Below, piece by piece: positions 1 through 64,000 of a DNA stretch of 64,000 bases. A program made the position numbers and the translations under genes. The notes below the pieces were generated by a model, which did no database searches, had not been told where the DNA came from, and saw only the letters and a list, made by a program, of their open reading frames with translations. The stretch's first letter is position 1. The number at the start of each line of letters is the position of its first letter. Source of the stretch: Euprymna scolopes (taxonomy: Eukaryota); NCBI GenBank assembly GCA_053919585.1, contig CM132785.1. One strand, 5' to 3'.

Positions 1-70
1 ATGGGAGTATAGGCCTCTAGTTGTGTGTAAATCCATGCTATGATGATGATGACGTTAGATTTTGTACACT

Positions 71-236
71 CTTGCAGAAGGTGTCGACGTCTTCACACTT
101 ACAGCATTTGGTATTCTCAAATTGATCACCCATCTGATATTTCAAAATTGATCTCCCATCCGCTAATGACCAGGCTCAACATTGCTTCACTTCAGTGATC
201 TAGCAAAAACTGGCGTGTCAACGTGATTATGCCGAT
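71..236 (-). mobile_element. 5S rRNA-derived SINE (SINE3-like), head plus start of body
   Basis: Reverse complement reads GGCATAATCACGTTGACACGCCAGTTTTTGCTAGATCACTGAAGTGAAGCAATGTTGAGCCTGG...GGATGGGTGATC...GAGAATACCAAATGCTGTA, a diverged 5S rRNA. It is followed by GTCGACACC, shared with the copy at 32.6 kb. Internal ~26-bp duplication at 111-160. Confidence 0.8.
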
Positions 237-454
237 AATGAAATGTGTTCTGACAAACGCGTATCACTTGTGTTCCCTCACAAATACTATTGTTGGAACG
301 ATTAATCAGAATCGGAATCGGGAATATCGGAACTTTTAGGTATATCGAAATTTTAAAAAATTTGTGCCTATTTTCCAATGCTAAAAACGATTACGTTGTC
401 TTTTTTAGTAGATTTTGTTTAAAGTAAAATCTTTTATTGCTGGTAATAATTTTC

Positions 455-1075
455 CTTTTTTTTTTTTACAAGGTGGTCACCACTTATCAAGGCTCGGAAG
501 CCACTCGGGGATAAGGGTTATTGTAAGTACAGTGCGTTAGTGTGGAGATTTAATAAAGTGTCTACTTAAGGGGGCAGTTCATCAGGAATTTGTTTACGTT
601 GAACTTGAAGACATCCAGGTTGTAGTCAGGTGGGGAGCAGGCAGACGGAACAGAGTTCCACAGGCGTGCAGTTCTAAGAAAGAAGCTTTCTTCATGGAAT
701 CTACGTTTTGATTTAGGCATAAAGAGTGGGGAAAGTTTTTGACAGTGGATTCAACTAGACGAGTGTTTTACGTAAAAGATTGGCGAGGGGGGACCAGACG
801 AGCACCTGCCATGGAAATAACGATAAAACAAAGATAGGCTTGCAACGTCTCTTCTCTGGGAGAGCGGTTGCAAGGAAGAGAAAAGGGCATCCCCCACTAA
901 GCCATAAAGTCTATTTTGCACTCTGTCAAGGCAAAATAGGCTGTTTTTAGCAGCTCCTGCCCAGATATGGCAGCAGTATTCCATCCTTGGACGTACTTGG
1001 CTTTTATTGCATCAGTAGTGAGATATCTTCTGGAGCGGTAGAAGAATCCAGCGACCTTGGCAACAGACTTGATGT
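455..1075 (-). mobile_element. 5'-truncated CR1/Zenon-like LINE (RT C-terminus, 3' UTR, poly-A)
   Basis: ORF 751-984 MEYCCHIWAGA...LDRVQNRL...LQPLSQRRDVASLSLFYRYFHGRCS is a typical CR1/Zenon RT C-terminus. The 3' UTR motif CCTTATCCCCGAGTGGC...CCTTGATAAGTGGTGA is followed by poly-A (T-run at 456-467). Confidence 0.9.
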
Positions 1076-2392
1076 ATGATGATAAAATAATGAATATTTA
1101 TTGATTTTTAAACTATAGATCAGAATTGTATTCTTACACTTGAAAAAAATACAAAATATATTATCTTAAAATAGTATTTTATTTTTTAATTTTTAGCTTC
1201 TTACTTCAAGTGTCTCCCTGCTTTGTCTCGAGTGATTTTCACTAAATAGTTTATGAATGCTACACATAAAAATATGTGAATATACACATATTTTATATAC
1301 GTAAGACATCGGAAGTTGGGCTTAGTTCTTACATGATTTTAATTTTGTTGACAAGAAAACACAAAGTAATTTTTTTAAAAAGCAACATTAAAAATTTCAG
1401 CCTTTTTCAAACTTCCTCAGAATGTAGCACTATAAGTTCTTCATGAAGAACTTATAACGTTATATGTATTTTTTATTTACATATGTTTCTTACATCACCT
1501 GTAACTTAAGAAAAATGTATTCCTTATAAAAGATTGTGTTTTATGCTGATGGAACACCATTATTTCCTCTACTAGAGTGCTCAACACATAAGTATATATA
1601 AAATTAATAGGAAGAAATAATGTGGTGAATAGCAACATCCCTGCAAATAAAACTTTCTTGTGCTACTTCTATTAAATTTATATAACGAAGGAATAGTCTA
1701 TTATTGATCCATGGGGGCTAAACAACGAAGAATGTATGAAAGGTTCTTGGCTCTAAGAAGAGAAAGAATCATAAGATCTGGTCACTCTGTTACTGCCACT
1801 ATTAACACCACTCTCCCTCCTCTTTTTGCTATCACCATCATCGTGCAAAGAACGGTACGTTTCAACTATTCCCTTTGTCTTCGTCAGGGATAAACAAATC
1901 GTTCACTGCAACTGCTAAATGTTGCAGACACTGTGTGTGTGTGTGTGTGTCTGCCTATTTGAATAGCGATTGAAAGAGACATTTAGAAAGAAAAGTATTT
2001 TTAAAATGAAAAGAATAACACAAAGAAAGCAGATAAAAATTATAACAAACTTGTAACAAAATTTTAGAAAAGAAAAAAGAGGGAGAAAGAAAGAACGCGA
2101 ATGAAAGGAAATCTCTGAAAATTCCATATAAGGAAAAACAAAACTTTCTTGACACAAAGTATATTTTTAGGATACCCATTTATTGTCATTAAAGACGGCT
2201 TATAAACATATTTCTTTAGTTTCCATTGAAACTGTTACAGTTAGTTTTATAACAATATTTCTTTTTAAGTACAGACCTTTAATCATTTTATAAATAAGGA
2301 TTTATATACGTACACCTATCATGACAAAAATAGTTCTTTGTTAGATCGTACATGACACTCTTATAGTTTGTCTTTATTTTAGATCTCTCACA

Positions 2393-2436
<44 letters not shown>

Positions 2437-2555
2437 TGTGTTTCATTCGAAAATCATTATTTAATGCTACAAATGCCCCAAATATTTTCAAATATTGTAT
2501 TTGTATTTTATTTTTTTGAATCAATCAGCTTGAAAAAGTCTAAAAATACAAAATG

Positions 2556-2592
<37 letters not shown>

Positions 2593-2595
<3 letters not shown>

Positions 2596-2890
2596 TAAGT
2601 TATGAAAATATATATGGCAATTAAGCTACACAAAATATTCCGCGTTTAATTCTCGTGAGAATTCGTCAGGCTTATGCGAAAGGTTGTGGTTTATATATAT
2701 ATGCACATGCTATTGAGTTTTCTGTAAGCCAATCAGCTTTCTAGTGGTCACCGCACCCATTCTAATCAGCCAATGGGCAGGCACTTACAGGAAAAGGCAC
2801 AGTTGACCTCCGGTTCTGTGTAGCTCAATTGCCATATATATTTTCATAACTTACTACCTAGCTCTACCTATATATTGAGCACTGTTGAAG
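2593..2890. mobile_element. Penelope-like inverted pLTR fragment (family C) with degenerate hammerhead
   Basis: 40-bp inverted repeat 2593-2632 / 2817-2856 (1 mismatch) plus an unpaired ~34-nt tail. Minus strand 2641-2670 reads CTGACGA-ATTCTC-AC-GAGAAT-TAAACGCG, an HHR core with G12>T. On the minus strand it is preceded by two ATTGG (CCAAT) boxes and a TATA-like run. Confidence 0.7.
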
Positions 2891-2956
2891 TAAATACTGA
2901 AAACTTTATGCATAAAATTATATCTTCATATAGTAATTTATGTAATTAAATGAAGT

Positions 2957-2995
<39 letters not shown>

Positions 2996-3714
2996 CACAC
3001 CTTATTTTTACCTTTTTAATTTTTCATAAATTAGAAGAATTAAAAACTATATATTACTTAGAATTTACGCCTTTAGTAATAAAAATGCTGTTTAAATTGA
3101 AGTGATAGACTGACGGTGAAGCCGATTGATATTGCCAAATGTACTTTGTGCTTCAAGATAAAAGTAATCCTAGTGTGACTTCATATAGTGATAATAATGC
3201 AAATCTCACACTTTCAAAGATACGAAGGTAAACACAAGCTTTGGCTGGCGCCACACAAAATTGTCATGAAGGATCAAAGAGGGTAGAAAGAGTGAGGATG
3301 AAAAGTACCAACCAGATTTCCAGTAAAAGTGTGCGGAGAGTGTTGGGACTTTGGCAGACATATTGTCACTCAAATTTCAAGGAAGTAAATGTGAACGGCT
3401 ATTGCGAAAATGCAAAATGATTTACAAGATTAAAATGACGTAGAGTTGAGAATCTGGGGAGCCTGTATAATTACTCGGACAGCAGGGAAAATCACATTTA
3501 ATTGCTAGTGAGCAATCAGTGATCATAAGTAATGTGAAAACTCCTAGTGAGTTAATGATGATGATGATGAGATGAAGGTAACAATCATGGTGCTTATGAT
3601 CACAAATCAAGGTGCTTGTCCAGTTTACAACCCAATCTTTGACATCTTCTAGCACGTTATATAAGTGCCTGAAACATGCTGAATTGATGACAACTAGACA
3701 ATTAATTCACAACG

Positions 3715-4156
3715 TGGCCCCTCTTCCCATATTGAGGAAGACTTTTTTAGAAAGCCATTCTTAACATAGGAAAGGGGGTGTCAACTTGACAGATAATGCT
3801 AATAATCAAGTTTAAGTTTTAAAAAAGTTTTCTTGATTTAATGAATTAGTATTATGCAGAATACAAACAGTACTGTATTTTAGATAAGATTTTCAAGTTA
3901 AATTCAAATTTGACAGTATCTTGTGTTCGTTAAATTGTTGGGTGAAAACACAGAATAGTTACAAAAGCCCTAACTTTCTATATAACACGGTCCCTACCTT
4001 TCAAAAGTACGAATGAATTTCGTGCTTTTATTGAAAGTTGTCTTCTGACAACTGATTGGATAATCACGTCAGCATCTTCCGGCTGCTTGCATAAACTTCC
4101 GGAAGATGCAGATAAAAAGTTTCAGGGAAACTCGGTCACAAACTGGATGAGTACCC
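3715..4156. repeat. Dispersed repeat with long palindrome, copy 1 (paralog at 20365-20640)
   Basis: AAAGCCATTCTTAACAT and the block TTGTCTTCTGACAxCTxATTGGATAATC...CCGGAAGAT...GGTCxxAAACTxGAT are shared with 20365-20640. Confidence 0.7.
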
Positions 4157-4184
4157 AAATAAATTGATAATGTAGCTGCAAGAG

Positions 4185-4326
4185 CTGAAGATTCAAGGAA
4201 GAGTTCAGACTACTTAAATACCAATACATTAATCTGTTAGAAAAACTAAGGAAACTTGTTGTCACTTGAACTCCAACAAAAGCCACCAATGATCAATGAT
4301 GGCAGGAAATCTTCGAACTAATAATG
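4185..4326 (+). mobile_element. Degraded Dong/R4-like LINE 3' tail
   Basis: GAAACTTGTTGTCACTTGAACTCCA resembles the R4/Dong 3' UTR (recognised from memory). A related degraded motif, ATTGTCACTCAAATTTCA, lies at ~3362. Confidence 0.35.
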
Positions 4327-5309
4327 TACGCAATAGTAACAACAATGCGCAGTCACTTTAAATTGTGGATATTGTCTGCGCAGGAAGGCGTTATAAACAA
4401 CGCAGTACGGTTCCTATTTCTCTACGCCTATTTGATTAAGCTAGGAAACAGTGCCGGCCAGGGACAGCAGAAACTTGCACACACCCCCACGACCCTAAAG
4501 TTGAGAACACACCAAGAACTTTCAGTTGTTTTGGTAAATGATACTGTGTCTTAGGGTCACGGGGTTTTCCATTTCGTCTCTGTTTACATTAGCCGTGCAG
4601 AAAAAAAAACCCTCCAACTTAATGCATAGAAATAGGAGCGTGAAATAAAGTGTTAGTGAGGAAGGAAGGGGTCAAGGTTTGAGTCGCCTTTAAAAACAAG
4701 AAAAATGGATTTTCTCTATCTCTGAAAGCCCTAATGATTTATCATTTTAAAGTTTCAATGGATGGAAGAACCAGACCCTTAAATTACCATAAATAATCCT
4801 GGTTCCTGATTAATCTACATGGTTAGTTCTGTTTCGCAACTGAAAACGGATCTCGGCAAATGCATATATGATGTTCTTGTCAGCATTAAGTGCCAGACGG
4901 AAGCTCAGTGGCTAAAATGTAAGGTTTGAGAACATAATGGAATTAGATTTAATTTCTTTCCCCAATAATACTGAGCAATTTTCTGATTTCTATCGCGGGA
5001 GATGAAATTGAACAGTTTTTATGCAATTTTAAAATCAGATGATACAAATAAAAGATTTTCCAAATCAGACACAAGATCGTTTCATCTAGATATCAATACA
5101 CGTGTATAAGTTTTTTCATGATTAGGTACGAAGAGGAGGAAGTGGCAAAAGGATAAAATGAGAATAAGAGGAGTAGGAAGAGGAGAGGAAAGAAGGCTAT
5201 TATAATCTATGACCCCCCCATAAAACGTTTACAATAAACACTCCTCTAGCTACAACAATTGTCAATGATTTTCTTTATCCCCTCTATGTACTTAAAATTA
5301 AACGAAATT

Positions 5310-5565
5310 TCCATGAGAAGTTTTTTTTTCCTAAAACTACCTGTCTCTAAAGCAAAACTGTTTCCGATCTAACTACAACATCGTTTTCAAGTCCAATGTG
5401 AACAAATTTTTGTTGTGCTGCTCTCTTACATAATCAGATTCTGTCAAACTCACATTATCATTACCAATCATGACGATGTTGTCTCACCATTCACCTGACA
5501 TTCGTTAACTCTTATCCTCGAGTGGCCCTTGGACCTTGATATATGGTGACTAAGTATAAAAATAA
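5310..5565 (+). mobile_element. CR1/Zenon-like LINE 3' fragment
   Basis: TTCAAGTCCAATGTGAACAAATT and CTTATCCTCGAGTGGCCCTTGGACCTTGATA...GGTGACT match the 455-1075 element in the opposite orientation. Confidence 0.8.
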
Positions 5566-7861
5566 TTTAAATAATGTTGAAAGTGAATGTAAGTTGTTAT
5601 CATAGTATTATGAAGTATTTCAATGTGTAAAAGCTATATAAAATTTGCTTTCCTTTCACATGATGGTATAAAAATAAATATTTATATAGATACAGACCAA
5701 TAAAATGACATTTGTTTGAGTATATATCAACAGAAATTAGACATTCTTTGCTTTTTTTATCAATTTCAAGGCAAATGCCAGTAAAATCAATTTTAATGTA
5801 GAAGGTTGAATTTTTCTGAATAAATGGAACTGCAGAAAAAAATGGACACTAGAAAAAAAACAACAAAAAAACATGTAAACATTGACTTATGACAATCAAT
5901 AAATGAATAAATCAATAATTTCTAAATCTGGGGTCAATAATTATCAATACGAATCAAAAGGTATTTGTTTTCAATGCACCTACAAAAGCCTCAAGGACAA
6001 ATCACAGCAAACAGTAAAGATAACTAAAGATATACCAGTTAATGATGATTAACAACGACAAAAATATATACAAAAGTATGAAATAAAAATACATGTAAAA
6101 TTCATTCAATGTCAACAAAAAAAAAACTTGCTTCTTTCAATTCTTACTTCTTTATTAAATTGGATTTAGAAGCAAGATTTTTCAGGAAAAACATTTTGGA
6201 GATAAGGTTACAAAGATGGATGGTTCTTAAAATATATGGTGACATAAAAATTCTGGGGTGCTAAAAGTGTATTGAGGCATAAAAGATTATTCCATTGATT
6301 CTGGCCTAAATGCTGATTGTTTAGCAAGGATGCATCAAGTATCAATTTTACGTCTTTGTATAATTTGATCAAGGATTGAAACTTGATCTCTTTGTTCATA
6401 AAAAAACTCTTAGGTCAGTTTAACAGGAAAGAGATTTAAATGTAAAATATCTGCAGTGAAAATGTATAAACAAACACACATACACCTATGATACATATTA
6501 AGGACCTTCTGCCGGTGAAGGAAGGGGAGTGTGAGGAGTTTTTGCATAGAAAGTGAAAAGTGTTTGCTACCATCTTTGTGGGAATACGTATTTGAGAAAG
6601 GCAGTTTATTCGAAATGTAATAATTCATATATGGTGACAGAGTGTATAGTTTCAGGAAACATGGAGATATTGTATATATGGACTGTGAAAGATTTGATTA
6701 GAAAGTCTTCGTTTATTTTCCTATTGGAATGTTAGGATGTAGGGGAGATCAACTTTATAATATAAATAATCTAAAATATTATCAGTAAACAAATCAGGTC
6801 ATATTATGTTATACCTATAAGGACATAAATTTAAAATTTATTGCAACCAGTTTCTCAGCAAATGTTTATTCTTTTCGTTTATACTAACAATAGGTCATAA
6901 CATAATTCACCTGAAGAACTTTTAGAAGAAAATACTTTTCAAAGGAAATCAAGAAAAAAGGCTTTATAAATGGACAAATAAATATGAGAGTTTTATTTAT
7001 ATTGTCTCACAGATATTTTCTCTTCTTTTATAAATAAACATTTTAAAAATTAATCCATATAAATGAATTAGTCATTTAAGATAGAAGCCGACGATTATTT
7101 AAAGAGAAATTTTATATAGATCTTTTGAAATTGGACGGTTAACTGCTTCATAACAATGAAGAATAAGTAGGATACTTACATAACAAAAAACAACACAAAA
7201 AGATAGGAAAACCAGTTTAATTATGAATTATCAGAAACCTCGGTGGAGAAAATGTAATAAAATGGTTTGTTTTAAACAAGCTTCAGGTAAAATAAAAATA
7301 TTTCTTTAAAATATTTTTGGAAAAAGAAGAATTTCTGTTTTGCAAAATAAAAACAAAATGCACCATGTTTTTAATAAATCCCATACTTTACTGGATTGGG
7401 ACAAATAATAAAAAAACTGCTTCAATCAAAGAGTTATCTTGCCTGAACTAAGAATAAGAAGCCTTCTAGATTAAAATTTTAAACTAAAACTTTTTGAACT
7501 TTAATAAAGGATCATTAGAAAAATTTGGAACTAAATTTGAACTAAATTTTTAAATTAATTTTGAAAATGTGGAATTAAAACTAATTTCTTGGCAATTTCT
7601 CTGTATAATATTAGGAGAAAATAAGTTTATTTCCTTTTTTTCCTTAACTACAGAATGTAGATGTAACTTGAAGTGGTGCTTTTTCAGCTTTTCAACCCGA
7701 AGAATACTTACACGAAATTATTATTTGATGGCAATTTATCATCAGAAGATGAATATTCAAAGCTTGGTTTAATATCCGAAACAAATCCCTTTCCTTTTCA
7801 AGTCAGTATAATCAGAGTCGGTTAGAGTTTGAAGCACACATTTCTTTTTCAAAGAAGAGAG

Positions 7862-7879
7862 TTAGGGTTAGGGTTAGGG
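7862..7879 (+). repeat. (TTAGGG)3 interstitial telomere-like motif
   Basis: GTTAGGGTTAGGGTTAGGGT is directly visible. Confidence 0.8.
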
Positions 7880-10688
7880 TGAGGAATAAAAAAGGGATTT
7901 TTTTTTTCTTTAGCATATTTCAAGTTTTTGAAAGAACAAAAAATAACATAAAAATAAAATAAAAAAATATACGATAAAAAAATACAGAAAGAAATATCAA
8001 AGTAAGAGAAAGTAAAAAAAAAAAAAAAAAGAGGTAATTTTTTTATGTTTTGTTTTTGGGGACATTTTGTTTATTTAGTAAGCAGTTAGGGACTCCCTTG
8101 CCTACCGATCAACCCAGGGAGATTTTTCTAAGGCAGTGAAGTGATTCTTTTCCTCAACCAGATGTGTAAGCCATTAGCCTGAGGAGGGAACAAGTAGCCA
8201 GTATGATAATTGCTAAGAAAGAGACACAAAAATAACTTAAACTGTTATGCATGGTTATATAATTTTAATTTGTTACAGCAGCTGAGAGATTGGTTTAGAG
8301 AAATCCCACAATCCACTGTATTTTCACATATAGCTACACACATAGTCCATGTTAAAGGCGAAACACGTGCCCATGGATAATCAAGTTTAAAAAATATATA
8401 TGTCGCTTCGGTGAAGAGAAAATGATTTCCAACTTCCATTAATGTAAAATACTTTTCCAAATAAATAATTCAAATTGTTCAAAAGTAGCGTTAATCGATA
8501 CATACATACATCGTAATCCAGAAAGTTTACGTATACAAGGTAAAATACAGTTAAATTCTTACTGTGTTAATACAAAATTCCCAATGATGAGCAGTGCCAT
8601 TTGTTTTTAGGTTTAAGACATTTTATTCATGCAAGCATTATTTGGCTACACATTTGCAAGGATGTTTCAGTCAAAGCTATACAATTTATAGCTAGCGTGC
8701 TCTACTACCCAATCCTGTTAAAATTCCACTGTAACATATTTAAAGTACTTTAATTGTCTTATAATCTGCTGTAAAAACACTCTCTTGTCCTCTAATGAAT
8801 ATCCCCTATATAAGATCCCTTAATATGCCTATTGCTAGACGTTGTGTGTGTGTTCATATAATATTTCATTTAAGCAAACACTGTTAAACAGAACAGTATT
8901 TTCTGTTTAAATTATACATTTCGCTTTTTTTATGTTGGCAATTTTTCTAACGATGTTTTCATGCTAAAATAACAACAATTAATATATGTTCCACATCTAA
9001 TTAGAATTTATGCATATGTCAATTTATTTACCTGCCTTTTAATGTGATAAAGGTTATAAGGTGACACAGGGTCAGTTTCTAAATAAGAATCCAGTTTCGT
9101 CAAATAGGAACCAAACTGAAAATGTGAAAACTTTGCAATGATCGGCTTGGTCTAGATTCCTCAGTGAGACCCTCAGACCACAGTCTATACAACTAACCGT
9201 CCTAGGAGGAGGTAATATCTGGGATGATACCCTTCTTAGAAAATCTCGAACAGGTATTAACTTTGGTCTGATCAGAATACCAGAAGTCCCTTCTTGTAAC
9301 TTGCTGAACAAGTACAAAGAGACAAGAATATTTAGCCATACACACATTGAAGTTCAATAGATCGATTTATTTTTATACATATACAAATGCAGCTTTTTAT
9401 TATTAGCAGTTTTTTCTATTTGTTATCAAAGATATTCTGTACAGAAATAGCTGCATTATTCAGTGGTGAAATGAATGTATATACATAAACTGAACCAGAT
9501 TTAGGTTAAAATAAAACTTTGTCAGCAGTTTTAATGTCAATAACCTACAATAGCAACCATAAAGCGTTAGGCAGCTAAAGAGAGTAAAGAGACTGAAAAA
9601 GAATATTCGGAACCGTTTTTTTTTTCCGAGTTTTATAGTCTAGGAAAAAAAAAAGAGAAAAAGATCGGTAAACAGATGACAAAACCATCAAGAAGATTGC
9701 CAAATAGAAAACAAATAAAATAAACAAAATTGATCCACTCATTCCTCCTTCTCTTCTACACACAATGCAGGGTGAGGCAGAAAGTGTATATGCATCCATG
9801 TATGGTAGTTAAAGGTCAGGTTACTCCAAGCATTCTTCAATGGCATAAACACTAAGTTTGTTTGTCTGTTCGCAATAAAAATGAATACAGCTGCACCAAA
9901 TAGAGTTTAAACTAATGAATCAGATGTAATTTTTTTCCCCTCCCGCAAGGAATGTTATGGGTGACATAAATTTTTTTAAATATACATTAAAGGGATGCCT
10001 AAGAAAACATTAAACCGCCATTGGAATTTTTTTATCTCGGATTTTAGTGATTTAAACCGCAGTTAAATTGCGCAACATTGTTAAAAAAAAACAAACAAAA
10101 AGAACAAAAAAATAAATAAAAAATAAAAATAAAAAACAGCCTCATCATTTTAAAACGATGGATAAAAAGCAACAAGTGAACTTCTGATTTACTTTCAGCA
10201 TTCTCGTAACTCTCACTTCCCTTATTTTCTTCTTTAGTCCTCACATTCATGAGCGACGTTTCGGACAAAAAGGGAAGAATTGCTGTTTTCTCGGTCAGAG
10301 TCTATCAATATCACTCTTATCGCTAGCTAGTCTTTTACTTTAATATGGTATTTTTTAGCTTCTGACAGCAGATGGATTTATTTCTTGTCTAGAGCTATTT
10401 CCATAAAGAAATCAATAATTGAGTTTAAAAAAATTGTTTAATCTATATATTAATAAAATTATGTAACCATTTTTCATATGTATGTGTTTCTTGCATCTAC
10501 ATTACTTATGTTTATTCATTATCATTAAATTATTAAATTAAATTTTTTAAAAATCCTATTTATAAAAAAATAATTCATGAAAATTCAGCAATGTTTTTCC
10601 TAGGAGTAAAAACGCAAGGTTCAATTTCTTAAAAAAAAAAATTACTTTTACTCATTCAATCCCGGACAATATTGGACCTCTTTGCTAA

Positions 10689-10723
<35 letters not shown>

Positions 10724-10758
10724 TTCTTGTTATCAATAAAGACCAGTGTATGTTTATA

Positions 10759-10940
10759 TATGAAGGGCATTCCACAAATTATACCTCCTATTTTTATTCC
10801 GCCTGAATGGATAAGAGGGGGCTGCCTTATTATGATGATTGAATTTATGCATTCATGGTCAGAAAGTTTCATCTCTCTGTTGGAGATATTGACAGTGTGA
10901 GTCTCTAAGAAAACAACCACTGTCATTGACGTGCATTGGG
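10759..10940 (+). mobile_element. Mariner left-end fragment (same family as 47762-48270)
   Basis: TA-TGAAGGGCATTCCACAAATTATACCTCCTATTTTTATTCC terminal inverted repeat (TIR), followed by TTATGCATTCA...GAAAGTTTCA...ATATTGAC...GTGAGTCT...AAGAAA.CAACC, collinear with 47762-47940. Confidence 0.7.
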
Positions 10941-12711
10941 CTAGGGAAGAGAAGGGATCTTCAATTTAAAAATAATAGATTTCAATTTAAAAAAAAATAT
11001 ATGTTGATTAATTCATACATCTTAGAATAGAATTGCAATTCATAATTATGAATCAAAGTTTCAAGATAATAGAACTTGTTTTGGCATGACCAAAATTTAA
11101 CAGACATTTACTCAAATGAAGAGGACAAATAGAAAGAAGGAACGGGAGAAACGAGAATTTATCTTAATAATTATAAAATTCTGTGGACCGTCCGGGTGTC
11201 CTTGCTTGCTTGCTTGAATCTTGTATTATATTAAAAAAAATCTGAATTTGTTTCTCATCCTCTCAAATTTTAACCTCATGACGTCATTTCTAGCAACTTT
11301 TTAAATTTAACGACTAAGGCTAGAAAGCTGTAAGTTTCGGTTTCGATTCTAGCTGATGGCATTCAAATCATATTAAATAAAACGTTTGAAATCAGTTATA
11401 CAGTGAGTGCAATATAATAATACAGAATTAGCTCTATAATATTAAATACAAAATCTACATTTAAGCGTTTTTGGTGACCGGATCATGCCGGGGGACAACA
11501 CTACATATTGGGTATAATAATCTATAATAATCTATACGAAATTTGCATACATTAAAGTATCATATTTAAGCATATCTTACCACCAGACAACACCGGACGC
11601 CCGTCTAGTCTTTTATAAGAATGCAATGAATTAAAAATGGCTATTGGTTCCTTTTATCTTAAATTGATTTGTTTAAAGAAAAAACTTGTTTGCCAAAGAC
11701 AAATGGCAAATTCTTGTATATTCCATTCCATTCCATCTTGAATCGAGCAATGACTCATTTACAAACCACTTTTAATAGAAACACAGATTTGATAGGGTTT
11801 ATTGACTTGAAATTTTAAGACGTGGAGAAAAATTAAAACAAAAAAAACAAACATGCTAATTTTATTTTTTTAAGTATTTAAAAAGTGAATTGAAATGAGA
11901 CGTTATCAGCTAGAGAACCATCAGAATGTTATATAAGTCATAAGAGAGAAAACTGAATTCGTTTTCTTTATTTAATTCGTTTTTGGTATCGATTTTTAAG
12001 ATTCCTGATGAAGATGAAAGGAATTGTCAATTATCCTGCGATGATCACCAAAGGCCAAATATACATTGATGCCAAGTAAACCAGAATATTACTTTTGCAA
12101 AGAGTGTTTCTTTAGCTTTGGTTTTTCTTCTTTCCCTTCTTGAAAGATTTCATTCAAGTTTTTAAAAAATAAAGGAAGAAAAAACAGCTGGAAAAGAGGG
12201 AGAGGAAATGAAATGCCAAAGATATTTAATTCTTTTAATAATTCTTGGCATAAAATTCTTTAGAATTAGAAATATGGAGAAATATTTTTTTCTTCATCCT
12301 TTTTATCCCTTTATTTGTTCTGCTAGTCTTATTAGCAAAGGCGCATTTTCCGGAAGAAAATAGGAGTCTGGAATGATATGCTCTTGTGAGTAGATGGAAC
12401 ATTCTAGAATCTTGTTTATTTTCTGTTGGTCTTTTATTTTAATTATCAGGTGTTTGTTTTTAGCACATGGCAGCAATGACTTGCATGGAATTTATAAAAG
12501 AGAGTTAAAACGAATGGAAATTCTTTGTAATCATTTACGATAGGTTTGCAGTTCTTAATAATTAACAAAATTCTTGGATTCGTCTTTTAAAAATTGTTCT
12601 CATAGCTCAAGTTTAATCCAATATGGCAAGAAACAGATAAAAAATTTTTTTATCAGGTTGTTTAAAGAATGAATAGATCGAACTTAAAATAAAGAAAAAA
12701 AAATTGTGTTT

Positions 12712-13200
12712 CTGAATTTTTTAGATGAAGATTGATAATTCATATTATTTGGATTCTTTGGACTACTGTTTTCATCTTGAATGTAATTTTCACAACGTTT
12801 CACTCAATGTAACCTCTGACCTTCTTCAGGTGTATCTTGTTGAATTCGAGAATGTTTCTGCCAAACTCGCAACGACCCGTGGCACAATGGGTAGAGTACT
12901 TGGAAAAATCAATGGTAAAAGTGATATTCTTATGAAGGCTGAAGGTTCAATTCTCAGCGTGAGCGACTGAAAATTACAATTGTGAATGACTTAGGACCAC
13001 TATCTAGTCATGGCTGATGGAACGAGAGAATGCTACCCTCGTGAAGTAAATAAAGGGTTCCATTCGAAATTCCATCCAAATTACTAAGTTTGACTGACAC
13101 ATTCACAAGTCCGACATGATCCATCTGAAGAAGGTCGGCGGTTACATTGACCAAAACGTTATGAGAGCAGTATTCCGATGAATGCTAATAATATGAAAGA
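12712..13200. mobile_element. Penelope-like fold-back element (family B) with two inverted hammerhead motifs
   Basis: Minus-strand HHR at ~12791-12832 (CAC-CTGAAGA-AGGTCAG...GAAACGTT-GTG) and plus-strand HHR at ~13122-13163 (CAT-CTGAAGA-AGGTCGG...TTGACC-AAAACGTT-ATG). The family tail (reverse complement of ATCAATCxTCATCTAAAAAATTCAG) is at the left end. Confidence 0.8.
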
Positions 13201-13250
13201 AAAACTGGTTTTGCATTTTTTGGAAGACTTTCTTGAAATTTTTCTGCAAA

Positions 13251-13994
13251 TCTATATATATAAAAGGCAAAATGCATGCGAGAGATTTGTATGTCAAACA
13301 AAGGCGTTTTCTGCAAGACTTCGCAGGGAGGGGGGTACTATCGCTTAGAAGTGTTTATATACCCCCCTAGATAAAAATATCCAGGATTTGTGAATGCGTG
13401 TCGCGTCTAGATTTATGTACAGCGACCTTTACGCAATTTTTGCTATTTTAGCCCCCTTTGTGTTGATTCGGCTTTTAAAATTAAATGTGGAATTTACTTT
13501 CCTTTGACCTAATTAATTTCGCCGCTCACCTGCCATTTATAAACGTTAAATTGAAATTGCTTTCAGTTACTTTCCTTTCGTGGGCGAGCGAGCAACTTAT
13601 CAAGGTTTTCGCCTCAACGTTCTGGGTTCGATCCTACCTACCTACCAAAACTTAAAAAAAAAAAATTTTCCGCTTATTTTAAACAAGTTTTTTTTTTATT
13701 TTACTTTTTTCTTCTTTTTACATCAAGTTTGTTGTTTTTTTGTTTTTTTCTTTTTTCCGATTTTTCAAAAGAAGTTTAACATAGGGTCTACATCTATCCC
13801 CTTCCCCAACATACACACACACCTACAAAAAACGTTTTTTTGCTGTTTTTTTTTTATTTTGTCATTGTTTGTTTTTAAAATATTTGCTTTCGAGCTTACT
13901 TTCCCACCAAAACATTTTTTTCTTTTTTTATCTACCCCCCACCTCCAACACACAGACCTACAAGCATCCGGGCAACGCCGGGTACCCCCGCTAG
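13251..13994 (+). mobile_element. Non-autonomous Helitron
   Basis: Starts A|TCTATATATATAAAA and ends with the GC-rich hairpin CCGGGCAACGCCGGG followed by CTAG|T. This is insertion at an AT dinucleotide with no TSD. Confidence 0.85.
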
Positions 13995-14029
13995 TAGAAA
14001 ATAAAATATGTTATTTGTAGGAGTATCCA

Positions 14030-14240
14030 CTCTAAAAGATCCTGTACTATTAACCTTCAAACCCTCTTCAATCGCCACAATGTTGCATCTCTGTGCTTGT
14101 TTTACAAGTACTTTAATGGAATGTGTTCTGATGAACTCCAAAAACTAGCCCCCCCTTGTAATCTGAATAGACATGTCGCTCATCTCCTTACATATTCCAG
14201 AGTAGCCGCCTCTCACGTTCATATCATGCCTCGTTTGAGG
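14030..14240 (+). mobile_element. CR1/Zenon-like LINE RT C-terminal fragment
   Basis: From 14052 it translates as NLQTLFNRHNVASLCLFYKYFNGMCSDELQKLAPP, homologous to the 751-984 peptide. Confidence 0.85.
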
Positions 14241-14589
14241 TGAATAGAAGTAAGAAAAGGAAAGATTAAATAATGGATAATTGAATATTTATCAATTAAT
14301 CAAATGAAATACAAAATTCTTGACTTCTTTTTATGTTTATATTCTAAAGGAGAAACTGTACTCAGCAAAAACCATTACATCAACAATATCATATACAAAA
14401 TGTTATTGTTCAAAAGGATGTTACAAAATGTTATTGTTCAAAAGGATGTTTTACAGTTTTATTGTTTATAGTCAAGAATGTCTGCTCTTTTTGACTTCCG
14501 GTTTCTGCTGTCCATTTGATTGGATAATTAGACATGGTCATCGGACTAATCTTGTCTGTCCTCATCGTCTAGTTTGTGTTTTGGTAGAT

Positions 14590-14965
14590 GCATTCAGATG
14601 TATTTTGTCAAACTCCGGAATCTTCACAGAATATCGAACAGAACCTTCATTAAATCCATGGGGATAGCATGCTCTCATTCGGTCAGACATAACCGGAGAC
14701 AAAAGTTTTATGTAATTCATAGGTGTATTTTCCATATCACCCACACTAAGGATTCAACCTTCAATCTTTAAAAGAAGGTCCCTTGGAACTGAATTTTACT
14801 TATTCACCTTCAATCTTTGAAAGAATATCTCTTAAAACTGAATTTTACTTATGCCAAGAGTCTTTGCAGAATAAATAGTTTTCTTTGAAATTCTTTAGAG
14901 ATTCTAAAAGAATAATTGAAATAATCCAAATTATCAATCCTCATCTAAACAAATTCACAAATGTA
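14590..14965. mobile_element. Penelope-like family B fragment (inverted body plus forward tail)
   Basis: The minus-strand body TAAATCCATGGGGATAGCATGCTCTC...TTCAACCTTCAA...AACTGAATTTTACTTAT matches 60550-60705. The forward tail ATTATCAATCCTCATCTAAA is at ~14930. Confidence 0.7.
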
Positions 14966-15191
14966 GGCGTTGATTAAACTACAGTTAGAATTATACTTTT
15001 GACATAATATGTTGTACATATGCTAAAGTTTATTAAAATGTTTTAAAATCCGAGTCACATTAAGGAGTCAGGATATATATTTATCTCCCTCCTATAAATG
15101 CGGGTCCTCTCACAGTGACCGTTCATGTTTTCAGTACCAATGTGAGAAAAAAATGTAAATAAAAATAAAACTGAATACAAGTAAAATACAT

Positions 15192-15689
15192 TTATTGAGA
15201 TTGTCGGACTGACTTCCTCATCTTGGTTGTTATAGTCACAACGTTCCGACCATTTTGCTCTCCGGCCTTCATCAGGTGTTTTGTATCGAAGTGGGGAACC
15301 GTTTGTTAGGAGTCTCGAACCCAACCCTTTATTATTATAGTGACATATAGCCGAGTGGTCCTAGATGTTGTATCAACGTTTACAGTTACCCAAAGATGCT
15401 GAGTTCAATCCTGAACGAAGGCAGTGCAAAGTAACATTCAAAACAGAGAATCAGCAACTATGTCCCAGAGCCTAGCTGGAGTCCGAACACGGTACCCCCA
15501 TAATAATAATAATAAAGGGTTGGGTTCGAAACTCGTAACAAACGGTTCCCCAGTTTGATACAAAACACCCGATGAAGGCCGGAGGGCAAAACGGCCGAAA
15601 CGTTGTGAATATAACAACCAAGATGAGGAAGTCAGTCCGACAATCTCAATAAATGAAAACACCTCATCTCAAAAATACAGACAATTACT
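15192..15689. mobile_element. Penelope-like fold-back element (family A) with 13-bp TSD and two inverted hammerheads
   Basis: ~150-bp inverted arms (15189-15338 / ~15506-15655), each with an HHR motif, and an unpaired ~34-nt tail AAAACACCTCATCTCAAAAATACAGACAATTACT. TSD AAGTAAAATACAT at 15179-15191 and 15690-15702. Confidence 0.9.
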
Positions 15690-16665
15690 AAGTAAAATAC
15701 ATAACCACATTTTAATAATAACCATGAAGCTAATACATATTTTTTTTATTTCGTAGACAATAGTAGAAAATTAACGTTAAAATGCTTGAAATTATTTGAA
15801 TAATTATCCTAATTTTTTTTTTATTCTCAAATTCCTCTTCTTGAATTTTGTAAAATAATCAATAATTTACTGAAGTCAATTATCTTTGATTATGAAAATA
15901 GAAATAATGGTTTGATCCTGCTGTTCAAATTTGGAGATTTTATTGCATTATTTTTATTCATTGTTAAGCTTCATGATTTAATTCTTGAGAACAAATTTTG
16001 CGTACGGGCAATATAACTTGGGTGTATATATTTACATGTATAATGTGTGTGCATACATATTTATAAATGTTTCTTAGCTTCTAGTATGTACAATGCATAT
16101 ATACATTCAGTTAATATTATTGTAATTTTCTTTTTTATTAAGCAGCCGGCTGCGGGAGAATAGTTACACATATAAAGACCGTTCATTTACTACATGACAA
16201 TACATAGCATACGTTAGGACACACACCTCCTTTCTTGATTTAAGGTTTCTCCAGAAGAAAGCAACAAATATTTTCATATAACTATATTTTACGGGCCATT
16301 ATTTCCGATTGGAGCTGCAAGACGTTGTAAGTTCAATATAATTTTACGGTTGCATTTCTTCCAGCTTCCAAACGCAGTGACGATATCTTGCATGCTTATT
16401 AGTCCTAGCTCTAAAACTAAACCGTACGTGTCTCTTATAATCTATCTAATTACGTCATTAGTACATGTATCATACAGGTCACCTGATTCCATCGATAAAT
16501 CATCTTACTTGTTCATGTTCTAAGATTCCAGGCTATCTCTAACAAATATTTAATCCGTAAAAATACCTTTTGCCTTGGTACATATTTTAAAAATACTATT
16601 TTCCTAATATCAAAAAATATCATAATAATCGTTCAGGTTACTTGACCCTCCCCCCAGCAGTGCTT

Positions 16666-16666
<1 letters not shown>

Positions 16667-16737
<71 letters not shown>
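16667..16737. repeat. Compound (CT)n(AT)n microsatellite
   Basis: Directly visible. Other (TA)n runs at ~2395, 2559, 26380, 44191, 47620, 52960, 53343 and 54368; (CA)n at ~29114. Confidence 0.95.
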
Positions 16738-16743
<6 letters not shown>

Positions 16744-19638
16744 TTAAGAGGAAAAATTAAGTTTATAAGTCAAAAGCTTTTGCCAAATTTAAAGATAATA
16801 TAAACATTAATATTTATATAGTAATCCCAACCAAATAAAAAGAAAACAATACAACCAAAATAGAAACTAGTGCTTGTCATAAAACAATTAAAGACTGTAA
16901 ATTACAATTTACAAGACAGGATACTCATTCCCTTAATACGGAGTTTTTGCATACCTGAATAGTTTTCATATCATGCAGTTTCAATTCATGTCAGCGCCAG
17001 TAAATTGATAGCTTTACTATGATATTTAATAATATATTTCTTCTGATGAAAAGAATGCATTCTTTGAAACTCTGCGGATTAAGGAAATTTTTATATTTCT
17101 TTTTGAGTATCCTGTCAAACAATAAATTCTTGCAAATTAGAAGTTTCAGTCTTAAATATATGTTACACATATATATATATAACACAACGAGATGAAATAA
17201 TGTTCTTTTACTTACCATGTAGATAGTATAATATTCCATTTCAGATTCATTGTCAGTTGCAGTGTGCATTGGACAAATGATATTTAATCGATCCCCAAGA
17301 TTTACTACAAGTTTCTGATTATCTGGTTTAAATCTGTAAAAAAAATCAAAGAAAAAAACGTCATTTTTGTTCGATTTCAGTTAAAAATATATGAATGAAT
17401 ATAATTGTTGAATTGGCATACATATAGGTGAAAGCTGATATATTTAAAACATCACAAGACAACTGCAGAAAGAGAAAGAAAGAACGAGTTATGTAGTATT
17501 TGTTAGCATTGGAATGGCAAATAATGTAAAACAAGCAAATTTGGCGCTGAATGACTCAAGGGTTAATGTGACACGGAAACAAAGAAATCATGCACACAAA
17601 GAAATAAACAGAAAAAAGGAGGGCTTGTAATGAATGAAAAATATAAGTTTAAAATAAAAATAAATTATAAAAACGTAAATCTACCATCATAAGAGAGATA
17701 GAGAGGTTGCCGAGGTTGTTAATCCCCAAACATGAAGAGAAAAATTATAAGAAGTTGGTTGTTGCCGTTTCTGGCATATCAACCATTGTTGAGTCATTTC
17801 ATGTCATAACTGTTTATTTATTACGCAAATCTCTCCAGACAAGGCACGAAGCCATTTCATGTAAGGAGCTAACAAGAACGAAAAGATGATTATCGCCATA
17901 ATCTTAACAAAAAAAAGCATTTACCACGATATTTTTCCTAGTGTCATTTTTGCTTAAATTTCTTATTATAATCTATAATTTTTAGTTTTATTGATAGATT
18001 AAAATCAATAAATATTTATCAATGTGTGATAGGTACAAAAAATGGAAAAGTTTTAAACAATAAAATAAATAAATCGTTTTTGGAATTGGAATTCAATTTT
18101 TCCTATACCTGATTACAATTAATTATCTCAATACTAGCTACCATATTTATTTATTTTTTTCAAAATTTCACCTCCAAAAAGTAGTAAAAAACTAAGTAAA
18201 GATGGAAAATGCTATATCCAATTACAATACCCTCATTTCATTTTATTATAGGAATGGATCTCCCCACTGCTTTGTTGGCTTGGAAACTTAGGTAGGAAAT
18301 ACCAGTCAAAAATCCGTTCTTGGCAATCAGCCCAACAGGCTTTGGCATGAGGCTTTCGGGTGGGGCGTGTTTATTGCTTGTTGCCTGAAGCTCTCCTACT
18401 AGAAAATGCCGATGGAGACGCCCAGGCAATTTCTACTAGGCCATAGTTCCTCTTCTTTAAGGGCGCTGGCTGGACATCCCCACTTATTTAACCTTGTGTC
18501 ACATCTTGTGGAGGTGAGCAGCAAGTAAATATATACAAGAAGCTAGCCCAAATAATTTTGATTATTTAAAACACAGACTGTAGGTCCAATGTTTTTTTTT
18601 TTTTTCAACTTTGTTGTTCAGCTTTTTTTGTGCATCTGAAAAGCAATGTGACTTTGAATTACTTTAAATCAATTATGGTCACGTGACCATAATTGATTTG
18701 CAAGCCCATTTGAACAGGGACATGATTGTAGATATGTATGCATAAATGTGAATAGACATAACACAGTGTAAGACAAAGAAATCTTAATCTGTAAGATGTG
18801 GCAGAGAGAAACATTTTAGTGCGAAATGAATTCACAACTCTGACTGTCAACGTGACCTACTTTTGTTAATGAAGTAGATAATCTGTGATCATCAAAATAG
18901 ATATCACTTTTGAGAGGCAAAGCGTGAGGTCCATTCTACAAGCTGTGAAGAGGTTGATAGACAGTCGTGGTGTCAAAGTCTTCGAGGTGTTTCAAATAAC
19001 ACAAAGAAAAGGAAAAACGGTGCCATGATTAGATCATAAGCAACATGGTAAACGAAAACCTTGAGTGGAGATTGCTAACAGCATCTAGGTACCTGAAAAA
19101 GTGTGAAGAATTTGGTAATTTGGAGACAGAAGACAAGAACCGGAATTGATAGGCAGCAAAGACGTGCACGGTGTCATAATTCAGTTCAGATGGCTTCAGT
19201 GACAAGACAAGAATTATTAAGAGCGTTAGCAAGAGGCAAGAATTTAGGAGATGTAAGGGTTGGGAGAATAAAAGTTTCCAGGTGCGAGATATTTGATAAC
19301 GTTTTGTGGGTAAAAAACAACGAACAGAGATTATAAAGTGAATATTGTTCAAAAGACGAGGCTTAATCAGGTAAGAATGAAAAGATGGCGGCTGTTCATT
19401 ATTAAACCTAACCAGAACGAATCGCCTCAACATGCCTCCATTCAATCTTTTTTAAATTTTCTTATTATAAATAAAATTATAAGTTTAAAAAGTCATTTAG
19501 TTTCGACGATGGAAAAAATTTGGTTTGAATAGCGCATTCCTTTCAGTTAAAGTCAAACGATATTGATCAATAGAAATGAGGAGACGATGTGGTTGTTCTA
19601 GTAGTGGAAAGTACAAGAAAACATTCCTTAAGTGAATC

Positions 19639-19641
<3 letters not shown>

Positions 19642-19698
<57 letters not shown>
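19642..19698. repeat. (ATT)n microsatellite
   Basis: Directly visible. Confidence 0.95.
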
Positions 19699-19699
<1 letters not shown>

Positions 19700-20364
19700 T
19701 ATGTAATACGTATATGTATTTTTGTGAATTGCAATCTGATAAAGAAGATAGGGTCGCCATAACGCAACATGGCTTCTAGTTGTCTGCGAAAGATATGAAA
19801 TTGCAGCATTTTTAACTTACAGATCTACAGAAATAAATCTGAGGTATCGACATTTTAGAAGCGGAAAGACCTGACATTAAAAGCATTCATTGTGTTTTGC
19901 CAAAAATATTGAAATTTTTTTTCTACAAAAAAAAATTATAGATATCAAACAAAAATCTGAAAGCAGTTTTTGAAGCCCTCATCCACCTGAGGGTTAATGG
20001 ACCACTTAAAGAATATTTTGAGTGTATCCCAGATATTTTCATAATCTAGTTGAACCTATTTCATGAATTCACGAGGGATTTTGTTTTCTCCTTGTATTTC
20101 CATTAAGCCGTGTAAGAAGCCCAACTGTAAAAGAGATTAAATAACTTATTCTAGTCTATATCCTGGTTTCCAGATGATAAACTCAATGGTGAAACTCAAC
20201 TGGTTTTACACTCGAACACTTCTCAATAAAATTAAAAACGTTCCCAAAACCAACGCCTGAATTGTTTTCGGTATTTATACAGTTTATGACCCAATCTCTA
20301 ACAATTAGCATCTTACATAAGCGGCCGATGTTGTCCAATCAAAACTGCCAGGCGTTTAATTCAA

Positions 20365-20640
20365 AACGGGCTGTTACCTTCCTATGTTAAGAATGGCTTT
20401 CTAATCATAAAGCCATTCTTAACATGGAAGCAGGGAGGATTTTACACTGACATAGCATGATGAAAATTATTTTGGGCTTAATTTTTTGTTGATTTAATGG
20501 ATTTCACGCTTCCATTCAAACTTGTCTTCTGACAGCTAATTGGATAATCGCTTCGACATTTTCTAACTGCTTAAGTAACTTGCCGGAAGATATCACTGTG
20601 ATGTTGGTGGAGATTGGGTCGTAAACTAGATAAGTATATT
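20365..20640. repeat. Dispersed repeat with long palindrome, copy 2
   Basis: Perfect 17-bp stem 20384-20400 / 20409-20425. The downstream block is homologous to 4039-4156. Confidence 0.75.
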
Positions 20641-22009
20641 GTTTTTCAAGAACATCTTAGACGCATTCTTCACCATGCTTCTGTCTAAAATAGTAATTTC
20701 CTATGATAAATGTTTTAAATTTCATTTACTAATGACTCAACACTTTTTAAGGCTAAAAGCCACTCGAGAATAAAAGTTTCTAAAATGTCTAGATTATCAA
20801 GTGAATGATGAAGAATATGATGAAACGATTGAAAGTGATTAATGGAATGACCAAAATTTAATCACTTAAGGAAGTCAAGTATCTCTTGACATTTAATTTG
20901 AACAGTTTCTTTCCAAAGTTCCCATTTATGGAAAGCATTATCACGGGACTGATTCCCTACAGATAACAACATGGTCATCTTCCAAGACCTTTAGGATTAT
21001 GGAATTCTCTTTCTGGTGACTGTTTTGTTCATATAGCTTTTTTTAAAACTAATGACTATAGGCATCTCCTGTCTTTGTGATGATTGTATTTCATTCTTGT
21101 TACCTCCTTACACCAAGTGGCGCTATGCGTTGTCTGGAGCGATTCAGTATAAAATAAAGTCTAATGTTATCAAATATTTGTAACAAACCTAATAAGTAAT
21201 TAAATTTTCTTCTTTTCATCCACAATTTCCCATCGTCTTATAATATTCATCGTGATTCTACTGCCATTAATGCAAATATTCGATTGGTTTTTATTCTTAA
21301 GTTGTGACTCATTTGTAGATTTAAAAAATTCTAAATAAAACTGATTGCACAAACCATTAGGTTAATTAAGCACCGCTACCTACTTTTATTGATAATTATT
21401 TTCGGTATGATATGCACGGTATTACTTGTTGCATGTGTATTTTTATTGTTGCATTTCATATGCATTAATTGAAATCTGCACCAAAATGTTGATGTCATCT
21501 TTGCACGAATGATGCACCTGTGTAGATATTTAGTTGCAGGCTATTCTCATTTTCATGTCAAATAAAATGATGCAGGCCATTGTTGGAAACAAATGCTTGG
21601 AGCAAATAAAGAAAAAAAAAAACATGAAACAAATCGCAAACGTTCTTTCAAAGTTCCACAAGCGCACAATGACAAAAGAAGGAGACTTGGGTCAATCAAA
21701 CAGTTACTTCCTCCACCAGGAAATAAAGTCGTTTACATTGAAGTTGCTGTAAACCATGTTACGGATAAATTAAGCACTCATTGTTATTCTTATGGCGACA
21801 TTCAAATACAGTGAAGGCATTAATAGTTGTTTTGTGCATGGGTGGAAAGAAGCAGAGATTGAGGGTTGGAAGTTGCAGTAATAATGAGGCCCTAGTGCAT
21901 CCCCCCTTTTTTCTTTACTCTCCCCACCACTTTTTTCCACCCCACTTCCCACTGATCACTGCTAACATATATGAATTTCACCAATGTGGCTAGTTCTGAT
22001 ATTGTGACA

Positions 22010-22900
22010 AAAATAAAAGGAAGAGAAAGAATGAGTGATGAGTATGGAAAATGAGAGGAGGAGGAGGAATAAAAGATTGATGGTTAGTCGAGGAAGGGAG
22101 AAAAGAGTAAAGGAAGGGAAGCAGATGATTGAAAAAGAAGGACAAATAGTAAAGAGAAGAGGAAAGTGAACAGAGAAGAGAAAGAGGAAAAGGGGGGGGG
22201 AAACATGAGAAACAATGAGGAGAGGGAACTAAAAACATTAAAGAAAGAAAAAGTGGGGGGGCTGAAAGAGTGTTGTGTAGAAGGAGAGAAAAATAAAATT
22301 AGAGGATAATGGAAGCCGGAAAGAAAAAAAAAATGAAAGAATAAAAGGAGATAGAAATGAATGTGGAGGAAAAGAGATAAATAAAAGGATGAAGAGGAGG
22401 AGGAGAAGAGAAATAAAATGTAAAAGGAGGAGGAGAGGGAAATGAAAGGGCAAGGTGAGGATAAAATGAGAGAAATTAAATGGCAAAGGGAGAAGGAGAG
22501 GGAAAGGAAAAGGTAAATGGAGGGAGAGAATAGAAAAATGAAAGAGTAAAGGGGAGAGGAGAGTAGAAAAATGAAAATGATAAAGGGAGTAGCAGCTGGA
22601 AATGGAATGGCAAAAGTAGAAAGAAAGTAATAGAAGAGATTGCGAATGAGATACGAAACAATGGAAAACATAAATAGAAGAGTAGAGATAGGGGAAATAG
22701 AGCAACAACTTTTGCTAGGGAGTAAGAGAAAGAATAACAAAATAAAAATAAAAACTAAAAGAGTGGAGAAAGGAGTACAGGAAGGCGATAAAGAGATAGC
22801 AAATGAGTGAAGAATACAAATTTGGAAAGAAAGAAAAGGAGAAGATACTGACAGAATCTAATCCTAAATGAGAACATAGAAACAAAGATGAAGAGAGTAT
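22010..22900 (+). repeat. Purine-rich (GA-rich) low-complexity tract
   Basis: Almost exclusively A/G on the + strand; it generates spurious F/L/S-rich ORFs on the - strand. Confidence 0.9.
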
Positions 22901-24859
22901 AATGATGCACACAGAAATTGGCGATGAACTCTCATTTACGATAAGAGATTCATTTGAAAAATACAATCTCAAAAATGCCTGCAACGATGAGGAAACGTTG
23001 TGTCTGATGATTGGGGATTTATTCACCACGAAATAAAGGAAATTGGGTGAGGTATAGAGGTGGGCGGGGAGGGGGGACAAAAGGTGCTCTTTTCGCCCAG
23101 TCAATGAAATAACAACTGCCTATTGTTCCCGTGGCTTTATTCGTTGTTTGACAAAAAATCCAGCGACCCAACCTTACATCATATTTTAAAGCTGGTCTAA
23201 AAACGCTGCAATTAATTTAAAAAAGAAAACGTCATCAAAAGGATCACAACCCAATAAAACACAAGGAGTTCATAAGCCAGTATTCATTTAAATAGGGCCA
23301 TAACGTTTAGTGTGTGTGTATGGAGAGGGACGGTATATCTTCACGGTGCGATGCATAAACCAAATAGTTTGCAATCAACTGATTGCTAAAACGAGTTATT
23401 TCCCCCTTTTTACTTAATAATTACTGTACTTTGTTAACTGATATTTTCGTTCTGATCAAACCGACAGAAAATTAAATCATAATTTCATGACCAATTAGGT
23501 AAAAAAACAATATAGTAAATATGATGACTTTTATTAAAGTTTTACATGCCATTTATAAAAGTCAATGTTACGTTAAAAAAAAAAAAAAAGAATTCATCGA
23601 TTTGGGTATCACAGATTTTAGAAACATACAATTTGAAACATGAACCAGAAATATAGGTAAAAGAGCATGTTGAGCGTGGCAAGTAAATTCCTCTGAACCA
23701 GTTGTCCCTCAATCAAAAGTGTACGTTGAATTTATGACCATTGTAAAATTTGTATTTTAAACATACAAAAGTGAGGTTAACACATACATAAGAAAATCTG
23801 TATTGTTTTGTTTATATTGAAATATGTTTATTTACAGAAATATTCTATATTGAAAACAAGCCGAGCATGCGTGGTTCTCCTACACGAGTGAAAAATTACT
23901 TTCACCATGACTAATGTTGGTACAAACTTTTTTTTTTTTAATCCAAGGCGTGGTTAACGAAATGAACGGATGAATGATTTTGGGGCAATTGTACCGAGGG
24001 AGCAACCAGAGTTAGACCGAAAAATCTGTTTTGGCAAAAATTTACTTTCCCCATTATTAATATTTGTGTAAAATTTCAATAAAATCTAAGTCGTGGTTAT
24101 TGAGAAAAGTGCAAACAAACGAACAGGAGTGAATTATTAGGTCCTTCTTTGGGGGATCAATAATTTTTTTTTTTTTTATAAATATAAAATAATTAAACAA
24201 ATATTTTATTAACATACATATTTAATAAGGAAATGTCTAATTGTATAAAAATGTTTTTTTTTTTTTTAATTAGAACTTTAGTATTTTTATTTTATAAACG
24301 CATTGGAATATTTATTATTACAAAATATTCAAGCGAACCTTTATTTAACAAATATTTATGAACGAAAATTTGTTCTTATCATGTAGTAGAATTTAATGAT
24401 TGTAGTAAGTAATAGACTAACTTACCAGAGAGTAGTTGCCGCCGCGGTTGAGGGGCTCATTTATCGTCTCAGACGAACGGTAGCTTTGTGGATATTTATA
24501 CTGACAGAGGGAGGTTCATTTGTTATAAAAAAAAAACTTCCTCACTAGTGGACAGTTAAGAGACATGCGAAGAAGGTCGCTAAAGAAGCTTGGTTTGTTT
24601 TTGTTTGCTTTTTTTACGACATCGCTTTAGGCCAGCCAAGCAGTGTTATCTGTCTCTTTTCCCAACATGATTGATTAGTAAATGGCTGAACATGATATAA
24701 CAAGGCCACAGATTGAAGGTACATCCATGAGTGCTGCGAGATACTTTTTTAGGAAGAAGTGACTAGTCTCAGATGTTTTACTTGTATTTGAGATCACGGT
24801 CTTATGTAGATAAAATGAAACACTGACTACAAGATAGTAGTCTTCGAAAAAATGCTTAT

Positions 24860-25300
24860 TGAGACGTCATTCATCATTGCTGACATCCGTTGGGCGGCTT
24901 TAATAAACTGACCTCTAAACTAACCTATTTAGGTCTTTATTTATCTCGCAGCTCCATTTTTTATCACTTCTATGTTTTTCTTGACCGTTACATGTAAACT
25001 GAACCTGCAACTCCAACTGTTCTACATCTACTAATCCAAGAACTCTTCATCTATTCTTATAACTTTTACATTCCAACAAATTCAATTCTTCTATTTCCAC
25101 TATACTCTCCAGATTCCATCATCTCTAAGGTCTTCAGAATAAAGCCTGTTTTTAAGACTCACATTAGCACATCCATTCTATCATTTTTTCTTTCCATGCA
25201 ACGTATATCTTCAACTCTCACTGGTCAGATGTTGCTTCCATACATAATCACACTGTGTACATTGTGACTAATATACCCTCCTCTTGGTTGACAATAGTAA
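24860..25300 (-). mobile_element. Degraded RTE-clade LINE, C-terminal region
   Basis: The minus strand translates, with frameshifts and stops, as MYGSNI*PVRVEDIRCMER...MIEWMC/NVSLKNRLYSEDLRD...SWISRCRTVGVAGS...RSRKT*. This matches the RTE pattern LYGSETW...MLRWMCGV...GRPKKTW. Confidence 0.7.
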
Positions 25301-26376
25301 CGCTCTACTGGTTTAATAATAGCAGAAATAACCGATCCTAATTTTTGCAATAATACCAGCACCTACACCATCCAATGCTTTAATTGGATGACCAAGTTAA
25401 CAAAATTTATTAACAACCTAAATAATTACACCCAACACTTCTTATTCATTTTTCAATCCTCTAACATTATTATTCTTATTCCAATTGACAATATAATTAA
25501 CATTTATCCTGGAGTCGCTTTTGGGTCTTCATAAGCAGTGACTGATTGGTACAACAAAATTTAATCCATTGGTGCTGGCTGAACATATCCTTTACCAAAG
25601 AGGCCCATTTAATTGGCATTTATTTATTCTGGAAAGAAGATTATGAATTTAATACAGGACAAATTCTTCAAGATCAGCCTGAAATCAAAGTACATCAACA
25701 CTTATATACTCTATAGACACAAATAAATATGTAAACGATTTACTATCAAATTTACCCTAACTCGGAATCCAAGGAAACCCTAATTTTCCATGACGTTCTT
25801 CATTGAAACTTAGCTTGTGATCATGTTTATGTCAGCTCTCATCTTTTATATATTAAACACTTTTTAGCAGATATTTTCTTAGTTTTACAGATTCGTTATT
25901 CTTTTTTTGCTGCTGAGATGTCTTTAATATAACAACCGCTGACAATATCGCCACTGCTAAACATCTTACTAACCAACAGTTTCTACCGCCACCTCTAATT
26001 TCGAAAACTTTTACAACAATTCTTGAACGTATTTCTACTAAGCATGCATTTCATGTATTACTATTTAAAGTTAAAAAAACAAAAAAACAACAAACATTAA
26101 TGAAATAAATTTCCATAACATCGACAACATTCTTAAATGCTTATCAGAGTGATAATTAATTAATATTTAATAACGTGATTTACAAGACTATTTTATAAAT
26201 ATCCGGAAATCAATACAGTGAATAATCCATGACTATGGATCCACACCAATCTGAAAGTAGTCAGGTAAAAAGTGACTATGGAAGCAACATCAGCCAGTTT
26301 TTGTCAAAATTAAGAATGATTAAAACCAAATTATGTAGACATAAACTGTATTAGTTAATGTCTAAAGGAAATAATA

Positions 26377-26443
<67 letters not shown>

Positions 26444-27230
26444 CGGTGCCCTTCCTCCAAAAAAAGGTCCATTATTTTAAATAGGGTACGCCTAGCCTGA
26501 CTTAAAAAATCAAGGCTTTATATTTCACATGGACAAGAAATACCTCAAAGACTGACTGAAAAATCTCCTTCCAATCCATCAAGAATAAATAATCCAAAAT
26601 AGTTTCATTTTGCATCAGAATGTACAAAGCTTTTTTCAACTTAATGACTTCACAATTTTCTTTGAGAAAGATTTCAAAGTCTTTTATAGGAACTTAAAAA
26701 AAATAACAATGCATGACATTAAAAAAAAAAGGCAGTCCACGTAAAAATAAATAACGAAAACCATTTAGTATTATTTAACAACCTGGTCATAATATATTTG
26801 CCGTGTTCACCAAATGCAAATCAAGTCAAATTTTAAACATTTGTTATAAGATATCTAAATTTCAAATCTATTGCTTAACATGTGCTATAAAAGTTTACAA
26901 ATCGATTTGATTGTCTAACATTTGATTAAAGTGTTCACAAGATCAGAGAAAATATTATGTGGATACGTTCTGTGTCAAAAATGAAGGAAACAAATTATGC
27001 TTCGTCAGCGTTAGCAATTATATTCACATTCATATAAAATAACGTCTCAATCAGTGAAGTTAAAAAAAGAAACAAGGAAACGTCTCAAACTGAAAAATTA
27101 AAATTCTTCCTCGCTTTCTCCTTTCTCCTAAATAGTTTAAATGGTTTCATCTATCAATTTTTACTCAATGTTTTCATGATGGGACAGATATTTACATAGA
27201 TACAAATAGACACACATTGGAATTTCTCTT

Positions 27231-27535
27231 TTAATGCTGAGTTAAACAGCGCTGAGAGAGAAAAGATAACAAAATATCAAGGTCTTATGTACGACATGAA
27301 AAGAAACTGGAATCTTAGGAAGCTTTCCATCATTCCAGGAGCAACTGGACTCATAGAAAAAAATTTAAAAAAATAATGTGGCAAATATACCCGGTGAACC
27401 AAGTACAAGACAGCAAAGCAATTGCAATTAAAGGTAGGTTAGAATCTTAAAACGAGCTCTTGGTTGGAATGTCTAACATCAGGTAGGATGCCCTATCCTC
27501 AGCTCAAACAAAATAAGAAAATTAAAAGTGAAAAA
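27231..27535 (+). mobile_element. Dong/R4-like LINE 3' end (restriction-like endonuclease C-terminus)
   Basis: AEREKITKYQGLMYDMKRNWNLRKLSIIP/GATGLIEKN...NIPGEPS...RILKRAL, followed by the 3' UTR GGTAGGATGC and an A-rich tail. Confidence 0.8.
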
Positions 27536-29106
27536 AAAAGGAAAAGTTTGGGATGCTAACAGAGTTTGAAATCAATACACATTGGCGTTTTTTAGGATAA
27601 GTTGTTTTCTTAGCTAGGTATAGCACAAGATCAAGATAATAGTGGATGCAGTTTTAAGCATATATCAGATTAAAAATTAAATTGTTTTATTAGAGGGATT
27701 AAACCATTAATTATTTTAAATTGATTATTCCTTGATTTCATAAAAAAAAGAGACGCAAACGTAACTGAGTAAAAGAGTCATAGGAGATTCGCACTTTTAA
27801 TTTTCTTAAATCGAAATGATGCAACTATTTTTATTTATTTATTTATGATTTTTTTTTTTTGTAATTCATTTCTGCTTTCCTTGAGAAATAACACCTTTGC
27901 CCAAACAACGGATTCGTTTTCTGTTTTCCTTTCCTTTTCGTCGATAAAAAAAAAGATAAGAAATAGTTTCCATCCAAATCAGATGGAAGCGAGAAACGTT
28001 TTAGAGAACAAGAAAGAATTAATGTTTTTAGTTGTGGTAATGTTATATATGGATTTTTGGAGGAGCCCTCCATTCTATAAAGTCTACACGGAGAGTGGAT
28101 AAGGAGAGGGGATCCCCATATTCATCTATCGTGGCTTCCCACGTTTAATGAACGGTGGATATAGGAGAGTGAGAGAAAAGATGGGGGAGGTTATGTGACT
28201 CTTTTGAGGAGGGGTAGGCGGTAGCAGCATCAGGCGAGTCGAACCTCAGGAGGCTAATAAGACAGCATTATATTTCCATAAAATATGAAATCCATCCCCA
28301 ACCTGGGAATAAAACTAATTTTATTTTCTGGTAATGACATTGTTATTAGGAGAAGCTGTGGTGTTGGTGGTGTTGACGAAATAGAAACATTGGCCAACGA
28401 TTGCAAATGGTGAAGATAGAGGCAAGGGAGAAGGAGTCAGAGAAGGTGAGTCCGGGGATGGAGATAAGGAGGCTGGTGAAGGGTGGAGGCCAAAGAACGA
28501 AAAAGGCGGTGTGTGTGTGTGGGGGGGGGTAAATGTGTAATTGTATGAAGAAAGCCTTGGAAAAAGTGTTGCACCTGGGTGAATCATGACATAAATTAAG
28601 ACATATAAATAAATAAATAAATAAAAATATCTATATGAGACAGAGATGGCAGAAAGCAGGGAGAAAAGATGAGAGAGAGATGAGGGCGGGTTGTAGATGA
28701 GAGAAGATAGAGGGATGGGAAGAGAAGGTAGAGATATAGGAGAAGGAGGAGAGGAAACGAGCATGTCGTGATTATGGGGACCAGTAACGAAATTATAAAA
28801 AGCTCATTTAAACCGGGGGTAATAGACGGCCCCCAAATCAGAGATCATCATAAAATATCGTCTGGCCTTATCGGTTATCCTCCGCACTGCGCGTGCGCGT
28901 GCTTGCACGTGCGTCCGTTTTTTTTTTTTTGTTTTTTGTTTTTTTTTTTGTGTTTGTTTTGTTTTTTCGCGAAGTTGATCGTTATCGGTGGTAAAGGCAT
29001 AGCCATTCCTGGAGAAATTGAAGGGTCGAAGAAATTATGGTAGACACAAACCAGACAAAAAAATAATAGCTGAAATGACGTGTCATCCATCGCCCCTCCC
29101 ATCGCG

Positions 29107-29167
<61 letters not shown>

Positions 29168-29379
29168 TTATGTGTACTGAATATCAAAAGGGGAATTAAT
29201 GGGACTTCCCACCCCGAAAAAATAAACAAAAAGACAAATCTGAAAATGAACAAGTTGTCTCATTGGAATTTGAAAAAGAAAATTTTACTTGCAAAATATC
29301 GACCTATTTTTTTTTAGTACCCTTTTGTTTTTATTTTTCTTATCGATTAATTTTAGTTAGGCAAGGAATAATGCTGATT

Positions 29380-29580
29380 TGGTTGTTTTGTTTTACGGCA
29401 TATCAACCCTTTTAGGATCATCTAATCTCAATCCAGTCATTTTGGTAAAGATTTTATGCTTTAAGTTCTTTATATCTTCACATATTTATCCATCCTGCTT
29501 GGTTTGGTTGATTCGTTTTACAACGTATCAACTCTTCTCAATTTATTTAATGCCGAATACAGTCATTTTGGTAAATGTTT
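29380..29580. repeat. Short dispersed repeat TTTTACGGCATATCAACC...TTTAATGCC family, tandem copies
   Basis: Two adjacent units here; further copies at ~17755-17810 and ~30400-30520. Confidence 0.7.
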
Positions 29581-29633
29581 ACGCCAGGAAGCCGGAAAAT
29601 GAGTTTGGATAATGTCATTAAATGACGCCACAA

Positions 29634-30266
29634 TCTATATCTATATATAATCTATATTTATGCTATAAAAGAGGAAGTGTGTTTGTCAGTCGGTTAGCTA
29701 TAGAAATGCGTGTTAGAAAAACTCAAGTCTTGATAAGAATATTAAAACCATTTTGATATCCTTATGTACTCCCTTAGATTAATTTCAGTTGGGTGTGGAA
29801 TGATAATGTTCCTATTTATTTGCCTCCCCACGAGGGTCGAGTTAAACAAAAGGTCAGTTTTTAATGTGGGGAAAATCCAGCTCCCCCAAAATGGGCATTC
29901 TGGATAGAAACAAAAATTACAATTGCTTCAGACTAACGGATTTCTCCTTCACTGCTCGAGGACAGAAAAAGATGAAGTGTAGTATCAGCCAAAAACGAAC
30001 ATGCTATTAAGATGCGTTGTACTGTTAAAGAGATTTCTTTTGTCTTGTCAATTATAGAAATGTACGTTGGCAGTTAAAATACCCAAACATATCAATAAAA
30101 GTAACAGTTTACAACATCTATCTTAAAAGTTACAAAGTTGAACTTTGGTTTACAATTGGCACAAAATGAGGTGCTTTTGCCAGTTATATCCAAGTCACTA
30201 ACTTCAAAGATTTTAAGCTTCATACAACAAGCAAGTGGTTTAGGCAATGCCGAATGCCACTGCTAG
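29634..30266 (+). mobile_element. Degraded non-autonomous Helitron carrying a ~120-bp repeat at 29810-29930
   Basis: 5' end A|TCTATAT...TATAAAAGAGGAAGTGTGTTTGTC; 3' end GGCAATGCC...GCTAG|T at 30263-30267. Confidence 0.55.
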
Positions 30267-30680
30267 TAAACGAGTAGTGTTGTTTATCAAATCTTAATTA
30301 AAATCAATCTGGTACCAGTTAGCAAAGATATACAAGCCAGTGGGGTAGAAATTTAACGAGAAAGTTAATACTATCGATATAATTAACATTAGAGGTTATT
30401 AGGTTTGGTTTGTTTTGTTTTACGCCATCTTTAAATATTTATTCACACTGTTAGGTTTCGTTTCATGACATATCAACCTTTTCCAGGCTATTTAATGCTA
30501 AATCCAGTCGTTTTCGTAAATAAAAAAAAGCTATTATTCAAGTTTGTTTTTTTTAATTATATATAGATATACATATACTTAGTTATATTTTTGTGAAAAA
30601 AGAATAGCAGAGTGCTCTATTATAAGGAAAAAAAATCTAAATAAGAGCAGAATAGTTATATTTTCAATTTTAAGTAATTT

Positions 30681-30756
30681 AGATAAGCCATCAGTACCAT
30701 CGGTTTCAAACGTGATATTAGGTCCTATTATCAAGCTCTCTTCAGCTGATCTATCT
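30681..30756 (-). ncRNA. Type I hammerhead ribozyme, core intact
   Basis: AGAUAG AUCAG CUGAAGA [GAGCUUGAUAAUAG-GAC-CUAAUAUCACGUUU] GAAA CC-GAU-GG UA^CUGAU GGC UUAUCU. Helix I is AUCAG/CUGAU, helix II is long, helix III is ACC/GGU, and the cleavage triplet is GUA. Predicted cut between + coordinates 30695 and 30694. Confidence 0.75.
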
Positions 30757-30849
30757 CATCTGAGATAGATCGGTTTAAGAGATTGATATTGGGACCTAAA
30801 ACGGTTTCCTAATATCAAGTTTGAAACCGATGGTACCGATGGCTTATCT
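30681..30849. mobile_element. Palindromic double-hammerhead element (Penelope-like family D)
   Basis: The whole segment is a fold-back centred at 30759-30760. The outer 42-bp arms (30681-30722 / 30808-30849) differ at 2 positions, and each half carries an HHR. Confidence 0.8.
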
Positions 30850-31107
30850 TATCTAAACTTCTGAAAATAATGATTATATATATATATATATATATATATT
30901 CATTCATTTTGATTTGATTGTTTTATGGAAAGAATGTTTTTGTTTTAGTCTTTACAAAATATGATTGAGTTTTACAAAGAGAAAGGGAAAACCGTCAATG
31001 TTTGTTGTATTTTAGGTTAGAAAACCGGTATCTTCAGAGAGTCTGATCTAGTTCCACTTATGAATAAACAAAAAGAAAAAAAAGAGGGGATGAAAAAACA
31101 AAACAAA

Positions 31108-31140
<33 letters not shown>

Positions 31141-32069
31141 CACACACACATACTAGAGAGAGGGGGGAGGAACAGAGAATACTTCTATCATGTTTGTTCT
31201 ATTTATAGGGCAGGTAGCGGTTGCACCTATAAATAAAAGAATCCATTCAAATTCGGTTAACAATGCATTAATTATAATCGTGATTATGAACAATAAAGAA
31301 AATTTATGCACATAATATTTTTTTTTACTTAGAAAACTGATCATTTTTTTCTTTAAATGTAGACGCTACCTTGTATATCTTCAGAAGAGGATCGTTCTCA
31401 TGGTTTAATACACTTCAATATATTGATGAGTCTATATGAATTTGTAACCGAGTCGAATCAATTTTGGAAAAGAAATAGAATTTGTGGCATGGATGTTTAC
31501 TATTGCAAAAATGTCAAAAAAATAAATCTCAAATCCCCAAGAAATATTCCCCTTCTTCTTGATTTTTCCTTCGCGTAAAATGATGGGTTTCTAACTCTTG
31601 GGGCATTCCCGAGAATAAACACGCTGTGTCACCATTTTCCTCTTGGAAAGAACCACTATGGATCCAAAGTCCTTTCGGAGATAGCATAAAAAATATTACT
31701 CATGCGAACATCAAAAGACTGCGGTATTTGCTCAGAATAAAACAAATAAACAAAATAGGCGTCTGATGTATGCGTTAAAAAGGTACTATGGTTAAATATA
31801 ACCAGACAAAATGTATCTCTTTCTATATATAAATATTTAATAGTAATAAACGAATAATTATTTTTAACTAAATCGGTCACAATCACTAGTCTACGGTGGT
31901 GTCATTCGAAAAGTCATAAAGTATGACGTATCAAGACATTTTTCTTGCATAAATAAAAATAAATCTCTTTACTTAGCTATTATTATACACAAGTATTATT
32001 TGTTTTTTTTATTATTATTTATTTTTCTATCTGATTTACAATCGTGTTTACGGTATGTACATACATGTA

Positions 32070-32217
32070 CAATGCCGGCAAAAAGAAATTAAAATTATAA
32101 AGAAATAAAAGGTGCATTAAATGACATATAGGTTGTTTAAACAGTTACAGTCAATTTAGCTTAAATTTGCGGTTTTTGAAAAAATGACAAGTGCAGACTT
32201 TCTTTTAGGCGGCACTG
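32070..32217. mobile_element. Tc1/mariner-type MITE (148 bp)
   Basis: TA|CAATGCCGGCAAAAAGAAATT ... ACTTTCTTTTAGGCGGCACTG|TA: ~21-bp imperfect TIRs with TA TSD. Confidence 0.75.
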
Positions 32218-32449
32218 TATAGAAATTAGATGACAAAAAGCCATTGTTTATCATAGAGACTTTAAAAATGTTAGATTTTGAATCAATATAAAAATAGTTC
32301 CTGCTTGAGATAGGCAGATACAAAATCTCCATTATTATTATTTTTTTTACTATTGCGTAGAATGTATGTGCATTATAATAAAACTAAACAATTAGAATCT
32401 ATTCAAACCTGATTTTATAAACAGTGTCGTCCATGTTTTAGTTTGATAT

Positions 32450-32733
32450 ATGTATACCAGCAACATTTACCCTAGGCGGGTTGAATCGGCTTCTTCTTAA
32501 GAAGGAAATTTCATGGGAATATCAAGTTCACAAGCAGCCCCAGTCGTATGTATGTCCCAGTCAGGGGAGATAACGTAGGTAGGCTTTTGAGTTCTGGCAG
32601 TGAGGTGTCGACTTCCTTCTACATACAGCGCTTGATATTCTTAAATGGTCATTCTTGCGGTACTAAACAGGCTAAATGTTGCTTAACTTTGGTGATCTAA
32701 CAAGAACCGCTCTGTTAATGTGATTATGCCGTA
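32450..32733 (-). mobile_element. 5S rRNA-derived SINE, near full length
   Basis: The minus strand starts TACGGCATAATCACATTAACAGAGCGGTTCTTGTTAGATCACCAAAGTTAAGCAAC...AGTACCGC...GAATATCAAGCGCTGTA (5S head), then the GTCGACACC body as in 71-236. Confidence 0.8.
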
Positions 32734-33059
32734 TAAGTATAATATGGATTTATAAAATGAACTGAGCACCGAAAGGTCTGAAACATTTGCTGAACATCAG
32801 AAACTTTGTAAACCAGTTTAATTCGTTTTTAAATAATATTTAAAGTTGAAATGAGTTACTGTTTAATATACGAGATCCCTAAAATGATATAGATCGAAAT
32901 AGCAAAATACAACTAAAAACAAACCAAAAAGCACTTTTCCTCTATTTTTTCATTTTCCTTACACAGGTTCTGTTTCCATTCTTCCCGAAACCTGTTTCTT
33001 TGGTCTGCGGTATTGGTGCTATTCTTCAGCTTTTTAAGAAAGCTGTCATTGCGAATTAC

Positions 33060-33730
33060 TTAATCGGTCATGGCTGATGAGCAAGAGCATGCTACTCACG
33101 TGGATTAAATAAAAGGTTCCAATTCAATTTATTCGGCATAGGTTAAAACATTACATGTTTCGACACCGTTAAGGAGGGTGTGGGAAGAGAGAAAAAAATA
33201 AGGAAAGCAAACAAAGATGGAGGGATGGGCACTGCGAATTTAGAGGGTCAAAAATACACTTGACCAGCACCTGTCCACCTTCGTCTTGAACAGATCCGTG
33301 GTTGGTGCGGTGACAACCTTAAGCGGCAGTCTATTCGAGATGGAAAATACGGCTTTGTATCGGTTTAGCTGAAATCTCTGATGAAACAGCTTCAGGCCGT
33401 GACCTCTCGGTTCACGTTCAAGTGCGGGTGTGAAGAGAAGATCTCGATGGGGCTCGTAATGACTATGTAGGAGGTTATAGGCCAAAATGAAGAAGCTCCT
33501 CAGTCTTCAGCCGCTGTTGTCTCCATTCGAATTCTGTGCAGATTCCCGAGTTTGACAAGGTACACATGAATGAGGTCGGAGGTTACATCGACCGCAACGT
33601 TATGATAGTAACACTCGAGATGAGAACAGTAGTCCGAATAATCCAATCATTTTTGTCGTAAACGATCGGTAGTCAGAGAAATCCAAATAATAGGAATAAT
33701 CAATCCTCATCTAAAAAATTCAGGAACATA
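33060..33730 (+). mobile_element. Penelope-like family B element interrupted by a CR1/L2 insertion
   Basis: 33060-33120 and 33521-33730 join into the sequence seen contiguous at 13005-13180. Degenerate HHR at ~33565-33603; tail ATCAATCCTCATCTAAAAAATTCAG. Confidence 0.8.
33121..33520 (-). mobile_element. 5'-truncated CR1/L2-clade LINE
   Basis: ORF 33240-33485 (...RGHGLKLFHQRFQLNRYKAVFS..NRLPLKVVTAPTTDLFKTKVDRCW) is a CR1/L2 RT C-terminus. Tail AATAAATTGAATTGGA; imperfect TSD TCCA(A)TTC(G)AATT. Confidence 0.85.
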
Positions 33731-35323
33731 ATTGTACTTGGAAATATCTTTTCTCTATAATTGATATATTTTTAAATAAAAAACCAGAGGAAAAGTAAAG
33801 AAATGATTGCAGGATGGTAGGTTCAATGGAGAGTGGTCTACTACCCGTATTCACGTGTAGCACACGTACATATAAAAGTTGATATTTAATACGGAATCAT
33901 CTGGTTGCGTCTGAATCTCCGTATTGTCAACTGTTCTTCGTTTTCCCTTATTATTTTGAGATGCTTAAAATTTCAGAAAATCAAGTCTTAATCTTTTTTT
34001 CGATTCCCCAAACAAAATGAGGTTCATCGCCATATAATCCCCCTCTTCTGTTTTTTTTTTTTTACCATTCACCTCGTTTTTAATTTGTTACATTTTATTT
34101 TTCATTATTCAAACAAGTCGGATACTTTGAACTTGGGTTGCCTTGTTTTATTTCCCCTCTCTCTCCCTCGTTCCCCGCCTCTCACTCTCCCTTCCACTCT
34201 TACAGTCATTTGATGGTATTGCAAACTCTCTCCTTACACTTCCAATTCATCCTTTTCCCGTGTTAAGAGTAAGATAAGGATAATGAGACAGGTAACCATG
34301 GAAATGTACAATACCTGCTGATAGCTAGAAGCTGGATGATGCATACAAGGAAGGAACACGCCCTCCCCTCATCCAAGAGCCAGTGAAAAGAAAGTCTCTG
34401 GCTGGCAAAAACACAGAGGTCCACGTTTGGTTCGGGAGGGGGAAATGAAGAAGGTGGGGTTCCTTCTATTTTTTTTTTCCTATCCTTTATTAAATTGGAG
34501 ATGGGAGAGATGAGGACATGGGTATGGATTAGAAAGAGGTGTGTGAGAATGCAACCATCATAGACATCACATGCAACACGTGCAATGCCTGCAGCAGAAA
34601 TTGACAAATTGGGGTGAGCAGGGACACACCAGTAGATTGAAAAGAAAAATGAATAAATATATGAACATTGTATTTCAAAAATAGGACAAGCTTAAAAAAA
34701 TATATATTCATAGTTCAAGAAAAAAAAATTACATTTCCTGTCAGATCAGACACATTCATTTATTTATTTTTTTTTTTAAATCTTAAAAAAAAAAAAAAAA
34801 AACTCACTGCATTTTGTGACGCAAAAAAGTGTTTGCGCATGACAGTAAAACTGCGTGCATAATACACCAAAACATAGCTATCTGGCAAAAAACCTTCTGG
34901 TAATCACATCGTCATATTTGACAGATAAACGCATTTTCCGGATGATGCAAACCTGGGACGCATCAGAGAAATGTGTATATAATAATAATCTAATATATAA
35001 AGTAAAGTCAGTTTCCCCCTTACATTCGTACTTGATAGCTTGCTTAAGTGTGTTTAGTTGGATACGCAATGTGTTGTTAGGAACAAAAATTTCCAACTCT
35101 TATTAATTTTATGATCAAATTTAGAAGTAAAACTTACTATGCCAAGTTATCTCCCCTCCCACTTGACTCAGAATTTCCGGGTAAAAAAATTGATAAAACA
35201 CATAATTCGCTATACTACTATTTTACTAATATTTATTTCATTTTATTTATTATAACTGATAAAATGATCGGCTTAGGCATATATTACTATTAATACTAAC
35301 TCTTGATTAAATATTAAAATTTA

Positions 35324-35849
35324 TAGGGTGTTTTTTAGAAGCAGCGAACTCTAAATTACAATAAATCACAGAAAACTATCTTTATCATACAAATATGTAG
35401 TTTATTTCTAAATTAACTTTTGGCATTTAGAATTTAAACACAATTTCAGGCATATGGTTCTAGAGGTCTAATTTTCACAAATTGTACTCATTAAATTAGA
35501 CTGTATTTAAACAATAACGCATCGAATGCTGTCTTAAGTAGTCTACTTTGTCTGATTTATCAGTGTACACATATGACTTTGCATATCTTTCAAAGAAATT
35601 AGGTCATGGGGTTAAATGGCATGAACGAAGTGGCTATTTGGCGGATCCATTTCGTGAAACTATTCGTTCATCGAGTGTTTCTTACAGTAAATTGAGCATA
35701 TCATTTGCAATTTGAAAATGCTGCTCACTTGTCAGTTCCTTCATGATGAATTGCCAAACCCAGCTGAACTCGAAATAACCGATAGTTGCCAAATCTGCAA
35801 TTAAAGTAGAGGTTGATTTATAGTTTGCTATCTCTAAGCAAACACCCTA
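35324..35849 (-). mobile_element. Internally deleted DD41D/rosa-like (Tc1/mariner superfamily) transposon
   Basis: TA|TAGGGTGTTTT ... AAACACCCTA|TA TIRs. Minus-strand remnants: MKELTSEQHFQI (N-terminus), *PLRSCHLTP (WPPRSCDLTP motif), YAKSYVYTDKS and HMPEIVFKF* (C-terminus). Confidence 0.8.
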
Positions 35850-35854
35850 TATTT

Positions 35855-36240
35855 TACGTCATGAGCCTGTCTCTGCTCTATCGCTATTTTCATGGAAAGT
35901 GCTCGACATGGTCCCCCCTTGCCAAACTTTTACAAAAAAACATGCGACTAGCTAAAACCATTTTATATGATTTCCCCACTCTCTATCTGTTTCTAAATGT
36001 AAACACAGATTCCACAAACAAAGCTTCTTTCCCAGAACTGCTCGCCTTTAGAACACTGTCCTGCTGGCATGCTTACCGGTTGAATACAACATGGTAGCCT
36101 TCAAATCCATTGTAGACAAGTTCCTGTTATGCCGTCCTCATAAATTCTACTCAATTTACACCAAAAGTGATTACTACACCACCATCTTCTTTGAGTGGCT
36201 TTCGCCACCCGCACCCCCACCCGACAAAATAAAAAACATT
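35855..36240 (+). mobile_element. CR1/Zenon-like LINE 3' fragment
   Basis: VMSLSLLYRYFHGKCS, then AAAGCTTCTTTCCCAGAACTGC and the 3' UTR GAGTGGCTTT. Confidence 0.8.
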
Positions 36241-36500
36241 GCATGTGAACAGCAGTTTTTATAAGGAACATAAAATGTAATGTAACTATTTTGTTATAAA
36301 TTGATCACTTAAACTGAATATTTTAATTATCCTCAATTACAACGAACCCAGAAAAGAGCAATATTTCCTTTCAAAAATTATTTTAAAATATTAAGATTTA
36401 TTCACTTTTTCCTGTCAGTAAAACATGAATTTCACCTATATATTCTATCGTACTTTTAACATGTCTTGTATACAAACTAGTGCTGAAACGTGACATAAAA

Positions 36501-36917
36501 CAGGGGTTTCCAAAGATCAGGACACAATGGAGCCTCTGAGCATAGAAAAGGGGTTTCACAGTGTACTAATAAGATAATTTTAAAAATAAATATGAAAAAC
36601 ATTAATTTCAAATTTTAACACTAACTAATGATTTTTGGGTTCCTTGACTTAAGGCTTAAGCGAAAGGAAGAAACCACAAAAGTATTGACAAATTTGCTTC
36701 TTTGTTGGATGTTGGAGATAGGAGTAATGAAACTCTTTACACCTGTAGTCATGTATCATATCTTTTTCCGATAATTTTTTCAATAATTAAATGTCTGCTA
36801 CCATTAAGTTTTCCAAATAAAGCATTTGGTCCTCTTTAAGAAGGGATTTCCGGAGCCCTCAGCCTCACTCACGGAGCCCTTCAGCCTAACTCACGGAGCC
36901 CACTTTGGGAAACCCTG
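36501..36917. mobile_element. hAT-superfamily MITE (417 bp)
   Basis: TIRs CAGGGGTTTCCAAAG / CTTTGGGAAACCCTG; perfect 8-bp TSD ACATAAAA at 36493-36500 and 36918-36925; subterminal GGAGCCC repeats. Confidence 0.9.
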
Positions 36918-37469
36918 ACATAAAAGATAAAGAAAATTTGAAAGATATTTTTGTTATTATTATCAATTCTTTACGAATATCTTCACATTGTTAGCAAATT
37001 CCTCTGAACACTTCAACTGACACTAGGTAATCAGTGCCACCTTTAAAAAAAAGTGCTATCTATAATTTTTAGCGCCACATGATTGATAACAGAACTCAGA
37101 TGATGGTTGCTCCGTTGTATCAACATGTGTATAGATTCGCGGATTATACTGAATTACTTGCTAAAAACATTTTCACGCGTGCATTAAAAAAAAATTCTGT
37201 GGGTAGGTTTCGCCATCTTTTCACATACAGAATCTATCAAATTATTCCCAAATTATTAGACATTTTGATGAACCAGATCTAACCAGAACTGGTGTTGCGT
37301 ATCTAAAAATTTTTGATTCTGAAAATCCCCCTCAAGTGAGAAAACAGCAACAATAAATTTGGCAACGTATTTTAAATGAAAAATTTGTCTGAATTTTAAT
37401 CAAGTTAAAATGCAGATAGACTTTATCATAACTTTAATTCATCCATTCTATATCTAGGCCACGTGTTAG

Positions 37470-37900
37470 GGGAAAAAAGAGAAAGGTGAGAGAAAGAGAA
37501 ATAAAGGGAGGGAAAGAGAGAGAAAAAGAGAGAGAAAAGAAGGAGGGAAAGATAAAGGGATAGAAAAAGAGAAAGGAGTATTCCTTCATCCTATACATAG
37601 GCAATTGGCGAGAAAAAGAGAAAAATAGTGAAAGAAAGAAAGGAAAGAGAAAAATATGAAAGGAAGAAGAAAGAAAAGAATATAGAGAAAGAGAAATAAA
37701 TGAAACAAAGAAAGGAAAAAGAGAAAGAAAGAGTGAAGAGGAAGGAGAAGAAAAAAGAGAAAGAAAGAGATAAGGGAATGAAGATAGAGAAAGATGGGAG
37801 AAAAATAAAAGAAAATGAAATAAAAAAGATAGAGAAAGAGGGAGTGGAAGAAGAAAAAGAGAAAAGGAAAGAAAAAAGATAAAAATAGAAAGAAACAAAG
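37470..37900 (+). repeat. Purine-rich low-complexity tract
   Basis: A/G-dominated + strand. Confidence 0.9.
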
Positions 37901-38139
37901 GCGGTGCTTGTGCCAGTTGTAAAAATTATTCAATGAAATTTCTTAACATGCCCGTCAACCCTTCCCATAACCTGTCAGATGACACACATTGAAATCCTTA
38001 AAGTAGTGGAGACGCATAGAGACAAAAATTAAAAAAAAAAAAATCGTTTTTATTTTCTTTTTTATTTTGAGCCAGCAAAATTCTCAATTTTAATTAGTTG
38101 TACGCTAGTAAAGCTGAATCAGGAATACCAGTAATTCTA

Positions 38140-38640
38140 CAAAGCCGCCAATTAAAACTTATAGATAAAGCTACACAGTACGCTGTAATACTGCATCAAA
38201 CACATGCACGTGCATTGTCGCAGTCATGCGCTGTGTGCTAAGAAATAATTAGTTTTTATACTGTTTTTATATGATAAGAATCATAAACATCTTTTAGTAA
38301 TGGTTAGCTGGAAACAAGCGAGTGCATCAGCGCCGACTTACAGGTTCGCTTTATAAAAGACTCGACTAGGTCGTTGTCGACGACATCTTTTCGTATTTCT
38401 TCATATACTGCTACAATAATGATCACATAGTTGACAAGCTGATCCACTGCCAGCATCAGCATCACCAACGCGTATAGGTATTGGGTGGAGGCGACTACCA
38501 AGAACCGGTGTCTCACGTCGTCATATTGGCAGTTCCTGCGGTCTCCTTTTCTTTCTACGATTTCATTAGGTTTTCTAGAAAACTGACAAGGGAATGAACC
38601 TTTGCAGCAGCAGAAGCAGTGACAACGTTAATATTTATTC
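38140..38640. other. Unique GC/CpG-richer island: candidate exon (-) or TATA promoter (+)
   Basis: Minus strand: TTTTCTAG| acceptor at 38575 and |GTAAGT donor at 38341 flank a 233-nt segment with one stop-free frame. Plus strand: CCAAT at 38148, CACGTG at ~38207, TATAAAAG at 38352. Confidence 0.35.
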
Positions 38641-38659
38641 TTTGTCATTTGAAGTCTGA

Positions 38660-39330
38660 GAAGTGGAAGAAAGAAAGACGACAGCAATAAAAGAAAAGAA
38701 CGAAGAGAAGAATAAAGAGAACAAGAGGAGGAGGTGGATGAAAAAGAAAACGTGCGTGAAAAAGAAATTTAAAAAAGGATAAAAAAGAAAAAAAGATGAA
38801 AAGGAAAGAAAAATGTAAGGAAGAAGTAGGAGAAAAAAATCAAAAAGAGAGGAGAGTAAGAGAAATGAATGGAAGAAAAAAAGGAAAGAGTAAAAGAAAG
38901 GACATGGAAAAGAAAAGTAAAAAGGAAAGAGAAAAACGTAGAAAAGAAAAAGGGAAAAGAGGAGAAGAAAGGAAAAGAGAAAAAAAGAAAGGGAAAAGAA
39001 ATGTAAAGAGGAAAAAGCAAAGGAGAAGAAAAGAAAGCAAATGAAAAAAAGCAAATAAAATCAAAAAGCAAATGGAAAGAAAAAGAAAACGAAAGCAAAG
39101 GAGAAGAAAAAAGAAAGCAAATGAAAAGAAAAAAGAAAGCAAATGAAAAGAAAAAAGAAAGCAAATGAAAAGAAAAAAGAAAAAGAAAAAAGAAAGCAAA
39201 GGAGAAAAAGGAAAAGAAGAAGAAAAATGAAATTGAAATAATAAGCAGGAAAAAAGAAGAAGAAGGGGGTGAGGCAGAGAATAAGGAGCAAAGAATCAGA
39301 AGCAGAAGAAAGGAAAGAGAGAAAGTACAA
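38660..39330 (+). repeat. Purine-rich tract containing a 22-bp minisatellite (AAAAAAGAAAGCAAATGAAAAG)
   Basis: Directly visible; the minisatellite spans ~39030-39200. Confidence 0.9.
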
Positions 39331-40983
39331 CGAAAGCGGAAAATGCGTAGTTTAAAAAAGAAATTCCGATAAAGATGAAGTTTAATAGAATAGTGTGTGA
39401 AGTTTGTGTATGAAGCGCACATCCTCATTCATATCTACATTTGTGATGAATTATTTACACAAATAATGATACGCACAAGGCGAGGAGCCGCAATACTTTT
39501 GTAGATCACATATTAATTCTTCAAAAGAAAGAAAACAAATGTAAGGTAAAAAAGCAGGAGGTAAAACGGGAGGAGGGGGGCGGGAAGAGAAAAATGGCAC
39601 ACTTACACAGTTAGATCGATATATGGCATATGCCAAACTCAATATAGATCGATAGATGAAATACCGGGAGATAGATAAAAAGAGGGAGGGCAACAGAAAT
39701 AGATGAGCGGATATAGAGAGGAATTGCTAAGGTAGATAGGTAAAAAAAATGGACAGAGTGATTGATAACGTAGATGAATTAAAAAACAGATATGGTGACT
39801 AGATAAAAAGCAGATAGATCGATAGATTATGAACATGTAGATAGGTTCTCTACGTGAGATAGGTAGAAAGTTAAATCAAAGCATTTTTATGTATATAAAC
39901 AGATTTGTTCAGCTACGTTTTATATTCGGTATTTATTTTTCCAGCTCTTCATAAACGGATAAGAAGAAAGTGTAAAAAGAACTGATAGAATTAATCCTAA
40001 CCTAATATGTCGGTTTAGCTCAAATTATGTAGAAGCAAAAAAAACAAAAAAAAAAAAAAAAAATCTAGACACAGTGATCTCTAACACCTAAAGTATTTTA
40101 CGGATTTATTTTTAGACGAGGGGGCTAACACATTTTACAAATATTTTGTTTGTAGTTTAATCATTTTGTATATTTCATCCTAGGCAACGTCGGGTCACGG
40201 TTTCACTAGTAAAAAATAAAGAAACTAACGCCTAAAATATTTTACGGGTTGTTTTAAGGAAGTGGAGACAAAAATATTTCATATATATTTTTTTTTATAA
40301 TTCTTTATTTTTAATTCCGGGCAACGCCTAGAAATATATATATAAATGAAGATGGACATTCCAAAGACGCACGTTTAGAAATGAAAATACTATATTTCGA
40401 AATTCTTTGGAGATAAGAATCGATAAATTTTATCTTGATTGTTATTTTCACAACGTTCCAGCCGATGTAACATTCATGGCAAGAACTTTAAACTCGTATT
40501 TCTACCAACACAGAAAAGCACTCTTTACTTCGCTGTATACCTAAAATCAAATGAAACTTCCATTAACAGCTACTTTAAAGAACTTGTTTGAACTTACGAT
40601 CTTTTGGCCCCCTTCCCCCTTTGCAATATACCTTTCTCTCGACCCCTGTCGAAATCTATCCTTTGCTCCCTTGTTGTAATTTTCTATCACTTCCTCCCTT
40701 GTTTTCCTTGCAACATGCAGATACTTGAATATAATATGAACAAATATATTGCTGCCCAACTCCCCGTCCAGGTTCCCTCCTTCTTATAAATCTGGTCCCT
40801 ATTATAGTAACCCCTTACGATTCAGTGCCAATATTTTACAGATATATTTTTAATTAAATCATTTTGCATTCCATCCCAGGTAACGCAAGGAGACGAGTCC
40901 TACTAGTAAAAATAAACAGGCTAACACCTAAAACGTTTTAGTTTTTGTTTTTAGGGGAGTGGGTGTTAAAATACTTTACGGAT

Positions 40984-41290
40984 TTTATTGAGATTGTCGG
41001 ACTGACTTCCTCATCTTAGTTGTTATAGTCACAACGTTTCGGCCGTTTTGAACTCCGGCCTTCATCAGGTGTTTTGTATCGAACTGGGGAACCGTTTGTT
41101 AGGAGTCTCGAACTCAACCCTTTATTATTATTACGGGGGTACCGTGTTCGGACTCCAGCTAGGCTCTGGGACATAGTTGCTGATTCTCTGTTTTGAATGT
41201 TACTTTTCACTGCCTTCGTTCAGGATTGAACTCAGCACCTTTGGGTAACTACAAATTTGGAAAACACCTCATCTCAAAAATACAGACAAC
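40984..41290. mobile_element. Penelope-like family A element with 12-bp TSD
   Basis: Inverted body near-identical to the reverse complement of 15405-15652, followed by the forward tail GAAAACACCTCATCTCAAAAATACAGACAAC. TSD TACTTTACGGAT at 40972-40983 and 41291-41302. Confidence 0.9.
41030..41071 (-). ncRNA. Minimal hammerhead ribozyme (PLE-type), core intact
   Basis: CAC CUGAUGA A GGCCG-GAGUUCAAAA-CGGCC GAAA CGUU^GUG: 3-bp helix I, 5-bp helix II, and palindromic AACGUU helix III (dimer-type). Confidence 0.7.
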
Positions 41291-41397
41291 TACTTTACGG
41301 ATATTTTTAATTTATTCTTGTTTGGAAGGAACAAAGATTCTTAAATGAAACTACCTATAGAACACGTTACTGCAGGATTCCAATTGACTACTGTACA

Positions 41398-41463
41398 CTC
41401 TTAATCCTTATCCTCGAGTGGTATCTATGCCTTGATAAGTGGTTATGCCTATGTAAAAAAAAA
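41398..41463 (+). mobile_element. CR1/Zenon-like 3' tail only
   Basis: CCTTATCCTCGAGTGG...GCCTTGATAAGTGGT...ATGT followed by poly-A. Confidence 0.75.
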
Positions 41464-42394
41464 AGATTGCTTCGCTACAAGGACAACAAATGTCTATTTC
41501 CAAAATGCAATTGATATCCTCTAATGGCTTTTGGCATTAGTAATTGCTGACCGATTAGTAGAACCAAAATGTTGAGGGATTTGTAATTTACTATGTACAG
41601 TGTATAACACCTACCTGTTCATTCATACGTTCCCCCCCCCCCACACACGCACGCACAATGACTTGAACTCCTTTTTTTTATATCTTGCTAGAGAGATAGT
41701 AATTCCAACCTGTTCTAGCATAAAATAAAAGACCACACAGAGATGAAATGGAGAAACAAAGAAGGGAGGAATGAACAGAGGAATGCAGACACGATGAAAT
41801 GAATTTATGTAGGCTTAGAAGAACTATCGATCCATCCATTCATTCACAGATTTTGAGGCCACACACGTCAGGGGATCCCTTTTACTGTTGATATCACAGC
41901 CGGCTCCAAAGAGGGAGAGAAAAAAGAAGGAAGAAATATTTTTATGGGAATAAAAACCAAAAGCAAAGATACAAATTACTATAGATGCAGACACAGTTAA
42001 AATAAGCAGGAAATTTTTCATAAATCTATTTCTTCTTACGCACAGATGTATTATGTTCCGTCAATTTTTTGTGCTATTATTAAAATACAGATTACACTGA
42101 TGTTTAAAGAGAAAGGGTGGCCATCGGAGGCGGGGGAGTGAAGCGAGAGCATTGGGTGGGGGTAGGCACAAACATTTAGGTTAAAAATGAATGAACGTAA
42201 AAATAATGTAACAAAAAAGAATGCGTACATTCATTCATACGAATTAGAGAAATCTTTTGCCGGAGAAATACGAAGAAATAAATATAAAAAATGAAATGGC
42301 GGAGAAAGGATGATGTAAAATCGTAACGTGGCAACAATAGGAAATTTTAAACTGGCTACTTTGTGTTAATGAATTAATAATGCACATAGGCGTA

Positions 42395-42735
42395 CAGAAG
42401 TTAGTATTTCCAATGATGCTGGATGAAATAGAGCTGAAAGATAACCAAATACCAAGGTATTATGTACGACGTGAAAAGAAACTGGAATCTTCAGATTTCT
42501 ATCATTCCAGGTATTAATGGAGCAACTAGACTCCTGAAAAAGAATTTCAAAAACTACCTAGCAAATATACCTGGTGAACCAAGTGCAAAACAGATTCAAA
42601 CAATTGCACTTAAAGGGACAGTCAGAATCTTAAAAAGATCTTTCAGTTAGAATACCTGAATTAGCAAGTGAATGTTCGGTATCCGGTAGGATGCTTCATC
42701 CCCAGCGTGAACAAACTGATACGAAAATTTGGAGG
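42395..42735 (+). mobile_element. Dong/R4-like LINE 3' end, copy 2
   Basis: KITKYQGIMYDVKRNWNLQISIIPGINGATRLLKKNFKNYLANIPGEPSAKQIQTIALKGTVRILKRS; homologous to 27231-27535. Confidence 0.8.
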
Positions 42736-43409
42736 GGGGTGAGAGAAAATACATAAGAGAGAACTTAAATGCCTACGGAAGAGAAATTGAATGCCTACCA
42801 TGCATTACCCTCGAGTGTCTAAGCTTTCCCTATACAGGGATTTGTTATGGGGTTACTTTTCCCTAGAAGTAAACCCTGGCGAAATATTCAAAATCACGTC
42901 GTATTCACAACCTAAATAAGATCTCGGTATAAATAATCACACTATCTTTTACGAGGAATGTTGCATCTCCACCAAATGATATTACCTCAAGTAGTAACAC
43001 TAAGCTGTATACTTCACCAGACAACTTGAATTCTTGTTCTGGAATCCAATAAGACCAAGCGACCAAATGGTCAATTGGACAGAGGAACTTCTTTACTAAC
43101 TCCGTGTTTTAGCAATAAAGAACCTAAATGAAGCATTCGAATTTCCATGTATCTCATATACAGTTTAAGTGTTAGGCCCAGGTGGGGGAGGGGCTTGATT
43201 TCTGATAACTTCGAATAAAGGAAAATGAAACACACGAAAGAAACACACGTGTGTGTGTGTGTGTGTGCGTGCGTGTGTGTGTGTGTGTGTGTAAATAAAT
43301 ATATGTATGTATGTATGTATGAGATAAAATAAATGTGATTATGAGATATAATTATTGTAAAATAGAATGATACGTTTTGGAGAAGGATTCTTAAAGGTAG
43401 AAATAAAGT

Positions 43410-43670
43410 ACAGAGGTGGATTGCAACAGAAGAGGGTGGAAGGTGGATTGCAACAGAAGGGGGTGGAAGGTAGATTGCAACAGAAGAGGGTGGAAGGTAA
43501 ATTGCAACAGGAGGAGCAAGGGGTAAATTGCAACAAAGAAGGAAGAGGAGATAAATTGCAACAAAGGGTAGAGGGATTAGAATGCAACAAGGGCAGAGGA
43601 CTTGAAATGCAACAAGAGAGCCGAAGGTAGATTGTCATCACGAAATAGATAGGTAGTTTGCAACAAAAAG
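43410..43670. repeat. 27-bp minisatellite (AGGTGGATTGCAACAGAAGAGGGTGGA) decaying rightwards
   Basis: Repeated TTGCAACA core. The 27-nt period explains the GGLQQKRVE repeat in the ORF track. Confidence 0.85.
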
Positions 43671-44189
43671 AAATTAGAGATCTACATTGATTGCAATTAC
43701 AAACATAATTTTGACAATGAGAGGCACACAGTATGAGGGGAATAGACGGAAGAGATAAAATGTAGGAAGATTATTCTTGTAACATTTGTAACTACGAATT
43801 TCATTCATTTTTTTTTTCATTAGTATCACACACACATACACACTAGTATCACACACACATACACACATTCACGCATACACACGGGCGCAGCATAGTCGCA
43901 AGAATAATGTTAAGAAAAGGGAAAGGGTCGAGGAGGAGTAACTAAACGATTCGGGGAGGGGGGTCCTTTAGCATCAAACACTTACAAAGACTTATGATTG
44001 TATTCATTCTAAATTTAATTTTTAAGAACAAAAAACATTACAACTCATATTGTTTTTATAGCAGAATCGTAAAGAACAAGTACGAAGAAGAAGAAATTTT
44101 TAAATGTGATGCCGTTTAGTTTATTATTCTGAACAAACAAAAATGAGAGTTATTATTTTAACCTGATTTCTGTGACCGAACACAAGCGC

Positions 44190-44246
<57 letters not shown>

Positions 44247-44289
44247 CAGATAGTGTGAAATGGGTGGAGAAACGATGAAGTTTAAAGTC

Positions 44290-44765
44290 TGAAGAAGGGA
44301 AAAAGATGTTTAGAACAGATATATGAATGAGGAGAGAGTGGGTAAGTTGAACGGCAGAGAGAATAGAAGAAAAGAGAAAGGAGATGGAAGAGCAGAGGAA
44401 AATAAAGATGGAGAGCGAAAATAGTAAAAGAAAAAAATAGGCAGAGAAAATAGTTCAGAGGAAAAAGAGAGAACAGTAAAAGGAAAGAAAAAAAAGATTG
44501 TATGAGGAAAAAAGAAAGATAAGATAGTAAAAAGAAAAAAAAGAGGTAAGATAGTAAAAAGAAAAAAGATAAGATAGTAAAAAGAAAAAAGAGAGGTAAG
44601 ATACTAAAGTTGATAGTAAAAGGAAAGGAAAAAGAGACATATTTTAAAGAAAGAAGAGTAGAGTAGACAATGCGTATAAAATCGTAAAATAGATTTAAAA
44701 AAGAGAATAATAGAATGAAAGCGAGAAGTGGAAGGCGACAGAGAGAGGGGAGAAGGGAGAGATGG
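44290..44765 (+). repeat. Purine-rich tract with AAGATAGTAAAAAGAAAAAA minisatellite
   Basis: Directly visible. Confidence 0.9.
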
Positions 44766-45307
44766 ATAAATGCTGCCAATAACATTCACACTAATCCAAA
44801 GATGAAAATACATATAATAAAATATGCAGAGACTGCACACGACGTGCACACACGCTCAGCCCTTCTACTAGAGTGCTTATTTTATATACTCGCCGAACAA
44901 AAGTGAAGGAAGAATTTTCCATTGGATAACAGAGAATGAGAGGGGGAGGTGGAATATTCCACAGGAATTCTGTTGTCGTGAAAAGGCGAAAAAAGGGCAG
45001 GGTCGGTTTTGCAGTTCAGAACAAAGGAGTTTGCTTATAATTTGCATAAAATGCAAGAAATTGAAATAATTAAAAAAAAAATGATGCTTTTTTTATATAC
45101 TTCGTTATTTATCGGCTGATTAAAAAAGTTTTGTTAAGTTAATCAAACATTCATTGCTAAGGTTCAAAAAGATTCAAAGGAAGAGTGAAACAGATTTAAA
45201 TGTTTTTTTTATTTTGTGTAACATTATAGATTTTTTTTTCACTTTAACTTTACTCATCATATATTTAAAAATGTTGTTTTAAATAACGAGAAAAAGATAT
45301 TTTGGAT

Positions 45308-45690
45308 CTGAATTTTTTAGATGAGGATTGATAATTTTTTTTTTTTTAATTATTCGAACTACTGTTCTCATCTTGAGTGTTATTTTCACAATGTTTCGGC
45401 CAATGTAACCCCCGACCTTCTTCAGGTATATCTTGCTGACTTTTGGTATCTTTCTATCAAACTTGACAATTTTGCATAGAATTTTGAAGGGAACATTTTA
45501 TTTAACCCACAGGGGTAGCATGCTCTCGTTATTATTTAAAATTCTTACATCTTGGAGCTTTCAAAAAGACAGGCCTAAATATTTATAAATTCGAAAAATA
45601 AACCTGAAGATGAGGTTATATCGGCCCAAACGTTCTGAAAATAGCACTCAAAATAAAAACAGAAGTCTAAATAATTCAAATAACACTAAA
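45308..45690. mobile_element. Penelope-like family B fold-back element
   Basis: Tail at left; minus-strand HHR UAC CUGAAGA A GGUCGG..UUGGCC GAAA CAUU GUG at ~45387-45428; degenerate plus-strand HHR at ~45602-45637. Confidence 0.75.
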
Positions 45691-45759
45691 AACATTTTTG
45701 CATTATTTGAATTAATTGGACTACTATGCTTATTTAATTTACAATTTTATCTATAGCTT

Positions 45760-45890
45760 GATGGAAATCATAGGTTAATACCTTTCTCAAATGGATTAAT
45801 GCCTCAAATGATCAGAGTAGATCTGATGGGATTTGAACTCAGCATAAGTGATTCTGTAGTCTGCGTTAGTATCCATTAGGAAAATCATGC
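45760..45890 (-). mobile_element. Degraded tRNA-derived SINE
   Basis: GGATTTGAACTC is the reverse complement of a B-box-like GAGTTCAAATCC, in a SINE-like context. Confidence 0.45.
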
Positions 45891-46322
45891 ATCCTCTGAT
45901 TCATTTGAAGTCTTAGTGGCTGAAATAATGGTGAACAATGGAGACTTTTTCTTTTCAAATCAATCTGCGAATTATGCCTGTGAATTTTAGTAATTTTAGT
46001 AACAGGTTCTTGTGCGAAAAGTCTGTTAGTCTCGATAGGTGTGCATACAAAAGAAACTAGAGACAGCTAAGTGGTAGGCATAGCAATTATTGCAGGTAGA
46101 CAAGTAAATACAGATGTACATATGATCATAGTCTAATAGGGAGATAGATAAATAGAAAGCAAAGTAATTAGGCAATTATAAGTAAATAGGTAATTATAAG
46201 TACTAATTATGAATGCAAATACAAGTTGATTTTAATATTGGAATACTTTTTCGGCGATATACAGAATGTTATGCCTTAACCTACATTTTTTCATTGATGC
46301 GATTGTTTGTACAGATAATGTG

Positions 46323-46700
46323 TTTTACATGGGAGTCACCACTTATGAAAACCCAAAAGCCACTCAAGGATAAAAGTTAATGAGGGGTTGGTAGTCACGG
46401 AGACAACAGCGTATTAATATTTAGTGATGAAATTGGGGTAGAAATAGATTATTTAGAGGAACGGCTCAACGAGAACCTGTTTTACATTTGCCTTGAAGGC
46501 CACCATGTTGTAGTCAGCTGGAAAGCAGGCCAGCAGAACAGAGTTCCACAGGCAGGCAATTCCAGAAAAGAAGCTTTGTTCATGGAATATTTATTTAGAT
46601 TTAGTCACGGATGAAAATAACGATAGAGCAGGCTCGCAAACTCTCTTCTGTGGGAAAGAGGCTGTAGAGAAGAGAAAAGAGCATCATCTACTAGGCATGG
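46323..46700 (-). mobile_element. CR1/Zenon-like LINE 3' fragment
   Basis: TCACCACTTAT...GCCACTCAAGGATAA...TTGAAGGC...GTTGTAGTCAG...CAGAGTTCCACAGGC, collinear with 470-900. Confidence 0.85.
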
Positions 46701-47617
46701 CAATGGTAATGGATTTTGGCATGTGTTGGACGGCTTTAAAAATTAACTTCTAAACTTACCTATCTCTGACAAGGTCTTTATTCATCCCTCTTCCTCTCCG
46801 GTCTATTTTTATGACTTCCCATTTTTTTCCTTGGAACATGCAGAAATTGAAATATAATATGAACAAATATCTTTGTGCACAACTTCTCGCCCAAGTTGTC
46901 TTCTTCCGGTAAATTTGGTCACTATTACAGCTTGTGAAAATAAACGTTGAAAAAAAAAACATTTTTTTTTAGACTACATCAAAAATTTCATGCCCAATAA
47001 TACATTGGTGGCGAAAAAGGTTCCAACAGACTTTAACTACATTTTCAAAATGGTTTCCCATTGTATCGTCGAATGTATTATTAAGGATAACAAGCATACA
47101 ACATAATTGTCGGTTTTCTGTCGGAAAAAAAAAAAAAAAAAAAAAAAACTTTTACGGGGTTTTACTGAAGTTCCATTGGGAATTATTTAATGATTTTAAT
47201 TACACACAACCATTAACAAGTAAGTCTTCCCTGTGTGTTCCGCATGTTCGCCTTACTCCTCCCTCTTCCCTTCCACGCATACACTTGCATCTCATTAATT
47301 ATCTCATTAACTAAACATATTTCCTTTTGAAATGTTCATAAGGCTTATTAAATAACTTTTACTTTTGAGAAAATATCAATTAGCAAAACATATAGAAATG
47401 TCAGTAGATGTACATTAAAGTGTATGTAAGCACACGCACAGCATTATATATACACACACACGCATACGCATACGCGCGCGTTCGGTTATCATGTGAATTT
47501 ATGCAGTGGCGCACTCATTCAAATATGTGTTCGAACTGATCTCTCTCTCTCTCTCAAAGTAAAAATTACTGCAGATTTAATAATTAATGCAAGCATACCT
47601 TCAAAAATAAATGCTTG

Positions 47618-47677
<60 letters not shown>

Positions 47678-47761
47678 CATCTCCACTATACTTCAGATTT
47701 ATTAATAATCTCATTAGCTAAAATTATTTCCTTTTGGAATGTTCGTTTATGAATTGTCTTT

Positions 47762-48270
47762 TACGAAAGACGTTCCAAAGGTAATGCTTCCTATTTTTTT
47801 TATTCCTGCGAATGAATCAGAAGGGAATTGCTAACTGCATTGTTACGATGGCTAAACTTATGCATTCACAACCTGAAAGTTTCACCGCATATTGACGACG
47901 TGAGTCTTTAAGAAAGCAACCCCCTGTCATGGACATGCGTCGGAAGCAGATGTCATTGAATTCGTCCGTGCAGAAAAAAAAATTGAACTGATCAATATTC
48001 ACCGCCGCCTCTTTAACGTTTATATAACTGATTTAGTTGATAATAGCACTGTTAGGAAATAAGTTTGTTGATTTCAGAGTGGCGACAAAGATGAGAGTGA
48101 ACAAGCACATTTCAGACACTCATGCACAGGTGCTACTTCATCGGTGGCAAAAGTGCATGGAGAATGATGGTGACTATGTAGAAAAATAAATTCTGAGGCA
48201 CAAAAGGTCGCTCGTTTTGATGGCGCTGTATACCTCATATGCAAGCAAATTTGAAAATAAAAAAAAGCAC
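47762..48270 (+). mobile_element. Internally deleted mariner transposon
   Basis: TA-CGAAAGACGTTCCAAAGGTAATGCTTCCTATTTT TIR. From ATG 47929: MDMRRKQ/VIEFVRAE/INIHRRLFNVY..DNSTVRK*VC*FQSGD (HTH), fused directly to LLHRWQKCMENDGDYVEK* (mariner C-terminus, stop at 48187-48189). Confidence 0.85.
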
Positions 48271-48874
48271 AAAGGGAAATCAAATCTTGCACGATCAAAG
48301 AAATTTAACAAGAGAAAAAAAGAAAAAAGAAAAACGAGTCCGAAATGAAGAGTGGAAGTTAATTTTCTGATATATTTATGGGTAGGCAAGCATAGAAGGC
48401 AGGTTTTATTAATCGATAGCGCCAAACCAATTTCCAATCTGTTTGTTTATCTCTTTATTCTCTGCGTTTTTGCCAGAGCCCATATTTTGATAATGCTGAC
48501 CAATCAAGACGATTACACAAGATGAAAGTCGATTGGGTATCGATAGATCATTCTGATTACAAATTAGTCAATTGCCCATGGGAAATGAGGGTGGAGATGG
48601 TGTATGTGGAGATACTTGGTTCAATTGAAACTAAATAAGTAATGATAAAAATCAGAAACACTCTTCGTTAATCTTCTTTTCACAACTCAATGGAAAACTA
48701 ATCAGGGTATGGGAAGTCAGGTAGATATTGCATCTCTGGGTGTAATATATATATGAATACAAAAAAAAATTAAAAAATCAATTAATTCTGTTCCATGAAG
48801 ATTGGGGATTAAAAAAAAAACACTCATCAAGTAATAATAATTACACAAAAAATATGCTTTGACATGAAGTCATT

Positions 48875-48997
48875 GTTCTTATTTACTTTCCTCCCCACGA
48901 GGGCATAGTTAGACACAAAATCGGTTTTTAATGTCCGGGAAATCTAGCTTCTCTTAAAAGAGGGCATTCTGGATTAGAACAAAAATTGTTGCCTTCA
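48875..48997. repeat. ~120-bp dispersed repeat (copies at 29810-29930 and 55340-55440)
   Basis: Shared CCTCCCCACGAGGG...GTTTTTAATGT...CCAGCT...GGGCATTCTGGAT. Confidence 0.75.
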
Positions 48998-49305
48998 TTT
49001 TTTTTTTTTTACATGGAAATCACCACTTATCAAGGCACGAAGGCCACTCGAGGATAATGGTTAATGAATGCCAGCGGGTAGTGTAGTAATAATTTATGGT
49101 GCAAATTTGATAGAATTTAGATTATTTAAGAGGACCGTTCAACAAGAACTTGTTTACATTGGGCATAAAGGCTACCATATTGCAGTGGGTGGAGAAGCAG
49201 GCCAGTGGAACAGTTTTCTACAGTCCTGCAGTTCTAGGAAAAAAAGCTTGTTCATGGAAGCCACGTTAGATTAAGGTACAGATAGAGAGTGGGGAAAATT
49301 GTTAA
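48998..49305 (-). mobile_element. 5'-truncated CR1/Zenon-like LINE with poly-A
   Basis: T-run, then ACATGGAAATCACCACTTATCAAGGC...GCCACTCGAGGATAA. Flanked by imperfect AAAATTGTT..CCTTCA repeats. Confidence 0.85.
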
Positions 49306-51163
49306 ACCTTCAAAAGAGTGAAATTACAACTGAATTTTTACTAAATACTTTATCCGTTATGCCACTGGTCCTTGCAAGTTTTACAAGATACACCTTAAAA
49401 CGGCCAGAAGTTACAGGAACCAAACCGTTGTCCAAACAACACTGAAGATGAGAACAGTAATCCGAATGGTCGAAATAATACGAATTACCAGGCCTCGTCT
49501 CAAAAATTCAGAAATGAGATATAGTAGTTCGAAAAATCCAAAGCCTTGTTTATTTGAACACAAGCAAGACTGACATGCAGAAGTTCAAGTGTAACGTGAA
49601 CCGACATCTTGCTGCCCAAAACCCAACATAGTACCCCAGTAGTTGTTGCCCCTGATAGTAGCCCCCTACACCAAAGTGGCAATGTGCCTTGTTTGGGGTG
49701 AAAATGTAATAAAAAATTAAGAAAAAAAGACTCCTATAATGACAATTGCAGAGATCCTTCCTCATCATTTTTCAAGAGATCATGTGAAAAGGAGTGTTTG
49801 CTGCACACATACCTATACTTATATTATATATATTATACTTCTTATATTAATGTATACAGAGAGAATCATATTCCCACTTTCAAACCTACAAGATGATTAG
49901 AGCAACATTTTTAAAAAGATTTTGCCAAAAATATAAAAAAATACATCATAATTTATCTATCTACAAAGTTAACAATATTTTATATATGTATATCTCTACA
50001 CGATATTTATAAGAAAATGTAGATATCGAAAAACGCTTAAAGTAAATATTTCTTTTATTGCTATTTATTCTAAGATATGTTTTTTTTCTCTTCCACCGAT
50101 AATTTAAAAAAAAGGAAACATATCTTTTTTCCCTGTTTTTGCTTGGAGTATCCTTATTTTTTTTTACATATTCTAAGTGTTGATTCGATTTTACTATTGA
50201 ACTAGCTGTTTTTAAAAAAGGTATTATTGTGGCTTCCTATAAAACCAGGAATGATTCACCAAACTTTTCAGTGCAACATTTCCAATCATCAACATTATCA
50301 GAATCACCATTGTTGCCGCTATTTTCTCCTTTCTACCCCACTTTCTTTATGTCTTCTTCATCCAGATACCGCATCATCTTCCCTGAAAATCCAGGCAAAA
50401 ACACCGCAAGCACATTGCACAATGCCCTATAATTAGCTTATGAACCATCTGCTTCTGCTGGCTTTTAAGAAAACAGTAAAGAGGATGAAGCCCTGAGCTA
50501 CGAGGGGGTCAGTTAAGATCAGAAATTCAAAAGATAGTGAGGTAGCGAGGGGAGAGAACGGCTATTAACCAAACTCTTCAACAACGCCCCATCCTCTCCT
50601 CAACACCATCTACTGACCACCAGTATAGCAAAACCATCTGTCCGTCCATCCATTTGTCTGTCTGTCATCTTTGAAAGGAAGATGCAGAAGAAGATGAAGA
50701 TTAAGAAGATAACAATGAAAAAAGCCAAATGATGATTACAATTTGTTGGACAAATTCAAAGAGGGCTACCAGTAAGAGGAGGAGGAGCAGCAGTCAGCCT
50801 CTGAGAGAAAACTCTGACCAATTCCAAAGATGGAACCATCTGCCTAAATAGAGAGCCATCTACAAGGAGAGTAAGTGATGGAGAAAGAATGGCCAATGCA
50901 GTAATGGTATTGCAGAGAGATAGAGGAATTGGAAGCATTCACCATTCAAAGAATGTTCGAAGAATTAGAAGCTAAATCATGGCAATTGTTCTTGGCTTAC
51001 TGGTAATGAAAATTACACAATTTCAAAGGCATGTCTAGCAACCTCTTAGCCCAATTTCCACATGAAAGGAAAACTTTTAGGTTTATAAGAGCTGTGGTCA
51101 AGAGACAGACATTGAAGATTTGCAGAGAAACAAGATGGGAGGAGAGAGAGAGAGAGAGAGAAC

Positions 51164-51198
<35 letters not shown>

Positions 51199-51606
51199 CA
51201 GATTTGATTGTGTGGAAAAAGTCTTTGCAATGTTGATAATAGAATTATATAATCATGTGATCAAAGAATAGTCAATAGAAATATTTATACAGAAATTTCA
51301 GGAATATTTTCTTTACATTATAAACCTGAAAATAAATGTACATTAAGATACAACAATTTGATCTACGCGTTTAATGATGAAAAGCGGTATTTCAAACTGG
51401 AGCATGACAAAGTGAGAGAGGGATCTTACGTATTATGAGCTATAATAACTAAACCTACATATAAAAAAAGATGAAATAAAAAAGAAATGAGTGTTCTTTG
51501 CTTGCATATTCTATCATAAGTCTTCCCAAACAGTCGCTTATATCAACATAGCAAACTTTTAGGTTTATAAGAGATGTGGTCAACATATATTGAACATTTG
51601 CAGAGA

Positions 51607-51645
<39 letters not shown>

Positions 51646-52534
51646 AAGAAGAAGGTAAGAGAAGAGGAAATGAACATCTGTGAATGATTGGACAGTATAA
51701 AGTTGGTTTCAGAAATTCTATAGTCGTAATCAAAGCTTTGAAAATGAAGGTTAATGACGATAATTTTCCTTCTTCCTCTCTGTCTTTTTCCTTCCTCTTT
51801 TTCTTTTTTTATCTTCTTTCTACCGCTCTTTCTCTTCAACTTCTTTCTCTTTTTTTCCTTCTTCCAATCTCTCTTCATTTTATAGAAATCGCTCAATACA
51901 AGGCATGAAAGCACTTGACGTAAGGAGCATAGAAAATACTACACCAAAGTAAAAAACTCGCTAACGGTAAGTGTTAGATATATTTCAGAAAACAACAATT
52001 CTACCATCGTCAGATAAATAGCCGATAGAATGTGAGAACTAAAAAACTATTTTCTTGATAATGAACATTTTGAAGCTTTTATTTACAAAGCTCTAGTTAA
52101 AGTGTTGAAAAAGGGCGAAAGCACTTGATAATATTGTAACAGTTTCTGACCATCTAAAAGAAATTAGTTGAAAAATCTCAATAAATTGGTTCCAAATTAG
52201 CTCAATGAATAAATAGTTGTTTCTGAAAATTAGTCATCATTTTCCGAATCAGTTAATACTTTATTCAAAATCAAAGACTATCAAATTGTGATTACACATT
52301 TCTAACGAAAAGTTAACATTTAGAATTTACAATGCAAATCCTGTGTGGATTAGTGATACGTGTACTTTTCTTTGAAGATCCGTACGATTGCTATAATAAA
52401 GGATGAACTAATCCAAAGCTGAATAATGTAAAAATCCTGTGTAAGATGATCAGGCAATTTAAAATCCATTTGAATTAAGTAAAAAATCAATTTCGAAATC
52501 TAGTTGGAGGGAGGGATGATTCCTTCTCTTCCTC

Positions 52535-52959
52535 ACAGATGCTGACCTTTCCTGACTTTTTGTTTCCTCATGGTCGATGCTCGACTGAGCTTCAATTTCT
52601 TGTTCCTCCCTCAAAACCATTCACAGCAAAACTCATCGTGCTACAACCTCTGAAAAATTTTCCTTTTATTTTTGTGTACTTGAAACTAAATGAAACTTCT
52701 ATGAACAAAGTTTGTTTCAAAGAACTTCACTTCTGTTGAATACAATAACATGGGGCTGCTTTCAATCTAACTACAGCACCGTCAGTTTCAAGTCCAATGA
52801 TAATAAATTCATGTAGAACCGTTTGTTTAAATAATCAAATTGTGTTCCATTTCACTCATCGTTTCCAATCTTTTCAAAATATTTTTCATTCTTATCCAAC
52901 AATCTCATTAATCCTTATACTCAAGTAGCCTTAGGTCTTGATAAGCGATGGCGCATTAG

Positions 52960-52960
<1 letters not shown>
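52535..52960 (+). mobile_element. CR1/Zenon-like LINE 3' fragment
   Basis: HGRCSTELQFLVPP...; TTCAAGTCCAATG; CCTTATACTCAAGTAGCC...CTTGATAAGCG; ends at (TA)n. Confidence 0.8.
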
Positions 52961-52990
<30 letters not shown>

Positions 52991-54365
52991 TTGTGTGTAT
53001 TTACACAGCAGTTGTTCATTTAAGCATACATTGTTACAAATAATTTTTCAGCTAAATTAGACATTTTATTTTAAAAATTTTTCTGATGATCCATTTTGTT
53101 TTAAAATCAGAACCACTAATGTATGTCCATAGATATCATGAACGTTTTCGATTATTTGTGGACTCATCATAAGGAAGAAAAGCAAATGAACAAAAAAGTT
53201 GGAGAAAAGAAGGCGATGTAAAAGGCACCTTAGAAACGGTCACATCAAGTCAGTTAAATGCCAAAAGAACGTTTACACACTGTTCCAGGAAATATTTTCA
53301 CACTTTAAATTCTGCAACACAATAATCAGTGTCACAGGATGCATATATATATATATATATATATATTAAAATGTTGGGAGAGAGTGAAAAAGATGGTAAG
53401 AATCCATGCTTGATGAGCTCATAGTGGAAGAAACAGATAAACCTAGTCTAAATTGGTAATGAGTCACACTCGTATGGGAAAGAAAAAAATAGCCCCCTCG
53501 AGTGATAGAAATTGGAGCTGGGTGCAGCAGGGAATGATAAGTGAAAGTTGGGACAGGCAGATAATTGAGCAACTCAAAACTGCTGGACATTTATGTTGAA
53601 AACAATGAAGGGAAAGATGACCATTGATTGGCTCTGGGGTTCCTGAAAATGATGGGTGGTAAGAGATGTTGGTGGCATTGCAGGGTCGGTGCTGTTGCTA
53701 CTGTACGTGCATGACACGGTGGTAATTTCCAAGACTAAATGGCATCATGCCGGGCTAATAAGCACCAGGTGGCAGTTAATACCATTTTCCTTATCTGCCG
53801 AGAGATGAGGGTTATTTGCAAGGCACAAATTTCTTAACAGGGTTGCAAATATTATTCATTGGCTTTCAGTCTCTGAAGTAAATGAAAAGAGGGGGGGGGG
53901 CGCAAGAGTACGGGAAGGGAAGATGCAAAAGCTGAGAGAGAAGATGGAAGTGGTGGTGGTGGTGGCTGGAGGGAATAGGTGATATTGGAAAATCATGCAA
54001 GATGAAAAGAAAAAAAAAAAAAAAGTAAACAGTAAACCAGAAGAGGGAGAAAAAAAGAAACAAGAAGATGGGAAAAAGAAAAGGAAGTATCATTATTAAA
54101 GTGAAAAAGTTGTAGAAATAGAAAGATGGCCGCGGTGTGGAGGAGTGAAGTGATCCAAACACCCTGTTGATTGCCGGCATGGTGCTAATAAGATTAGACT
54201 GAATGAAATGAGTATTTCTTCAGTCTGCTATTCTCAAGAGGAACCCCTCCCACCTACTTCTGCTGCACCGAGAGGATACTATCACATCCTCTAGTTGTTG
54301 CTGTTGACACAGCATCAGACTGCAACGAAAAATAAATACTTGCACACACACACACACACACACAA

Positions 54366-54407
<42 letters not shown>

Positions 54408-54765
54408 TGATGGCAGCCTTCTGTCTAATGAGACAATGGAGTTCTGCATCTAGTTCTACATCTGTTGTGGCTATACAGTTCGAAGCTGGAATAGGCTCCC
54501 CGAATGCAAGCCTGGATGGGTAATAAGAAGACCTAGGTTTGCCCAGTTTCCAGAGTCCCCTTCTCGGTGTTGCAGACGAAGTCCAACGGAAAAGTTAGCT
54601 AATGCAGTCAGAAGCAGCGCTACGGCAGAAGTTGCCGGAAAGGTATTGCATTACTTCACCATCCGCCTATCGGGACTCTGAAAACTGATTGGGAGTGGGG
54701 GTACTCCCTTAGCCTTTGCCAAGACATCCACAATGTAGTGGAATTATTTACCCATACCTGGTTAA
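54408..54765 (-). mobile_element. RTE-derived non-autonomous element/SINE
   Basis: The minus strand ends CCATTGTCTCATTAGACAGAAGGCTGCCATC, resembling RTE 3' termini (recognised from memory). The rest is GC-rich and 5'-UTR-like. Confidence 0.45.
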
Positions 54766-56363
54766 ATTTTTAAAATATTTCCAATTTTGACGATATATAT
54801 TAGCAGAGCTAGCCAACGTTTCCCAGGGCAAAAGTGTAATATATTTCTATTAAAACTTCTATTTCTTTCTTTTTCCCTTACTGTTTCCCGTTCTTCTCCC
54901 CAACAACTTCCGTTTTTCTTCGCCCATGCCATTTCTATGTCTGGATATACACACTCACACATGCAGCCAACTCTCCGTTATATAGATTCATTGATGACTG
55001 AATCGACATAAGGGAATTAACTCCTTGAAAAAAAATCAGATTTGGTTAGTGGCTGCTAAACAGACTCTCTCTCTGACGAAATCTGTGCCAGTTTAGGGTA
55101 AAAGAATGAATAATGAATGCTTTACTATATTTTAGGTATTATTTATACAGGGCAACACCAATCAAGAAAATACTTACTTTGTGGGCATTTCTTTTGGCGT
55201 TATTTAGTTTTCGCTTGACATAACATACATACATACATACAGACAACTGCCATTTATATCATAGAAGATAATTATTCATTTTCAGTAGTCTTTTCCATCT
55301 TGCACATCAGTGCTAACATCCACAAATAAGGCCTTAATTATTAGTTACTTGCCTCTCAATGCGCATAGAGTTGAACATCAAATCTGTTTTTAATGTTGTG
55401 AAATGTCCAGCTCCCCAATAAAAGGCCTTCCAGATTTTATAAATATGAAATTGTCCCAGTCGAGAAAGATTTCTGAACAAATTTGTATGAACAACCGTAT
55501 CACACATCACAAAGAAAAAAAATTAAAAATTAAAATATAAAACCATTCGGCTACCAACGTAAACATGAAAGTCCCATCCAAACAGTTGTACATAGTTCTT
55601 TTTTGCTCCTTTGACAAAGAGATTTATCTAAAAAAAAAAAAAAAATTGGGAAATACACAACACCTAACATCTTGTGTGACACGTTATGTTGATAAATAAA
55701 ATAAATATAATATTATTGAAATTTGTTCAATATGTTCATTATTCTTTTATCTTTTTACAATGTTCCCACACAAAACTGCATTGCTATAGCCTTCAAACAC
55801 AATTGCTTTCATAGTGCTATATTCATTGTTTACACTCGTCTTGGGGCGAGTATTCTACTAGTATATATTTAACTTATGTTTACCTACCTAGTTGCTTAAC
55901 AGCTGCCAATGTTTTTTTCTAAAAAATAGAACATTGTAAAGCAAGTAAAAGGCACCCAATATCAGATTGAAAGGAAAGAAGGCGAAAGATCTAAACATTT
56001 TTTGTCTGCCAACCGATTTAGGAAATCAATTTTCTCCACAATTATAATTCATTAGAATCTGGAAATTTTCCACACACTGACATAAATAAGTATACTTTTC
56101 AAGAAAAACAAAATTGAGGCCATATAGACTAAAATGAAAGATAGCTACAACAACGAATGATATCAGCAAGAAAACTACATTGAAGAAACATTAATACCCA
56201 GTTCAGATATGTATGAAAAAATAAAAATAAAAGTAGCATACAGCACCTTGTGTTACAGTTTGAAAGAAACGTGCGTCCTAGTATAAGTTTATGCATGTAA
56301 AAATTTATTTATAACAGATAGATATATAAATATATAAATGCAACTTACTGCATGCACTCTCTA

Positions 56364-56770
56364 TCATCTACCTATACCTACATCCCCTCTTGTTTTGACT
56401 TAGAAATTTTCAATTGAATACAATCTGAGATGCCTTGGTCTATAGGATTCTCATCTACCTATACCTACATCCCCTCTTGTTTGGACTTAGAAATTTTTAA
56501 TTGAATACAATCTGAGATGTCTTGGTCTATAGGATTCTCATCTACCTATACCTACATCCCCTCTTGTTTGGACTTAGAAATTTTTAATTGAATACAATCT
56601 GAGATGCCTTGGTCTATAGGATTCTCATCTACCTATACCTACATCCCCTCTTGTTTGGACTTAGAAATTTTCAATTGAATACAATCTGAGATGTCTTGGT
56701 CTATAGGATTCTCATCTACCTATACCTACATCCCCTCTTGTTTGAACTTAGAAATTTTAATTTGAATACA
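56364..56770. repeat. 87-bp tandem repeat, ~4.7 copies
   Basis: Units start at 56364, 56451, 56538, 56625 and 56712 and are near-identical. Confidence 0.97.
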
Positions 56771-57103
56771 GTGGCAGCGTTCCTATGCTACCTACAACCA
56801 CTACTAACAATTCCCCCTAATCTCTATCGGTGCCTCAATCTAAATGCAAATTCCATCAACAAAGCTTCTTTCCTAGAACTACTTGCCTCTGTACGTTGGC
56901 GTACTTCCCAGATGACTACAACATGGTCGTCTTCAAGTCAAATGTAAATGAGTTCTTAGTGTCGCGCCACCTAAAATAATAAAATTCTACCTAATTTCCA
57001 CCACTACCGTTCATTATGCTGTTTTCTCAGTGACCACCTTAAACTTATTAACCCTTATCCTTGAATAGCCTTCGGACCTTGATAAGCGGTGACTCCCATG
57101 TAA
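56771..57103 (+). mobile_element. CR1/Zenon-like LINE 3' fragment
   Basis: AAAGCTTCTTTCCTAGAACT...CTTCAAGTCAAATGTAAA...CCCTTATCCTTGAATAGCC...CCTTGATAAGCGGTGACTCCCATGTAAA. Confidence 0.85.
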
Positions 57104-57687
57104 ATATATATATATATATATGTATGTATATTATATAATATTTCTTGTGAGCAAGAAAGGAACACTTTTTTTGTAGAATGGGAAATATTTAGCATTTCAC
57201 AGCCACACAAGTACGAAAGCAATCAAATTATTGCATAGAAAACCAGAAAGAGATGGAAGATGTGCACATATGCACGCATATCAAAGACAATAGATGCTTG
57301 CAAATACAAAGTGATCAGACACATACGTAACAATAAAAGATAGAAATCTGTGATGTCTCCCTTCTGCCTTGGAACGCACGCCAACCATCACCAAAGGAAA
57401 CATTCACGCTTCCTTGTCTTCCTTCTTAGCTTCAACCTTTGTGCCTCAGAAATGCTGCTCATCGCTTGACTCGCATAAAAACAGAAGGTGATGAAGAAAA
57501 ACAATAGCAAAGTTGGAGCGAAATAGAGAAACTGATGAGGTGGCTTCTCTATAAATATGAATGACAGAGTGTGAAGAATGAAGAGAGAGATAGGAAATGA
57601 TGAGAGAGACAAGTGGAGATGAAAAAGAAAAAAAAGAAAATTGAAAGAGAGAAACAACGTAAAGAACATACCTAGAAATATATAAAA

Positions 57688-57948
57688 CTAGATTATTTAT
57701 CCGGCGTTGCTCGGGAGTCTTATTTTTAAATTCTTTTCCCCTAATTTACCTCCCACTACAATCTTTGCATTTTCTCTTGATGAATTTTTTGCAAATACAT
57801 AACAAACCAACGAAAATGCATATCAGACTGACAAAATTACATTTCCAAAATTAAGTGTGACAAAAATACTATTTCATATGACAGACCAAAGAAAAATTTC
57901 AGACTTAAGCATAACAGACTGATGGAATTTTTATTTTATATATATATG
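57688..57948 (-). mobile_element. Short non-autonomous Helitron
   Basis: The minus strand ends CCCGAGCAACGCCGGA...TCTAG|T; the 5' end is TATATATATAAAATAAAAA. Confidence 0.6.
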
Positions 57949-58429
57949 CGACAGAACAAATGGATTAAAGTTCTTATAAAAATGCTTGGGAACATTAATT
58001 CAATCTGCTTGTCTCACTATAAAAATGCCTTTATCAATCTGAAGCATAACTAACCAACCAATGGACAGTGTTATATATGATAGAAAAATAAGCGCGTATA
58101 TACATTGACAGTGGAATAACAAAACAAAACGAGGTATGAAAATCATGAAATTTGATTAAAAGAAAGAACATAAAAGCCGGAAAGAATAAGAGACTAAAGA
58201 TCCTCTTGTCGTAGATGGTTTTCTAAGTAATGACTTCATTATTTCAGCACAGTCTGTAAACTGCACAAAAGGCTTCTTTTTTTTTCATTGAAATTGCGGT
58301 ATATATATAATTATGTTTTCCCTTAATTTAAAATTTTTTGTTAGCTTTCTAATAATCCTAGTTTACATAACATGTCCGGAATATTCCGATGAGAATACAA
58401 TCCCTATTCTGCATGAGTATCAGAGAATC

Positions 58430-58680
58430 ATTTTCTTATCTTTTCGTTTTCCTTGGAGATGAGGCATCCTACTGGATACCAGAAATTCACTCACTATTTC
58501 AGAGATCCAAACGGAGAGATCTTTTTGAGATTCTAACCGTCCCTTTAAGGGTAAGTGTTTTTATTTCTCTTGCACTTGGTTTACCGGGTATATTCACAAA
58601 TACGTTTAAATTTTTTTCATGAATCCAGTTGCTCTTATGATTACAGAAATTATGAAGATCTTTCTAAGATGCGTCCATTC
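58430..58680 (-). mobile_element. Dong/R4-like LINE 3' end, copy 3
   Basis: Reverse complement gives GAGCAACTGGATTCATG...AATATACCCGGTAAACCAAGTGCAA...TAAAGGGACGGTTAGAATC...GGTATCCAGTAGGATGC. Confidence 0.8.
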
Positions 58681-60059
58681 AAACAAGTGTGATAGATCAA
58701 GTTGATTGAAGATATAAAAGGAGTGGCGTACAGTGGTGGTTGTGGTGGGGGCATACAATCATATTCAAACTCTAATCATATGTATTAACACTATGACGTT
58801 CAATTGAGTCTTTAGTATAAAAAAATCAAGGAGTTGATCTGATCTCTGCATGCCACTGATGTGGACACGTCTAATGATGCTACTTGAAATTCAAAACTTA
58901 TGAAAGGCATGGAACTGATATGTGGAAAGAACGTGTTCTCAAAAAATCACGACAGCGTCGTGTAATCACGTTCTTTTTATTGTCTTGGGTTAAATGTGAC
59001 AACAGCATTTACTTGTATACTAGCTGGTTGCCCGGTCGTACGATACGCTTAAAAATGATATTTTAATTTATGCAGATTGGATATGTATTTTTATAGAACC
59101 AATCCTCTATTGATAATTATATATTATGAATAATAATTTGCCCGGTGGACTAATTCGTAAAAAAAAAAAAAAATAAATAAATAAAAATAAAAAATAATAA
59201 TGATAATGTCGTTCATCAAATTCTGTCTTTGTTGGTTTACAATATCACGTCAGTGATATTAGGTCTTGACGATGAATGCCCTGGAAAAATCACTTCTGAT
59301 TAATGTTCAGTTTTAAAATGTGCAAATGAAGAAATGACTGAGCTACACAGCAAAATGAAAAGAAGGTGCATCTAAAAATATGACTATATCAGTAATTTCT
59401 CAAATATTTTCTATAGAAAAAAATCGTTAAGATTTTTTTTTTCGCATTGCCTTTGGCTGGTTATATATTTAACTTAAACCCGGTTTCCCCTTAAGTCCGG
59501 TAAGGGAAGTTCAATACCGATGCCCCTATCAAAGGTAGATTTCCCGGATGTCAGTGTGAAGAAGCAAAATGGAAAAGAACACATATTTGTCTTGGATTCT
59601 GGGAGACTGATTGATTGAACTGGGAAAAAATATTCTGTAGACTCCTTCAGAATTTTTTTTAATGTACAAGGCTAATTGAAAAGATTCAAGGAGGAGGAAA
59701 AGGAGGACAATAATATCCGTGACCTGTCAGTGCCAGACCCCTTGGATTTGATGGAGAGTTGGCAATAGCTGGAGACAAACAAATCGAACACAGTCAGTTC
59801 TATTTTTTAAATTCAGAACAACTGACTTTTTCCACGGATTGGAAGTTGATTTGGGGAGTTTGCCTCAGAATCCCTTGAGGAATTAGAATTGTGAGGTTTC
59901 TATTTAACCAGTAATAGACGCAGTCATGCACAGTAAATACAATCAAGTTAGCAAATAACAGGAAATTTGATAAACTCTTTGTTATTTTTGGCAATGGAAT
60001 TTTTTAAATTAAGTGAATTCAGACAATTTTAAATTTTCAATTCTTTACATGCAGTCAAC

Positions 60060-60245
60060 TTGAAACGGCGCAGGCAGATTAGAGTGCTCATTAATTGGCT
60101 GGAACACCAGGGTTCAATCCTCGATCAAATCATACCAAAGTCACAAAAAATAATACTTGATGTCGCTTTGCTGAACACTAAACATTATAAAGTGATAATG
60201 ATCAAGGTAAGTGGAGCGATCCCAAAAAAGAAATGGTTCCCTTAT
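60060..60245 (+). mobile_element. tRNA-derived SINE with Meta-like central domain
   Basis: B-box GGTTCAATCC, followed by TCATACCAAAG..CAAAAAAT..TACTTGATG..GCT..ACACT...CATTATAA...ATCAAGG.AAGTGGAGC.ATCC (domain recognised from memory). Confidence 0.6.
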
Positions 60246-60409
60246 CTAGATATTCGTATAATAGTTAACAAATATATATATATTTATTTATATTTATATA
60301 TAGGTATGTATATGCTTGTCAAGCCATTTATTTTATATGTTAGTTTTCTGCAAATATCTTTGTAATCATTCTAAAAAGTCATTTCAACTAATTTGTATTA
60401 TTTATAATA

Positions 60410-60866
60410 TAATGACTACTGTTCTCATCCTGAGTGTTATTCTCACAACGTTTCGGCCGAAGAAGTCAACCTTCTTCAGATGTATTGTGTGGAAATCGGA
60501 AATCGTTCTGCCAAAATGTGAAATCAATACAAAATTTTCAACAAAACTCTTTATTCAATCCACGGGAGTAGCCTGGTCTTGTTCCGTCGGTCACAACCGG
60601 GTATGGCATAAGTAATTTGCAATTGCATCTTTAGTGTCGCCTGCACTGAAGATTGAACCTTCAACCTCCAGAACAGTGTTCCTTATAACTGAATTTTACT
60701 TTATCCATTTGCCATGGGTCCAGAGTTTGACAAGATACATGATATGTCTGAAGAAGGTCGGAGGTAACACCGGCCGAAAGGTTGTGAAAATAACACTTAA
60801 GATGAAAACAGTAGTCCGAATAATCGTAGTACAAATTATCGGTCCTCATCTCAAAAATAAGAGCCA
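60410..60866. mobile_element. Penelope-like family B fold-back element with two inverted hammerheads
   Basis: Minus-strand HHR CAU CUGAAGA A GGUUGA-CUUCU-UCGGCC GAAA CGUU GUG (~60444-60482, intact). Plus-strand HHR at ~60745-60786 (C15.2>G). Tail CCTCATCTCAAAAAT at right. Confidence 0.85.
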
Positions 60867-61279
60867 TTATTAAAATAAACGTTTTTTTAAGATAAAGTTT
60901 ATAAACTGGATATATAATCAAGTCTGCAATTCCAAACAGGTTAAAGTCAATACAGTTTAAAGTTAATTTTAAATACATAAAATATGTTCAAAACTCATTG
61001 GTGCAACTCATTTATAATTATTTAGTTATTCTATGACTGAAATATATCAATTTAACTGCTCGATAAAAATGCTTATTTCGTTTCTATACGTCAATTAAGC
61101 AGTAAACTCAGTCTCATATCAAAATCCTATTATCAAACTATCATAAGCTGCCTATAAAATTTTCAATATCATTGTAATGTGACTATGAAAAACATAAGAT
61201 GACAAGTTTAAATAACTGACTGTATTATACTTATGTATCTGAAGAAAATCAAGATAAAATAAAACTCTGCCATGTATAT

Positions 61280-61520
61280 ACTATATACTGACCCCGTACA
61301 CTCTTAGGAGGCAACAGATATCCTCTGTAAAGGGTGCCTATGCAAAGGTTGCACATTCCCCAATCACTTCCCTCCTGAGTCGGTACGGCCTGATTCCAGT
61401 GGCAAGAAGTAGTCCAGGACGACTGAAAACTGCTAAGATAAACATACAGCACCTGGTATTCCCAAATAGTCACCAATTTTAATACAGACCAGGCTCAACG
61501 TCTATTAGTTTTGGCAACCA
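61280..61520 (-). mobile_element. 5S-derived SINE with a different body
   Basis: Minus strand ACGTTGAGCCTGGTC...GGTGACTATTTGGGAATACCAGGTGCTGTA is the 5S 3' half; the body is unrelated to the other two copies. Confidence 0.7.
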
Positions 61521-61739
61521 TTATACATGGGTGTGTGTGTGTTATCTCCATTTTAAAATCAATAGCTAATTTAAAACTTTAAACTTAAAATATAATGCAT
61601 ATAAAAAAGGAAGCAAAAATATGATCCTTGCAATTTCATACATCAATCTAACCATAAAGTTTGTGGAAGGACCGTGTTTACATATTTACATAGATGTAAT
61701 AAGAAAAATTGATTAGTGGTCTTTATCAAGTTCCTGCCC

Positions 61740-62250
61740 GAATGTTGGTAGTATTTGTATTTGCCAAACAGACACGATATGAAGATGAGGAGGAGCAGAG
61801 GTTGATAAGAGGACAAAATATAGAGAAATCAAGCTGGGATGACTAAATAGTCTCTTTGGGTAGATCCAATTGAACAGGAATATCCCATCATAGAGTTCCT
61901 AGGAATCAAGTAAACTCAGTTGGAAAGGGAAGGAGAGAGATGGAGGCTGACTTGATCTCGGTTTCTAATCTATCAAAGATGGAAGCTGAACATGAGGAGT
62001 TGATGTGACAGTTGATCCTTGGAGGTTCCTGGAATTATCTTTTATGTTCCTTCTTGGCTCATCATCGCATAAAGTAGTTAATTTGATACCTGCAGTGAGA
62101 TGATGTACAAAAGAAAGGGCTGCCTTCATACTATGATTAATCTTAACAATACGACAATGCACCCTGAAAGTAGGAGGTAATGACCGGGAGAACAGTGTTA
62201 TGCTCTCCAAACAGATAATACAATATTCCATTCAATTGAGCATTGGACGA
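61740..62250 (-). mobile_element. Highly degraded CR1/Zenon-like LINE fragment
   Basis: MEYC... start, weak LQP/LSF remnants and an AGAGTTCC..GGAAxxAAG tail motif. Confidence 0.35.
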
Positions 62251-62634
62251 TTATACATTAATCTGAAATAGTAGACGGAATTGAACATTAATAAAAATAA
62301 TAGTATAGTTTCGGTTTCAGACTGATACACAATCAATATAGTCAGCGAAAGGTTGTAATATTGGAAAACTCTGAATTAGATGGTTTAAATTTTATTAAAA
62401 ACGTACATACTTATTTGAAGTTTTGAAAAGACTTCTGTCCCCATGGGTCCATTTAGAATTGAAGGCACACACACACCTGTCCAAGTCTGATGAAATTACT
62501 GGATCGTTGATACGATTCGGTAGCAGAAACATGTGTAATTAAACAGATAAAACGGTAATAAGTTAAAAAAAAAATATATTTACTTTGCAATAGTATTGAG
62601 CACCTTCTTCAAGTTTTACTATTTACCAGTTCTG

Positions 62635-62669
<35 letters not shown>

Positions 62670-64000
62670 CAACTCATTAAGAGTAACATAGAAATTACAG
62701 ACCACTACCATTCTCTTCCCTGAAGAATTTTATGCATATGATATAAATTTCATCAAAATAAGATATATTTAAAGTCTTAAAAGAGATTAAGCCCCCCCCC
62801 TCGCTTTGTAAAAGAGTGTAGATGCGGGTGTGACTGCTGTATGCAAATGACCAAATCATATACGATGTGATGTCACGGCAAGGAAAAAAGGAAAAAGATT
62901 ATAAAAAGAATGTATGTGCAGATTGAGGATCACATTAAAGAAGAACATAGACGTGTTACGCATGGTGACCGAGGCTGGAAATAAATGTTTGGAAATAAAT
63001 GTTGGCTGTTTCACTAAGAAAAAAAAAGCGAGTCGAATTATTCCTTGTCATTTGTTTTCGTGTGACAAACTCTGCTAGTAACACGTGTGTAACGTTACAG
63101 CTCCTTTAGATTAAGATGATCTTAAAAAAAAATTACTTGGACTTCGTGAAATCAGAAACGTTAGTAGAATTTTACCCATGTTAAGAAGAGAAGGGAAATA
63201 TATTACTACTATACTAATTCATCATTTATTAAGTGGAAGAAACTATTCAAGGTTAGACGTTAATGAGATAGATTGGGTGTTGAATGATGATGAATAGTAT
63301 AAGATGGTTGAAAATTTTACATACCACCCACTTTAAACTACAGCTGGACGAGAAAACAGTGATTCTTCCCCCTATGTCAGAAACGCCATTCATGGAATGT
63401 GAGGACTAAAGAACAAAATAGGAAGGAAAGTAAGAGCTGCTATAAAGATGATAGCAGGGTGAACAAAGGGATTTGACAATTCATTTTGAATCCATATGTA
63501 CACAAAGAAAGATAAGTAATGATAGATAAAACATTCTTTAGATTAATAGGTTTGAAGTAATTATTGGAAGAAAACGCTTTTTACTCATGGGGAATTTATA
63601 ATAAATTCTCTTTATCAAGAGTCTAAATTAAATTTTTTCAAGTCAGTTTATATTCCAGATTTCGAAATTGGGAGAAAAATGCATTTTCTAAATTTAGAAT
63701 TTCTTCCTTTTATTTGTTCGTTTTTAAATTCCTACAATAGTATAAAGATAAGCAGAAGTTTTGTGTTAATCATATATTGAAAATCAAATAATGCAAAAAA
63801 AAAAAAAAAAAAAGGTGGGGTAATTAATGCATGCAGACGGTATGATTTATGATTTGATGTAGACGCACAGAAATACCAGCCAATATGTTGCGACTGATAA
63901 GAAATGAAGTAGCTTAGGTCGAACTAAAAGAGAAAGAAACATTAAGCAATGCTTTAAGGTTGAAAAGATCAGCTAATCTATCGGCCATCTTTATGAAATT

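What the first reader, a model, noticed from the sequence alone, without database searches (positions are those of the whole stretch)
30681..30849. Palindromic double hammerhead ribozyme with compensatory covariation
Seen: a ~170-bp fold-back whose left half, read on the - strand, is a complete type I hammerhead (AUCAG-CUGAAGA-helix II-GAAA-CC-GAU-GG-UA^-CUGAU, extendable by AGAUAG/UUAUCU). The right half, read on the + strand, is a sister copy. Its helix I is AUCGG/CCGAU instead of AUCAG/CUGAU (A-U to G-C double change) and its helix II loop is longer, but its core has decayed to UUUAAGA. Known: HHRs occur in Penelope-like pLTRs and retrozymes, mostly as minimal dimer-type motifs. Inference: this one has a real helix III and could cleave as a monomer, and the covariation suggests the fold was selected in the source family. 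A read-through RNA could switch between a long dsRNA hairpin (inactive, a Dicer/ADAR substrate) and the ribozyme fold.
Basis: partly seen in the sequence, partly recalled or inferred. Interest (0 to 1): 0.85.

Follow-up and report, generated by a model that had tools for sequence, protein, structure and literature searches.

The report
Inverted hammerhead-like retroelement scar
This is a small, decayed palindrome made of two head-to-head copies of the tail end of a mobile element in a repeat-rich mollusc genome; one copy still spells a complete self-cutting hammerhead RNA motif and the other does not, and it is a further example of a known kind, not a new RNA switch.

Summary
The sequence observation holds. 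A fold-back spans 30681-30849. Its left half, read on the - strand, is the only stretch in the window that fits a strict type I hammerhead descriptor (about 0.002 hits expected per 64 kb). The right half is a sister copy whose core is destroyed.

- The two copies lie on opposite strands, so no single RNA carries two ribozymes. Each transcript would carry one sense copy plus its own antisense.
- The long hairpin is 60 kcal/mol more stable than any fold containing the hammerhead, so an equilibrium switch is not credible.
- The "compensatory covariation" is one pair in two sequences. Both changes are CpG-to-TpG/CpA transitions in a CpG-depleted genome, so it has no statistical weight.
- Helix III (3 bp plus a triloop) is ordinary for invertebrate type I hammerheads.
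- No Rfam hammerhead model matches.

Best reading: an old insertion scar of a Penelope-type short retroelement. It consists of two 5'-truncated, head-to-head 3'-end copies set in a (TA)n microsatellite. Four other hammerhead-bearing inverted pairs in this window have the same polarity.

The scan has already noted hammerhead retroelements and hammerhead-armed fold-backs elsewhere in this genome, but not this sequence family. I found no other copy of it, so family conservation remains untested.

The parts
30681..30849 (.). Whole fold-back: two head-to-head units, centre at 30759/30760
   Evidence: Inverted repeat I1, 95% complementary outer arms. Hairpin -97.3 kcal/mol, z -14.9.
30681..30758 (-). 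Left unit: complete type I hammerhead-like motif, predicted cut between 30695 and 30694
   Evidence: Only strict-descriptor hit in the window; null expectation 0.002 per 64 kb. Best hammerhead fold -12.2 against MFE -13.3 kcal/mol.
30739..30745 (-). Core box CUGAAGA (C3-A9) of the left unit
   Evidence: Read directly; pattern match.
30708..30738 (-). Helix II of the left unit: 14 stacked positions with 2 mismatches (12 pairs, counting a G-C that closes a 3-nt loop); G.U instead of G-C at 10.1-11.1
   Evidence: Pair table.
30696..30707 (-). GAA (G12-A14) plus helix III: A-U and two C-G pairs, GAU triloop
   Evidence: Helix III contributes about 1.1 kcal/mol.
30761..30849 (+). Right unit: sister copy with a dead core (UUUAAGA at 30774-30780) and a 13-nt loop insertion (30795-30807). 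On its own it folds as a rod.
   Evidence: Alignment A2. Rod MFE -26.5 kcal/mol, z -3.6, using an 8-bp AUCGGUUU/AAACCGAU helix. Hammerhead-like fold -22.4.
30850..30874 (+). 3' tail of the right unit, leading into (TA)n; contains a TTATC duplication at 30844-30853
   Evidence: Aligns with the left tail.
30653..30680 (-). 3' tail of the left unit
   Evidence: Inverted repeat I3, 72%; alignments.
30875..30899 (.). (TA)12 microsatellite abutting the right tail; a degenerate TA-rich stretch at 30556-30591 lies on the left
   Evidence: (D2). Only 2.3% of window positions lie within 30 bp of a (TA)>=6 run.

Best explanation
The locus is an old insertion scar of a short, non-coding, hammerhead-bearing retroelement of the Penelope-like (PLE-dependent, 'retrozyme'/Sm-alpha-like) kind.

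Two severely 5'-truncated copies of the element's 3' end are joined head to head at 30759/30760. Each consists of a hammerhead, a tail of about 25-30 nt, and then TA-rich sequence. This is the junction expected if the reverse transcriptase copied back along its own product or switched template during integration into a (TA)n microsatellite.

After insertion the two arms diverged by about 10-12% plus three indels. The left arm kept a full hammerhead core. The right arm lost C3 and G5. The apparent compensatory change in helix I is two CpG transitions in the left arm.

In the source element the hammerhead would cut element transcripts after GUA. At this locus it is most likely inert, because any read-through RNA contains the perfect antisense in cis and folds into an arm-on-arm hairpin (arms of about 80-90 nt).

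Shown here: the palindrome, the motif, its rarity under chance, the polarity, and the (TA)n flank. Inferred: the retroelement origin, the mechanism of inversion, and which core state is ancestral.
For: - The motif fits a strict type I descriptor, is unique in the window, and has a chance expectation of 0.002 per 64 kb.
- The same window holds at least four other inverted pairs of hammerhead-core repeats, all in (-)(+) order with 5' ends inward: 15189-15655, 45356/45604 and 60414-60816, and 16917-17116.
- The right tail runs into (TA)12 and the left into degenerate TA-rich DNA.
- The literature describes the same features for PLEs: 5' truncation, an inverted 5'-truncated copy at the 5' end, a 30-40 bp tail, a (TA)n target bias, and the hammerhead near the 3' end (PMC8557442). 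Pairs of hammerheads on opposite strands 100-700 bp apart are reported in Schistosoma (PMC4209133).
- CpG depletion in the window (o/e 0.68) explains the helix I double change.
- In simulation, an arm starting from an intact core loses it in 30-55% of runs at the observed divergence. A rod-like ancestor gains a full core in only 0.007-0.03% of runs.
Against: - No second copy of this sequence family was found in the window or in public metagenome, viral or prokaryote collections, so family membership and conservation are untested.
- No Rfam hammerhead model matches, even on the 87-nt stretch alone.
- The 10.1-11.1 pair is G.U, not G-C.
- The hammerhead fold is not the MFE of the left unit, which is no more stable than shuffles (z -0.36).
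- The right unit's 'decayed' core completes a perfect 8-bp helix with AAACCGAU, so a rod-like ancestor cannot be excluded from two copies.
- Helix III and the helix I 3' strand are a tandem 9-mer, which could be a slippage product.
- No RT or GIY-YIG coding remnant was found in 14 of the 22 ORFs of at least 95 aa that were scanned.
- No clean target-site duplication.
Confidence: 0.6

Rival explanations
1. Chance hammerhead look-alike inside a non-ribozyme palindrome, either a MITE-type fold-back DNA transposon or a local inverted duplication. The unit is by origin a rod-like hairpin. A 9-nt tandem duplication created the pseudo helix III. A few substitutions in the left arm happened to spell CUGANGA.
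For: - The right unit folds as a significant rod (z -3.6) with an 8-bp AUCGGUUU/AAACCGAU helix.
- The left unit's hammerhead fold is no better than the MFE of shuffled sequence.
- No Rfam match.
- The tandem 9-mer ACCGATGGT/ACYGATGGC is visible.
- The size of about 170-230 bp and the TA-rich target also suit Tc1/mariner-type MITEs.
- The specific mutational paths are equally improbable in both directions, about 1e-4.
Against: - It needs an ancestor only two substitutions from a full hammerhead with all three helices in register, and then exactly those two substitutions. That is about 1e-3 times 1e-4 per unit by my estimate.
- Against that, hammerhead-core repeats are dense in this very window.
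- The arm polarity is the same as in the four other hammerhead-bearing inverted pairs.
- No TSD, no defined terminal inverted repeat ends, and no further copies in the window.
Confidence: 0.22
2. One reading: a selected, bistable element in which a read-through RNA alternates between a long dsRNA hairpin (Dicer/ADAR substrate) and an active monomeric hammerhead, with helix I covariation as evidence of selection.
For: The core and helices are intact in the left unit. The four helix I/core differences between the arms all shift the balance between the rod and hammerhead folds. A long, near-perfect hairpin would be a plausible dsRNA substrate if it were transcribed.
Against: - There is a 60 kcal/mol gap between the hairpin and any hammerhead-containing fold.
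- The covariation has no statistical power and is explained by CpG decay.
- One core is dead, and the arms carry indels typical of neutral decay.
- This is a single locus with no evidence of transcription.
Confidence: 0.05
3. A hairpin RNA gene (miRNA-like or endo-siRNA precursor) unrelated to ribozymes.
For: Very stable hairpin. Weak sub-threshold matches to several miRNA precursor models.
Against: All such matches are far below the gathering scores (25 bits against 230, 20 against 91, and so on) and are to unrelated plant and animal families, as any long hairpin would give. No conservation data.
Confidence: 0.05

Closest known systems
Hammerhead motifs in the terminal repeats / 3' ends of Penelope-like elements, with their complex tandem or inverted insertions (Cervera & de la Pena 2014, PMC4209133; Craig et al. 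2021, PMC8557442)
   Same: Hammerhead near the 3' end; severe 5' truncation; an inverted 5'-truncated copy joined head to head; (TA)n target; a longer-than-usual helix II; hammerhead pairs on opposite strands a few hundred bp apart.
   Different: PLE hammerheads are mostly 'minimal', with no helix III or a 1-bp palindromic one that works as a dimer. This one has a closed 3-bp helix III with a non-palindromic triloop. Here both copies are truncated to about 115 nt and no RT/GIY-YIG partner is visible.
Metazoan non-LTR retrozymes with type I hammerheads (Cervera & de la Pena 2020, PMC7229834; Li et al. 2026 preprint, 10.64898/2026.07.22.740005)
   Same: Type I topology; low G+C; short non-coding unit; a short helix III as in invertebrate motifs that cleave as monomers; a proposed link to PLEs.
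   Different: Retrozymes are direct tandem repeats of 170-400 bp that yield circular RNAs. Here the two units are inverted, so double cleavage and circularisation from one transcript are impossible. Helix II is much longer (14 positions) and starts with G.U.
Schistosoma Sm-alpha hammerhead SINE-like repeat
   Same: A short non-autonomous repeat carrying a type I hammerhead with a bulged helix I.
   Different: No tRNA-like head was detected here (ARAGORN found nothing). No sequence similarity was assessed, because no reference sequence was available from a tool.
Fold-back / MITE DNA transposons
   Same: A near-complete palindrome of about 170-230 bp in TA-rich DNA.
   Different: No defined terminal repeat ends or TSD and no other copies in 64 kb. 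A MITE origin would not explain a full hammerhead core with all three helices in register.

Membership tests
Hammerhead ribozyme, type I | Conserved core C3-U4-G5-A6-N7-G8-A9, G12-A13-A14, A15.1-U16.1, H17 | tested here: met
   Left unit: all positions present. Right unit: not met, with U at C3 and U at G5.
Hammerhead ribozyme, type I | Three helices around the core in the right register, helix I open | tested here: met
   Helix I 5+6 bp with a 3-nt bulge; helix II 12 pairs in 14 positions; helix III 3 bp plus a triloop.
Hammerhead ribozyme, type I | G10.1-C11.1 pair at the base of helix II (near-invariant in natural motifs; from general knowledge) | tested here: not met
   G10.1.U11.1 wobble in both units, followed by A-U and G.U.
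Hammerhead ribozyme, type I | Match to curated covariance models (Rfam hammerhead families) | tested here: not met
   No hammerhead hit at gathering score or at E<=10 on 64 kb, 331 nt or 87 nt. Caveat: a PLE-type minimal hammerhead in the same window also gives no hit.
Hammerhead ribozyme, type I | The hammerhead fold is the preferred fold of the isolated RNA | tested here: inconclusive
   Best hammerhead fold -12.2 against MFE -13.3 kcal/mol. Pair probabilities 0.1-0.24. MFE z-score -0.36.
Hammerhead ribozyme, type I | Conservation of the core and covariation of the helices across copies | tested here: inconclusive
   Only two copies. One double change, one one-sided change, two mismatches, two pairs lost by deletion. 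Shuffle control 250/500. No further copies found.
Hammerhead ribozyme, type I | Site-specific self-cleavage | not testable with these tools
   Needs in vitro transcription.
Penelope-like-element type insertion | 5'-truncated copy with an inverted 5'-truncated copy abutting its 5' end | tested here: met
   The units join at their 5' ends at 30759/30760 with 3' ends outward. Four other hammerhead pairs in the window have the same polarity.
Penelope-like-element type insertion | Microsatellite, especially (TA)n, target | tested here: met
   (TA)12 at 30875-30899 and a degenerate TA-rich stretch at 30556-30591.
Penelope-like-element type insertion | RT plus GIY-YIG endonuclease ORF, or demonstrable kinship to an element that has one | tested here: not met
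   Fourteen of the 22 ORFs of at least 95 aa in the window were scanned and gave no Pfam match. A non-autonomous element need not carry one.
Metazoan non-LTR retrozyme | Direct tandem repeats, each with a hammerhead on the same strand | tested here: not met
   The two units are inverted, not tandem.
MITE / fold-back DNA transposon | Defined terminal inverted repeats flanked by a target-site duplication, in many copies | tested here: inconclusive
   The palindrome fades into TA-rich flanks with no clear TSD. No other copy in 64 kb.

The most novel reading that the evidence does not exclude
The locus samples an undescribed cephalopod or mollusc family of monomer-type hammerheads with a very long helix II. 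In that family, rod-forming and hammerhead-forming sequence variants (the R and L states, which differ by a coordinated set of four substitutions) are both maintained. The head-to-head copies are transcribed into long dsRNA hairpins that feed ADAR editing or small-RNA pathways.
Probability: 0.05. Interest if true: 0.6.

Novelty: new member of a known kind. Interest (0 to 1): 0.22.

Why it matters
If the source family exists and is active, it adds a monomer-type hammerhead with a closed helix III and a long helix II to the hammerhead-bearing retroelements of a very large mollusc genome. Curated covariance models would miss it. It is also a compact example of the head-to-head insertion products of Penelope-type retrotransposition.

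On its own this locus is a decayed single copy with one dead arm. The methodological lesson is more useful than the locus: a CG step in a helix is matched by a CG step on the partner strand, so two ordinary CpG transitions can mimic compensatory covariation.

Tried and rejected
- Rfam at the gathering score and at E<=10 on 64 kb, 331 nt and 87 nt gave no hammerhead hit, only weak hairpin-type miRNA/snoRNA noise. A minimal hammerhead elsewhere in the window, used as a control, is also missed, so this negative result is weak.
- Sensitive blastn of the units and of the whole 289-bp insert against the window gave only the self and arm matches plus low-complexity noise.
- Exact and gapped pattern scans of metagenome, viral and prokaryote contig collections gave 0 hits, or 14 hits that lack helices I and II and come from unrelated contigs.
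- ARAGORN found no tRNA-like head.
- Pfam on 14 of the 22 ORFs of at least 95 aa found nothing.
- The scan's own index, queried by sequence, was blank.
- I tried to decide from the two arms alone which core state is ancestral. Simulation shows both specific paths are about equally improbable, so the direction rests on prior density of hammerhead repeats, not on these data.
- An assembly artefact is rejected because the arms differ by about 12% and three indels.

Full report
**What is there**

The window is AT-rich (31-37% G+C) non-coding eukaryotic DNA with many microsatellites. Earlier notes of this scan call the genome a 5.9-Gb mollusc, probably a cephalopod, with tens of thousands of hammerhead repeats. 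These are unchecked AI notes and I did not test that number.

At 30681-30849 there is a genuine fold-back. The outer arms 30681-30722 and 30808-30849 are 95% complementary. The 181-nt transcript of either strand would form one hairpin; for the - strand it is -97.3 kcal/mol, z = -14.9. The centre is the dinucleotide 30759-30760.

**The hammerhead reading**

On the - strand the left half reads, 5' to 3':
- helix I 5' strand (30756-30746);
- CUGAAGA (30745-30739);
- a 31-nt hairpin (30738-30708);
- GAA (30707-30705);
- A-C-C, GAU loop, G-G-U (30704-30696);
- A17 (30695);
- the helix I 3' strand with a GGC bulge (30694-30681).

I wrote a descriptor requiring helix I of at least 5 bp, helix II of at least 4 bp, and helix III of A15.1-U16.1 plus 2 bp. 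This is the only hit on either strand of the window, even with looser settings. In 7931 first-order Markov windows of the same composition the strict descriptor hit 16 times, or 0.002 per 64 kb. The real site also has longer helices than the descriptor requires. The motif is therefore not a chance product of random sequence.

**Points against a functional hammerhead**

- None of the Rfam hammerhead models matches, at gathering score or at E<=10 on 64 kb, 331 nt or 87 nt. This negative is weakened because a Penelope-type minimal hammerhead at 41017-41068 is also missed.
- The base of helix II is G.U, A-U, G.U rather than the usual G-C.
- The isolated left unit has an MFE of -13.3 kcal/mol that is not the hammerhead fold and is no better than shuffles (z -0.36). 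The best hammerhead fold is -12.2, with pair probabilities of 0.1-0.24.
- Helix III adds only about 1.1 kcal/mol. Its size is what is described as typical for invertebrate type I motifs that cleave as monomers (PMC7229834), so it is plausible but not special.

**The sister copy and the 'covariation'**

The right half on the + strand aligns to the left unit at 88% identity. It has:
- U at C3 and U at G5, both of which should be lethal for catalysis;
- a GC deletion at the base of helix II;
- a 13-nt insertion in the loop;
- G-C where the left unit has A-U in helix I.

Counted formally on 28 pairs, there is one pair with a change on both sides and one with a one-sided compatible change. Two positions are mismatched in the left unit only, and two pairs are lost by the deletion. 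The shuffle control gives 250 of 500, which means no statistical power.

The double change is TCGG/CCGA in the right unit against TCAG/CTGA in the left. That is CpG to CpA and CpG to TpG. The window shows CpG depletion (o/e 0.68, GpC 1.00). A CG step in a helix faces a CG step on the partner strand, so two ordinary CpG transitions land on one base pair. Three of the four possible combinations keep an RNA pair. The covariation is therefore real as an observation but carries almost no weight as evidence of selection.

**An unexpected feature**

On its own the right unit folds into a significant rod (-26.5 kcal/mol, z -3.6). Its 'decayed' box plus the helix I strand (AUCGGUUU) is a perfect 8-bp complement of AAACCGAU, which is GAAA plus the first half of helix III. 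Helix III and the helix I 3' strand form a tandem 9-mer (ACCGATGGT, ACYGATGGC).

So the four differences in and around helix I and the core all act in the same direction: the right unit favours the rod and the left unit favours the hammerhead. From two copies the ancestral state cannot be decided. In simulation at the observed divergence:
- a rod-state arm gains the full core in 0.007-0.03% of runs;
- a hammerhead-state arm reaches the exact rod state in about 0.01% of runs;
- a hammerhead-state arm loses its core in some way in 30-55% of runs.

The choice then rests on priors. The rod-first alternative needs an ancestor only two substitutions away from a complete hammerhead with all helices in register, which is rare (about 1e-3 per unit by my estimate). 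Hammerhead-core repeats, by contrast, are frequent in this very window. I therefore favour a hammerhead-bearing ancestor, at roughly 3:1 to 4:1 after allowing for model error.

**Why a palindrome**

The two units are joined at their 5' ends, with their 3' ends, short tails and TA-rich DNA pointing outward. The right tail (30850-30874) runs into (TA)12 at 30875-30899. The left tail (30653-30680) leads toward a degenerate TA-rich stretch at 30556-30591. Only 2.3% of window positions lie within 30 bp of a (TA)>=6 run.

Four other inverted pairs of hammerhead-core repeats in the window have the same (-)(+) polarity:
- 15189-15655, with 150-nt arms 93% complementary;
- 45356-45425 with 45604-45669;
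- 60414-60816;
- 16917-17116.

This is the published signature of Penelope-like element insertions: strong 5' truncation, an inverted 5'-truncated copy at the 5' end, a short tail, a (TA)n bias, and the hammerhead near the 3' end (PMC8557442). Hammerhead pairs on opposite strands 100-700 bp apart are already reported in Schistosoma (PMC4209133). The palindrome is best read as a by-product of integration, not as a designed structure.

**Consequences for function**

The two copies are on opposite strands, so no RNA can carry two ribozymes. Each transcript has one sense copy and its own antisense. With the hammerhead enforced, the best fold of the - strand RNA is -37.1 kcal/mol against -97.3 for the hairpin. 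The hairpin also nucleates at a 2-nt centre as the second arm emerges. A ribozyme/dsRNA switch is not credible at equilibrium. The motif could act only if the left unit were transcribed alone from the centre outward, and nothing suggests that it is.

**What could not be done**

No further copy of this family was found:
- in the window;
- in metagenome, viral or prokaryote contig collections (the 14 gapped-pattern hits lack helices and are chance);
- in the scan's own index.

The decisive test, family conservation, therefore remains open. No tRNA-like head and no RT/endonuclease remnant in the 14 ORFs scanned were seen.

**Verdict**

The most likely reading (about 0.6) is a decayed head-to-head pair of 5'-truncated 3' ends of a hammerhead-bearing, Penelope-type short retroelement in a (TA)n microsatellite. 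That makes it a new member of a known kind and of low interest as a single locus. The main rival (about 0.2) is a chance hammerhead look-alike in a rod-like fold-back repeat.

The scan has noted hammerhead retroelements and hammerhead-armed fold-backs before on other DNA of this genome, though not this sequence family.

Noticed in passing
window 15189-15655: A fold-back with 150-nt arms, 93% complementary, and a 167-nt spacer. Each arm carries a Penelope-type minimal hammerhead (GGCC helix II, palindromic AACGUU in place of helix III), and both cores have a point mutation (CCGAUGA on the right arm, GGAAC on the left).
   Followed up: partly
window 41017-41068 (- strand): A single copy of the same family with an intact CUGAUGA ... 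GAAAC minimal hammerhead. It is not detected by any Rfam model, even at E<=10 on 111 nt.
   Followed up: partly
window 60414-60816; 45356-45425 with 45604-45669; 12761-12829: A second, related minimal-hammerhead family (CUGAAGA, GGUCGG...CCGGCC helix II, GAAACGUUGUG). Two occurrences are (-)(+) inverted pairs and one is a single copy.
   Followed up: partly
window 16917-17116: Another inverted pair. The right arm has CUGAUGA, a perfect A/U-rich helix II hairpin and GAAAC at 17043-17070. It lies about 50 bp from a short (TA)n at 17169-17181.
   Followed up: no
window 121-239, 32620-32736, 61441-61538 (all - strand): Three sub-threshold 5S rRNA matches (26.8-31.4 bits; gathering score 38). Two of them align well beyond the 5S part, which suggests a 5S-derived repeat or pseudogene family.
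   Followed up: partly
window 30580-30591 and 30653-30664: An exact 12-bp direct repeat (TAGTTATATTTT) brackets 61 nt (30592-30652). Removing that stretch in silico lets the left tail of the palindrome align further into TA-rich DNA (score 25 against 19). It may be a later small insertion with a 12-bp TSD, or it may be chance.
   Followed up: partly
whole window: CpG observed/expected is 0.68, GpC is 1.00 and TG+CA is 1.09. This indicates methylation-type CpG decay, which matters for any covariation argument in these repeats.
   Followed up: yes
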